In this document: piece after piece, positions 1 through 64,000 of the stretch
How the letters are laid out: each line of letters begins with the position of its first letter
Position numbering within the stretch: the stretch's first letter is position 1
Assembly: GCA_964016885.1 (NCBI GenBank)
Contig: OZ024742.1
Location: forward strand, 355,694,001-355,758,000
DNA from: Eledone cirrhosa
Taxonomy: Eukaryota
Length of the DNA: 64,000 nt
Reading direction: 5' to 3'
Notes under the pieces: generated by a model
Told to the model about the DNA's origin: nothing
Databases searched by the model: none
The model's input: the letters and a program-made list of their open reading frames with translations, nothing else
Translations under genes and position numbers: made by a program

Positions 1-377
1 TCACATTTTGTGGCACGCTGAATCTCCCTGAGAACTACATTTAGGATACACGTTACTATGGAATAACCAGACACTTGCACGTTATTTTCACGAGAAGGCA
101 GTTCCCTCGATCGTATCGACTGGTACACTCATCATCGTAACCGACTGAATACCAGTTATATACATAAATATTTGTTTAAATCATTGCAAACAATTAAAAT
201 TATCCCAAAGAAATCCTATAAATATATTTGAATTCATTAATAAAATATTGTGTATAATATTCTTATTTGATAATTAATCATATACTATTGTAGATTACTA
301 TTACTAACTGTAACTGCATTGTACATTATCAGATAAAAATACTGCTGTAAAAGGAAAAAAAAGACAAATGTACGTAA

Positions 378-557
378 TAATTGTTTCTACTTTTGGCACA
401 AGGTCAGCAATTAACCAGTACATTACTGGTACTTTATTTTATCGACCCCGTAAGGATGAAAGGCAAAGTTAACCTCGGCGGGATTTGAACTCAGATCATA
501 AAGCTAGGTAACTCTTTGCTGCAAACATGGAGTCCGACCCTCTAACGATACTGTAAT
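378..557 (-). mobile_element. tRNA-derived SINE (Meta-domain-like core), cephalopod type
   Basis: Minus strand has B-box GAGTTCAAATCCC, core GCCTTTCATCCTTACGGGGTCGATAAAATAAAGTACCAG and tail GTGCCAAAAGTAGAAACAATTATT; 5 more copies in the window. Confidence 0.85.
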
Positions 558-637
558 GGGTTCTGATTCAGGCACAAGGCCGACAATTTGGTGGGAGGAG
601 AAAGTTGTGTAAATCAACCCTGTAAGGATGAAAGGCG

Positions 638-1390
638 GCTCCATGCTCTGCCATCCTTCTCCACTTGCGAATCGGCGTTCCCCTGAGGCTCGGCCTCCGG
701 ATCTGCCAGCCACACCAATGTCGCTGCGGTTCCCCCGTGCACTCTTTCGGCTCCACCCGCTTTCCTGTCGCCACAGTGCCGGCCGCATTCCACGCCATAC
801 TGCCCTCAACGAGGTCATTAAGCATGGCTTGGACGCTGCAGGCTTCTCTTCCCCGCTCGAGCCGGTTGGGCTGGATCGAGTGGACGGCAAAAGGCCAGAT
901 GGCGTGACCATCTTCCCGTTCCACGGTGGCAAACGCCTCGTCTGGCATGCCACTTGCGCCGACACTTTCTGCAGCCGCAACCTGGTGCAGTCTGCGACTG
1001 ACCCAGGTTCTTCTGCACGTCGGGCTGAGGAGGGCCAAAATCCTCAAATACAGGTCGCTCTCCGACATGTTTGCGGTCGTTCCCCTGGCAGTGGAAACTT
1101 CTGGTGTACTCGGCCCACCATAGGCGCTGAGCTAGCCAGCCGTAGGTGTGAGCCCCACGAGTTGGAGTGACTTTTCCAGCGCGTGTCCCTTGCCGTCCTC
1201 TGGGGAAACGCCTTCTCCATTCTGTCCGCCGGGGCTGTGGATCGGCCCCATCGCGTACCATTACATTAGTTAAATACCATTATTTCATCTCGTACTGTAA
1301 ACACACATATATATCACTTAAGTTATATTAAATCTATTTGCTCACCATACTGATTAATAGGCAAGGTATAAACTATTGTAAATAAACCTA
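638..1390 (+). mobile_element. 5'-truncated CRE-clade non-LTR retrotransposon (zinc knuckle + restriction-like endonuclease), frameshifted
   Basis: GC-rich island; frames join to LRLGLRICQPHQCRCG..HPLSC..GRIPRH..LNEVI..DGKRPDG..LVWHATCADT..K..KY..PLAVETSG..FQRVSLAV.GNA. Confidence 0.85.
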
Positions 1391-1543
1391 TTTAATACTT
1401 TAAACTAGTATAAACTGTTTATAAAAAGATTGGTAGACAAGTCGTCTTTAGTTAGGTATTACTTCTTCAGTTTCCACACAGTGTTTTCCTCTCTTCTTTT
1501 ATTTAATAATAATATAAATAAAGAAATTAACTTCAAAAAAAAT

Positions 1544-1598
<55 letters not shown>

Positions 1599-1603
<5 letters not shown>

Positions 1604-2502
1604 AAGTGTAATGAATTCTTTTACAGTGGAATTAGCTCAAAAGGAAATATTCCTGAGCCGTGTATAAAAGTAATATATGAGTAAAATATATGATGAAACA
1701 GATACCAACACATCTGTATTTATATTGCAAAAGAAAATTAGCCAGAATGAAGAATATTAATTATTTTACCACAGTTCGTCCACATCGATTTAAAATAATA
1801 AATCGACAAAAACTAGCTGCGCTGCCAAAAGGCTATGATGTTTATACACATTTAAATTTCAAAATCAAACCTGTTCCGTAGATAAGTTTAAACTTTAAAA
1901 TCCAAACATGTTTCGAGATGAATAAGTGTATAAGTGTAGGAATATCATGCCACTGCTTTCCTCAGTAAACATCCAGAGACAATTGATAAGCTTCACTTCT
2001 AAATAATTTAAAAGACTGTGTGACGCACATGGGTTCACAGATTCAAGCTAGTCTCATAACCGTACTGCTAGAAATAACAGTCGTATACATGAGGCGAATT
2101 TCAGCTCAGCCAGGAGCAGTTATATATTATTAAGTGTAATGAATTATTTTACAATGGAATTAGCTCAAAAGGAAATATTCCTGAGCCGTGTATAAAAGTA
2201 ATATATGAGTAAAATATATGATGAAACAGATACCAACACATCTGTATTTATATTGCAAAAGAAAATTAGCCAGAATGAAGAATATTAATTATTTTACCAC
2301 AGTTCGTCCACAACGATTTAAAATAATAAATCGACAAAAACTAGCTGCGCTGCCAAAAGGCTATGATCTTTATACACATTTAAATTTCAAAATCAAACCT
2401 GTTCCGTAGATAAGTTTAAACTTTAAAATCCAAACATGTTTCGAGATGAATAAGTGTATAAGTGTAGGAATATCATGCCACTGCTCTCCTCAGTAAACAT
2501 CC
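1599..2502 (-). mobile_element. 528-bp tandem unit (1.7 copies) with a hammerhead in each copy; retrozyme-like or non-autonomous PLE
   Basis: 1599-1974 repeated at 2127-2502; flanked by (TA)n; minus strand CTGAGGA-(A/G)AG...CTC-GAAA-CATG-TT at 1897-1973 and 2425-2501. Confidence 0.7.
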
Positions 2503-2581
2503 TATATATATATAGGTATGTATATATACATATATAATATTTAAATAATAATCAAATCGTGTTTAATCTTCAAAACATTTA

Positions 2582-2632
2582 ATAACTAACGACCGTTTCA
2601 TGCTAGCACAAGGTAGATGTCTTCAGAGTTAT
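2582..2632 (-). ncRNA. Minimal type I hammerhead ribozyme
   Basis: ATAACT CTGAAGA [imperfect helix II] GAAA CGGTCG TT AGTTAT; perfect 6-bp helix I. Confidence 0.7.
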
Positions 2633-3286
2633 TTGAAGAGTTAAATACTAATATGTGATCAATTATACTTGATATATTACATTGAGCTATATTCATACAT
2701 GAAACTGAGTAATTGAAACTCACCATATTTATATATATGTGTGTGTATGTATGTGTGTGTATGTGTGTGGGTTTGTGTGTGTATGTGCGTGTTTGTGTGT
2801 ATGTGTGTGTATGTGTAACTATGTGTGTGTGTTTGTGGGTGTGTGTATGTCTGGGTGTGTGTGCTTGTTTGTGTTCGTGTGTGTGTGTAGGTTGCATATG
2901 AAGGAATGAGGATAACACTGTGAAATCGCGTATGCATCAATCTTAAATCTTTTTATTAATAACTCTCTTGTTTCGTTTCAGGTAAAGTAATATGTAACTA
3001 TTCAAATAACACTTCAAATGTAACTAGTAGTGAATTCTCTTTAAAAAAGACAGACATTTTTACCATTTTCTCCAGTACAATTTTTCGACTTTACATATTT
3101 ATCCTTAGAATCTGCTGTATAGATTTCACTTTCAACGCCTGACTGGCTGTCTTCACTCCCTCTTTGTTTTACCGGCAAGTTCAGCCACCCCTACCTCCCA
3201 CCAAACGCCATGATATATTTATTCGTCTTTATAACAAATGTTAAACAATCCCCTTGACAATTACTATCTTCCCATATAAGGAAGTA

Positions 3287-3380
3287 CTCCTTGATAAGTT
3301 TGGCTATTTGTTTACCAGGCTAAAAATTCTTGCTTAGTCCAGAAATAGCCGTCGAAACGGCTTGAGCTCTGCCGTGGGGG
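3287..3380 (+). ncRNA. Hammerhead-like motif with U3-A8 core and long helix II (cleavage triplet mutated to GTG)
   Basis: CTCC TTGATAA G.TTGGCTATTT...AAATAGCCG.TC GAAA CGGC-TTGAGCTCT-GCCG TG GGGG; relative at 35975-36068. Confidence 0.6.
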
Positions 3381-3474
3381 ATAAACTTGTTCTTATTACC
3401 CAGTCTACTACACTAACTATTGAGTACTTTGGTGCATTATGGTCCATATGGTTCCTTACCACAATTCCTTCGTA

Positions 3475-3555
<81 letters not shown>

Positions 3556-5319
3556 TGTGTGTATAAGAGATATGTATAAGAGATATTTATCAGAAAAATG
3601 TATTAGATATCATACCACAACTTAAAGAAAAATCACATCTAAAACTATGGAACGGTACTAATGAGGTTATAGATTGGTTCAATAACATACAATTTAAACA
3701 TAACAACAAATTCACTCAAATGGATATTGAAATTACTACTCCCCTATTACTCCTAGTTTACTTAATAGGGATCTTATCTACGCATCTAAACATACAGATA
3801 TATCTAGTGAAGAAATGCATATCATTTTAACTTCACGGAAAACTTTAATAGAATTCAACAATCATCTCTGGACAAGAGCCGATAGGAAAAATAATTTTGA
3901 TATCACCATGGGATCATCTGACTTAGCGCAAATAACGGATCTTCTGGGCTTATTTATTAATAATACACTGCATAAAAAATGCCAGAGATGACCGGTGGTT
4001 TATATCGTGATGATATGCTGCTTTTAATTGAAAACCACATTAATTGTTAAATTAATAGGAAAAGAAAATCCATAATACAATTCTTTAATAATTATAACCT
4101 TAAGTTAGAAATACAGAATAACTATAAAATCCTTAACTTTTTAGAGGTAACATTAAACCTTAGCACAGCGTTCTACTATCCATTCTACAAAATCAATGAG
4201 AATCTTAATTACGTAAGTTTTAATTCTAATCATCCTAGATCTATTAAGAACACTATCGGAAATATTGTCCAGTAACGAATTTCCCACATCTCTGCTAATA
4301 AAAATATTTTTGAGGAAAAGGCTTAATATTATAATGAAGCTTTAAATAAAGCAGGCTATACGAATAAAATTAAATACCAATGTATTTAATTTTATTCGTA
4401 TAGCCTGCTTTATTTAAAGCTTCATTATAATATTAAGCCTTTTCCTTATTGACAACAATAATAAGGCAAATCACCCTACTATTAATTATAATAAGAATAA
4501 ACAATTTAACTTAAACTCTAAAACAAACAAAATAACTAGAACTGGAAATATTATTTGGTACTCACCCCCATTCTCATTAAGCGTTAAAACACCTTTAGCA
4601 AAGCTATTCTAAAACCACTCAATCTTTAACAGACATACTATAAAACTATCCTACTCTACTACTATGAACATATCACAAAATATAAATAGAATTAATAATA
4701 GAAACTTAAATTTAAACCCTAACCAAAATAACCATAATAGTAATAATAATAATATTTCTAACAATATCCAGTATAATAGTACCGTTCTGAGTAACAACGA
4801 CTCCGTAAAATGTAACTGCAGAATTAGATCAAACAGCCCTTTACAAACTAAGTGTTTAGATAAAAACATAGTTTATAAATGTACAGTTAAAACTAGTGAT
4901 CATATATTCAACTATGTCGGTGCCACTTCTACAGAATTTAAATTTCGCTGGAATAACCACAATTGTTCTTTTAGAAGGTCTGACAAAAAATATTCTACTA
5001 CCCTCTCACATCTTATATGGAATTTAAAAAGCAGGAATATAGACTCTCCATTATCTTGGAAAACGATTTCGAAATCACCTGCTTACCGAAACACGGCCTT
5101 ATCAAGATTCAGTAAATTATGTATTGAAGATTTTTAATTATATAATTAATTGTAAAATCTCTATTAATGTTAGAACAGAAATATTTAGTTGTTGCAAACG
5201 TCGCCAAAATTCTACATTCAGAACTATATGTAAATTATAATATACTTATAATATTCCTATTAATCTCCAAAATGATCTTATCTTCTCTAACATTTTATAT
5301 TTTTAATACTTTAATATAT

Positions 5320-5882
5320 TAATTGCTTCTGCTTTTGGCACAAGGCCAGCAATTAACCAGTGTATTACTGGTACTTTATTTTATCAACCACATATGGATG
5401 AAAGGCAAAGTTTACCTCGGCGGGATTTGAACTCAGAATTACAGGGCCGTAACTCCATGCGTCAAAGCATGGCGTCCGACCCTCATTTCGGAAGAAAGAT
5501 CAGGATGGAGAGAGATGTGCTGTACCCCAGCCATTTTTATGAAATATGGGTGAAAGTGGCGAGAATGGCCTGTGTGAATGGACCTTCACTCTACATCAGA
5601 CTATAGGTGAGGAAGATGAAAGATTAAGGGAGCACCCCCTCTCTGTGCTCCTGAGGAAAAGGGTTGCACACTTTTTTTTTGGGGGGGCGACCCCCCTAGG
5701 CGCCTCCTCCCTATTGAGGATTTGGTTATTAAATTTATTTTGGTTATATTTTATATTTTATTTTTTATAACTTGTTATTGCCTCCTCCTTATTGAGGACG
5801 CCTTTTTATGTAAACTCACCCCCATTGTACCTGTCCCACTTTTTGATGCCCTGGTGGCAAATAAAAAGAAAGATACTGCCAA
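5320..5882 (-). mobile_element. tRNA-derived SINE interrupted by a LINE fragment
   Basis: SINE body 5320-5484; head resumes at 5872 (GATACTGCCAAT); compare intact copy 9718-9912. Confidence 0.8.
5485..5871 (+). mobile_element. 3' end of a Tx1/L1-like LINE
   Basis: FGRKIRMERDVL..HFYEIW.. C-terminal peptide then stop, T-rich UTR, ends CAAATAAAAAGAAA. Confidence 0.6.
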
Positions 5883-7119
5883 TAATATCTCTAAATCATA
5901 ATATCTTTAACATTTCTTATAATATATATATATGTGTGTGTATGTATAGATATTATTTATATATATTTATGTACTTCTACATTATGTACTTCTATATAAT
6001 TCTAATTTTAATTTTAATTTTAATTCTATTAATTCTTTTAAATTCTTTAATTCTTTTTTCTTAATATTTTGTTTTTTTTCTAATGACGCCCTCTAAAGCT
6101 TTATGTTTCTAATCACACCCTCTAAAGCTAATTTTTAAATGTAGATTAATAGCCATTAACTCTTTTTAGTAGAATATATCCTATTCAGGATGGTGTTTAA
6201 TTATTCATATTTCTTTAGAATAAACAATTAATACCACACTAGCGATTAATAAAAAAAATGGAGTTATATTTCCTTCTTTCAATCATACAAACTGTTTATA
6301 CATAACTCCGTTAATTTAACATTATCAATTGTAACTATTTATTTATTTACATAAAATCAACATCCCTAGTAACCTATAAATCAACATCCCTCGTAACTCA
6401 TATTATAAATAAACTATCCTTTAGAAGACACATATGCTATTATTAAAATACATATATAGATATTTATATATTATTATAAGTTAAATAATTCGCCATATAA
6501 ATATAGATAAATGTCTGAATATATTTTCCCTGAATTAACGTTCAAGTGGTCTTCTTTTTCCTTGTTCTTTCTTCTTTAACAATTTTAGGTTGATAATTTA
6601 TATAGCTTCGTTAAATTAACAATATTCTGAATACATTCTCAATGTTGAACATTTTTGAATCCACAAATTATTCTAATCTCACAACTTGAAAATAAAATTG
6701 TCAACATCCTTCGTAACTCACATTTGTATATATAAACAATCAATGCATACGCAAATTGTTAATATACATAGAGATATTTATATACATATAACCTATCCTA
6801 ATGTAATAAGAGAAAAATACTTACAACAATAAATCTTCATATAATCGTATAACTCATGATATAAATAACAAAAATCTTTTCCCCCAAATTAACGTTATTC
6901 TTTTATCTTTCTATTCTTTCCTTATCATAAATTTTCACATTTTCCATAGCGTCTAAAATAACGTTTTTTTCAGCCCTTTAATATACACATCATTTGCATA
7001 ATCATATTAATAATTTTAAATATCTGAATTTTCTCCTCGCTTCTGTTCACTTTCCAGGTATACCTTGAACCATTAGGTATATGATCCTTGGTCATATCAA
7101 ATATTTATAAAATATTTTG

Positions 7120-7185
7120 TATTTTATCTGATGATAGCGTACCAAAATGTTTGGTACTCTTGAAATACGTATATATAATAGAATA
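7120..7185 (+). ncRNA. Type I hammerhead ribozyme in PLE pLTR (family A)
   Basis: TATTTTAT CTGATGA TAGCGTACCAAA..TTTGGTACTCTT GAAA TACGTATATA TA ATAGAATA. Confidence 0.75.
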
Positions 7186-7239
7186 AATATGGTTTCATAA
7201 ATATAGTTTCCATTTATTTAATATCAATTGTATATATGT

Positions 7240-7306
<67 letters not shown>

Positions 7307-7309
<3 letters not shown>

Positions 7310-9646
7310 TAAAATAACAGATTAAAGTTTAAGCAAAGAATCGCTGCTTTCACCCTTAACGGGATCTTCTGAAACTAACAAAGTCAATCTGTAAACGCAG
7401 AAGTGGATATTTCAAAAAACATTGCAACCGGAAGACGATACTTTGGTTCGTGGAATCGTTCTCTATGCAAATAAGTAATGGTATAAACAAAACATATACT
7501 TAGCTCCCACATCGAGACGTAAAATATCCACGTATATATCGTAATATCCGTTAGGGTATAACGTGGGGCTGCAATACAGGAAAGTTTTGTGCAATTTATG
7601 TTTACAAGCCGAAATTGCCTCAGATTTTTGTTTAAGATGTGGTCTGTGGCGTAGAGTATTTCCAGGGTCTCAGCGGCGCAGAGGTCACATGGTCTTTTAT
7701 TTCCGTTATACGATCTAGCCCTAGCCAGGATCTGCCAGTGTAACTTATATTGGGTGTGGTTGTCTTTTATACTCCAGATATAAGCTGAAAGTGACGTCAT
7801 ATTCCTTCTTAGAGGGTAACCAAAAGAATGGGTATGCATGTAAAGACGCTGCTTGAATCTATTGGCGGTTAACCCTATGTAGGCCCAACGGGACGTGGGT
7901 GTTACAACCTTACATTTGTAGAAAATGTTACTAGAGAGGCATTTCCCGGATAGGGGGCAATCAACCCGATTCCTACAATTACAGTTAGTACTAACTACAG
8001 GGTTGCACGTGTTCCTACGGCTAGGTAGTTTAGCTAAATTTGAAGCTGAGATGTTATGTGCAAGGTTAGCTGTCGTAGAGTAAGACATTTTAATAGTCTT
8101 TCTATTAAAGATTTTACTATATTTATGTGTAGGGGGAAAATGCTTCGTAATAAGGGAAAGAAAGATCTTAGCTAATGGTGTGGCGACCTCCATATTATAT
8201 GGTGGGTTATACCAACAAATGCGACGGGATCTTTTTTTTCTAGGTCTATTTTAGTACTCCGTATATGCTACCTTATCGACAAATCCACTTCGATCAAGAG
8301 GTTCATTGTAATAAGTGGAATAGTCGTTGAAAATACGCTCGTTGGTGGAAAGAGGGGGAAAGCCTCAACGAAACGTTTCTTACCAGCTTCTTGGTTATGC
8401 TGGCAGGATGGTTGGAATGCTTACTTATGTAATTAAACGTATCATTCGGCTTTCTATACGGGTAATACAACCCATTCGATAAATTGAGGGTAACGTCGAG
8501 GTAATTAATGACCGAGAGATTGGCGTCAACCTGTATAGAGAGGTTGAAGCCTTTAAAGAAGGCTGTGAGTTCTTTTCTGAACCTGTCGCAAGCACGAGGT
8601 CCGCACTTAGTCATGGTCAAAAGACCATCGTCACGGTACAAACCACCACCCGCGTTGGGGAATTCGTCCTTGATAGAGAAAAGAAGGAAAAGGCCGATAA
8701 GATCAGTAACCTCCGCAGAATCACTGGCGCCCATACTCACGTCGAATGGGGTACTATTGTTTTGTTTTATCCTAATAGAGTCGTCGAAATTAATCACCAA
8801 CTTTCGTGCATTGAGGATGACATCAACTTCGAAATTCTTAACTACTGTGAGTGTTTTAGCGAAATTGATAGCTCTAAGGAGAAGTGGTAAAGGGATGGAG
8901 GAGTAGTAATTGTTGATGTCGAATTGGATAAAACGGCAATGTTCCTTGTTACATCAGCCGTTGAACCAATCAATCACCGCGAAAGAATTGTTCCACAGTG
9001 CTAGAGAGGCCAAACTACTAATTTCAGGTATAATTCTATCTAGAATCGTTTTACTAATTCTGCCTAAATCGGACTTCTTAGGGTTAATAAGCCGAATAGA
9101 GGGGTTGTTCGGAAAATTGGATTTGTGACCCTTTAGGGTAAAGTGGGGAGAGATAGGGTCCATGTGACCTCTGCGCCGCTGAGGCCCTGGAAATACTCTA
9201 CGCCACAGACAAACATTTTAAACAAAAAATCTGAGGCAATTTCGGCTTGTAAACATAAATTACACAAAACTTTCCTGTATTACAGCCCCACCTTATACCC
9301 TAACGGATAGTACGATCTATATGTGGATATTTTACGTCTTGATGTGGGAGCTAGGTATATGTTTTGTTTATACCATTACTTATTTGCATAGCGAACGTTT
9401 CCACGAACCAAAGTATCGTCTTCCTGTCTTCCTCCGGTTGCAACGTTTTGTGAAATATCCACTTCTGCGTTTACAGATTGACTTTGTTAGTTTCAGAAGT
9501 TCCCGTTAAGGGTGAAAGCAGCGATTCTTTGCTTAAACTTTAATCTGTTTTTTTAATAAATATTTGCTCTACGGTTCTTATATATTTGATATATATTTAT
9601 CCTTATCGAGCCCTCTTTGGATTTTAGTCTTCAAATTTATTATTGT

Positions 9647-9650
<4 letters not shown>
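7307..9650 (-). mobile_element. Naiad-type PLE: RT-GIY-YIG pseudogene on minus strand (about 7550-9163) joined to an inverted copy of its 3' end (9163-9563) plus tail
   Basis: TLKGHK.NF.NNPSIRLINP.KSDLGRISK, FDVSMGASDSAEVTDL, GLYRDDG, CNCRNRVDCPL, YIGLT..FKQR..H, CDLC; both ends abut (TA)n. Confidence 0.92.
7326..7376 (-). ncRNA. Hammerhead-like motif with CAGAAGA core in Naiad pLTR (also 9489-9539 + and 63241-63291 +)
   Basis: AGTTT CAGAAGA T-CCC-GTTAA-GGG-T GAAA GCA-GCGATTCTT-TGC TT AAACT; all three helices pair. Confidence 0.65.
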
Positions 9651-9691
<41 letters not shown>

Positions 9692-9717
9692 TACTTGGGG
9701 AGGGTCATATTCTTGTA

Positions 9718-9912
9718 ATAATAATTGTTTCTACATTTGGCACAAGTCCAGCAATTACCCAGTGTATTACTGGTACTTTATTTTATCGACCCCGTAAGGA
9801 TGAAAGGCAAAGTTAATCTCGACGGGATTTGAACTCAGACCGTATAGGGACGTAACAATGCTGGAAAGCATGGCGTCCGACCCTCTACCGATACTGCCAA
9901 TTCACCGCCCTT
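9718..9912 (-). mobile_element. Full-length tRNA-derived SINE
   Basis: Head GGCGGTGAATTGGCAGTATCGG (A-box), GAGTTCAAATCCC (B-box), conserved core and (ATT)n tail. Confidence 0.9.
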
Positions 9913-10060
9913 TTAATAATAATGGCAGAATTAATAACAGAACACACTCACTGTTTGGTTGGTTTTCGCTTCTGTATCTTGTATATCTGCATATTTAATT
10001 TATTTGGCAATTAACGTTTATCGTTGATTGACCAACGGTTAAAAATACAGATATAAATAT

Positions 10061-10735
10061 ATATCATAGATTGAGTTATAAACTCAGAATTATCTTTTAC
10101 AATTAAATATCTCAAACAAGGGAATCTTTCCGAGCCGTGTTTGGCTATATGAGAGGGATGACCCCAGATGTAAGTATACATGTGTTCCAATTGCAAATGA
10201 CCAAGTTAGCTAGGTTGAAAAGATACTTATTTAAAACAATATGGTTTGCCTGACTCGATTTAAAGTAATAAATCAATAAAAATAACAAACCTATATCGGG
10301 CAATAGCCTTCGATAACGGGACAGACAAAAATCTGTTTCGCAAGAATTATTAAGTGAGAAGCAGAATTCCTGTGCTCATCTGCGCGTTCCAGGAAAATTC
10401 GTACCTTTTATATCAAAGGATCTAAGAGGACTGCACCAAGTGCTGATATATACGCAGCGCCTAGCGCGTCTCATTCTCATGCCGTTAAAAATAGCAGCTA
10501 GGTTTATGAGACTAAGGTTAGCTCTACATACGGAGCCGAGAATATCATAGATTGAGTTATAACTCAAAATAGTCTTTTACAATTAAGTATCTCAAAGAAG
10601 GGAATGTTTCCGAGCCCTTCAATATAATTGGATACATGTGTTCCAATTAATATTTTCTCAACTTAGCTAACTTGGTCATTTGCAATTGGAACACATGTAT
10701 GATTATATCTGTCTTCATCCCTCTCAGATATAAAT
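10061..10735 (-). mobile_element. 481-bp tandem unit with partial inverted end; distant relative of the 528-bp unit
   Basis: 10061-10137 repeated at 10542-10616; 10660-10725 inverts about 10150-10215; degenerate CAGATGA-GC...GC-GAAA at 10330-10382. Confidence 0.6.
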
Positions 10736-10754
10736 ATATATATATATATATATA

Positions 10755-10921
10755 ATCTATCAAAGTTCTTTCTTTTCACATCAGAAACATCATCAGTGGT
10801 ACTATTATGTTCCCTCATATTGTATTGTATTGTAATGTAATGTTTACGCCATTTTTATGTTTTATATTTTAGTACCACTGATGATGTTGCAGAGGTGCAA
10901 CGAAAGAACTTTGATAGACTA
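10755..10921 (+). mobile_element. Small fold-back element with hammerhead (10873-10916) in (TA)n
   Basis: TACCA CTGATGA T GTTGCA-GAGG-TGCAAC GAAA GAAC TT TGATA; degenerate mirror arm 10757-10805. Confidence 0.65.
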
Positions 10922-11185
10922 TATATATATACATTTATATCTGTATTTTTAACCGTTGGTCAATCAACGATAAATGATGATTGCCAAATAAATTCACTAT
11001 GGAGATATAAAAGATACATAAGCGAAAACCAACCAAACTATTATTATTTCTGGCAATATTATTACAACAATATGACTCTCCCAAGTATAACAATGTGTTT
11101 CGACACGCGATTTCATATCAAAAACCTTCCAATACAATATATATATATATATATACATATATACATACATATATATATATACATA

Positions 11186-11795
11186 CATGGTGGCTGCCAA
11201 CTCGTTTTCGAGTATGGCCACTATTTTATATCCATTTAGGAGAACTCCTACCGATGCGCTGAACGAGTGTGATTTTTAGTCCAGCCACCGACTTGAAAAC
11301 ACTGGTACAAACACTACACTTGTGACAATTATGGACACATAGTGCTGGGCCCATGGTACCATGTGACGACAAGTGCAGAGAGATCTCCAGATATAAAGGA
11401 ATGCCTGTGCCGTGAAGCTTTTATAGTGAGCAAAGGCACTGCACAAAGCCAGTCCCACTCTCTTAACCGAGATGATATTTACCAAAAAGAAGAACAAGTC
11501 AACATCATTGGATACCATCAAAGTTGCAGGTGTTATATCAGAGTTTTCCTTCTCCTAGAATTCTGCCTTGACAAAGGCTAAGGGCTCATCTCTCCCGGTG
11601 ATTTTGGACGGCCATTGACTCTTAAGAGCTCCTTTGCCCTTTGACACGTTTTGTTTTTAGTCCATCTGGATGTCCAATGTCACCCTCCTCACAAAGAGTC
11701 CTTGGTGGGGTTGCCAGTTTAGTCGCCAACGACCCGACCATGAGACTGGTTGTACTGGGTTACATGGTACCAGTAGCACAAACTGGTGACCTGAC
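11186..11795. mobile_element. Non-coding interspersed repeat, probably RTE-related, flanked by (CATA)n
   Basis: Partial second copy at 40840-40983 (CTCGTT.TCGAGTATGGCCA; AGCCAGTCCCACTCT). Confidence 0.45.
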
Positions 11796-11824
11796 ATACA
11801 TACATGCATACATACATACATACA

Positions 11825-11858
<34 letters not shown>

Positions 11859-11872
11859 CATATATACATATA

Positions 11873-11950
<78 letters not shown>

Positions 11951-11952
<2 letters not shown>

Positions 11953-12393
11953 AAAGTTCTATTTAAAATTGTTGGGATACAACAAGTAAGTATTTTTATA
12001 ACTGATATAAAGCACTCGACAAGTATTTGGAGTAGATATACGATATTAATAAATGGAAACTATATTTATAAAACCATATTTATTTCATTATACATATTTC
12101 AGGGATACCAAATAAAATTATGGTATGCCTTCATCAGACAAAATACAATATATAACAGTTTTACAAATAAGCTTTGACGTACCCTATTAAAATGCAACCA
12201 TTGTTTTTGGAAGTCATCCGGATGACTTCCAAAAACAATGGTTGCATTTTAATAGGGTACGTCAAAGCTTATTTGTAAAACTGTTATATATTGTATTTTG
12301 TCTGATGAAGGCATACCATAATTTTATTTGGTATCCCTGCAAATGTGTAATGAAATAAATATGGTTTTATAAATATAGTTTCCATTTATTAAT

Positions 12394-12397
<4 letters not shown>
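11951..12397. mobile_element. Fold-back (inverted pLTR) non-autonomous PLE, family A, with hammerheads
   Basis: Arms 12043-12219 and 12220-12395 with no spacer (centre TCCGGA); intact hammerhead 12081-12145 (-); right-arm copy has GCAAA; unique tail 11951-12042. Confidence 0.85.
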
Positions 12398-12443
<46 letters not shown>

Positions 12444-12489
12444 GATATATAAATGTATATATGTATATATGTATATATGTATATATGTA

Positions 12490-15425
12490 TGTATGTATGT
12501 ATGTTCTTCTGGTTTTATAATTTCCCAATTGTTTCCAATAGAGAGAGAGTCGGTTTCTAACATAGACACAAGACTATCTCATTGGAATTTACACAACATC
12601 AACTAGGTAGATATGTATGTATGCATGCATGTGTAGATATGGATGTTATTTTATTTGTGGATGTGGATGTTTTGAGTTGTATGTGTGCATGTGTATATAT
12701 TTTGTATCTGTACATGTGTATATGCAGTTATTAGATGCAACATTTTTTGAATGTTTTACATATTTTTACTGTTCCATTAATGGATTGTACTTGTAATTTT
12801 CTAACTAGTTGTGTTCTTTCTGTTCCTGTGAAGCCTAGCTTCTCAAGATTTGTATTGAGGCAGTTACTAACATATCCCAGTGCCCCAATAATCACAAGCA
12901 TAAATCTGAGGGTGTAATCAGGATGGGGTATCTGCAGATTTCTCATCAGATTTGTATAAATATTCTCCTTTTCACTAACCTTTGATATTATATTGGCATC
13001 TGCTGGGCAGCTAATTTCCACTACTGTGCATGTTTTCTTCTCCCTGTCCCATATCATAATATCTGGTTTGTTATGCCTGCATTTTATTGGGGTTTTTCCT
13101 GGAACATTCCACCAGTACTCTTTCATATTATGTACATGGATGTCTTCCACATTGTTGTAGCTTTTAATGTGTTTATAATCGGGGCTATCTTTTTTACGAA
13201 CTGCATTGTACAGTGTTTGGCCACTACATCATGCCTCATAGGTAGATAGTACCGCGATGACATATTTGGACAGCTGCTGATGACACGGGTGATATCCTCG
13301 ATGTTAGTTCTGCAGAGTCTGCACCTGTTATGACATCAAGGTGTTTTACCTGCATCCCTATCTCTTTTGTGAATCAGGTATTTCCTGCTAATCTCCTGTT
13401 CCTGGATTACAAAAATGTATCCTTCAGAGTGGGAGCCAATATAGCGGTTTTTGTTCAAAGATAGACTACTTTCCTTATCTATATTACTCTCACTCTGGAG
13501 CTTCCTGGCAACATATCAATGCATGATATTTTGCTGATAGGCATGCAGTTTTTCATCCATGGATTCACTGCTATACTGCTAAGCGACATCCCTGGGTGTG
13601 AGTTTTTAATTATCACACAAGGAATATCTCTCAAGGAGTTCCTTCCCAACTCTCATGATCTTATCTGTTTCATGCAGATACACTTGCTCGAGAAAGGGGC
13701 TCCTACGCTTCGAGGTTCGTAGATGTTGTCGGAGAGATATGATGCGGCATTCAAATGTTGTCTGGACTGATGTTAGGCCTCTTCCCCCGTGCTTACGTTT
13801 CAAGTAAAGGCGGTCTATGTCACTGTTGATGTGGAAGTTTGCGGTGTTGTTCAGTATATTTCGAGTTCCAACATCAACTGCTCGGATATCATCTATCGTC
13901 CAATTGAGTATTCCAAACATCGATGTTAGGACAGGCACAGCAAACACATTGTGATTCACTGTTTTGTTTTGCGCAGAGAGTTCCGATGACCAGATCTTTC
14001 TTAATCGGGTGTAGTATACCCTGGTTACGTGTTCTTTATTACAGATACCTTTATAGGATATGTTCTCATCTATCCCCAGGTATATGTAGCAGTCCTCATC
14101 AGATATCGGTGAAACAGTTAGACCATTGATGTCAATGTTGCTAGATTGGGTTGCTGTTTTTCCCCGCTTTACAGTCATGTATGAGCATTTATCTTGGCAA
14201 AAATCTATTCCTATATCCTTTGAGAACGTTGTAACCAGGTCAAGTTGTTTCTTCATCCCATCCATGTTCTTGACATAGAGTTTCAGATCGTCCACAAGTA
14301 AATTGTAGGTTAGGTTCGTATTTCTGTCCTCCTGTGAGCCAATGATGTATCCCTCACATTTCTTGAGCAGAAAGGACAAGGGGTTTAATGACAAGATGAA
14401 TAATATCACAGAGAGACTGTCCCCCCTGATATATACCCCTGCAATATTTTATTTAATCAGTGAAAATAGAGTCCTCCCTCTCTGTCTTTAAACTTAGGAT
14501 AGTAGCCCAAGAAGAAAACTGCCTCTCTATGACTCTGACAATAATATCTGGGACTTTAGCAAGTTGGAGGGCCTCTATCATTCAAGAATGTGGAACAGAA
14601 TCGAAAGCTTTCCTGTAGTCCAGCCAGACTGTAGTCATATTCCTCCTAAGTTGTCGTACCTCCGACCCCAATCCCCTTTCTTTCCAGCTGCTTGTTCATA
14701 TGTGATGATGTTATTATTTTCACAGTGAACTTGGAGGAATAGGTTCAGGCAGGCTGTATATATCTTATACATCAGGTTCTGGCATGCAATGGGTCGGTAG
14801 ATTTTTGGCAAGTGGGTCTTTGTACTTGAGGACCAGTAATGTTTGTGCTAATGTCAACCATTCTGCTATAAGTATATCTCCCTTAAGAACTTGTTGGTAG
14901 AGGTCAGTATGATACCTGCGATAGAATATTAGTTTTTTGTCAAGTAGCCGACAATCATGTCTCTTCCTGGTGTTTTCTTATCTTGGAGTTTTTTTATCAA
15001 AGTCTCAACGGTACCCTCACTTATTTCGTATGTTTTTGTTGTAGTGTAGGAGCAATAGTTCTTTCGGATTTCTCTTAGCCACATTGCATCTTGGTTGAAA
15101 TTCTTCTTTTCACCCTATATTTTTCTCCAAAAGGAATCTATGTCTTCCCGTGATGGGGCCACGGTGACGCTTATTATTTTGCCCCTCATATCTCTATAGA
15201 CTGATGTTTGGTTTCGTTTGAATCTATTATTAAGCACTTTTCTCTCATCTACCTTCTTCAGTTATCGGCGTTTTTCGCTATCGGCTCTCAATTCTTGTTT
15301 GAGGGTGATCAGCTAATATTGGGGTAGTTCTGGTTCTACTGTTACCAAACATCGTCTCTATTTTATTTTTCACTCTTTGTTGGTGAGGAGTGAGATGTTT
15401 TTGGGTTTGTTTGCATGTAAGGAGC
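12490..15425 (-). mobile_element. R4/Dong-like RT-RLE non-LTR retrotransposon, 5'-truncated and frameshifted
   Basis: YRPIACQN, LDYRKAFDSVPH, LSLNPLS, LLVDDLKLY, RLYL.R..GGRGL, CRLC..EDI..CP, RHD, WWN..HNKPDI..VVEISCP..IIGALG; 3' end runs into (CATA)n/(TA)n. Confidence 0.85.
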
Positions 15426-15429
15426 ATTG

Positions 15430-16035
<606 letters not shown>

Positions 16036-16248
16036 CAGGATAGACCAGATTTAAAGTAGCTAGATGTCACCGATCTTGGAATCAGTTGAAAGTGCATAGA
16101 ACAAGATCCAACAGATTATTCGATACTTGGGATAGTAGAGTGTGGATGTATTATAAAAAGTCCGGGTACGACAGGTGAGCATTTTCCGTGTTAATAGAGG
16201 TTCAAGATTATGTAGAGTTCGAGCCTCCATGCGTCTATTTTGAATGTG

Positions 16249-16358
<110 letters not shown>

Positions 16359-16536
16359 TATTAGTTTGTCACAGTAAGTTAGGTACTCAATTCAAAGCAG
16401 AGTATAAATATTTAATGTAGAAAAGGCTTCTACAGGACTAGAACTGTAGAAGACTTTTCTACATCAACTATTAATATATATATATATATAAATGAAAGGT
16501 ATAAAAAACATTGTCGAAAGAAGCCAACAGTATCCC

Positions 16537-16578
<42 letters not shown>

Positions 16579-16683
16579 TTATGTAGATCTCAATTTACCT
16601 TGGGGGTAAACACAAATAATTAATAAATACTTTAGTCAAAGAGAAACATCAATATTTAACATGTGGAAGCCGTATATATATAT

Positions 16684-16841
<158 letters not shown>

Positions 16842-16843
16842 TA

Positions 16844-17447
16844 CTAGCAGTGGTACCCGGCAAAGCACGGGATAAGGTTATTTTGGAACGCGCGCCGCCA
16901 ACAGACCTAATCGTGGGAAAACTACATGCCTGGACAATATGTAAAGAAAATAAACAGAATGTTCTGATGGTTTGATAATCTTTAAGATTTTCCTCGATGA
17001 AGCAGTAAAAATGCAGGTTTTCACCTAATGCGGGCCCTAGGGGATCAAGAAAATGAAATGTTGTTTATGTGCATAATATGCCTTGAAATGTCGGGAAAGA
17101 CGTAACGCCTCAAAAAAGCTCTAAAAAGCTAAAAAATGAAGTTTTTCACCTAATGCGGGCTCTAGGCCATAAAAAAGTTGGATTTTCTTTGCTCACGGTA
17201 TGAAGCAGAGACTGACTAATACATAGTTACAATTTTAAGGAAATCAGTCTGACGTAACGCCTCAAAGAAACCCATAAAAACCTGAAAAAACGCAGTTTTT
17301 CACCTACGCCATTGAAAATTTGAAATTTATTTTGCTCAGAACACTCCCTCAAACATAAGTATTACTTGTGTAAAGGTTGAAAACAGTCGGTTGGGTGCTT
17401 CTCGAGTTTTAGGGATTCAAACCACAAACACAGACAGACATCTTCAG

Positions 17448-17460
<13 letters not shown>
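16844..17460 (-). mobile_element. Non-autonomous Helitron
   Basis: Minus 3' end: GC hairpin CCCGTGCTTTGCCGGG, short spacer, CTAG then T; 5' end TATATA..GTCTGTCTG; internal subrepeats TTTTCACCTA x3. Confidence 0.7.
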
Positions 17461-17503
<43 letters not shown>

Positions 17504-19321
17504 TAAAACAATGAAATAAAAATCAAGTCATTAGAAATATACTTCACTATTTTACTATCGTTTCTAGGTGATGATAATACATCGTAACTATACTTCGATA
17601 TCGCTCTATGTAAGGTTAGTTACAAAATATCAGATAAAGAGAATATTTATATACATGAAAATCACCAGCTGTTGTCAATTTCTAAAGACTTGATTTTTTA
17701 TTTCATTGTTATAACTTATATCATGACTCTGTTTTCCTTTTAATGTTTTATTGTTTTCCGGGATTTATTTTAACCTATAACATTTTCAACAAATGGATTA
17801 CATTGAGTTCTTCATGCAGACTAGATCCCACAACTTACCGTGGATATCTCTGTGTATATATATATATAAATATATGCGTGTGTGTATGTGTGTGTATGAG
17901 TGTGTTTTATTTCGTGCGTATATGCGTGTACGTATTGCGCGCGTATGTGTGTGTGTGTGTGTGTGTGGTTTAATACTTGCGTGTGTGATTCAGGAATCTG
18001 TTGATTACTTATAAGGTATTTTGTTGTATGATTTTTGTTATAGTCAATGCTGTAAGAGGTTCTGTGGTCTTTTGTGTAACTAACATTAGTATTTGACTCT
18101 TCCTTCTACTAAGTAGGCCGCTACTGTGTAACACACATTTCACAGTACATTTGAGTCGAACTATGCCAGCCAAATTAGTTGTAAATAGCTTGAACGTTTA
18201 ACCTATACCGTCCACTAATTTGTTCTATTGTGGAAAGTAACCCGGTCGGCGGATTTGAGTCAAGTCAGTTTATTTGTTGTTATTTTAAGTTCTAAAATCA
18301 CAAAGCATAATATTTCTCCATTGCCTGTATGTGTTAGTGTGCCTGTGTGAGTGTATGCGTGTGTGTGTATGTTTGTGTATAAGTGTGCAAATGTGTGAGT
18401 GTGCCTGTGGGAGTGTATGAGTGTGCAGAGTGAATGCGGGTATGTGTCTATGCTTGCGTACATAGGTCTGAGAGTGCCTATGCGGGTGAGTATATGTGTG
18501 TATGTGTGTGCGAGAGTGCCTGTGTGTGTGTGTGTGTGTGTGTGTGTAAGTGTGTGCGTGAGTGTGTGTGTGTGTGTATAGGAATAACAAGTAAATAGAT
18601 AATTAAATAAATATATGACATAGATCAATAACAAATTTTAATTTGTTATTGCTAAATATGTCAATGGGACATTCGACAATACGAAATAGCAAAAGCCAGT
18701 GCAAACGAGATTAATCAAACAGAATGAACTAAATACGGTCTAGAACTATTCAATATAATCTATTTCATTGACACTGTATATGCAGTAAATCGAACAGATA
18801 TAAAAACCGGACTAAGAATGACATTAGTCAATGTCTTGTCTAGAAAATTCCAATGATATTCGGTTCGCTAATACATTCCCTTGAAACGTCGCTTTTCTGG
18901 AAACTTTTAAACTTTCTTTTTGATGTGTATAAATGGTTCACTGCACATTCCCCAACTAATCTTATCTCCTGCCTCAGCACTTCTTCACTAAGTTTTCACT
19001 TCATCAAAACAGAAGAGAAAACTGTTGTTAAGAAAAGTAATAATCGTTTATGACCTCAAATGTCTAGAGAGTTCCACATCATTCGGACAAGGACAATTTC
19101 GCCTATAAAATTCTCCTCAATCAAATCAGAATTCACACGCGATAACACATACAGCAACACATATAATAACACACACAACAAAACAGACGATAACACATAC
19201 AAATATACTTGAGCTGATTGCACTACTTCAGAAACACATATATCTATGCGTACATTGCCTTTGTTTGTGTGGTATTATATATATATATATAAATATATAT
19301 GTGTGTTTGTATGCATGCAAA

Positions 19322-19352
<31 letters not shown>

Positions 19353-19382
19353 GCACACACACACGCACACACACACACACAG

Positions 19383-19443
<61 letters not shown>

Positions 19444-20084
19444 TGTGGATAATACGTTTGTGTGTATTAATATGCATACAGTTATATATGTATATGCATC
19501 GGTGTGGGTGCCTTCTTATGCATCATCGTTTAAATACTAGCTATTTAAACTTAATAGCCAAGCTCTCTTAATTCCAATTAGTTGAATTTCTATAGTTGAT
19601 GTCATTAGTTATCATAGCTGCACCTAGTACCCAGTTATCTCTCAGTTTCCTATTTAACTTTTAACTCATTCTCTTATTAGGTAAGAATTTTCTTTAAATG
19701 TATTTAGTAATTTGTAAACATAATATTTCATAAAAGAAACTGTTTGATAACTCATCTTCCTCTGCGTGTATCTTCTTACTCTTGCTCTTATTCTTGCTCG
19801 ATGAGCCTGGGATCATCCTAGGCCAGTGATCCCAGAGGGATCATCCTGTGTAGAGATGACACGGTTCCGTAACAGGTTGAGGGTTCTTATGGGCAGGTTG
19901 TTGGCCCTCCCGAGGATAGTCAGATGGGGTGGGCTGCCATCTTGGTCTGGAACCTATCCGTCAGACCGGCTCCTCAGTATGTGACAGCTCACACCTATGC
20001 AGATTTAGCAGGCCTCATCCAAGTTATATCTCGTTGGAGGTGTCTTGGGTAACTTAATGATAGAGACCCCAGTCCTATCATCCT

Positions 20085-20220
20085 ATTTCTACAGCTGATT
20101 AAACTGGACAAGCGTGAAATAAAGTGTCTTGCTCAAGGAAACAACACATCACCCGGTCTGAGAATTGAACTCTCAACCTTTCGATTGCAAGCCCAATGCT
20201 CTAACCACTAAGCCATGGGG
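20085..20220 (-). mobile_element. tRNA-derived CORE-type SINE fragment
   Basis: GGCTTAGTGGTTAGAGCATT..GAGAGTTCAATTCTC head and CCTTGAGCAAGACACTTT core; more decayed copy near 50710-50920. Confidence 0.7.
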
Positions 20221-21379
20221 TGGCTTTATCAGGTAACGCTCTCTTGGATTTACCAATCACACAAACCACTTCTCAACGACAAAGCCAGACCCAGGGGATC
20301 AACTAACTTACATTTTTCCACTTCTATTTCAGGTAATGTTTTGGCCCCTTTCGCTTTTCGTATATTAAACTTCAACTAATAGCTTTTCCTTTCATGATAT
20401 GTTGTTCCAGGCTTAACTGCTGAAGGTTTCCTAACAAAATCTGCATCCATTTATTTTTTTATATCAAGGATTGGGTTGGCAGAAGCCAATTACACTTTAG
20501 TGTTGATTTGCATTTTACCATCATTGCTATTGAAAACCTGTGTATTAGTAATATCCCAGTTAGTTCAATAGTTCAATTGGAATAACGCTATGTTATTGTA
20601 ACCCAAATTTCAATTACAGAAAATAGAAGAGATATAAAATCGGCAAAAGTAACTGAGAGTCATCTAGATAGCTTCTTCTATATATTTGTCTCCTCTGCAG
20701 TAAATACTGCTTTTACTGGAATACATTTTGCTCTTTTATACTTCACCTTCCTCTCCCATGAGGGTAATAACGATTTACTGAAATCATCAAATTAGCAATA
20801 ACATTTACATTTGTCTGTATATATATGACTATTCAAAATGCATCATGGCTTAATGATCTGTATGTGATCATCACCTTAACAAGAAATTTAACCCGGCTAA
20901 ATTGAGACAGCTACTGCTTTAGGGACAAGAGTGATCGCTATAAAAGTCTACTTCTACTGCGAAAATTAACGATATATGGCAGTGATTGTGATGACCTTTT
21001 CAACTCAATTTCCCTCAATTAGGCTGTTGATGTGATTTACAAAACAAAACTGTAAATACCTTATATCAGTTTGTAGTGTTTCTACATCGGAGATATGTGT
21101 TGCGATAACAACTAAATTATAATAAGCGGAATAACGTGGCAAATTGATTGAGTTGTTATAGTGTTGGCGAATATGCCGTGTATTGTTTGTTAGGTTCTGT
21201 GTGTTCTAGATTAGAAATCTCACCGTTCTCGTATTTGCCGTCAATAACATTTCTCTGATTCTCTGATCTCGAGTTAGAGACGCTACTTCTCCGAATTGTG
21301 AGATCACAGTTCCGATACTATGGGCATATGGTAAGAATGTCTCAGAAAAGAATCACTGAACAAATTTTAATGGCAAACC

Positions 21380-21760
21380 TATCGGTGGTATATCCAGAAA
21401 TAGACCCCGAGTAAGATAGTTGGATAACATTCCATGAGTTTGGCTGGTCTCACTTGGAGATCAAGCCAGATCAGTTGGCGACGGTTGCTACTGACAGGAC
21501 AAACTAGAAGGAGTGTTTGATGACTGTTCCCCCACAATCCTCTCAGGAATATGTGGAACTTTTCGGCCAATAAACAAAATAATCGCCAAGTACTTAGATA
21601 GAGTCATCTTTTCTCTGGTGTAAATCAACCTAGGTCGGGTCAGGGAAAGGTTGGCTTCCACCAGGTATTAAACAGCTTTGGACAGGTCGTATATCATAAC
21701 CATACCTCGATGATTCTCTCGGTGTTTGAAAGTTCAATGAATCCCAGAAAATATTTGAAA
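21380..21760 (-). pseudogene. Highly decayed LINE RT fragment
   Basis: DLSKA motif on minus strand near 21670-21690; raised GC. Confidence 0.3.
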
Positions 21761-21880
21761 AATAGAAATGTAAACCACTTCCTATTCAGGTTATTGTTGC
21801 AACAGCAGTGATTGGGGTGGCTGCTGTATTTCTCACTTTTATGCTACTAATGTATTATTTTCAACATGCTGACCGTATGA

Positions 21881-21910
<30 letters not shown>

Positions 21911-21916
<6 letters not shown>

Positions 21917-22325
21917 AAGTAAAATAAAAGTAAAATATTTAAAATTTAGCTTCGTTTATTACTGCTATATCTATTTCGGTGACAGCCATCTTTGGCTGTG
22001 ACCTCTTCAGGCAGTCCGAATTAGTGTGGTATAGACAAGTACATATGTTGTTGAGGTGTATAATTTTGTCAATACTCTGATATGCCCAGTTCCTGGTTCG
22101 GTTGTTATTTCACTGAGGAACATTCGGACTGCCTGAAAAGGTCACAGCCAAAGATGGCTGTCACAGAAATATATATAGCAGTAATAAACGAAGGTAAATT
22201 TTAAACATTTGACTTTTATTTTACTTTATTTTACATTACTCCGGAGTAACCAAACCAACATGCGCACTTCGTCGAGTGCTCCAGGATGCATACTGAGGTG
22301 TTGGTATACAACCAACATATACTCA

Positions 22326-22327
<2 letters not shown>
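21911..22327. mobile_element. Fold-back non-autonomous element, family C, with hammerheads
   Basis: Arms 21911-22020 and 22123-22232; intact hammerhead 21961-22015 (-): ACTGC CTGAAGA GGTCACAGCCA-AAGA-TGGCTGTCACC GAAA TAGATA TA GCAGT; tail 22233-22327. Confidence 0.85.
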
Positions 22328-22396
<69 letters not shown>

Positions 22397-22956
22397 TGCG
22401 TGTGTCAGTGTGTGTGTATGTATGTCTGCATATACATATGTTTATATGTATGAGTATATAAATATACACGCGCAAACAGAGACGCACTTCGATAAATGCA
22501 CACTCACACGCATACAGTCACACAAATACACATATATTCACACAAACACACAGACACACACACACATACATACATACATACATACAATCACACAACCACA
22601 CACACACACAGTGTGTGACGGACAGATGGATGGAATTCGTTGAAATTTATATGTAGATTACCTCGAATTGCGCTATTTATCAGTGACAAAGAAATGCTAT
22701 ATACGAGTAAATAAAAACTAATACATCAAGTGGTTTGGTTTCGTTAAAATGTTGTTATAAATTTACATTTTGTATTGGTATCTTCGTCATAGACCATGGA
22801 AATAAATCTACTTATTTGGATGAGGAAATATCATAAGAGAGATATAGATTTTAGGTTAAGCATTAATAAAATATACCTAATTTATAATTGGTGATTAACG
22901 TGTTGCTTAGACACAAAATACGTGTCTTTCTATGTGTGTGTCCGCCTAAGTCTGTG

Positions 22957-23071
<115 letters not shown>

Positions 23072-23329
23072 CCAAGAACGAACGTGTATTCAATGCCTCT
23101 ATTCAGGGGTTTCATTTGGTGGGTTCCAGAATTTAAGTTTGGAATGCCTATATTATAACGACACACATATATATATAACAATGTGTGTGTGGGGGTGGGG
23201 GTGGGCAGTATGACTGTTTGTGTATGGATATATAAATATCAATGCCTATATATATATATATGTATGTATATATATAATGAGACAAACGAGGTATAGTGAA
23301 TACTTTCCTTATTGTTCTGTTTAACTTAA

Positions 23330-23391
<62 letters not shown>

Positions 23392-23406
23392 GGGGGGAGG
23401 TGAACC

Positions 23407-23925
23407 AATAGTAAAATGAAAATAATGCAGTAGAAAATGTTGGAGGGATTTTTTCAGTATAATATCAAAATATTTATTTATGAAGTGGGGAATTCCGCAT
23501 TTAATTGTTGTACCGGTTTCAATATTATATGCTTTTTCAACGCCGGAAGTGTAAAGCCCAGTTAAATTGCATATTTTTATGAATGATAATAAAATGGGGA
23601 AGAAAGAATATTGGGTTTTACATACATAATTAGATAGGAAAGTGCATGTTTCTGTCGAAGGCTCTCTTTGGTTCCTAGCTAGTTGACCAAAAGTGGTGGT
23701 AGCAGAGAACGAAAGAGAGTTTTTCTTGTCCATTTTATTATTATCCATAAACACATGCAATTTAACACCACTTTACACATCTGTCGTTGAAAAAGCCTAT
23801 CATGTAGAAACCGGTACACGATTAAATATGGAAACCCCTACTTTATAAATAAATGTTTTGATATTATACTGAAAAAAACCTCCAGCATGTTCTACAGTAT
23901 TTTTTTCTTTTTACTATTTGCTTAT
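23407..23925. mobile_element. Older fold-back element with U3-A8 hammerhead-like cores
   Basis: Diverged arms about 23407-23557 and 23771-23925; TTGAAAA...GAAA CCGG TA in both (23507-23544 -, 23783-23820 +). Confidence 0.6.
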
Positions 23926-24773
23926 ATATATCAACTCGCATGTCACTTTTCTACATTCCATATATCTATATCTATTTATCTATATCTCTCTATATATATA
24001 ACTATATATATATATGTGGGGGGGGGGTATGTATAGTATTGGACGAGTGGGAGATTGCAAGAAATTGTAGAGTGGTTTGTTAAATGCCATGCTTGATTTA
24101 TCTTAGTTTCACTGTTTTGATTTAATGTTTCCCCAGAATTGATATTTCAAAGTTTTGTCATTGATGCACCAGGTATGTTCATATTTCGATTAAATCGACT
24201 AAATATGTGTCCTCATTTGAATATAAGAAATACCGCATCAGTTCGAAAGAGATCGATACCATTACTATATATTAAATAATGTGTATAGTAAGCATTATAA
24301 GCTCCAAGCGAAAAGAAGCCATGACACTGTTTTAATATTTTTTTTTTTTTCATTTTGAAGAAACTGTTTCATTTGACTTGGAAGATTAATGTTCCCGAGA
24401 AAGATGTAAGCATTCCAAGTCATTTATTGAAATATAACTATATAGACAACCTAATCTAGACGTAAGCACACTTCCTAAATATTTAACAAGGAAAAAGTAC
24501 TTTATTATGCACGGTAGTAAGTGAAGAAACCAAAACTATTCAGACAAGTATACTTAGTAGTCGCTGCCAATTTTTCACGAACATAATAATTATTGTTAAA
24601 GGATGTATTGAAAAATATATGAAATAAGAAACGGGGGTAGTAGAGAAGGAGAGAAATTGTTCTAAGTAAAACAAAAATTATCGTTTTGTCTATTTGATGG
24701 TATTTAATGGGTAAAAATAAACATTTCAGCACTTATCTTCGTGAATTACACGAATCCAGCCTCCTGTTATTTC

Positions 24774-24929
<156 letters not shown>

Positions 24930-25066
24930 AGTTAAACAAAATTCAATGAGTATATCAAAGAATGAGTTTTACAGTAGATTGGAAGCACTCAACGGTAAAA
25001 TAATTTTCCGGAGTTATTAATATTAGAATATAAATATTAATAAAATAGATGTTATTTTGATCAATT

Positions 25067-25123
25067 ACATTTTATTATACATATTTCGGATGTACAACAG
25101 TACGTCCTCATCAGATAAAATAT
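25067..25123 (-). ncRNA. Intact minimal type I hammerhead (family A relative) near the end of an element abutting (TA)n at 24929
   Basis: ATATTTTAT CTGATGA GGACGTAC-TGTT-GTACATCC GAAA TATGTA TA ATAAAATGT. Confidence 0.85.
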
Positions 25124-26050
25124 AATGATATATGACATACCCTGAGATGTTAAATGGTTAAGATTTAATCAAGGTAGTGATTAACATAAGAAAACATTTA
25201 ACATGTATACCCTAATAATGAGAAAATAATATTACGAAACGGTAATAAATTCAATAGAGAATGTGTGAGTGAGAAAAACGTAGCTTAATGTACCAGTTAT
25301 CGAGATTTTAATATGTATGATACTACAATTTATCTAGGAAAGCATTTCATGAATTATAACAGTCAGTGAGAGAAGGGGGGTAATGCAGAAGGAGATTTTT
25401 TTTCCGAAAGTTAAACGGTTAAGTTTGAAAATATTTCATTTATGTTATCTTAGGGTGAAGAATCAATATTTTAGGGGTTTTTTTTTAAATTGGTGATTAT
25501 TGATATCTTAGTTTAGTAAATTCTATAAGTGTGTTAAGATTTCTAAGCTTCTGAATTGTTTGATGATAAGATTAAAAGGGTTTATCTGGCCATTATTAAA
25601 GAAAGTTTACACTGTCGAATATTTTCCTAAATGTAATCTTTAATGAAGTTAGTTATTGTCAACGTATTAGGTATATAAAGCTTTTGAAGTACTTATTGTT
25701 ATAACATTTAAATAGCGGTTATGTATAAATATATATATTAATTAATTAATGAGCCAGTATATTTTAGGTAAATGATAATGAAAATAAAATAATAGGTTGA
25801 GGCATGTTAAAACTAAATATATACCCATATATAACCGTGTGAACATGTGTTAATTATTCCTAGCTCAAAGCAAAAACAATCAAAAACTTTAGAAGCAAAC
25901 TGAAAATTCTGTATATAAAGATACTTGGGAGTTATATATGGATATATTTTATATTATGTATTAGTGATACAGTATACTTTAGGTAAATGATAATGGTTAT
26001 AATTTTATATAATAAAGTTCTACGTGTTAAAGTTATATATATATATATAT

Positions 26051-27225
26051 AACAATTGTTTGGAAAGAGAGATATATTTTAACTTTATTTATATCTCATA
26101 AAATAATACAACTGGCTTTTCCACATAATACATATTGTTAGCACCCCAAACACTTAAATTGGGTTTATATTAAAATATAACCTAATGTTTGTTGAGTGAG
26201 ATGGTTACCAGTCAGAGATTAGCTTTAAACTATCTCTGTTATTGTATTAATATTTTACTCTTGATTGGCCAGAGGTGTCTATTTCCAGGTACCTTATAAA
26301 TTTGACTTTCCGTATTTATTACTGTTGTGCGATATTGTGGTTTTTATTGGTTGTAACTTCTCTGTTTTTTAGCCTAAGAAAATATATTTATGCCTATGAA
26401 TATAATTACATGCATACATTTATTTTTTAAAATTAATTGAGTTTCTTTACACGGGGAATTGATATTAGTTTTGAAATAACTATTAACCCGCGTGTGTTTT
26501 ATATTTTACTCTTAATTCATCCGGAGATTTACATTCCCATTTGCCCTTCTAAGCATAACTTTCCGTATTTACTACGGTTACGAGATGCGGTTTCTTATTC
26601 AGGTACAACCTCTGATTTAGCCTAAGAAAATATCTATATGCGTGTGTAATTTATACACGCATATATTTATTTTTTTATTTTCAATTGAGTTCTTAACACG
26701 TTGGATTGATAATGTTTTCGAATAAACTGATTAACCCGCGTGTATATTATTTTTTTCCCTCCTTTCGTGGATCGTAGTTGTCTCCCCTTCCCGCTTAGTG
26801 ACGCTATAACACTTCCTCAGTCAAAAACTGCTGGAATTTCAAATTTGCCGGTCACTCGATGCGGGAAGGAGCAACTTAACGGACATGATTTTTAACCGTG
26901 GTAAGAAATGTTTTTCTCATATCAAGGTTTAATGGGCATCCACTGATGATTTATAAGCGCCCACCTAAATATATTCTTACAAGAATGTATATTAGGCTTC
27001 TACATAAACTGGAAATATTGTCCGAATTTGTAGAAAACTTATGATGAAACAATTGTTTAAACTTTATTTATATCTCATAAAATAATAGAACTTGTTTTTC
27101 CACATAATACATATTGTTAGCACCCCAAACACTTAAATTGGGTTTATATTAAAATATAACCTAATGTTTGTTGAGTGAGATGGTTACCAGTCAGAGATTA
27201 GCTTTAGTCTATCTCTTTTATTGTA

Positions 27226-27235
<10 letters not shown>
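26051..27235 (+). mobile_element. About 997-bp tandem unit with large branched hammerhead (26937-27060) at the repeat junction
   Basis: 26051-26255 repeated at 27048-27232; CATCCA CTGATGA TTTATAAG...CTTATGAT GAAA CAATTG TT; internal duplication 26370-26510/26618-26750; (TA)n flanks. Confidence 0.7.
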
Positions 27236-27254
<19 letters not shown>

Positions 27255-27256
<2 letters not shown>

Positions 27257-28840
27257 AGAAAAACAATAATAAATGCATGGATAATTCATAGTTCGAAATA
27301 ATGTTTATAATAATTCGTAATTTGGATATTTACTATATTTGAATCATGGATATAAGAATGCGGTAGGTATATTTAAAAACAGAAAATATAATTGCATACA
27401 CATTATAAATAAGAGATCAGAAAGGCATTGAAAATTCACAGTTATAAATAAGTTCAGTAAAGATGTAAGGGTTGGATACAAAACTCAGATTTAAAACTTA
27501 AGTAGGAAGATAAGGATAGAGAAATGAGAAAATAACGGTATGGATCAAAGTTAACAGAATAATGTTATATGTATCAATGTTCCGTCATGTTATTGAACAA
27601 GTGTCTTTCATTCGAGCATTATTTCTTCTATAGATAGTTATAAGATAATGCTATATTAAAGGCCATTAATGTTTTTCCCTGTTGATTATATACATCTGAC
27701 AACCAAGTTTTTAATGGTTTACTGTTTCTCACTCTTTTTTTCTCGTTTTGTGGGAGGCTAAGAATGTGGAGGTAGCTTTGTGGAGGGAACTAGAGAATAA
27801 TACAATTTTTTTGTTAATTAGGGTATCGTAGTTTTTAATAATCAACAGGGTTTCCATTGTACAGAGTGCGCAGTTATTTGATATACTAGAGTTGTGGTAA
27901 ACTCCACAGTTCCGAAGTTTTGTCCAAAGAATGGAGTATTTTAAATTCTTCTCTTTTAATGACCATATGAGCTGTGATAAAGACGTGGATGATTTCATCT
28001 TTGAGTTCGAGGATGAGCATTTATGGTTCGCAAATCTGGCTTTAAAAGTGGAAGAAGTGGATCCTATGTAGTTGTAAGTATTATGATCAGTTTTTACGGT
28101 GCATTTATAAACCAAATTACTATCTAAACAATTAATTTGCAAAGGGCAATCAGATTTATTTCTACAGTTACATTTTGGTTTAGTATCATTTATGTTAACT
28201 CTATTATTAATATCATTATGCTGGTTTTGTTTTAGGATGTTAGTGTTTAATTTGGCGATGTTTGGGCCATGTTACTGGTTATAGAATGTGAGAATTTAAT
28301 GGTATGTCTATTAAAAATGGAATGGTATTTATGTTGAGTAGGGAAAGAAGTGTCAAGAGCTTTAAAGAATCATTTTGCGATTGGTGTTTTAACTGCGACA
28401 GGAGCAGGGGTGGGTGGGCAAACCATATGACTGGTTTAGTTCTAGTTCTTATCCTCGATTTATTTGGCGTATGGGTGTTTGAATTATAATTAATAGAGTT
28501 TCTCTTATATATGTTATTATTTTTATTAAGATTAATATTTGGATTATTATTATCTACATATTCTATGTTATTCGTATATCCTGCTCTTTTTAACGCGTTG
28601 TTATAGTATTCAGCATTTTCCTCAAATATATGTTTATTGGCTGATATTTTATTAATTCGTTTTTGCACACTATTTACTATAGCTTTCTTTACATATTTAG
28701 GGTGATTGGAATTGTTACTAACATAGTTTAAGTTTTCATTGGGCTTATGAAAAGGGTAATAGAAGCCAGTGTTTAAGTTAAAGGTAACGTCTAGGAAATT
28801 AACTATTTTGGTACCATTTTCTACTTCTAATTTTATTAAA
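27255..28840 (-). mobile_element. Naiad-type PLE fragment (RT thumb + GIY-YIG + 3' UTR)
   Basis: VNFLDVTFNL..YYPFHKPN, SNHP, CNCRNKSDCPL, VYKC, YIGST..FKARF..H, CALC. Confidence 0.88.
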
Positions 28841-28929
28841 TTGTTGCTGTTCCATTCATGTTTTCTACTTAATTTAATTAAATTAAAAAAATTAAAAATT
28901 AAATTAAAATTAAATTAAATTAAATTAAA

Positions 28930-30332
<1,403 letters not shown>

Positions 30333-30362
30333 GTTATGTAATAAACAACATAAGGAAATTAT

Positions 30363-30420
30363 TCCATTTACCAGTGGTTTCTTAAAAGCAAAAAATGTTG
30401 CTTTTAATCCTCGGAATGAA
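30363..30420 (-). ncRNA. Hammerhead motif (CCGAGGA core) in pLTR copy 30335-30432
   Basis: TTCATT CCGAGGA TTAAAAGCAA..TTGCTTTTAA GAAA CCACTGG TA AATGGA. Confidence 0.65.
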
Positions 30421-30787
30421 AAAATCCTGGTCTGTTTATTGAATTTGGATTTTAAAAGCAAAAATGCAATCTATATAAAAGTGAGGCTGGAGAAATAAGA
30501 AGGAAAGGAAAAATAAAATAAAACCACACATGCAAACGCACACACAAAAACACACACACACTCACACAAATGCATACATACACACACACACATATGTATA
30601 TATATATATATATATATATACATACACTCATACATACACACACACATATACACATATATATTTGTATATAAATACACACATACACATACATATACACATA
30701 CATACAAACGCACATAAATATCAACACATCCATACATACACATACATATATACAACCACACACACACACATATATACAAACATATAT

Positions 30788-30848
<61 letters not shown>

Positions 30849-31264
30849 CATGCATACTAATACACATACATAGCCATACACACATACATATACATACATA
30901 CATACACACAATGATACCTATATACACACGTACATACATACACATATATAAATGCGTACATATGCATGTACAACATTAGAAAAATATACACACCTCTACA
31001 CATTCACACACGCAAATAAAAATAAGAAAAAATATATATAAAAAATAAAATAATAAACAGTTGACAGCGATACAAGCGACGTGAAGATGAACAGACACGC
31101 GTGTTGGTGAGCAATACACAAAAATGCACGTACACATACGTACGAAAAGTAAATACATACAAACACTCTCACACATAAATATACATATACAAATAAATAA
31201 ACACATACATACACATACACAGATACATACACATACACACATATACTTATATACACACACATAT

Positions 31265-31305
<41 letters not shown>

Positions 31306-31311
31306 TATATA

Positions 31312-31353
<42 letters not shown>

Positions 31354-31476
31354 AATACACACACACATACACACACATATATATATATATACATACGCAC
31401 ACACATACCTACATAGCAATACAATTATACACATACAAATACGTACATATCACAAAACACGCACAACCAAATACAA

Positions 31477-31511
<35 letters not shown>

Positions 31512-31584
31512 CATATATATATGTGTGTGTGTGTAAAACTCAATCTTAGATAATTCATATGTAACTTATATATACATATATATA

Positions 31585-31710
31585 GTAGTAATGTAATAAA
31601 CAACATAAGGCAATAATTCCATTCACCAGTGGTTTCTTAAAGGCCAAAAAATTTTGCCTTCAATCCTCAGAATGAAAAAAAACCTGGTCTATCTACATAT
31701 ACATATATAT

Positions 31711-31745
<35 letters not shown>

Positions 31746-32250
31746 TGCACATACACATACATACACATACATTTTGGTATGTGAAGGGTAAGGCAAAAAG
31801 AATATATGGGGGGGGGGCATGGGAAAAAGGTGAAATATAAGGGGAGATAAGGGAGAAAAAGAATACAAGAGTACAGAACGTGGATTCAGCAAATAAAAAA
31901 AAACCGTAGCAGAAGTAAAGAGCAGGAAAGGAGTTCAAGGCGGTTGATTTATCATAGGAGTGTCAATCCAGTTACAGATCAGATGTGATTTCAGATGAGG
32001 ACAACATCTGAAGATCTCAGTCTTTGAATTTAAGCAAGCAGAAGTGGCTCTCAAGTTTAGCAAAATCCTATATTTTTCTGTGGTACACAAAGAACAATTC
32101 TTTGTGCCCCTTTGATACTCCCTCGAATGGTTTAAGATAGACCAATCGATAGAGTACGGGATGTTACTATCCTTGAATTCCCACACCTTACTTGCGAGGG
32201 CCGTTGATGTTCGTTTATCGGAGTGCTTAAAAGAAGCGACATGTGAGTAA
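31585..32250 (-). mobile_element. Naiad-type PLE 3' fragment (GIY-YIG C-terminus, UTR, pLTR hammerhead 31618-31676)
   Basis: H.ASF..STALASKVWE.K..WSIL..CSLC.TEK..LNSKTEI..CPH; CTGAGGA...GAAA CCACTGG TG. Confidence 0.8.
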
Positions 32251-32259
32251 AACATATAT

Positions 32260-32347
<88 letters not shown>

Positions 32348-32353
<6 letters not shown>

Positions 32354-32633
32354 TTAGAAATTATAAGCTTTCACCGTATTTTTAGACTAAAGAAATTTCT
32401 AGCCTGATAGTGGGGTTTATACCCCTCTGAGAAATGGAAAAGGATTGAGTGTAGCCATGTACGGCAATACTCATCTTTTTCCATTTCTCCGAGGGTTATA
32501 AACCCCACTATCAGGCTAGAAATTTCTTTAGTCTAAAAATGCTGTGAAAGCTTATAATTTCTAATTTCTAATTTCAAACTCGCGCACCGCTTCAAAAACA
32601 TACTTACATGTTTACGTTTATAATTTGCTTGTT
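32348..32633. mobile_element. Fold-back element in (TA)n with one-sided tail
   Basis: Arms 32348-32450 and 32470-32571; tail to 32633. Confidence 0.75.
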
Positions 32634-32646
32634 TATATATATATAT

Positions 32647-32734
<88 letters not shown>

Positions 32735-32738
<4 letters not shown>

Positions 32739-33167
32739 CGTTTCTGAATTTGTTTAGCAAGATTCTTTATCTGAAATCGTGTGTTGAAACCGATATTGTT
32801 ATACTTTGGGGGGGTCATGTTGCCAATAAGAAACACACGCACCAGTTGCTTTCACTTCAATTTATTATATATTTATAAATTCATAAATTTACAAATTTAC
32901 AAATCTACAAACTTATAAATTTCTGGTTGGTTGGTTGGTTCCACAACCAGATAGTTGTTTATATATATAGTCATAGTCCTTTCGCCACACACTCTGTGAC
33001 CTCTTCAGTGACTGGGGATTCCTTTCTTCGTTTCTGTGCCTTTCCTTTCTTCTATCCTACGCCATTTGTAAATTTGTAAATTTATGAATTTATAAATATA
33101 TAATAAATTGAAGTGAAAGCAACTGGTGCGTGTGTTTCTTACTGGCAACATGACCCTCCCAAAGTAT

Positions 33168-33172
<5 letters not shown>
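32735..33172 (-). mobile_element. Family B element with intact hammerhead 32969-33013 and inverted 5' pLTR (33065-33172)
   Basis: AGTCA CTGAAGA G GTCACA..TGTGGC GAAA GGAC TA TGACT. Confidence 0.8.
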
Positions 33173-33222
<50 letters not shown>

Positions 33223-33226
<4 letters not shown>

Positions 33227-33660
33227 GAAGTTCTATTTAAATTGTTGGGATACAACAAGCAAATATTTTTATAACTGATATAAAGCACCCAACAAATTAT
33301 TGGAGTAAAAATACGATATATTAACAAATGGAAACTATATTAATAAAACCATATTTATTTCATTATACATATTTCAAGCACACCATGTTAAATTATGGTG
33401 GGCTTTCATTAGATAAAATATAATATAGATCAGTTTTATAAATAAATATTGACATACCCTTAAAGAATGCGACCATTTCTGTTGGAGCTTCCAACAGAAA
33501 TGGTCGCATTCGTTAAGGGTATGTCAATATTTATTTTTAAAACTGATCTATTTTATATTTTATCTAATGAAAGCACACCATAATTTACTTGGTGTCGTTG
33601 AAATATGTATAATGAAATAAATATGGTTTTATAAATATAGTTTCCATTTGTTAATACATC

Positions 33661-33661
<1 letters not shown>
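33223..33661. mobile_element. Fold-back family A element (second copy)
   Basis: Homologous to 11951-12397; arms meet at about 33487; both arms read CTAATGA. Confidence 0.85.
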
Positions 33662-33699
<38 letters not shown>

Positions 33700-33724
33700 G
33701 ATAACAGATTAAAGTTTAAGCAAA

Positions 33725-33779
<55 letters not shown>

Positions 33780-33780
33780 A

Positions 33781-33840
<60 letters not shown>

Positions 33841-33843
<3 letters not shown>

Positions 33844-34355
33844 GAAATAACAGGATGCTGGACTCGTGTAATTCCTTAAATGTTTTATTATACTATGATC
33901 ATTTCAATGACCGGTTGCAATATGAATCCGGTCACATCATCAAGTATTCGAAATATAACAAAGGAATATAATAGACAAAATCGATGGGGCAAAATCCTTG
34001 AGGGCGGTTGACCGGTGTAGAAGCGGCTAAATGTTCGGTCGCCCTCATGTCTCTTATTTTAATCCCCATGGAGTTTGTATATTATATTCCGTTGTTACAT
34101 TTCGAATACCTGACGATGTCACCGGATTTATACTGAGCCCTGTCATTTAAATGGTCATAGTATAATAAACCTTTTAAAGAATTACACCAGTCCAGCCTCC
34201 TTTTATTTTATAATAATTAACTCCGTAATCCCACCACCAACTACACAAACGGAAACGGATGAGTTGCATTACGTTGAGAGCTCTCCATAATATTACATCG
34301 AGGTTGGCCATACGGAATTACCAGTTCTATCCAGTGGTAAACCAACCAACGTAAG
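33841..34355. mobile_element. Fold-back element, family G, with decayed hammerheads and tail
   Basis: Arms 33841-33978 and 34074-34212; consensus ATAC CTGATGA TGTGACCGG..CCGGTCATT GAAA TGATCA TA GTAT. Confidence 0.7.
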
Positions 34356-34448
34356 TATATATATATATGTGAGAAAAACCACATATATATATGTGAAAAA
34401 GCACATATATATATGTAAGAAAAACCACAAACCCTCCATCTCAACTCA

Positions 34449-34486
34449 CCTTTTGAAAAGCAGAAGAACTGCGAAACCGGTAAAGG
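34449..34486 (+). ncRNA. Minimal hammerhead with U3-A8 core (family H; also 49104-49142 + and 60396-60433 -)
   Basis: CCTT TTGAAAA GCAG-AAGAA-CTGC GAAA CCGG TA AAGG. Confidence 0.75.
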
Positions 34487-34555
34487 AACCAAATAAATAT
34501 ATATATTTTTTAAAAGAACAAGACTTCAGTTGCATTCTCGATTTCATCTCTTTTT

Positions 34556-34617
<62 letters not shown>

Positions 34618-35179
34618 ATTCCATGACGATAAATATCGTGATCTCTTCAGACAGCAAAAATTGATTAAAAGGTAACATTTCTGAGTCAATTTTATGTGGA
34701 CCGGAGCGGACTAAAAAAAAAGTGTGTTTTTGATCTGGTTGTCCGCTCTCTCCTGGTTTACAGGTCATCCCCACAGTCCTGCGCAGTCGCAGGGGTAGCG
34801 GTGTCTGACCACTCAACAGCACCCAGAACACTACCGACCTTATTTGTTTTCTCTACCTCTACCTTCCAGCGCCCCACCTCCTCAGCCGTCAACACTAGGC
34901 AGTAAGTGGTAGTTCAAACCAGCTAAAATGTATTTACTGCTAGCTTTGTCACCCCGTAGAATTTCAGTGCATGTGTACCTGTTATCCGTTTATGGCGGGA
35001 CAATATACAGAGCATCAACTCCAAATCGAGAAAGTTACATACTGCCATGGTTAATATAAACTATTACAGAAAATATTTGAAGTTTCACAACCCGAAATAA
35101 TTCGAAATTTCAGACGTTAAAGATTAAAAGGTAAGAGTCCAGACAACTGGACAACAGAATACATATATACATATATATA

Positions 35180-35490
35180 GATCATACCTGATCATTTCGC
35201 AAAGCTGACTGGGAAGAATTTGCTAATTGAAAGATGAGAAAGTGTTGAATCAACAGAGCAACATAACCTTGACTACGCCTGCTCATGTTTCTCTAAACTC
35301 ATTGTCAAGGCGGCAGAGAAGTAATTCACTCAAGGTTTGAAAGGAGCTTCACAAAAACTGAGGCTAACATGGTCGACCTCACTGCAGCCTGGGACAATGT
35401 CTGGCATCAGCGTATGACCCCTAAATTCATAGTAAGCATTCCTGACTGTGACAGTGCAATTTATCAGCAACAACTTAGCCAAAGCATTGT
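35180..35490 (+). pseudogene. Decayed Vingi/Ingi-like LINE RT fragment
   Basis: VDLTAAWDNVWH (cf. VDLTAAYDTVWH motif A). Confidence 0.55.
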
Positions 35491-35840
35491 CCAGAAGAAC
35501 AGCATCTGACAGAGCAGCAGACTACCACACGGAACGGAATCATTGCTGCTAGCCATATCTCTCTTACTCCAATGGACAGCGTTTGGCTTGTCGATCAGCA
35601 GTACAGTCGAATGGGGTCGACACAGTCAAAGTCCATCTCAACGGCCGATTACCCTGGAGTTCTTTGTCTTTCGTTTGTAATTTTATTTTTAAAAATCAAC
35701 TTTTATGATCCCTCAATTTATTTTTCTTTTTGCCTCGGTTCATTTCTTTATTTTGTCCTCTGATAATTTTCGTAAATTCATGTAAACCCACCCCTCTACA
35801 GACGCATACACTCACACACACATATACACACATATGAATA

Positions 35841-35961
<121 letters not shown>

Positions 35962-35974
35962 GGAACGAATAGGA

Positions 35975-36068
35975 CCCCGACGGCTGAGCTCAAGCCGTTT
36001 CGACGGCTAATACTGGACTAAATGAAAATGTTTATCCTGTTAAATGAATAGCCGAACTTCTCAGCGGG
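35975..36068 (-). ncRNA. Hammerhead-like motif, long helix II, GTC site; element 35958-36375 is homologous to about 3040-3400
   Basis: CTGAGAA GTTCGGCTATT...TAGCCGTC GAAA CGGCT-TGAGCTC-AGCCG TC GGGG. Confidence 0.6.
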
Positions 36069-36371
36069 TAACTACATATATGGTAAAAGTGATTGTCACA
36101 AGGATTGGTCAAAAGTGTGTTGTTGAGACACATGATTCTATCAGGACATTTTGTGGAAGGTAGGGTTAGCTGAACTTGCCAGTAGAAGAAAGAGGGAGAG
36201 GGAGTGGAGGAAACCTACAGCAGATTCAAAGGATAGGAGTTTGAAAAAAGTATACTAGAGAAGGGGAGGGGGAAGGAAGTCGAAACAATAAGTAAATCTA
36301 TATGGAGTAAATATATAGAAAAATATAAAAAATATAAAAAATATAAAAAACACAATTTCTGGTTACTAATC

Positions 36372-36418
<47 letters not shown>

Positions 36419-36419
<1 letters not shown>

Positions 36420-36610
36420 GTTATTCCGGGTTGAATCGGAGGTAACCACAGTAAGTAAGGTACCCAATACATTGCAGAATATAAAAGTTTTAATATAGAT
36501 GAGATTCTACAGGACTAGAACTGTTTCATTCTTTAGAAATCATCAGGAGATTCCTGATGATTTCTAAAGAATGAAACAGTTCTAGTCCTGTAGAATCTCA
36601 TCTATATTAA

Positions 36611-36614
<4 letters not shown>
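36419..36614. mobile_element. Mini fold-back element, family E, with hammerhead 36547-36599 (+)
   Basis: Perfect arms 36487-36547 and 36553-36614; GAGATTC CTGATGA TTTCTAAAGAAT GAAA CAG-TTCTAGTC-CTG TA GAATCTC; shorter relative at 16362-16475. Confidence 0.8.
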
Positions 36615-36660
<46 letters not shown>

Positions 36661-36666
<6 letters not shown>

Positions 36667-37878
36667 GACGTAAAATAAGAAAATTATAAAAATTAACTTA
36701 CTTACTAAAATTTCACTCCATCTAATTAGTTTCTGAAAGGGAATAAACATGGTTTACAAATGGAACAACATGGAGAATGCCTTTCGTCATAGGAAGTCAA
36801 TTCTCAGCTAAGTTCCCAGGCGATGCGTGGACACAGGGAACTTATACAAAAATAATTCAGTGAATGGAAAAAAGCAAGCGAGGACTAAATTCCAAGACAT
36901 TGAAAAAATCACTGCCAACTTGGTCGGTGGCAAATTCAAAAGAATCAATCACGTGACATCGAGGTTAATCAGTGAGGGGTGGGGTGTTAAGAAGACAGTA
37001 GCCGAACTATTACTATGAACTATAGTAGCACTTTTGGCCAATTTTTTGCTCAACAAAATAATTTGGAGATAATTATAAAGAATTAGTATATCTACCAACA
37101 TATATATATATACAGATGCATACCTATGCTGGCAAATATATAGGCTTTGTCTTAGTAATTTTGTGGTTCAATGCAAGGCGATGGAGGACAATTATATGAA
37201 AGATGTAAAATAAGAAAATTATAAAAATTAACTTACTTACTAAAATTTCACTCCAACTAATTAGTTTCTGAAAGGGAATAAACATGGTTCCGAATGGAAA
37301 AACATGGAAAATGCCTTTCGTCATCAGGAAGTCAATTCTCAGCTAAGTTCCCAGGTGATGCGTGGACACAGGGAACTTATACAAAAATAATTCAGTGGAT
37401 GGAAAAAAGCAAGCGAGGACTAAATTCCAAGACATTGAACAAATCACTGCCTTATTGGTCCGTGGCAAATTCAAAAGAATCAATCACGTGACATCGAGGT
37501 TAATCAGTGAGGAGTGGGGTGTAAAGAAGTAAGTAGCCGAACTATTACTATGAACTATAGTAGCAGTTTTGGCACATTTTTGCTCAACAAAATAATTTGG
37601 AGATAATTATAAAAATTATTATATTGACTTCCTGATGAGGAAAGGCATTCTCCTTGTTGTCCATTCGGAAACCATGTTTATTCCCTTTCAGAAACTAATT
37701 AGTTGGAGTGAAATTTTATAAGTAGGTTAATTTTTATAATTTTCTTATTTTACGTCTTTCTTATAATTGTTCTGCATCCCCTTGCATTGAACCACAAAGT
37801 TACTAAGACAAAACCTATATATTTGTTAGCATAGGTATGCATCTGTATATATATGTTGGTAGATATACTAATTTTTTA
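36661..37878 (-). mobile_element. About 535-bp tandem unit (two copies) plus inverted terminal copy, each with a long-helix-II hammerhead
   Basis: 36661-37085 repeated at 37196-37618; 37624-37878 inverts about 37078-37335; GACTTC CTGATGA .GAAAGG...CCTTTC. GAAA CTAATTAG TT GGAGT at 37250-37333 (-) and 37626-37710 (+). Confidence 0.8.
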
Positions 37879-37961
37879 TATATATATATATATATATTAA
37901 TTGTCAATGAAAGAGGCATGGGAGAAGAATACAATAATGATATATATATATATATAGATAC

Positions 37962-38056
<95 letters not shown>

Positions 38057-38101
38057 TGGGTATGCATGCATCTGTGTATAAACGTCTGTTATTATCATCA
38101 T

Positions 38102-38215
38102 AATCCCGCCTAGGTTAACTCTTCCTTTCATCCTTACGGGGTCGATAAAATAAAGTACCAGTAATACACTGCGGAATTGCTGGCCTTGTGCCACAAGTAG
38201 AAACAATTATCATCA
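38102..38215 (+). mobile_element. 5'-truncated tRNA-derived SINE
   Basis: CCTTTCATCCTTACGGGGTCGATAAAATAAAGTACCAG core and tail. Confidence 0.85.
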
Positions 38216-38689
38216 TAATCATAACCATCATATTTAATTTTACATGGTATTTGTTACTCAGCATATAGTAAGTAATGTTTTACAATTTAGTCTAAAATAT
38301 ATTCTGTTAACTTGTGAGTCTCTCACGTGTCATAATATATTTCATCTTACGAATGATGCCAATTATCATATTTACCATTTCATCTATACCAGCTTTAATG
38401 TCTAATACTCTTTCGTTCTGGTCTTTATATATATTTGATGGTTATGTATTTATGTTTTAACTTTGTTTCGTGTAATTCCACTTATATGAGAGGTTCCATT
38501 TACTTCGTGATTTTCTTATACTTTTATATATCTATATGTAAATGTTCGTGTTGTATCTTGTCATATAGTGTTTTATAATTTCACCGCAGACTTGACACAT
38601 GTAAACATTATATTCATTGTTATCATTCACGATATCACCAGCTTTTTATTTGTACTTTAGTTATTTACATGATTAGTAGCGTTTTATTC

Positions 38690-39011
38690 TACGTGGAGGT
38701 ACTGAAATGTTCCTGGCTTTGATGATATCATGAAGCGCTAGAGTTGTTACCTTTACAAGGGATGTAGGACCACTGCAATAAGTGTGTGAATCTGAAAGGG
38801 GAATATATTGAATATAATCCTAAATAACTGATTCCACATATTTCATTTAACTGATCATCCTCTATATCTTTTAATTGAGCCTTCTCTATTTTTCTTAACT
38901 GAACCTCCAGTATTTTCTTTTAACAGAACCACCTATATTTTCTCTTAAGTGACCTCCTGTATTTTCTTTTACCCAGAGTCAGGAACTTTCCAGCAACACC
39001 CACCCCCCGTA
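38690..39011 (+). mobile_element. Mariner-derived MITE remnant
   Basis: Degenerate TIRs TACGTGGAGGTACTGAAATGTTCCTGGCT / AGTCAGGAACTTTCCAGCA..CGTA; internal KCVNLKGEYIE resembles the mariner transposase C-terminus. Confidence 0.6.
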
Positions 39012-39314
39012 CGAGTATGTGTTTTGTTGTGTTTTTGTATCTTGCCCTTTCGTTGTTGGTACTATTTGGTCCTATGTAATTTCTGATTAAACCCACCTAT
39101 GGAGTAAATTATTCTAGTCATCATATCAGTGAGTATTCTGTTGAATTTATCCTTTCTATTTAAGAAAAAATCCTGGTATTTCTAACACGTCAAATTACTG
39201 CATACGTGCGACCACATTGCACATTTTACATTACATAAATACGTAGAATATATATAAGTTAATGATATCCTGTACGTGATAAATTGGATGATTTATCACG
39301 TTATGACTGTTATG

Positions 39315-39485
39315 AACCAATTGTTCCTACTTTTGGCACAAGGCCAGCAATTATCCCAGTGTAATACTGACACTTTATTTTATCGACCCCGTAAGGATGA
39401 AAGGCAAAATTAACCTCGGTGGGATTTGAACTCATATCATAAAGGGCCGTAACTCTTTGCTGCAACGAATGGTGTCCGACCAAAT
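39315..39485 (-). mobile_element. tRNA-derived SINE
   Basis: Same family as 378-557. Confidence 0.85.
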
Positions 39486-40084
39486 TAATGATCATCTACA
39501 CAGCATAAAGAACAAAATCACTGCGCAGAATCATAGCCAAGATGAACGAAGACATTATAGAAAGGTCGTCCAATTCAAGAAGAAAATAATATCTACTAAT
39601 AATTAAGAGAGCTAAAAAATTGAATATATCATTCTATTTCAAGCGGACAATAGGTAGTGCCTGGGGGTCTATTTTTGCAAGTATAAATGTATTAGAATAT
39701 ATAGTATTTCATGTGTGTGAATAATGTGTTCTGTTGGTAGTCAGTAAGGGTTAGTTTCCCGATTGAGCTATTCTCATTCGTTTAATCTCGATATTTCTAA
39801 TTTCCGTTTGTATTGAATGGGTGAATTACGAGAAGGTTCCATCAAAATTATTTACTCTGAGCTCAATATGGATGATGAATTATTCTTTTGTGGTACAATG
39901 ATAATAAATGATATATTTACAGTTACAGGAATATATAGAAGTTCTTAGTTTTGTAAGTATTAGGGTGTGTTTGCGTACTTCAATATGTATATCATTTATA
40001 CATATCTACTTATGTGACAATATATAACTATACTCACTCACTTATGTCTCTATTTACTTATATATCTCCACACACACACACGCG

Positions 40085-40167
<83 letters not shown>

Positions 40168-40673
40168 AATATTTGACTCTAACCATTATTTTCAGTATTA
40201 CCACCCCACATTAATTCCTCAATTTGTATGTGTGGATGTGTGTGTGTATCTGTGGAGGTGGGTGTGAGTGTATGTGCAAGCCAACCTACATAAGTCTTTT
40301 TATTTGTAAATTTTCTACTCTAAACCATAATTTTCAGTAGCACCACTCCACATAAATTCCTCAATTTAAGGATGACCTGTAGTATCTATTTCATAGTATT
40401 AACCTTAATTGAATATATATCTGACCAGGAATGCTTTTTGTCAAAATCAGTCATATGCAACTACTGTCAACTTGCCTGACGGTTTGAACTTTACAACACC
40501 ACTTGCCTCTTTGAGGTCAAATACCAACCCTACTAGCATCTACAAACTGACCAATGATAATTAAGACTATTCCTGCTGACAACATTAAATTATTCCTAAC
40601 AAGCTCATATGTCCAAAGGCTCTGATACCATCAACACTATAAACACAGAACTGGCATATCTAAGAACTGACTA

Positions 40674-40729
40674 ACTGCCTGATGAGGTCATAGCCATTCA
40701 ATGGCTATCATCGAAATATATATAGCAGT
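40674..40729 (+). ncRNA. Intact minimal type I hammerhead (family C)
   Basis: ACTGC CTGATGA GGTCATAGCCA-TTCAA-TGGCTATCATC GAAA TATATA TA GCAGT; helix II covaries with 21961-22015. Confidence 0.85.
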
Positions 40730-40774
40730 AAATAAAGGATTATGAGTTCATGCAATTGACTTATGTTTCGTCAC

Positions 40775-40809
<35 letters not shown>

Positions 40810-42663
40810 ATTTATATATATATATATATGTATATATATGATGGCCGCGCCCTCGTTATCGAGTATGGCCATTGCAGGATATACCATCATTAATAATTAT
40901 TAACTAATTCTATCGTGCAATGCCTGTGCGTGAAGATATTTGTTAAAGTTAGGAAAGACTGTGCACTAAGCCAGTCCCACTCTGTGTGTGTATGGGTGTG
41001 TGTGTGTGTATGTGTGTGTGTGGGGGGGGGGGGGATTCAAAGATCAAAAAGTACTAACAACAGAGGAGAACGCTACAATGCAATGATGATATTAGTTTAT
41101 TAGTTTAACACTTGATGTAGGAGGAAACACTTAGTAACTGTTCGGGCGTTGGTCTTCCATCAAACAATAAAATGAGAGATAAAAGAAAAACGTGTGGAAA
41201 TAAGAAGAGGAAGCAGTGGAGTTTATTTTCCGGCGGTGATGAACATGTTGTTTTATTCAGCCATTACATCAGCGTAATATCCCGACGAGATCTTCAATGC
41301 ATTACCACCCAATTAAAGTTGATAAATAACACCCAGGCCAGTACACTGGGCTGGCATCAGGTTTCCATCAGGGTTCTTTGCGTTCGAATTCCTGAGAGTG
41401 ATTAATATCGTATCGATGGCCAGATTCAATCATATGATCAAGAAACACTAATATAGTGTAGAGTTAAATCTGCATAGAGATAAAGGAGGATTGTGGATAT
41501 GTACTACTGCAATAGAATAAGCATGATTACTAATATAATTTAGACTTAAAGAAAACCCATTTATATATAAAACTAACAATATTGGTTGAAACCATTTCGC
41601 TTCAAATCCACAGTTAATATAATTGGAAAACCATGATATAAAGCCACAGAATTTATTTCGCGGCTTTCATTAGACATTATTTATCGAGTAGCTGGTTATT
41701 ATACACCTAGAGCCGTTCCATTCAACATGTTACACATTTTAGTGAGTTTACTTTTGACGTTTTACATTGTGTATTTTATTTTATATTTATTTTCGTGTCA
41801 AGTGAGATATGGAGGTTATGGTGACAGAATAAATAATACATTAATTGAATTCGTGCTGTCAAAAGATGGGGAACTTTTCTTTACTGGTGAACACAATTAT
41901 TTCGTCCAGATTTATTGTTGTCGAATCTTGGAAAAGCTTTTGATTTGAAATCTTTTTATGACAATGAGATTTCTAATAAAATGACTCTGCCATTCTATGG
42001 CATATATTAATTTTTTTTTTTGTCATATTATGGAAGTTACATAGACGTCACAAAGAAATGATCAGAAAATTCATTTTCTTCTTTATGACAAAATAATTCG
42101 AATTGATATGGCCAACGAGATGTCATGAATAATAATTAACGTTTAGTTTCGTTGGCGCCGCATCCCTTTCGCAGTTGACGTCTTTTTCTTGACCGAATGA
42201 AAATAATGCGTCATTTTCATATTAACGTAGAAAATAAGTGTTGAGGTTACAAGGCATTAAAGGAAAGGTAATCGAAGCTAAGTTAGAATGTATAATACAG
42301 TTACAAAAACTATTCATGCTGCAATTAATTGCAACACATGACGAGTTCCCGTGGTCAGAGGCCTTCCCTGCAACACATTTCTAAATTGAATACTACTTCT
42401 GAAATGTCTAAACCCAGATATTTTAGGAGTGGAAAAGATGATCTATATGTCGATACTATTGAATAAATCATACACTCACACATAAACACCCACACCCACA
42501 CATACACATACACACAAACACACACACACTTATAGGTACACACATACACACTCAAACACACATATATATATACAGATATACTCGTATGTACCTAAAATCC
42601 CGACCGCGGTGTCAAGCGGTTTGGGCTTGTGTTCAGCCAAAATGTATACCTATTTGCGTGTGT

Positions 42664-42840
42664 GCAGTGGATTGGCAGTATCTGTAGAGTGTCAGACACC
42701 ATGCTTTGCAGCTTAGAGTTATGTGTTCAATTCCCACCAAAGTTAACTTTCCCTTTCATCCTTTCGGGGTCGATAAAATGAAGCACAAGTAAAGCACTAG
42801 GGCAACTGCTGCCATTGTGCCAAAAGCAGAAGCAATTATG
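42664..42840 (+). mobile_element. Diverged tRNA-derived SINE
   Basis: TTGGCAGTATC head, GTTCAATTCCC, CCTTTCATCCTTTCGGGGTCGATAAAAT. Confidence 0.8.
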
Positions 42841-43475
42841 TGTGTCTGTGTGTCTGTGTCTGTGTGTCTGTGTGCGTGTGCTTCTGTGTGTTTATCTATT
42901 GCCTTCAGCAAGTTACGTAAATTCCTAAAATTATTTCGATTGGAATTTGAGAATAAGCTCGATCGCTTTCTCATACAAATTGTTTCTGATGAAAGCCAGC
43001 TTTGGGAAGTTTTATGGCATCAGTCAGATTTAACACCAAAATGAACGTTAATACCTTTTCGGCGAAAGAAAACTGGATTTCAGCTCAGAGACGAGAGGAC
43101 CAGAACACATACGCAGTTATTTAATCCGATTCACATTCATACATATATATGAATTAGGTATATTCAGCCACGTTCGCATTACCTGAAATTAGCAATTCCA
43201 GCCAATATTTCGCATCCGCTATATGCAAATGACCATTCCTGCAAATGTTCATCATCCAAAATCTGTAGTCACTGATGAGAGATTAATGAATCTTGAAATA
43301 GCGTTGTCTGTCATTCTCGATTGCTACTGTAGTATATGTGGAGATAAAAATAAACTTTTCGTTACGAAAAAATATAATTTCTTTGAAAGTGAGTTCCCAT
43401 ATGTTTATTGTATATAAACATGTAGCATATACCTCCGTATTAAGCTTAACACTCTCTTGGTGTCACTCATAATGT

Positions 43476-43514
<39 letters not shown>

Positions 43515-43531
43515 CGCACACACACATACAT

Positions 43532-43611
<80 letters not shown>

Positions 43612-43622
<11 letters not shown>

Positions 43623-44150
43623 CAAAGAGTTATATGGTTTGTTGATTATCATTCAACAAAGTTATTTTCATGACAGATTTGAAGCACTCTACATTATCTT
43701 TCTGGAGTATTATTAATATTACCAATATTAATAAATGGAAAATATCATTTATAATACCATATTTATTTTGTTATACGTATTTCAAGGTCACAAAGTTTTT
43801 GTGTGCTTTCATCAGATAAAATATATTTGGTGTTAAGATACTGATATAATTTAGCATAGTCTTAATAGTATAAGCTCGCTAACGGCAGTGAGGAAAAATT
43901 CAAATCACAAGTCATATAAGTTGACAAATGTACATTAGAACCAAAAAGGACCGTTATTATCGACGCTAGTAACATTTTGAAAATTATGTATTTATATTGG
44001 TCGTGTGGCGGTCTCTAGAGGGTGAAATAATTCTACACTAATATTTCACTAATATTTCACCGTTTTAACGACCACCACGCGACCAATAATAAATATGGTA
44101 TTATAAATGATATTTTGCATTTATTAATATTGTTAATATTAATGTTAATA
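43612..44150 (-). mobile_element. Family A relative with intact hammerhead 43764-43823 and short inverted pLTR (44088-44143)
   Basis: TATTTTAT CTGATGA AAGCACACAAA-AAC-TTTGTGACCTT GAAA TACGTA TA ACAAAATA. Confidence 0.8.
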
Positions 44151-44371
44151 TATAGATGTATATATTTGCAGCTGTGAACCGCTTGTGAAACCAATCGCCC
44201 TAAGAAACTCTGTTGAAATGAACTTACATCGTGAATTCCTTCGAATGAACTGGCTCAAACAATTCTGGATGAACACCTCCACAAGTACAAGAAATAAGTA
44301 CGTATACATACAAACGCGTAAACACACACACACAAGCACACATACCCCCCCCCCCCACATATATATATATA

Positions 44372-44730
44372 TATCCAGCGAGTGTAACTTGGAGTTACTG
44401 TAGGTTCACCCGGGTGAGCACTCGATGTTTACGTACACTTCTGTGTCGAGGTGTAGAGCTAGACAGAGTGTATTATAGTGAAATAAAATAACAAGGACGA
44501 TTGATTACACCTTCATTACGTTTATTGTTTGGTGCTGCGCGATTCGCCACTGATCAGCTCAAGGTTCGATCTGTATCGATCTATCCTGACTCAGTAATCC
44601 GCGGCTCATCAGACCCCTTAAAATGGTAATGGGAAAATGAATATACATGCCGATCAGTGGTAAAACTCGCATCACCAACATAAACGTAATGAAGGAGCAA
44701 GGAACCGTCCTTGTTGTTATCTTATTTTAT
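44372..44730 (-). mobile_element. Fold-back element, family D, with degenerate long-helix hammerhead; tail duplicated at 45083-45208
   Basis: CTGATGA GCC...GGC GAAT CGCG; arms about 44483-44557 and 44652-44730. Confidence 0.6.
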
Positions 44731-44814
44731 TATATATATACCCACTCTACGATCCTAAGTATTGAGTATTCTGGTGCATTATGGTCTATCTGGTTCCTTA
44801 CCACACTCCCTTCG

Positions 44815-44911
<97 letters not shown>

Positions 44912-45639
44912 TATATAGATATATAGATATATACAAGGGTGTGTATGATTGTGTATAGAAGATTATATTAATAAAAGGAATTCCAACTTTGTCTGATTTA
45001 CTCGTTTTATTTACAATCTTTTAAAATTTATAATTATATTATAATGAAGTAGTATGGTAGAATATTAAATGTTAAGTGTTAATATATCCAGCGAGTGTAA
45101 CTTGGAGTTACTGTAGGTTCACCCGGGTGAGCACTCGATGTTTACGTACACTTCTGTGTCGAGGTGTAGAGCTAGACAGAGTGTATTATAGTGAAATAAA
45201 ATAACAAGTACTTTCATGCTTTCGCAATCTTCAGGTTCACATTCTGTGGTGACAATCAAGTTTGCAATTTTCAACTGTAATGGGATGGGTAAATGGTGTG
45301 CCTTATATACAGTGAAAAGCGGCTACAGAATCCTAAATTCTGCAAACTGTATTTCTACCAATCGGTGTGTAGTTTCACTGGATTACTAAAGCTGATTGGT
45401 TTAGGCGTCACGATTGTTTGAGCATGTCTGACGACTAGTATTTGACCCTATCCAATGCATCAATTGTTTTGCTATTTTTTAGAAATGATGAAAATAGCAT
45501 TTTCTACGAATCATCACCATCAACATCACTTTTATTATTATTAATTTTGTTGTTGTTGTTGTTAGTGATCATAGTCATAGTCATAGTAAGATTAATACCC
45601 CATTATTATTGTTCATGTAGCTTGCGTTGAAATTTATCA

Positions 45640-46535
45640 ATAACATTCTTTTATTTTATTTTTCTCTTGACTTCACTTGGGCTGTATAGGGTCCAGAGTA
45701 TCTAGAGATTCTGTCCAGATGATGAAACAGTCGTCAAGGTATCTCTTCCAAGATGTTTCAATGTATTTTCTAAAGTCAGTGCTATATTTGTTCTCTATTT
45801 CTTGCTAGAGTTGTTGCTCTAAGTATACCATTACAGAGTTCGTGTAAACGGGAGGAAACTTCGTTCCCATCGGTGCGCCTCTAATTTGGATGTAATTATT
45901 TCCATTGAAGAATAAAGTGTTGTTTTCCTGAATAAGTTTGACTACGTCTAATATAAATGGCGCTGTGAATCTGGTGGGAGTCACTTCTCTATGTTTTTCC
46001 ACCCAGTATTTAACCGCCTTTATTCCTAAATCCTGTGTAATGTTGGTAAAAACTATGTAGAAGTGAACTCGTTTCCGTGGTTTTGGGAAGATGGGACAGA
46101 AAGTCGATATAATCCCGTATGAAACTGGGTATGTGAATACATAGTGGTTTCAAAATAACATCAACAAAATTGATTAGACGGTGGGTAGGGCTTGTTGGGC
46201 AAGCTATAATAGGTCTAAGTTAGTCTGCTGGGTGTAGTAATTTAATGTACTCACTGTTTTGTTCTTTTACTGCCAGTTATATTTCTTTTGACTTATAAAC
46301 TGTCGATAGGCCATACATGTTGCTGGGTTCTGGTTCAAAATTGGTGATGTAGTCTCTTTCCTTATCATTAAGTGAATTGTGGTATTTTGAAACCAGGTTG
46401 TTGATCTTCTTCATGATGTTGAGGTCTATATTTGACGGTATTTCATGATAGAATGCTGTGTTTTTCAGTTGCTCCTCAACCAAATCTTTGTAGTATTCAG
46501 CATCCATTATAACAACTGCAAATGAAATTGCTTTT
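45640..46535 (-). pseudogene. PLE reverse transcriptase fragment (non-Naiad type)
   Basis: VVIMD, MYGL, LRPII, QIRGAPMGTKF.P.Y.N, WKRYLDDCF. Confidence 0.85.
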
Positions 46536-46536
46536 A

Positions 46537-46601
<65 letters not shown>

Positions 46602-46606
46602 CTTTA

Positions 46607-46671
<65 letters not shown>

Positions 46672-46675
<4 letters not shown>

Positions 46676-48210
46676 ACTGAAATTCACACCAACACCACAA
46701 TACTCCAACCTCAATGCGATAAATGACGATAACTCACACTTCTATAAAAAATTACGTCTCACAGAGGAATTCTTTGACAAGGAGAATTACGACGAATCAA
46801 TTGTACGGAATAAAAGCAGTTACAACCCAACAAAATGTAGAAACAGTTTTCTGGACAAATTTTGTGACCACATAGCTACTTTCCCATACCATGAAATACC
46901 GCACGCTAAACCAAAACCCAACACGAGTCGAAGGGAATGGGAGATTATCCATGAACTAAAAAACAATACGGACATTATAATTAAGGAAGCGGCCAAGGGA
47001 AGTACTGTTGTCATTATGGATGCTGAAAAATGTAAAAATTCTATGCTTTCTCTATTACAAAATACTAATTACTATGAAAGAGTAAAAAAACTACCAGCAA
47101 TCAAAAACAATGACCAGATTAAACACACTGATGTGTCGATACTAGGAAGACTTAACTCAAAAGGAACGCTATTATTTAACAAATTTTGAATACAAAACCA
47201 GCAAACTTTACGGACTTCAGAAGATCCCCAAGTGTAAAATAATCCACCTCAGCCTGCGTGAAGACACAATACCACACAGACCTTTAATTAAGACCAATTG
47301 TAGCGGACGCACAATGTGAAACACACAGGATGAGCAACTTTATAGACATACTACTAAAGCCAATTCTGAAACACATACCAAGCCTTGTAAGAGACGATAT
47401 GGACATCTTAAACCACCTCCCCAAACATGTCAACAACGACACTAGTATTGTGTCTTTCGATGTAGTGAATCTCTACACAACAATCCCACACCAATCCGGA
47501 CTAGAAGCAATAGGATTCTGGCTAGAGAAATATCCCAATGAGATATCTGGCAATAGGCAATGATGAATTACGAAAACAGAAACAAATTCAAGATACGTCC
47601 AATATTCTATCATATATCTCAACACAACCCAAGAAATGCGGAAGCTTACAACACTATTCACAAGAACATCCCACTATTAAAACAAGACCCAAGAGTGAAA
47701 AAAAGCCCTTGAAACACACAAAATAATCAAAAGCAAAAGACAACCGAAATCACTGAAAACATTACTCACCAATGCCAAATTACCTAACACAAACCCACAA
47801 CCAACTGTCAAAAAATGTGGTCGCTCTAATTGTGGAACCTGCACTCACCTCATTGAAGGCAACACGTATAGATTTAAAGCAGGACAAAATGTTGCTGTAA
47901 AAAATCACTTCACTTGCTCATCAAAAAATCTACTTTATGCCATTAAATGTAAAGGATGCAATGAAGATTATATAGGACAAACTAAACTCACACTCAGAAA
48001 CAGTATGACAGTTCATCGCCAACAATTACAAGATCCAACCACAAGACAGATACCACTAAGCGCACATCTAGACATATGCGCAAGTAATAAGACAGCCAAA
48101 TTTCAAGTCTTCCCATTAAACCTTTGCGCTAACCATACAATATAACAAATACGAATAAATAAGGAAGATATGTTTATTCAAAAATATAGACCAGCATTAA
48201 ATATGGTTTA
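46672..48210 (+). pseudogene. Neptune-type PLE with internal deletion (RT N-half fused to Zn linker + GIY-YIG)
   Basis: [40 protein letters not shown], jump at about 47540, CGRSNCGTC, CSSKNLLYAIKC..C..YIGQT. Confidence 0.88.
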
Positions 48211-49429
48211 ATATACATTATGTCAACAGCATAACATGCTAACCATCCAAACAGACACATACACACACATAACACCTACTTTAGAAAATAAAAACCCGAA
48301 CTAAATAAACCTTAATAAACCTGAAAATACAACAGAACAAATGCGAATATGTAAGGAAAATATATTCATTCAAAAATATTCCTACTAAAGGAATCATTTT
48401 CCTACACACACACACACAATATATATATATTTTCTCTTCATCTTAACATGCTAACCATACTCCCACACACACATAACACCCATACACACACACAACCCCC
48501 CCCCACACACACACACATAATACCCATATACACACACACACAACTCCCTCCCCTATTTCTACTAATAGAATCATCTTCCAATACCCACACACACACACAA
48601 GCACACAAATAAACATACATATCTTTACCTTCTTAATTTCAATAGAAAATCTTAAATCTGGCACCCCAGCGAACTAACCATATTCACTGAACCAGAACAA
48701 TTCTCCCATCCTATTTCTCTTGACCATTATCTTTTGATTGTCATAAAATTCTCTAAAAAGGCTACAGAATAGATTTATAAATAAGGGCGCGAAATTTAAT
48801 GAAAACCTGTTCACGTGACAGTCATAATTTCATTTATAACCAATCAAATTACGTTTATTAAAAAAAAGCCTTTTTGAGCCTTTTTTTTAAGTAAAAAGAA
48901 ATTCAAACACTCATATCTGAAAAAAAACATCCTGAGTCCCCCCTCCCCACTTGTTTGAAGAACTTTGTAACGCGAACTGGCGCGAAATTTATTATAATTA
49001 TTGACCAACCAATCAAATTACTTCTCTAAAACCTGGCGTTTCGAGCCTTTTTTTTCAATATAAAACAAGTAACATTCAAAGACCAACCAGATGTGAGAAA
49101 AACTACTTTTGAAAAGCAGAAGAAATACGAGACCGGTAAAGGAACCAAATATATATATATATATATATATTTTAAATAAGACTCCAGTTGCATTTTCGAT
49201 TTCATCATTTTTTCTTTATAATTTCACTCGTGTAGGACACCTCGGTTATTTTTCATTTTGTAAAAAAAAACTCACTGTCTAATATATATATATATGTATA
49301 TACAGGGGAGTACGTGACTCTGATATAACGCCAGCCAGCGTGAAACAGACTGATAGCGTATGGTTCTTCTAAATGTTTTTTAATTAAACATATGGTATAA
49401 TGCCGAATATACTATACATACATTTATAT

Positions 49430-49870
49430 ATCTCTTCTTTGCCCACTTATTGCTGAAAGAATCGTAGTTGTAGAATCTTCAAACACTCGTTCAAGCGGGT
49501 CTTGTCAGAAGCAATCGCCTCCAACTGATTCGGCTGAAAACCCAAGGGAGTCCATCCAATGTCATGATCATTATGCAACCATCTTACTCGAAGTCTACCT
49601 CTCGGTCTCCTGCCGGCTGGTGTTGCCCAGAAAATCTGTCCACCGATTTTTTCCTGAGGCGTTCTAAACGCATGCCTATAGTATCGGAGCTGTAATCTCT
49701 CAATTCAGAGAAGTAGCAACTCTAAATGGAGTGACTCTCTGTTCTTCAAGCTATGCACTATATCAAGTAACATTACTCCAGAGCCCCTTCAGAGGAAACC
49801 CGTTTCGACTGCTTTTATTCTTAATCGTATATTGTCGGTCATTACCCAAGTTTCATGACCATAGGTAAGA
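49430..49870 (-). pseudogene. RTE-clade LINE 3' fragment
   Basis: IERLQLRYYRHA.R.P....GRRPRGR.R.RW on minus strand. Confidence 0.7.
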
Positions 49871-51088
49871 GTTGGCAGAAATACGGAGTTGAAGATTGTA
49901 AGTTTGGCTTTTTGCACCAACCTCCCTTCTTTTTGTGAGTGTAGCTAGCTGTGAGTGGCTGTGCTTGTGCGAGTGTGTATGTATATATCTGCATGTATGT
50001 ACATATAAGGAATCGGTTACACGTTACTAAGTACATGTAGATATAATTAAATCTTTATTTGATTTCTGATTATTTTAAGGGGTGACAATATCTCCCTAAT
50101 AGTTTCCCATGTATATCGCCACAGAGTTACCTACAGAGATACGTCTTCAACGAAGATTCAATTTCTGTTAGTAAATACTTTATTTAATATTGATTTCTTT
50201 TCTTAATTGAGGCCATTTAACCATCTCTCTATAAACGATGTTGGACAATCAAATCGTGTTGATGTAATTGTTGGACCTTCGACGATTTCGACGAGGCTTA
50301 TTCCATTTCTCTAAACAACAGAACAGACTGTTCCTGAAATTAGCGTGTAAATGGCTGTTTTCCACAGACACGTGTACTCCTAACGTAATTCCCATAGGGA
50401 CAGGTTGGATTTAGACCTTGATGCGCCCGGGACACTTCAGGTTTGGGAGGGGCACCTCATACAAAAAAATAGAATACAAAATAAAATTAGAATACACAGC
50501 ACACCCACCCCCAGATTAAGATCCCGAAGTTAGCTTAGCACAATTGGAATTGAAAAGTTATACATACAGGTTTTAAATTCAAAAGTTCTAACAACCCTAA
50601 ATCTAAAAGGCCCAGCTGAGTGCACAAAAAAATTGCCACGTCTGTCGCAGATGGGACCCTTACTGCAGGGAGCCCGAAGAGATTGCCATCTTTCCCCCCT
50701 CCCATTCAATCCGGCCTTGCATGAGGATTCAGCGTGGCATAGTGTGTGACAAGGCTAGCACTGGGGAAAAGAGGTACAACTTCTTATTGCTAGAGGATTG
50801 CCCTGAAGTGATGTGACATAAAATGTCTTTATCAGGTACTCTAAGCACTTCACAGGCCTGAATCGAATTCACTATCTTCTGATCATGGTCCCAGTACATT
50901 TACGACGAAGACACGTGTCTCCAAAATAGTAGCGAGCAATATATTAGCCAAAAATAACATTTCAATGGAATGTTTCCGGAACATCGTTTGAACACCGATT
51001 CGATTATTTGCATTTAAAACCCAATGCCACATTCCGTTCCACAAGATCTATTTGTCTCAAAACAAAAGAAGGCACTGTATGTATACAT

Positions 51089-51157
<69 letters not shown>

Positions 51158-51173
51158 TATATATGTATATATA

Positions 51174-51237
<64 letters not shown>

Positions 51238-51239
<2 letters not shown>

Positions 51240-51928
51240 CTACCAAGAGTTTACGGTAGTGTCCAATCCGTATGAAGAACTCAATGTAATCCGGATATCA
51301 TGGAAAGAAGAGATGCATTCAAAAATCACTTTCGGTGAAAGATAAACGGAATACAGAGTCAAGTTAAAGTATTAAAAAAATAATGAATAAAACAATGAAA
51401 CAGTTCCTTATATTAAACAAAAAAAGTTCATTATTTAACGATCGTTTCTAGGACATATATGTGTTAGAATTGGCATGCATATTCAACAGATCTATGTACA
51501 AAATTATACAAAATTATACAAACTATCAAATATAATATACATACCAACACATACATATGCCGTCTTTAGAAATAATGAAATATATTTATTGATAATAACA
51601 ACAATTCAAAGTTACAGGTCTGTTTGGGAACAGAGTTCAAATTGACCAGTGAAATACACAAAAATATATCAAGAAAATACAGTTAGGTGTGTGTATATAT
51701 GTAAGTAACTTCGTTCACAGATATGCATAAAAATATATGTTCACATGCATACGCATGTCGAAAAAATGTATGTAAATACAAACATTCAGAGCTAATGTCT
51801 CTGTATGTTTATAATCTACAGATAAAATACACATACGTATATAAACATATATACATTCATATATACACACATATACATACATTCACACACACACGCGCAT
51901 ATACACATAAACATACACATACCCACGA

Positions 51929-52010
<82 letters not shown>

Positions 52011-52235
52011 GTATATATTATTATTATAACTATATGGATATTAAGGCGCACACATAAACACTGCCACATATATTGTTACATCTACATGCAGAAGTAGGTA
52101 AATGGAGTCAGTAATTACTAAGTGTGTCAGAGAACTGCCTATTTATAAAATGTATCTATAAATTTAGAAATAAAAAGAAATATATTTAAAAAAATAAACA
52201 AGTAAAATATATACTCATACATAAAATACACACCG

Positions 52236-52318
<83 letters not shown>

Positions 52319-52745
52319 CATACATATACATATAGAGACACATACATATACATATATAAATACATAGACACACATACATACACACGTATATATACATATA
52401 TTCACGACACACATATATATATATATACACATATATGTACATACACATACACACATACATACATATACATATATACATACACACATATATATACACACAT
52501 ATATACACACATATATATATACATAGACACACATATATATACACACACACACATACATATGCGTATATATACACACACATACACATATCCATGTATGTAT
52601 ATACACATACAACCACACGCTCACACAACTCAGACATACATAAATAAAGATATATACATACACACATATACATATATATATATATATATATATAGTTATA
52701 TACATACACATAAATATATATACACACACACACACACATATACAT

Positions 52746-52796
<51 letters not shown>

Positions 52797-54656
52797 CACA
52801 CGCACACATACATATATCCATACACACATATATATACATAGACATATATATACACACATATATATACATATATATACATATATATATACATATATATACA
52901 TACATATATATATATATATACAATCATACACACTTATTTACATGCGCACATATGTATTTTTATACTCACATACAAACACCCAAACATACATACCTACTTA
53001 CATACACATACATACATCCAGGCTTACAAATACAAATAATTATAGGGCGGGGGGGGGGGGATTAAAATTATTAGTGAGAAATAGTAAATATAGGTTTCAA
53101 GGAACATAGAATATTAATCTGCATTTAGATCATAATATGTGTTTACATAGTAGTTTCAGTATTAGGAAATGTAAGAAAGAAGGCAAAATTATGCATTTTA
53201 ATATAAGTAGACTATTAATTATAGGTTAACTAAATTAAAATAGTTAATATATTGATTTCTAAGGTGTATACTACTTAGGTTTATAATATTTGAAGCGGGA
53301 CTTTGAAGTTAAACAGTAGCAGAGTATTAATTATAGCATAACTAAATTAAAAATATTAACATTATGGTATCAATATTAGGAAATTAATTTAGTAATAGGG
53401 AAAACCAAATCAAGTATTTCATCGGTAGTAGAATATAAATTATAGGTTAACTAAATTAAAAATGATATATTAATTTCTATAGTATATGTTAATTAGGTTT
53501 ATAATAATTAAAGCAGATTTTGTATTTTATCTATAGTAGAATATAATTATAGGTTAACAAAAATTAAAATTAATATTTAATTGTAAAGAATATTTTAATT
53601 AGGTATATATTTAAAAAATTATCTCAGTTTATGATTACATGATATTCTGCAATCCATCTGTATTAGAATTTTAATTTTAAGCTAATTAAATTAAAATTAT
53701 AGGTTAACTAAATTAAAATTAATTCATGAATAAATTTCTAAATTGTACATTAATTAGGTTTATAATATTAAAAAATATTTCTCTGTTATTGATTACACGA
53801 TATTTTGTTATATTTCATCTGTAAAGGAATTTTAATAAAAGGTTAAATAAACTAAAATTAATCTATAAATGAATTTACAAAGTATATATTAATTATGTTA
53901 ATAATATTTAAAAGTTTTTCACAATTTATGATTACACAATATTTTTTTAATCTCATCTGTAGTAGAATTTTAATTAAATTAAATTTATAGGTTAACTACA
54001 TTTAAATAAAATTATATATTAATTTCTAAAATATATATTATTAATTAGGTTTATAATATTTAAATGTTTTTCTCACGATATAATTAATTCCTGTCGCTTA
54101 TTTAATAGGATATCCTTAGATTTCATTATTTCAAATAGTTCTTGGGAACATAATCTACATTCATTTCTATTATTTTGATAAGGGGTGGCTCTTTTGAGCA
54201 CACTCCAGGTCATATCATATTCTATATTCTTATTTCTATAACTATTAATTTTTTCTGCTAGAGATGTTGAATTAGCCAGTGCGGCATTTTTAAAACTATG
54301 TTTGTGGGTATTAAATCTTACCTTAAAATTGGTAGAAGTAGCTCCTGTATATGAGCAAATAGAATCTTTAGTTTTAACTTTACATTAATAAACTATGTTG
54401 TTAACAAGACAATTTCCTTTTAATGGGCAGTTTACTTTGTTTCTACAGTTACAACCTTTCGTTAATTCTGTATTTGAGGAGATATTATGGTTAGTTTGAT
54501 GTATTGGTGGTATACTTATGGTATTTTTACATTTATATGCATTATAGGCACTTATATTTTGTTTTATGTTTTTGGTTGTTGAGTATGAGAATTTAACTGT
54601 TGACCTATTTAAGATTTGATGGTATTTGTGGTTTGGCGGGAAGTTTTTCTCTCGAG

Positions 54657-54704
<48 letters not shown>

Positions 54705-54929
54705 CGGTGTGTATTTTATGTATGAGTATATATTTTACTTGTTTATTATTTTTTATATATTTCTTTTTATTTCTAAATTTATAGATACATTTTATAAATA
54801 GGCAGTTCTCTGACACCCTTAGTAATTACTGACTCCCTTTACCTACTTCTGCATCTAGATGTAAAAATATATGTGGCAGTGTTTATGTGTGCGCCTTAAT
54901 ATCCATATAGTTATAATAATAATATATAC

Positions 54930-54961
<32 letters not shown>

Positions 54962-55525
54962 CTGTGTGTATGTTCGTGGGTATGTGTATGTTTATGTGTA
55001 TATGCGCGTGTGTGTGTGAATGTATGTATATGTGTGTATATATGAATGTATATATGTTTATATACGTATGTGTATTTTATCTGTAGATTATAAATATACA
55101 GAGACATTAGCCCTGAATTTTGTATTTACATACATTTTTTCGACATGCGTATGCATGTGAACATATATTTTTATGCATATCTGTGAACGAAGTTACTTAC
55201 ATATATACACACACCTAACTGTATTTTCTTGATATATTTTTGTGTATTTCATTGGTCAATTTGAACTCTGTTCCCAAACAGACCTGTAATTTTGAATTGT
55301 TGTTATTATCAATAAATATATTTCATTATTTCTGAAGACGGCATATGTATGTGTTGGTATGTATATTTGATAGTTTGTATAATTTTGTATAATTTTGTAC
55401 ATAGATCTGTTGAATATGCATGCCAATTCTAACACATATATGTCCTAGAAATGATCGTTAAATAATGAACTTTTTTTGTTTAATATAAGGAACTGTTTCA
55501 TTGTTTTATTCATTATTTTTTTAAT

Positions 55526-55531
<6 letters not shown>
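51238..55531 (-). mobile_element. 5'-truncated Naiad PLE (GIY-YIG 54085-54657) with 2.8-kb 3' UTR and about 870-bp inverted terminal duplication
   Basis: 51365-52245 is the reverse complement of 54695-55531; CNCRNKVNCPLKGNCL..NIVY, YTGAT..FKVRF..H, C.LC; tail 51238-51364. Confidence 0.85.
53200..54085. repeat. Degenerate AT-rich minisatellite (about 100-120 bp units)
   Basis: Recurring TATAGGTTAACTAAATTAAAA and TTAGGTTTATAAT motifs. Confidence 0.7.
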
Positions 55532-55592
<61 letters not shown>

Positions 55593-55597
<5 letters not shown>

Positions 55598-58500
55598 TTA
55601 GCTAAGCAAAACAAGACCACAAATTTCACAAGGTAGATATTATTGAAAGATTGTCAACACATTTTAGTTTGATATAAGGAGTGTAGCTATTAATAATAAT
55701 AATGTCCGTTTACAATTGTTTCGCAACTCCATATAATATTTCTGGATCAAATGACTATATATATTTATTGATCTGGTCCAGTTGAAATTAATTAACATAA
55801 TTAAAGATAGAGCGGCTCATCGGAACTTCAAAGGAATATAAATTAAAATAAGGAAAGAATGTTACATAATGTAATGTTCCATATATTGGTATTTCACTGT
55901 GGTGTCCTGGGTGTATCAATTGTCTGCCATAATCAAGCAGTATTCTTCTGTCGAGGCTGCATTGTGTGAGATCTGCCTATGAGTAACAAGATGGCGGCCA
56001 ATGGACATATTTACCTTACTAATTAGAGGGTGGTTTAAGGGGATGTAACTCCTTGAGAGATTAGAAATGGTGGGTAGTTTATAGTTAAGTGCTAATTGTT
56101 TTATTTTTTTTATTGAGAAACAGTGTAGGGGAGGTAACTTATAATTATCTAAGTTAGTTATAGCTATTTAACTTATTAGCTACAAGTAACAATGGGGCTA
56201 GATGACTATGTTGGGACAAATATTCTGTTGGCGAAGGAATTGGCCTTTCTATGTTGACAGCTAATAGTTACCTCCGTTCTATCGTTAATCGGTAGGGGTC
56301 GTGATAGTGTTATGTAATATGCTTTGGTAATACAGAGATCACAAGCTTTTCTTCGTCCATTGAACGGTTGGGCCCTAGCTAAGATATCCCATGTTAGTGA
56401 GTGTTCAATGTTGGTTAATTTAAGGTTTTTAATTAGCCTAGCTAGAGATGTCGAACATCTGTTGTTAGGGTCTCGGAAGGAAAAAGAGTGCACGTTATAG
56501 CGCACCTTAAAAGGGTTAGAGGTAGACCCGATATAGGAGCTGGTATTCGAAGCAGTTTTAACCGTGCACCTATAGACCATGTTGGGTGTCAGGCAGTGTC
56601 CATTTAGTGGGCATGCATTAGAGTAACGGCAGTTGCAGTTGCTTCTGCGGTTAGAAAAGTAGGGTAGTTTAACCTAAGTGGTTGGTCAGTGTTAGAAGGA
56701 TTAGATGGGGAGGTGTGCTACTAGAGTAATTATTGGTGTAGTGGCGTGTTGTATTTGATAGGGGTGGTGGTACTGTGGTGTGGGAGTTATACTGTTTAGT
56801 TTATGATGGTTACAGAATGCGATGTGGCTAGCTAGGTTAGGTGTTGTGGAGAATGAGATTTTAATGTTATTTTTATTAAAGAGTTTGTAATATCTATGGT
56901 TGGGGGTTTAGATAGGATAGAGAAGAAGCGTTTAGGGATATTAGTGGCTAAATTAGAATGGGGGGGTTAAGCCAGGTGATATTTCTGGGCATATTCCTTC
57001 TAGGGGTTCTAGTGGAGTTGGTAGGGGCCTTCTTAGGGTTATTATTACCTGGGCATTTGTTATTTGTCATCCCATTGCTCATTCCTATTCTAGGGTTGAT
57101 TTTTAGTTTGGTACTTGGAGTGGGGAGCAGGCCGCTGCCACCATTAAAGTTCCTTGTATAAGTGATGTAACTGCTAAAATTCCGGCGAAACTGGCTATAT
57201 GCTAAGGTATTTTTAGTTCTATTGTCAAGTTTATTATGGGGAATTGCTGCGTTATGGCATTTAGGTATGTAGTAAATGGATTGTTCATAACCAGATTCAG
57301 AAAGCGCCTTATTATAAAATGGTGCATGGTTTATAAATATCTCCTCATTTGCTGATAGAATGGAGATCCTATACGAGATAGATTTGATTACTGCTCTGAT
57401 GACTGCCGGTGGGTGGTTAGAGTGTGGGATAATATATGTAAGTATTTCACCTGGTTTATGGTAACGATAATATAGGTTATTGTTAAGATCCAGGCTGACG
57501 TCTAGGAAGTGTACTACTTCATGGTTCGGCTCGATGTTGATAGAGAGACCGTTATAATTAAAGAATCTATGTAATTGTTTTTTGAGCAAATCAATGCCCC
57601 GATTAGTGCAATTGTGGTCTCCAAATACGGCGCCGTCCCTGTATATTCCGCCTTGCAACGGTTGGATTTCGGCTCTGATGTTATGTAATAGGTAAATTCC
57701 AACTAAATCGGTGATTTGCGCAGAGTCACTTGAGCACTTGGTGATGTCAAAGTTGTCTGTTCTGTCTTTTCTACTCCAGAGTGCTCCGTTGTTTTAAATG
57801 ATGGTCTACCTAGCCATAAGTATGAAGTCAATCTCATTATTGGTTATGTCCGAGTTGGTGCTGGCTAGGGTTAATGTTTTGTTGAGCAGTTCCAGGGTTA
57901 TTGAAACCTTATAGCTGTCACTGTCAAATTGGATGAACCTCATAGATTGCTTGGACCTTAGATCGGAGAAAAATCTAATGACTTGGCCGTTATTGGACCA
58001 CAAAGTGTAGGTGATATCATCCCGTAAACCAGGAATGATCCTATCAAGGATGTTCTTACTGATACGACCCAGGTCGGATGTGGTTGGGCTTATCAGTCTA
58101 ATTGATGGGTTCTATATACAATTTGGCTTATTATCCTTGAGAGAGAATACTTCTTGATTATGGCAGACAATTGATCTACCCAGAACACCATAGTGAAATA
58201 CCAATATATAGAACATTACATTATGTAGCATTCTTTCCTTATTTTAATTTATATTCCTTTGAAGTTCCGATGAGCCGCTCTATCTTTAATTATGTTAATT
58301 ATTTTCAACTAAACCAGATCAATAATGAGATATAGTCATTTGATCCAGAAATATTATATGGAGTAGCAGAAACAATTGTAAACGGACAGTATTATTATTA
58401 ATATTATTATTATTATTTTTTACATTTCTTACATCAAACTAAAATATGTTGACAATCTTTTAATAATGTCTTCCTTGTGAAATATGTGGTCTTGTTTTGC

Positions 58501-58690
58501 TTCACTAATGAATATTTCCAGCTCTGCGCGCCTAACGTCTGAATGAACCCAGCTACCTAGCTTCTTCCCACTGCATATTGCACATTGAGCACATGCCATT
58601 ACGCTTTGGTTTCTAACTAATTCACCAATCTCTGCTCTCCTATCTCCTCTCCTTTCTTAATCTCTCTCTTTACGATGGGTTACTCTTGAA

Positions 58691-58695
<5 letters not shown>
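55593..58695 (-). mobile_element. Naiad-type PLE pseudogene (RT-GIY-YIG 56206-58150) bracketed by inverted pLTRs, each with a giant-helix-II hammerhead motif
   Basis: PSIRLISPT.SDLGRISK, FIQFD, FDIT..SDSAQITDL, GIYRD, CNCRYSNACPL, YIGST; 55593-55911 inverts 58179-58513; CCGATGA...GAAA CAATTG TA at 55708-55826 (-) and 58264-58383 (+). Confidence 0.9.
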
Positions 58696-58756
<61 letters not shown>

Positions 58757-58761
<5 letters not shown>

Positions 58762-59030
58762 TAAAAGGAATACCAACTTTGTCTGATTTACTCGTTTTAT
58801 TTACAATCCTTTAAAATTTATAATGGTATTAGAATGAAATAGAATGGTAGAATATTAAATGTTAAGTGTTAATTGAAAATTTAACACTTAACATTTAATA
58901 TGCTACCATACTATTTCATTCTAATACAATTATAAATTTTAAAGGATTCTAAATAAAACGAGTAAATCAGACAAAGTTGCAATTCCATTTATTAATATAA
59001 TCTTCTATACACATTAATACACACCCGTAT
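58757..59030. mobile_element. Fold-back element with tail; single-arm copy at 44935-45082
   Basis: Arms 58757-58872 and 58881-58997. Confidence 0.8.
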
Positions 59031-59035
59031 ATGTG

Positions 59036-59157
<122 letters not shown>

Positions 59158-59827
59158 AATAAGCAATTCGTTTATATATATATCTTTAAAGGCTCTCTAA
59201 AATTTGAATTCTTTGAAGGGTCTCTCGGAAGAGGTTCTTATTAAAAATATTAAAGGGGCCTTTTCTGAGGGATTTTTTGAAGTCTTTTTGAATTAACCTT
59301 TAATTGATTAGTTTCTTTCAACTTAGTAGAGATTATCAAAACTTCGTAAATTCTCTGACATTTTTTAACGTGTTCACTGGGGAAAAACATTTTTTTTCTT
59401 TCGAAGGATTTTTTAGGAAACTTTATGTTTTTTTAGGAACTTTATATTTTTATTTTTTTATTTTTTTATTTTTTTAGTCTCTTAATCTCATCTGGTTTGT
59501 TAGGTTTATTGGGGCTTATAAGCTTTATGCACTTATTGAGGGATTTTTAAGGTGCTTCTACGAGATCCCAAGTCTTTTACTTTTAATGCGTAAATTATAA
59601 ATTATCTAATTTTTAACCTTCAATCCCTTACTCTTAGGCCCTTTTCAATTTCTCTTAACTCCCCATAACCCATCCCTTTTACAACTCCGACAACTAATAT
59701 TAAAGAGCCCCCTTAGAATATAGACCCCAAATTTACAAGCGGAGCTGCTGATGTATACCACAATTTCAAACTGCTAATCTTGAGTGAAACGTTGATGTAG
59801 ATAATGAACTTACAATCACCTGTTATA

Positions 59828-59874
59828 TGCCTTGAAAAGTCCCAGCATATGGTCGGACGAAACGGCTGTCGGCA
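59828..59874 (+). ncRNA. Intact hammerhead with U3-A8 core and GTC cleavage site
   Basis: TGCC TTGAAAA GTCC-CAGCATATGGTC-GGAC GAAA CGGCTG TC GGCA. Confidence 0.8.
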
Positions 59875-59921
59875 ATAAACTTGATATAATGTCATAATAT
59901 TTCCTTTGTTCTTTTTCATTA

Positions 59922-60026
<105 letters not shown>

Positions 60027-60066
60027 TATAATATATATAAATATATATATATACATTTATATACAT

Positions 60067-60255
<189 letters not shown>

Positions 60256-60519
60256 TATTAGAACGTGAGGGTATTTTTACAAATTGAAAAATAACCGAGG
60301 TGTCCTACACGAGTGAAAGTATAAAGAAAAATAGATGAAAACGAAAATGCAAGTGGAGTCTTATTTTTTTTTTAAATATATATATTTATTTGGTTCCTTT
60401 ACCGGTTTCGCAGTTCTTGTGCTTTTCAAAAGGTGAGTTAAGCTGGAGGGTCTGTGGTTTTTCTCAATACTTCATACAAAGAATGAATAAAGAAAGTCAT
60501 ACCTAGATATCTGGAATTT

Positions 60520-60980
<461 letters not shown>

Positions 60981-61007
60981 GTATAAAAAGATACACACAC
61001 ACATATG

Positions 61008-63313
61008 TATTTCGCTAAGACACTCACAGTGGTTAAGAATTTCGAAGTTCATGTCATCCTCAATGCGCAAAAGTCGGTGATTAATTTCGACGACTCTATT
61101 TGGATTAAAAAATCCAGTAGTACCCCATTCGACGTGAGTATGAGCGCCAGCGATTCTGCGGAGGTTACTGATCTTATCGGCCTTTTCCTTCTTTTCTCTA
61201 TCAAGGACGAATTCCCCAACGTGGCTGGTGGTTTATACCGTGATGATGGTCCTTTGACCATGACTAAGTGCGGCCCACGTGCTTGCGAAAGGTTCAGAAA
61301 AGAACTCATAGCCTTCTTTAAAGGCTTCAACCTCTCTATACAGGTTGAGGCCAACCTCTCGGTCGTTAATTACCTCGATGTTCCCCTCAATTTATCGAAT
61401 GGCTTGTATTACCCATATAGAAAGCCGAATGATACGCTTAATTACAAAAGTAAGCATCCAACCATGCCAGCATAACCAAGAACCTGGTAAGAAACGTTTC
61501 GTTGAGGCTTCCTGTCTATCTACTAACGAGCATATTTTCAACGACCATTCCACATATTACAATGAAGCTCTTTCTCGGAGTGGATTTGTCGATAAGGTAG
61601 CATACACAGAGTACGAGAATAGACCTAGAAGAAATAGATCCCGACCCATTATATGGTATAACCCACCATATAATATGGAGGGGGCCACACCATTAGCTAA
61701 GATCTTTCTTTCCCTTATTACGATGCTTTTTTTCCCCCTACACATAAATATAGTAAAATTGTTAATATAAAAACTATTAAAATGTCTTACTCTACGACTC
61801 CTAACCTTGCACATAACATCACAGCTTCAAATTTAGCTAAACTACCTAGCCGTAGGAACACGTGCAACCCTGTAGTTAGTACTAACTGTAATTTTAGGAA
61901 TCGTGTTGATTGCCCCTATCCGGGAAATGCCTCTCTAGTAACATTGTCTACAAATACAAGGTTGAAACGCCCACGTCCCGTAGGTCCTACATAGGGTTAA
62001 CCGCCAATAGATTCAAGCAGCCTCTTTACATGCATACCCATTATTTTCGTTACCGTATAAGAAGGAATATGACGTCACTTTCAGCTTATATATGCAGTCT
62101 AAAAGACAACCACACCCAATATAAGTTACACTGGGAGATCCTAGCTGGGGCTAGATCGTATAACGGAAATAAAAGAACTGTGACCTCTGCGCCGCTAGGT
62201 CCTTGGAAATACTCTACGCCACAGACCACATCTTAAACAAAAAATCTGATGCAATTTCTGCTTGTAAGCATAAATTGCACAAAACCTTCCTGTATTACAG
62301 CCCCACATTATCCCCTAACGGATAGTACGATATATACGCGGATATTTTACGTCTTGATGTGGTAGCTAAGTATATGTTATGTTTATACCATTACTTATTT
62401 GCATAGGTAAGTATATATTACCTGTATGTTTCGTGAAGGTACGTATACTTTCTCGTACGTATATTTGATTGTATATGTTATGGCGTATGTTTTATATATT
62501 CTGGTACATTTGCTTTTGGTAATGTGTATACGTGAGTTTTGCGTATGTGTGAGTACGCGGGATCGTACGTATGTAGGGTGTGTGTGTACATGTCTACTTC
62601 GTGTTTTGGTTGACGTACGTCTCCGAACATTTGTGTATTTACATGTAGGTATGTGTGTGCGCATGTTATATACGTATTTATTTATTTATATACGTTTATT
62701 TAATTATTTGTATACACGCACACACACACACACATATTTAAATGTGCGTGTATTTGTATACCTATGGCGAGTGTTTTTACGTATGCTTTTGTATGTACGT
62801 ATTTGGATGCCTGTATGTATTTATTTAAATTTAATTACCTCTGTATTTTATTTACTTTATTCTTAACTCTGATGCGGAGAATCATTCGGTTTCATAGTTA
62901 GAATTTTAGTCTACGACTTCAGTTATACCATTTACGTGGTTTTGTCTTTGCGTGCAATTGTTCTCTACGCTCCACATATGACGTATTATATTCGTTTTTT
63001 GCGTTCTTTGCCAGAGAACGTCTCTATGAACCACCTAAGAGAATAATAGTCTACGACTTCTTTTATACAATAAACGTGGTTCTGTCTTTTTCACCGCTCC
63101 AAATAAAGACGTATTATATTCGTTTTTTCCCGTTCTTTGCCAGGGAACGTTTCCACGAACCAAAGTATCGTCTTCCTGTCTACCCCCGGTTGCAACGTTT
63201 TTTGAAATATTCACTACTGCGTTTAAAGATTGACTTTGTTAGTTTCAGAAGATCCCGTTAAGGGTGAAAGCACCGATTCTTTGCTTAAACTTTAATCTGT
63301 TATTTTAATAAAT
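61008..63313 (+). mobile_element. Naiad-type PLE (same family as 7307-9650), 5'-truncated, with intron-containing 3' UTR
   Basis: Near-identical RT/GIY-YIG remnants 61008-62320; pLTR ends at (TA)n. Confidence 0.92.
62407..63143 (+). other. Spliceosomal intron in the PLE 3' UTR
   Basis: AG|GTAAGT donor and TTTTTTCCCGTTCTTTGCCAG acceptor; precisely absent from sister copies at 9391 and 7463. Confidence 0.85.
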
Positions 63314-64000
63314 ATATATATATATATATATATCAGAAGATATAATGGTTAAATAGTATTATCCGTACATTGCATCATAGTGCAACATATTGGACGAACC
63401 TCGAAAGATTTCACCTTTACAGACAAAAGAATATCGTATAACGGAATGTGTTTTTGTACAAAACCGATTACACTTAATTTCTTTCGTAAAATATATTTTT
63501 AACGCTCTGAACAGTAACTACATCGTTATAATATAACATTAATTGTGCAAAATGTATCTTTATTGAAAATATGTTCTTGGCAACAGAATATTTGTTTCAT
63601 ATAGCAGTTGAAATTCAATTTCCCTTCTACAACGCTATTTGGGAATAAAGTTGAACAAATAGTGTAAAGAAATGAAATTGTTTTCAAATATCTTCAAATT
63701 AAAAAATAGGAGGACGTTAATTGAAATTCAAAGAGCATAGATACCATGTATTGTGAGGGTAAATCAATTAAGTTGGAGGAAATATTTGGAGTAAATTGAA
63801 TTTACATTTTGCAATGTTAAATCGATAGTAGCTTCAACGCAACCTTTGCAAGATACAAATTATATCCCGGCAACAAGTAAAATAGTATTCTTTTATTTGT
63901 AAAGGTGAACTTTACCAGTTTGTTTTTTTAACTATGAAGCAAACATGAAATGACGTATATAACATAGTTGTATCTAAGCAGTCTTAAAAAGCCAGACTTC

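What the first reader, a model, noticed from the sequence alone, without database searches (positions are those of the whole stretch)
36661..37878. 535-nt tandem unit with inverted cap: retrozyme-like monomer with PLE-style insertion structure
Seen: two direct copies plus an inverted terminal copy. The hammerhead has an about 50-nt helix II domain and a palindromic CUAAUUAG helix III; copy 1 lost a core base (CTATGA). Inference: more-than-unit-length cDNA from a circular or re-used template followed by 5' inversion links tandem retrozymes to PLE machinery in one insertion.
Basis: partly seen in the sequence, partly recalled or inferred. Interest (0 to 1): 0.7.

Follow-up and report, generated by a model that had tools for sequence, protein, structure and literature searches.

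The report
Ribozyme-bearing mini Penelope-type repeat insertion
This is a decayed copy of a common non-coding repeat with a predicted self-cleaving RNA fold, laid down as tandem units plus an inverted cap in the pattern already described for Penelope-like jumping genes, which likely copied it in; it is an ordinary new member of a known kind.

Summary
Observation confirmed with corrections: 1.8 head-to-tail units (535-nt spacing, 94% alike) plus a 255-nt inverted copy, between two (TA)n tracts; each copy carries a type I hammerhead fold (52-nt helix II, palindromic helix III), broken in copy 1. Laid public data show a many-copy family in three organism labels, with (TA)n joined at the same 3' end as here in 15 contigs of one run: a fixed Penelope-style end, not a randomly permuted one. 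The three copies share subfamily alleles and differ mostly by private changes, so they likely come from one old event. Partial tandem + inverted truncated copy + one-sided tail + (TA)n target is the published Penelope-like element (PLE) layout, and 10 of 20 other inverted pairs in this window show the same asymmetry. That animal retrozymes are non-autonomous PLE derivatives is already argued in a 2026 preprint. Circular RNA, cleavage and the autonomous partner are untested. This scan noted similar PLE-style insertions in two other genomes. Mildly unusual: a 117-nt tail, and the direct part stops where the inverted cap starts. Verdict: new member of a known kind, low interest.

The parts
36614..36662 (.). 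(TA)n tract at the short (3') end; likely target site
36663..36801 (-). Terminal repeat copy 1: broken hammerhead (G5 lost, U16.1 changed) plus 57 nt, ending at family end Y
   Evidence: same end joined to (TA)n in 15 X1 contigs and 1 X6 contig
36802..37091 (-). Non-coding body, copy 1 (last 18 nt shared with the tail end, site X)
   Evidence: no protein match
37074..37336 (-). Internal terminal repeat (pLTR-like): hammerhead + 57 nt to Y + 117-nt tail to X
37250..37332 (-). Type I hammerhead fold, complete core, predicted cut after 37255
37337..37622 (-). Non-coding body, copy 2; its 5' end lies at site X and forms the inversion junction
37623..37877 (+). Inverted 5'-truncated copy: starts 4 nt before helix I, runs through the whole tail to X
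37627..37709 (+). Type I hammerhead fold in the inverted copy, complete core
37877..37897 (.). (TA)n tract at the tail end

Best explanation
The locus holds 1.8 head-to-tail units of a many-copy, non-coding 535-nt repeat with a predicted hammerhead ribozyme, plus an inverted cap, between two (TA)n tracts, and it was likely inserted in one old event by the reverse transcriptase/endonuclease of an autonomous Penelope-like element acting in trans. Shown: layout, family, fixed 3' end Y, shared subfamily alleles, private decay. Inferred steps: (1) a tandem master copy is transcribed into a multi-unit RNA that is mostly uncleaved; (2) a PLE protein nicks both strands of a (TA)n tract; (3) one 3'-OH primes internally at Y, 57 nt past the ribozyme site, and copies about 960 nt, reading through two ribozyme sites; (4) the other primes at X, 117 nt further downstream, and copies 255 nt; (5) the two cDNA ends join head to head over a 2-nt microhomology, giving the inverted cap and one-sided tail; (6) the copies then decayed by about 3% each, breaking copy 1's ribozyme.
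For: Layout equals PMC8557442 Fig. 2 legend and text and Pen2a_Av in PMC3846280. Both-strand cleavage and extension, AT-rich targets, two internal start sites that define the tail, and uncleaved template are shown for an anole PLE (PMC11167929). Family: 2815 contigs laid in X1, 127 in X5, 133 in X6. (TA)n joined before 37193 in 15 X1 contigs and a (TA)n-Y join in 1 X6 contig; X1 summed depth rises from 103,587 (37170-87) to 412,482 (37188-205). At 12 of 12 places where >=96% of X1 depth differs from the laid copy, another copy of the locus has the family base; the copies agree at 9 of 10 places polymorphic in the family and all three share a 6.5% minority base at 37334 (23 of 40 shown rows used). 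Private changes 4/4/5 in 145 three-way columns. 10 of 20 other inverted pairs in the window have one arm on (TA)n and a 47-184-nt tail on the other. Helix I U.G is C-G in 71% of X1 depth.
Against: No autonomous partner found: no pLTR or body homology elsewhere in the window, no genome held, 0 matches in 2 metagenome scans. No TSD can be read inside (TA)n. The tail (117 nt) is longer than the published 30-40 nt. The depth step at Y is not seen in X5 (125.7, 152.6, 117.3) and summed contig depth is not a copy number. No laid contig spans a whole unit. Ribozyme activity is doubtful (extra A before G12, GUU site, no Rfam match; only 1 of 9 predicted retrozymes cleaved in the preprint).
Confidence: 0.7

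Rival explanations
1. Classical retrozyme route: the hammerhead cuts monomers, they circularise, and a PLE enzyme copies round the 535-nt circle to give more-than-unit cDNA and the cap.
For: Tail-to-body join also appears in organism B (X5 record 12, 37056-37203; loose end behind 37089 resembling the tail). Copies look identical at origin. circRNAs are shown for other animal retrozymes (PMC7229834); model in PMC4209133. The cut-to-cut monomer folds better than shuffles (z -2.5, 60 shuffles).
Against: A circle and an uncleaved tandem give the same DNA; PLE-type minimal hammerheads cleave weakly and cleavage was not needed for insertion in vitro; this core is non-canonical.
Confidence: 0.2
2. 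A single unit inserted first; the tandem and the inversion arose later at DNA level (unequal exchange, fold-back repair).
For: The 2026 preprint favours local tandem amplification of PLE ends. The copies share one haplotype.
Against: Both outer ends sit at element-defined sites joined to (TA)n; the same asymmetric inverted layout recurs in 10 of 20 other pairs in the window; three other inverted joints exist in the family; divergence is star-like.
Confidence: 0.07
3. Assembly artefact or a DNA-transposon MITE.
For: Complex PLE repeats trouble assemblies; the exact junction of this locus was not among the listed joints.
Against: Copies differ by 6-7%, which collapse or fold-back artefacts do not produce; inverted ends are unequal by 117 nt; hammerhead fold and internal tandem are not MITE features.
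Confidence: 0.03

Closest known systems
Animal non-LTR retrozymes (Cervera & de la Pena 2020, PMC7229834; Li, Clavereau & Pollet 2026, bioRxiv 10.64898/2026.07.22.740005)
   Same: Non-coding, low-GC (34%) tandem unit with a type I hammerhead; unit within the 51-972 bp range; dispersed many-copy family; proposed to be moved by PLEs.
   Different: Larger than the typical ~300-bp monomer; PLE-type minimal ribozyme with a 52-nt variable helix II rather than the canonical loop-loop type; only one of the two tandem ribozymes is intact; no RNA evidence; an inverted cap was not described in the passages I read of PMC7229834 (0 occurrences of 'inverted').
EN+ Penelope-like element insertions (Arkhipova et al. 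2013, PMC3846280; Craig et al. 2021, PMC8557442; Frangieh et al. 2024, PMC11167929)
   Same: Partial tandem forming pLTRs, inverted 5'-truncated copy, tail on one end only, hammerhead in the pLTR, (TA)n/AT-rich target, end downstream of the ribozyme.
   Different: No RT/GIY-YIG ORF; tail 117 nt instead of 30-40; tail end joins directly to the body so the unit closes on itself.
PLE minimal hammerheads (Cervera & de la Pena 2014, PMC4209133)
   Same: Short helix I (5 bp), long helix II, unpaired base after A9, G10.1-C11.1 pair, palindromic helix III; pairs on opposite strands 100-700 bp apart were reported there (here 305 bp).
   Different: Extra A between C11.1 and G12; U at position 17; 52-nt helix II domain.
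Non-autonomous Chlamys PLEs such as MRC1 (PMC8557442)
   Same: Non-autonomous elements that make pLTRs and multicopy head-to-tail insertions.
   Different: Algal; autonomous Chlamys mostly lack canonical hammerheads.
L1 twin priming (recalled, not from a call)
   Same: The inverted segment begins where the direct cDNA stops.
   Different: No poly(A), no L1-type TSD, internal fixed ends.

Membership tests
Animal non-LTR retrozyme | Type I hammerhead in the unit | tested here: met
   Fold and core found, 0 in 30 shuffles; non-canonical extra A; no Rfam match
Animal non-LTR retrozyme | Head-to-tail tandem units | tested here: met
   1.8 units here; join also in organism B
Animal non-LTR retrozyme | Two consecutive complete ribozymes ('active' criterion of the 2026 preprint) | tested here: not met
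   Copy 1 has two core changes; the locus is a decayed copy
Animal non-LTR retrozyme | Non-coding, GC under 50% | tested here: met
   GC 34%; no Pfam family above cut-off for 4 frames, no Atlas hit for the longest body frame
Animal non-LTR retrozyme | Self-cleavage and circular RNA | not testable with these tools
   No RNA holder listed; needs bench work
Non-autonomous PLE insertion | Partial tandem forming pLTRs with hammerhead | tested here: met
Non-autonomous PLE insertion | Inverted 5'-truncated copy at the 5' end | tested here: met
Non-autonomous PLE insertion | Tail on one end only | tested here: met
   117 nt, longer than the published 30-40; local PLE-like insertions have 47-184 nt
Non-autonomous PLE insertion | AT-rich / (TA)n target and fixed internal 3' end | tested here: met
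   Both flanks; 15 + 1 contigs with (TA)n at Y
Non-autonomous PLE insertion | pLTR homology to an autonomous PLE | tested here: inconclusive
   None in the 64-kb window; no genome held; 0 hits in 2 metagenome scans
Non-autonomous PLE insertion | Target site duplication | tested here: inconclusive
   Hidden by (TA)n on both sides
Autonomous PLE | RT plus GIY-YIG ORF | tested here: not met
   Longest stop-free frame 72 codons; no family match

The most novel reading that the evidence does not exclude
The family is an expressed, very abundant circular-RNA retrozyme whose insertions record the PLE dimer mechanism: both target strands prime on the same RNA at two sites 117 nt apart, and the first cDNA stops where the second one began (PLE twin priming), which would explain the inverted cap and one-sided tail of PLEs in general. 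Here the cap's outer end and the direct part's inner end fall in the same 18 nt, and 2 of 3 other inverted joints in the family have one side within 20 nt of it (37108, 37111; orientation not resolved).
Probability: 0.2. Interest if true: 0.55.

Novelty: new member of a known kind. Interest (0 to 1): 0.22.

Why it matters
As it stands it adds an invertebrate-type example to the view that animal retrozymes are non-autonomous PLE derivatives, with a PLE insertion signature at one locus; the 2026 preprint relied on co-occurrence and pLTR trees, mainly in vertebrates. A short, many-copy, non-coding family with two defined end sites would be a convenient statistical and in vitro substrate for the open question of how PLE inverted/tandem insertions form. 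It does not change current models by itself.

Tried and rejected
Rfam: no hammerhead match. Whole genome: none held. Metagenome scans with two exact patterns: 0 and 0. No RNA holder listed; this is no evidence on expression. Coding origin of the body: no Pfam family above cut-off for 4 unit frames (best E 0.17), no usable Atlas hit, tblastx hit at 34285-34419 (E 7e-4) not supported at DNA level (scores 28-34 vs shuffle means 29-32). The 66-codon frame from the AUG inside the ribozyme in copy 2 depends on a 1-nt gap absent from the other two copies, rejected. Molecule ends in run X7: all 6 shown fall on AATT sites, so they are library artefacts, not element ends; its loose ends were not used for end mapping. 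'Goes back 535' joints only reflect where I cut the reference inside the body and are not evidence of tandems. Shared loss of one G at both terminal copies of site X: too close to junctions to use. Earlier findings by sequence and by place: none. Lunse et al. on PLE hammerhead variants was not held, so whether the extra-A core is described there is open. Preprint supplements were not seen and may list similar families. Organism not established; a literature search with 'octopus' was a guess from base composition and showed nothing on this family.

Full report
Observation. The window is an AT-rich, microsatellite-rich animal-type sequence with many fragments of RT and GIY-YIG-like frames; no whole genome is held. 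The direct repeat is 36658-37091 / 37193-37624, 94.3% over 435 nt at a spacing of 535; 37623-37880 is the reverse complement of 37074-37336 (91.7%). In ribozyme sense (minus strand) the direct part reads body (37622-37337), hammerhead plus tail (37336-37074), body (37091-36802), hammerhead plus 57 nt (36801-36663), then (TA)n. That is about 960 nt or 1.8 units. The inverted copy starts 4 nt before helix I, runs through the whole tail and ends on (TA)n. I call the short end Y (37198 in unit terms) and the long end X (37081); they are 117 nt apart. The cap's outer end and the direct part's inner end both fall in 37074-37091, and the junction has a 2-nt microhomology, so flipping the cap in place gives a continuous 2.3-unit tandem.

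Ribozyme. A descriptor scan gave 3 hits in the window and 0 in 30 shuffles. The motif is type I: helix I 5 bp, an unpaired base after A9, a G10.1-C11.1 pair opening a 6-bp stem and a 52-nt helix II domain, palindromic CUAAUUAG, predicted cut after GUU at 37255. These match the PLE minimal hammerheads of PMC4209133 (parts 1-2 of 4 read), which also reports pairs on opposite strands 100-700 bp apart. Atypical are an extra A before G12 and U17. Copy 1 lacks G5 and has U16.1 changed. Against a strong ribozyme: no Rfam match and the free minimum-energy fold is not the catalytic one. In the family, the helix I U.G pair is C-G in 71% of X1 depth; a G-C to U-A swap in helix II is suggested by the 37274 variant (48% in X1) and by loose-end sequences, but phase was not shown. 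The helix II loop is the most variable part of the family.

Family. Six runs from 2 studies and 3 organism labels hold part of the stretch, none half of it or more, none on record as RNA. Laying one unit (36900-37434, 80% likeness) on 4 of the 9 listed runs gave 2815, 127 and 133 contigs and 7334 reads. Summed depth in X1 reaches 6.4e5 against 5-26 for the listed long contigs; the tool warns that this is no copy number, so I only infer a high-copy family. Fifteen X1 contigs carry (TA)n joined before 37193 and one X6 contig carries (TA)n joined at the same end, so Y is a family end; 365 further loose ends were hidden, so X as a family end is not shown. X1 depth steps up fourfold at Y; X5 does not show the step. 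The tail-to-body join is seen in organism B (record 12, 37056-37203, 18 body-only letters; and a loose end behind 37089 that matches the tail by eye), which is moderate evidence. Three opposite-strand joints are listed: 37111/37355, 37108/37422, 37237/37426; this locus's own joint is not listed. All 6 shown molecule ends of RAD run X7 are AATT sites and were discarded.

One event, then decay. Pairwise differences are 26/432, 17/258 and 10/146; private changes are 4, 4 and 5 in 145 shared columns. I mapped 23 of the 40 variant rows shown (159 more were hidden); the 17 dropped were 15 rows under 30% in X1 and 2 rows inside the indel-rich loop. At 12 of 12 places where 96% or more of X1 depth differs from the laid copy, another copy of the locus has the family base. 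At 9 of 10 places polymorphic in the family the copies agree (the tenth is at an indel), and all three share a base at 37334 that only 6.5% of X1 depth has. The copies therefore derive from one template lineage and likely one old event. This does not separate a circle from a homogeneous tandem.

Local context. Of 22 inverted pairs (80% or more, 60 nt or more, within 5 kb) 2 belong to the finding; 10 of the other 20 have one arm within 3 nt of (TA)n and the other arm extended by 47-184 nt up to (TA)n, and an eleventh is ambiguous. For random positions these distances have probabilities 0.008 and 0.18; masking makes alignments stop at microsatellites, but it does not create the asymmetry. One of them, 7306-9650, holds RT-like and GIY-YIG-like frames; the RT-like frame matches animal clusters with RVT_1 in 12-13% of members (Atlas 0.93-0.97), while Pfam itself gave no match for it; its reading as a Hydra-clade PLE is from recalled motifs and untested. 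Of 6 insertions tested, only the finding repeats its tail inside itself. No homology links the unit to these neighbours.

Mechanism. Shown elsewhere for an anole PLE (PMC11167929, parts 1-2 of 4 read): the protein nicks and extends both strands of AT-rich DNA, starts reverse transcription at two internal sites downstream of the hammerhead whose spacing defines the tail, and mostly uses uncleaved RNA. Applied here by inference: priming at Y gives the direct part, priming at X gives the cap, and the cDNAs join head to head. I put 0.7 on this with a linear tandem template, 0.2 on a circular template, 0.07 on later DNA rearrangement and 0.03 on artefact. PMC3846280 (passages) instead proposes self-priming on an antisense template for inverted junctions; my data do not test that.

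What is known. PMC8557442 (passages) describes partial tandems, an inverted 5'-truncated copy, a 30-40-bp one-sided tail, (TA)n bias and non-autonomous head-to-tail PLEs. PMC7229834 (passages and Discussion) defines animal retrozymes and names PLEs as likely helpers. bioRxiv 10.64898/2026.07.22.740005 (parts 1-3 of 5; supplements not seen) concludes that they are non-autonomous PLE derivatives, with units of 51-972 bp, and found cleavage in 1 of 9 tested. PMC6765202 (passages) reviews dimeric PLE hammerheads. I found no description of this family or of twin priming in PLEs in searches (listings only; none of 11 listed papers held both 'twin priming' and 'pLTR'); subscription papers and Repbase/Dfam were not searchable. 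Two earlier notes of this scan describe PLE-style palindromic or tandem-plus-inverted-head insertions in other genomes.

Verdict. Real, correctly seen, and best filed as a decayed insertion of a non-autonomous PLE-derived, retrozyme-like repeat: a new member of a known kind. It works like a PLE passenger; membership as an active retrozyme fails at this locus (one of two tandem ribozymes broken) and is untested for the family. Interest 0.22.

Noticed in passing
window 36419-36613: Adjacent separate palindromic insertion centred just before a hammerhead-like core (36554+/36546-), with a 67-nt tail on the left arm; a relative lies at 16353-16472. It shares the (TA)n tract 36614-36662 with the finding.
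   Followed up: partly
window 7306-9650, 11950-12398, 29542-30284, 32348-32633, 32737-33171, 33224-33662, 51238-55530, 55595-58695: Inverted-pair insertions bounded by (TA)n with one-sided tails of 47-184 nt, mostly longer than the published 30-40-nt PLE tail.
   Followed up: partly
window 7306-9650 and 61009-63311: Two related decayed elements (91.8% over 1406 nt) with RT-like and GIY-YIG-like frames, likely PLEs; further such frames at 27729-28914, 46674-48145, 56206-58111.
   Followed up: partly
window 10878+, 10796-, 22010-, 29179+, 33008-, 40679+: Further hammerhead-like cores with a helix II and GAAA followed by AT-palindromic sequence, from other families (read by eye).
   Followed up: no
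window 37278-37319 (family): The helix II loop is replaced by unrelated sequence in other subfamilies while the base stem appears to be kept.
   Followed up: partly
window 36663-37877: If transcribed through, the cap would pair with the direct copies (238 of 433 predicted pairs), giving long double-stranded RNA that would mask the ribozymes.
   Followed up: no
window 29589-30284: Inverted pair with an inner 73-nt palindrome at the junction (29863-29935), as described for PLE inverted junctions.
   Followed up: no

Follow-up and report, generated by a model that had tools for sequence, protein, structure and literature searches.

Genomic copies of a Hydra-type Penelope-like element of Eledone cirrhosa with and without a pLTR intron: probable retrotransposition of spliced RNA and a candidate role of twin priming

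In the window, i.e., the whole 64,000-nt stretch of Eledone cirrhosa DNA (contig OZ024742.1) that was analysed, two copies of one Penelope-like element (PLE) family differ in a sharply bounded segment of 737 nt, which is present in copy A and missing from both arms of copy B. The locus raises the questions of whether the segment is an intron, how and how often it was lost, and what its presence or absence in the two arms of one insertion tells about the template from which these arms were copied.

Two window copies and the place of the intron

In copy A, positions 62395–62406 read TTATTTGCATAG, directly followed by GTAAGTAT at 62407, and the segment ends with TTCTTTGCCAG at 63143, after which the sequence continues with GGAACGTTTCCACG. 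The boundaries of the 737-nt segment are, hence, TTATTTGCATAG/GTAAGT at 62406/62407 and TTCTTTGCCAG/GGAACG at 63143/63144. Copy B (7307–9652) is a head-to-head pair of a long minus-strand arm and a short plus-strand arm; in both, exon 1 abuts exon 2 without the 737-nt segment, the joint reading TTATTTGCATAG/CGAACGTTTCCACG at 9391/9392 on the plus arm and TTATTTGCATAG/AGAACGATTCCACG at 7463/7462 on the minus arm. The preliminary description of this DNA, which had reported a GT-AG segment at 62407–63143 cleanly absent from both copy B arms, is exact to the base. The A at position +1 of the 7462 arm is a point change, as it is the main exon 2 that follows. Outside the segment, the two copies are 91–92% identical. 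Copy A is flanked by (TA)n tracts and belongs to an older “G” subfamily, and its acceptor region is duplicated in degenerate form (62900–63033 versus 63040–63162, 77%), with the duplicate ending in AG at 63014. The features are as follows.

61009–63313, plus strand: copy A, a 5′-truncated, intron-bearing, tail-less Hydra-type PLE
61009–62318, plus strand: ORF remnant of copy A, a frameshifted RT with C-terminal GIY-YIG; stop codon TAA at 62316–62318
62319–62406, plus strand: pLTR exon 1, 88 nt from the stop codon to the main donor
62362–62363, plus strand: minor upstream donor GT (GTG/GTAGCT), 782-nt form, 10 exact genomic joints
62407–63143, plus strand: 737-nt GT-AG intron, main donor TAG/GTAAGT, acceptor TTCTTTGCCAG
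62439–62440, plus strand: alternative donor (AAG/GTACGT), 705-nt form, 89 exact genomic joints
62900–63033, plus strand: old internal duplication (acceptor region) with AG at 63013–63014, retained within the family
63144–63313, plus strand: pLTR exon 2, ending in AATAAAT, the tail-less 3′ end (presumed proximal RT start)
63241–63291, plus strand: hammerhead-like motif drawn by eye, with A in place of U4 in its core (CAGAAGA ... GAAA)
7307–9160, minus strand: copy B long arm, spliced at 7463/7462, tail absent
9163–9561, plus strand: copy B short inverted arm with ORF end, exon 1, joint 9391/9392 and exon 2
9562–9652, plus strand: copy B tail, 91 nt, on one arm only (presumed distal RT start)

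Judged by the motifs in its translation, the element is a Hydra-clade PLE. A single ORF is found with the RT first and the GIY-YIG endonuclease at the C-terminus, the RT motifs at 8303–8953 (minus strand) lying upstream of ...IFYKCKV...AYIGLTAN at 7384–8250 (minus strand); the ORF remnant of the copy B long arm holds both a CxCX5C linker and the GIY-YIG domain. The linker reads CNCRNRVDC, CDLCAAETLE (CDLC) precedes the conserved E, and LNKKSDAISACKH (window 62230–62285) shows CKH after the conserved N. This CxxC plus CxH pattern fits the Hydra clade, and a single cysteine lies inside the GIY-YIG core, while neither a CCHH motif nor a CX2-5CxxC finger, both of them Naiad features, was found at the endonuclease. 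Longer natural copies (L048, L246) supply the N-terminus, including RLRWRAF and HSDKTGNLY, in which the RWK motif has R for K and DKG is changed to DKT; the ORF begins with MQKQHLNISTKNIP and then runs into the RT, without an N-terminal GIY-YIG endonuclease. A Pfam search of the broken ORF pieces returned nothing significant. The label “Naiad”, under which the family had been introduced, is contradicted by the C-terminal endonuclease together with the Hydra-clade motifs. Insertion is into (TA)n, which the 3′ ends enter in most arms of both classes and in both window copies; the assembly of 3.0 Gb is rich in (TA)n.

Several other repeats are present in the window. At 46674–48145 (minus strand), a GLKF-bearing RT start has a GIY-YIG ORF with CxxC fingers upstream of it and looks like a Naiad fragment, and fragments of further Hydra-like PLE families (CNCR-type linkers, RT pieces) are found at 4613–5137, 27729–28914, 31935–32360, 54385–54825, and 56206–57793. 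An RT ORF followed by an endonuclease ORF at 12731–14448 (minus strand) and a second such endonuclease piece at 613–1170 (plus strand) are what we take to be remnants of non-LTR retrotransposons with a restriction-like endonuclease. Self-BLAST of the window additionally revealed a dispersed repeat of about 180 nt (76–91% identity) that is SINE-like in size.

375–553, 5317–5484, 9719–9896, 38102–38210, 39319–39481 and 42676–42839: copies of the repeat of about 180 nt

The segment carries the features of a U2-type intron, i.e., the TAG/GTAAGT donor, a polypyrimidine tract and a YAG acceptor, and TCGTTTTTTCCCGTTCTTTGCCAG is identical in 76 intron-bearing arms. Divergence between subfamilies affects 43 of 633 columns in the middle of the intron and 2 of 60 at each of its ends, with 26 of 1270 columns in the ORF. 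The position of the intron can be seen from direct tandems (L207, L243, L246, L249), in which exon 2 leads on to the following unit's 5′ UTR and ATG. There, the intron lies upstream of the ORF start (L207, L243, L249), with an acceptor-to-ATG distance of 302 nt in L243, and the 91-nt tail corresponds to the 5′ UTR preceding the ORF of the next tandem unit. The read-through pattern has 67 exact genomic matches; among the first 30, classified from a BLAST map, the upstream pLTR extends to its acceptor in 15, each of them intron-bearing, one is joined by deletion, and 14 break off within exon 2. The segment is a Penelope-type pLTR/5′-UTR intron whose appearance at the 3′ end is due to repetition of the pLTR, and it contains 18 ATGs. 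The earlier placement between the ORF stop and the pLTR needs to be amended: the intron does lie behind the stop, yet it is inside the pLTR and also some 300 nt upstream of the next ORF start.

Exon 2 contains a predicted hammerhead-shaped motif; in 124 of the 138 arms matched it has CAGAAGA, with core position 4 being A instead of U. The near-invariant U4 is replaced by A across the family, and the stems stay intact. An Rfam search found no hammerhead, the only matches being to microsatellite-driven miRNA, and single-strand folding of the hammerhead-like motif (z +1.1) gave no stable monomeric hammerhead. What stands of the “ribozyme-bearing pLTR” is a predicted hammerhead-shaped motif with A at core position 4.

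Genomic joints and the origin of the intron-less copies

Exact junction motifs of 26–27 nt were counted over the whole genome, with each count tallying ends, not insertions. The unspliced acceptor 27-mer has 4820 matches and the main-donor spliced 27-mer has 216, while two further donors are joined to the same acceptor—one at 62439, 32 nt inside the intron (89 exact joints), and one at 62362, 45 nt upstream of the main donor (10 exact joints). As reversed-motif controls yielded 0 genomic matches throughout, the 216 and 4820 matches are not due to chance. Spliced ends make up 6.1% of the exact-match ends (about one in sixteen), and about 94% keep the intron. This count, which the preliminary description had asked for (4820 against 216 + 89 + 10), bears out its view of one PLE family existing with and without a precise GT-AG intron.

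DNA contigs from a single sample (runs X1 and X2), which is possibly the source of the assembly, provided the first instances of the two additional joints, both of the GT..AG kind, and contain the main spliced joint, too. In a scan of 87 GT sites, no other site fits the consensus as well as the main donor and the 62439 donor do (8/9). The GT at 62362 exists only in subfamilies with T at the second base, i.e., the +1 G subfamilies, and the joints made from it have G at +1 in 10 of 10 cases (P about 0.025). The duplicated acceptor at 63014, previously suggested as an alternative splice site, had 0 exact genomic joints with the main donor, the only donor with which it was searched and with a pattern whose right half fits 66 of 81 intron-bearing arms; instead, alternative donors are used. 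On rough scaling, the spliced rate is about a quarter in the subfamily of copy B (G000; window 7307–9652), 3–4% in two others and below 1% in the oldest, so that the spliced share of the copy B subfamily appears to be roughly ten times that of its sisters.

The spliceosome leaves several donors joined to one acceptor. Spliced as well as unspliced RNA of the element has most likely been retrotransposed, with splicing being read here from DNA alone, and the intron-less copies very probably stem from repeated splicing of sense RNA at three alternative donors, followed by reverse transcription. The initial suggestion that both RNA forms transpose gains support from the joints, the isoforms and the intron-bearing sisters described below.

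Alternatively, the intron might have been deleted after insertion, either by gene conversion with a spliced cDNA or by microhomology repair at the AG/G repeat. The ends of the intron share AG(G), a repeat of 2–3 nt, and microhomology deletions are on record for Penelope copies (PMC3846280). Deletion at such a repeat, however, would show no preference for GT, whereas all donors that recur at depth are GT donors. Moreover, independent events would not strike both arms in 26 of 26 pairs (see below), matched rare isoforms in paired arms would be unexpected, and divergence is the same, 1.8%, in spliced and in unspliced C-type arms. The concordance of the arms already largely refutes deletion after insertion, which we consider highly improbable.

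Even less credence, close to none, is given to the segment being an independent mobile insertion (an introner or another transposon) into some copies, for which the direct repeat at its ends could represent a target duplication of 2–3 nt. The best 40 of 4067 candidates were scored, and in 30 of 30 loci the segment follows exon 1, with exon 2 directly after it in 28 of these 30 best loci; a free-standing segment outside the element was found at 0 of the 30 best-ranked loci, beyond which rare free copies are possible. The intron-bearing form is, furthermore, the majority state, and the segment diverges together with the element subfamilies (14 diagnostic columns).

Whether the loss was single or repeated was the subject of a phylogeny already called for in the preliminary description. 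Loci were fetched from the first 100 spliced matches (80 loci) and the first 100 unspliced matches (60 loci, the last 20 of them chosen with a lean to the C-type). Outside the intron, columns with a second allele of at least 12% vary in both classes or only among unspliced arms, so that in this first sample no such variant is restricted to spliced arms. A FastTree phylogeny, built without intron and CpG columns from 48 spliced and 24 unspliced arms (72 in total), is star-like inside subfamilies. The intron state requires 12 parsimony changes on this tree, compared with 4 for the +1 base as a subfamily marker and a mean of 20.4 for shuffled labels; there are, accordingly, 12 state changes, though the state is clustered relative to shuffled labels.

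The clustering stems from one haplotype, including both arms of copy B, which in the first sample comprised 33 spliced and 0 unspliced arms. This raised the reading of an intronless master, i.e., of a one-time intron loss in a small number of source elements, which were then amplified as intronless lineages and gave rise to most intron-less copies; the excess of C at +1 among spliced matches (71/100 versus 30/100 unspliced) points the same way. A targeted search of that haplotype, however, revealed intron-bearing members (six listed). Its sub-lineage with a 2-nt deletion has 59 matches, the first 30 of which are 19 intron-bearing (one with a mutated donor) and 11 spliced. Thus, the haplotype and its sub-lineage have intron-bearing members, even in the majority, and the intronless-master reading is weakened. 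The commonest spliced-only variants of the first sample proved to be shared with intron-bearing copies, spliced and intron-bearing sisters stand side by side in every subfamily tested, and each of the three isoforms recurs in more than one background or follows the presence of its donor. That all 15 upstream pLTRs reaching the junction in tandems keep the intron likewise speaks against intronless lineages, a count that is not significant at a 6% rate. We regard descent of most intron-less copies from such lineages as improbable, and the loss as likely being due to repeated RNA splicing rather than to one intronless lineage. A brief intronless source, none of which was seen, could also give the clustering and the high-rate subfamily.

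Head-to-head arms, the one-sided tail and the template

Among the 140 loci, 48 contiguous head-to-head pairs are present, comprising 26 spliced/spliced, 19 unspliced/unspliced, 0 mixed and 3 unclassifiable pairs. This number does not include five neighbours that lie more than 900 nt of other DNA apart. Two of the five (L131, L169) combine a spliced with an unspliced arm and were set aside for having more than 1000 nt of other DNA in between. A further 88 loci yielded three distinct 705/705 pairs and one distinct 782/782 pair; also new are three spliced and six unspliced pairs, in addition to a single mixed insertion. If each arm drew its template independently from the RNA pool, the partner would be spliced in 6–27% of cases. 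Rare variants in 24 spliced pairs are shared in 27 instances and unshared in 266, as compared with 8 and 1909 in random cross-locus pairs.

In the mixed insertion (L044), the unspliced and the spliced arm carry different subfamily marks; since its arms differ in both isoform and subfamily, two templates can be used. Positions 510–1871 of this locus form a chimera of a tailed unspliced arm, an inverted ORF piece and a spliced arm of another subfamily, with a short motif common to both switch points. Two templates were also considered for three unspliced pairs with C on one arm and G on the other at +1, a reading that was rejected on the grounds that the C arms carry G-type intron marks (1, 2, 8). 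A C at +1 of exon 2 (window 63144) on single arms otherwise marked as G subfamilies was observed repeatedly, in L008, L213, L245, L250, and L267.

The two classes share the same two end sites in (TA)n, one following AATAAAT and the other 91 nt beyond it. Both ends could be typed in 83 of 102 head-to-head blocks; in 79 of these 83 the tail is on exactly one arm (P 2e-19). Either arm can be the longer one, and either can bear the tail. In 17 of the 79 insertions, the tailed arm consists of the tail only, and in 7 of 79 no more than 4 nt separate its end point from where the other arm starts, compared with 0.8 expected.

Short direct repeats with units of about 350 nt are found in L352, L362, L363, L370, L373, and L374 (at about 1400–1900 in each), consisting of the 5′ UTR and roughly the first 70 nt of the ORF joined to the start of exon 2. 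These units reach about 201–208 nt past exon 2, an AC-rich stretch, and may reflect the 3′ end of the template RNA, a third RT start or a retrozyme-like derivative.

Taken as a whole, the combination of a pLTR intron, splicing of sense RNA and twin priming is a probable explanation of these data. A tandem source locus would be transcribed through pLTR-ORF-pLTR into the next unit, yielding sense RNA that extends past the second pLTR. Once the upstream intron copy is spliced out, the RNA would be free of some 18 upstream ATGs for translation, and the downstream copy would usually (about 94%) be still unspliced at the time of reverse transcription. The endonuclease would nick the two strands of a (TA)n target, and a pair of RT molecules would prime on the same RNA, the proximal one where exon 2 ends and the distal one 91 nt further 3′; the distal RT would then either stop at the proximal start or displace the proximal cDNA, and the two truncated cDNAs would be joined head to head. 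As known from other animals, nonsense-mediated decay follows a 50–55 nt rule, and with the main donor 88 nt behind the stop, it is a possible cause of the low spliced rate.

For the spliced copies, a sense template is implied because an antisense template cannot yield sense GT-AG splicing. That the unspliced majority of about 94% is copied from sense RNA as well is suggested by its ends, which are identical to those of the spliced copies. As for the arms, we lean slightly towards twin priming on one RNA molecule. The more detailed proposal has to be put forward tentatively, with doubt somewhat outweighing confidence: a dimeric RT-endonuclease would prime twice on one sense RNA, at one fixed site per target strand and 91 nt apart, and displace the first cDNA, thereby building the inverted pLTR; the isoforms would be barcodes proving a single template, intron retention would mean the copying of unspliced sense RNA, and spliced copies would be dead ends in every subfamily.

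The main rival holds that the inverted arm is a fold-back copy of the first cDNA or, for the intron-bearing majority, arises by self-priming on antisense RNA, with the endonuclease trimming one tail. The concordance of the arms and their shared rare variants would be just as likely with a second arm that had the first cDNA as its template; antisense-template self-priming has been published as a hypothesis (PMC3846280), and endonuclease resolution is proposed as an origin of the one-sided tail in the relevant passages of PMC8557442. Self-priming on antisense RNA, however, cannot give copies spliced at sense GT-AG sites, and the spliced copies share ends and arm layout with the unspliced ones. 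Fold-back explains arm concordance, but not easily the tail-only arms, seven of which stop at the exact start of the other arm, a twin-priming signature; that either arm may be longer and either may bear the tail also speaks against it. We consider the rival unlikely, without dismissing it.

Sense GT-AG-spliced copies with the same ends and layout as the others point to a sense RNA template, and intron retention is then better described by a rate (about 94%) than by a rule. Given that isoforms mark single RNA molecules, they provide a test of how the two arms are made. The family bears on the sense-versus-antisense template question and on two matters named as open for PLEs, intron retention and the formation of inverted ends. 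It provides a genome-scale count of splicing in competition with retrotransposition, and it constitutes a ready in vitro system with two marked RNAs and two start sites.

Comparison with known systems

In LINE-1 twin priming, which underlies 5′ inversions, two primers on one RNA give rise to an inverted junction, with the outer cDNA being able to end at the starting point of the inner one; spliced element RNA, too, can be retrotransposed. The arms of L1 insertions do not overlap and the inner site is variable, whereas in the present family the inner site is fixed and the arms usually duplicate the 3′ end, which would require strand displacement.

The Hydra clade has been defined by Craig et al. 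on the basis of motifs, and Naiads are characterised by an N-terminal endonuclease (relevant passages of PMC8557442). Like Hydra-clade families (e.g., Hydra-1_Obim, Hydra-2_Amil) as described there, the element has the RT followed by a C-terminal GIY-YIG, RW(K/R) and DKT, (TA)n targets, a CxCX5C linker, CxxC plus CxH around E and N without CCHH, and a length of about 2.5 kb without the intron. The N-terminus and RT blocks resemble those of Hydra-1_Obim in a comparison by eye against the supplement text (PMC8557442). It differs from these families in its thousands of copies, its tail of 91 nt versus 30–40 nt and its hammerhead core A4, as well as in having an intron, of which there is no mention for Hydra families in the main-text passages and supplement metadata of PMC8557442. 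Naiads share (TA)n targets, the inverted/tandem structure and the one-sided tail with the element, but have an N-terminal endonuclease with CCHH and, according to the passages on this group, no canonical hammerheads (PMC8557442).

Introns in pLTRs, intron retention and the one-sided tail are already known from PLEs. “The majority” of PLEs in Drosophila virilis and bdelloids are stated to contain introns (PMC2377424, passages on introns), the one-sided tail has been described qualitatively, and in the same passages intron retention is said to be of unknown significance (both PMC8557442). An antisense template has been proposed for PLEs, with an unspliced sense template left open (PMC3846280). 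The literature searched contained no count of spliced genomic PLE copies, noting that Arkhipova et al. 2003 (Nat Genet) may report intron-less copies; nor did it contain alternative PLE isoforms fixed as insertions, an intron in a Hydra family, isoforms tying both arms to one template, or PLE twin priming.

In vitro, the PLE protein of Anolis extends both target strands, and its dimerisation is predicted (PMC11167929, in the sections considered). According to these sections, this system (PAc Poseidon of Anolis carolinensis) resembles the present family in two RT starts that bracket the tail, in AT-rich targets, in the extension of both target strands and in RNA that runs into the next unit. 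It differs in that its start sites lack a strand bias in vitro, while here each site is used once per insertion (79/83); an intron is not analysed in those sections of the study.

The closest parallels to the intron itself are Penelope of D. virilis, with a 75-nt 5′-UTR intron in the pLTR (PMC2377424), and Chlamys-3_cRei, with a 398/751-nt 5′-UTR intron (PMC8557442). As far as the passages on these two elements go, both share with the present family a GT-AG pLTR intron that lies upstream of the tandem ORF and of the hammerhead, a hammerhead-like motif in the present case; spliced and unspliced RNA is described for Penelope, and alternative isoforms for Chlamys-3. Unlike in Penelope and Chlamys-3, as described there, the intron spliced in the present family is the downstream copy, 88 nt behind the stop, and while their spliced forms are shown as RNA in these passages, those of E. 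cirrhosa are represented by hundreds of genomic insertions in three isoforms.
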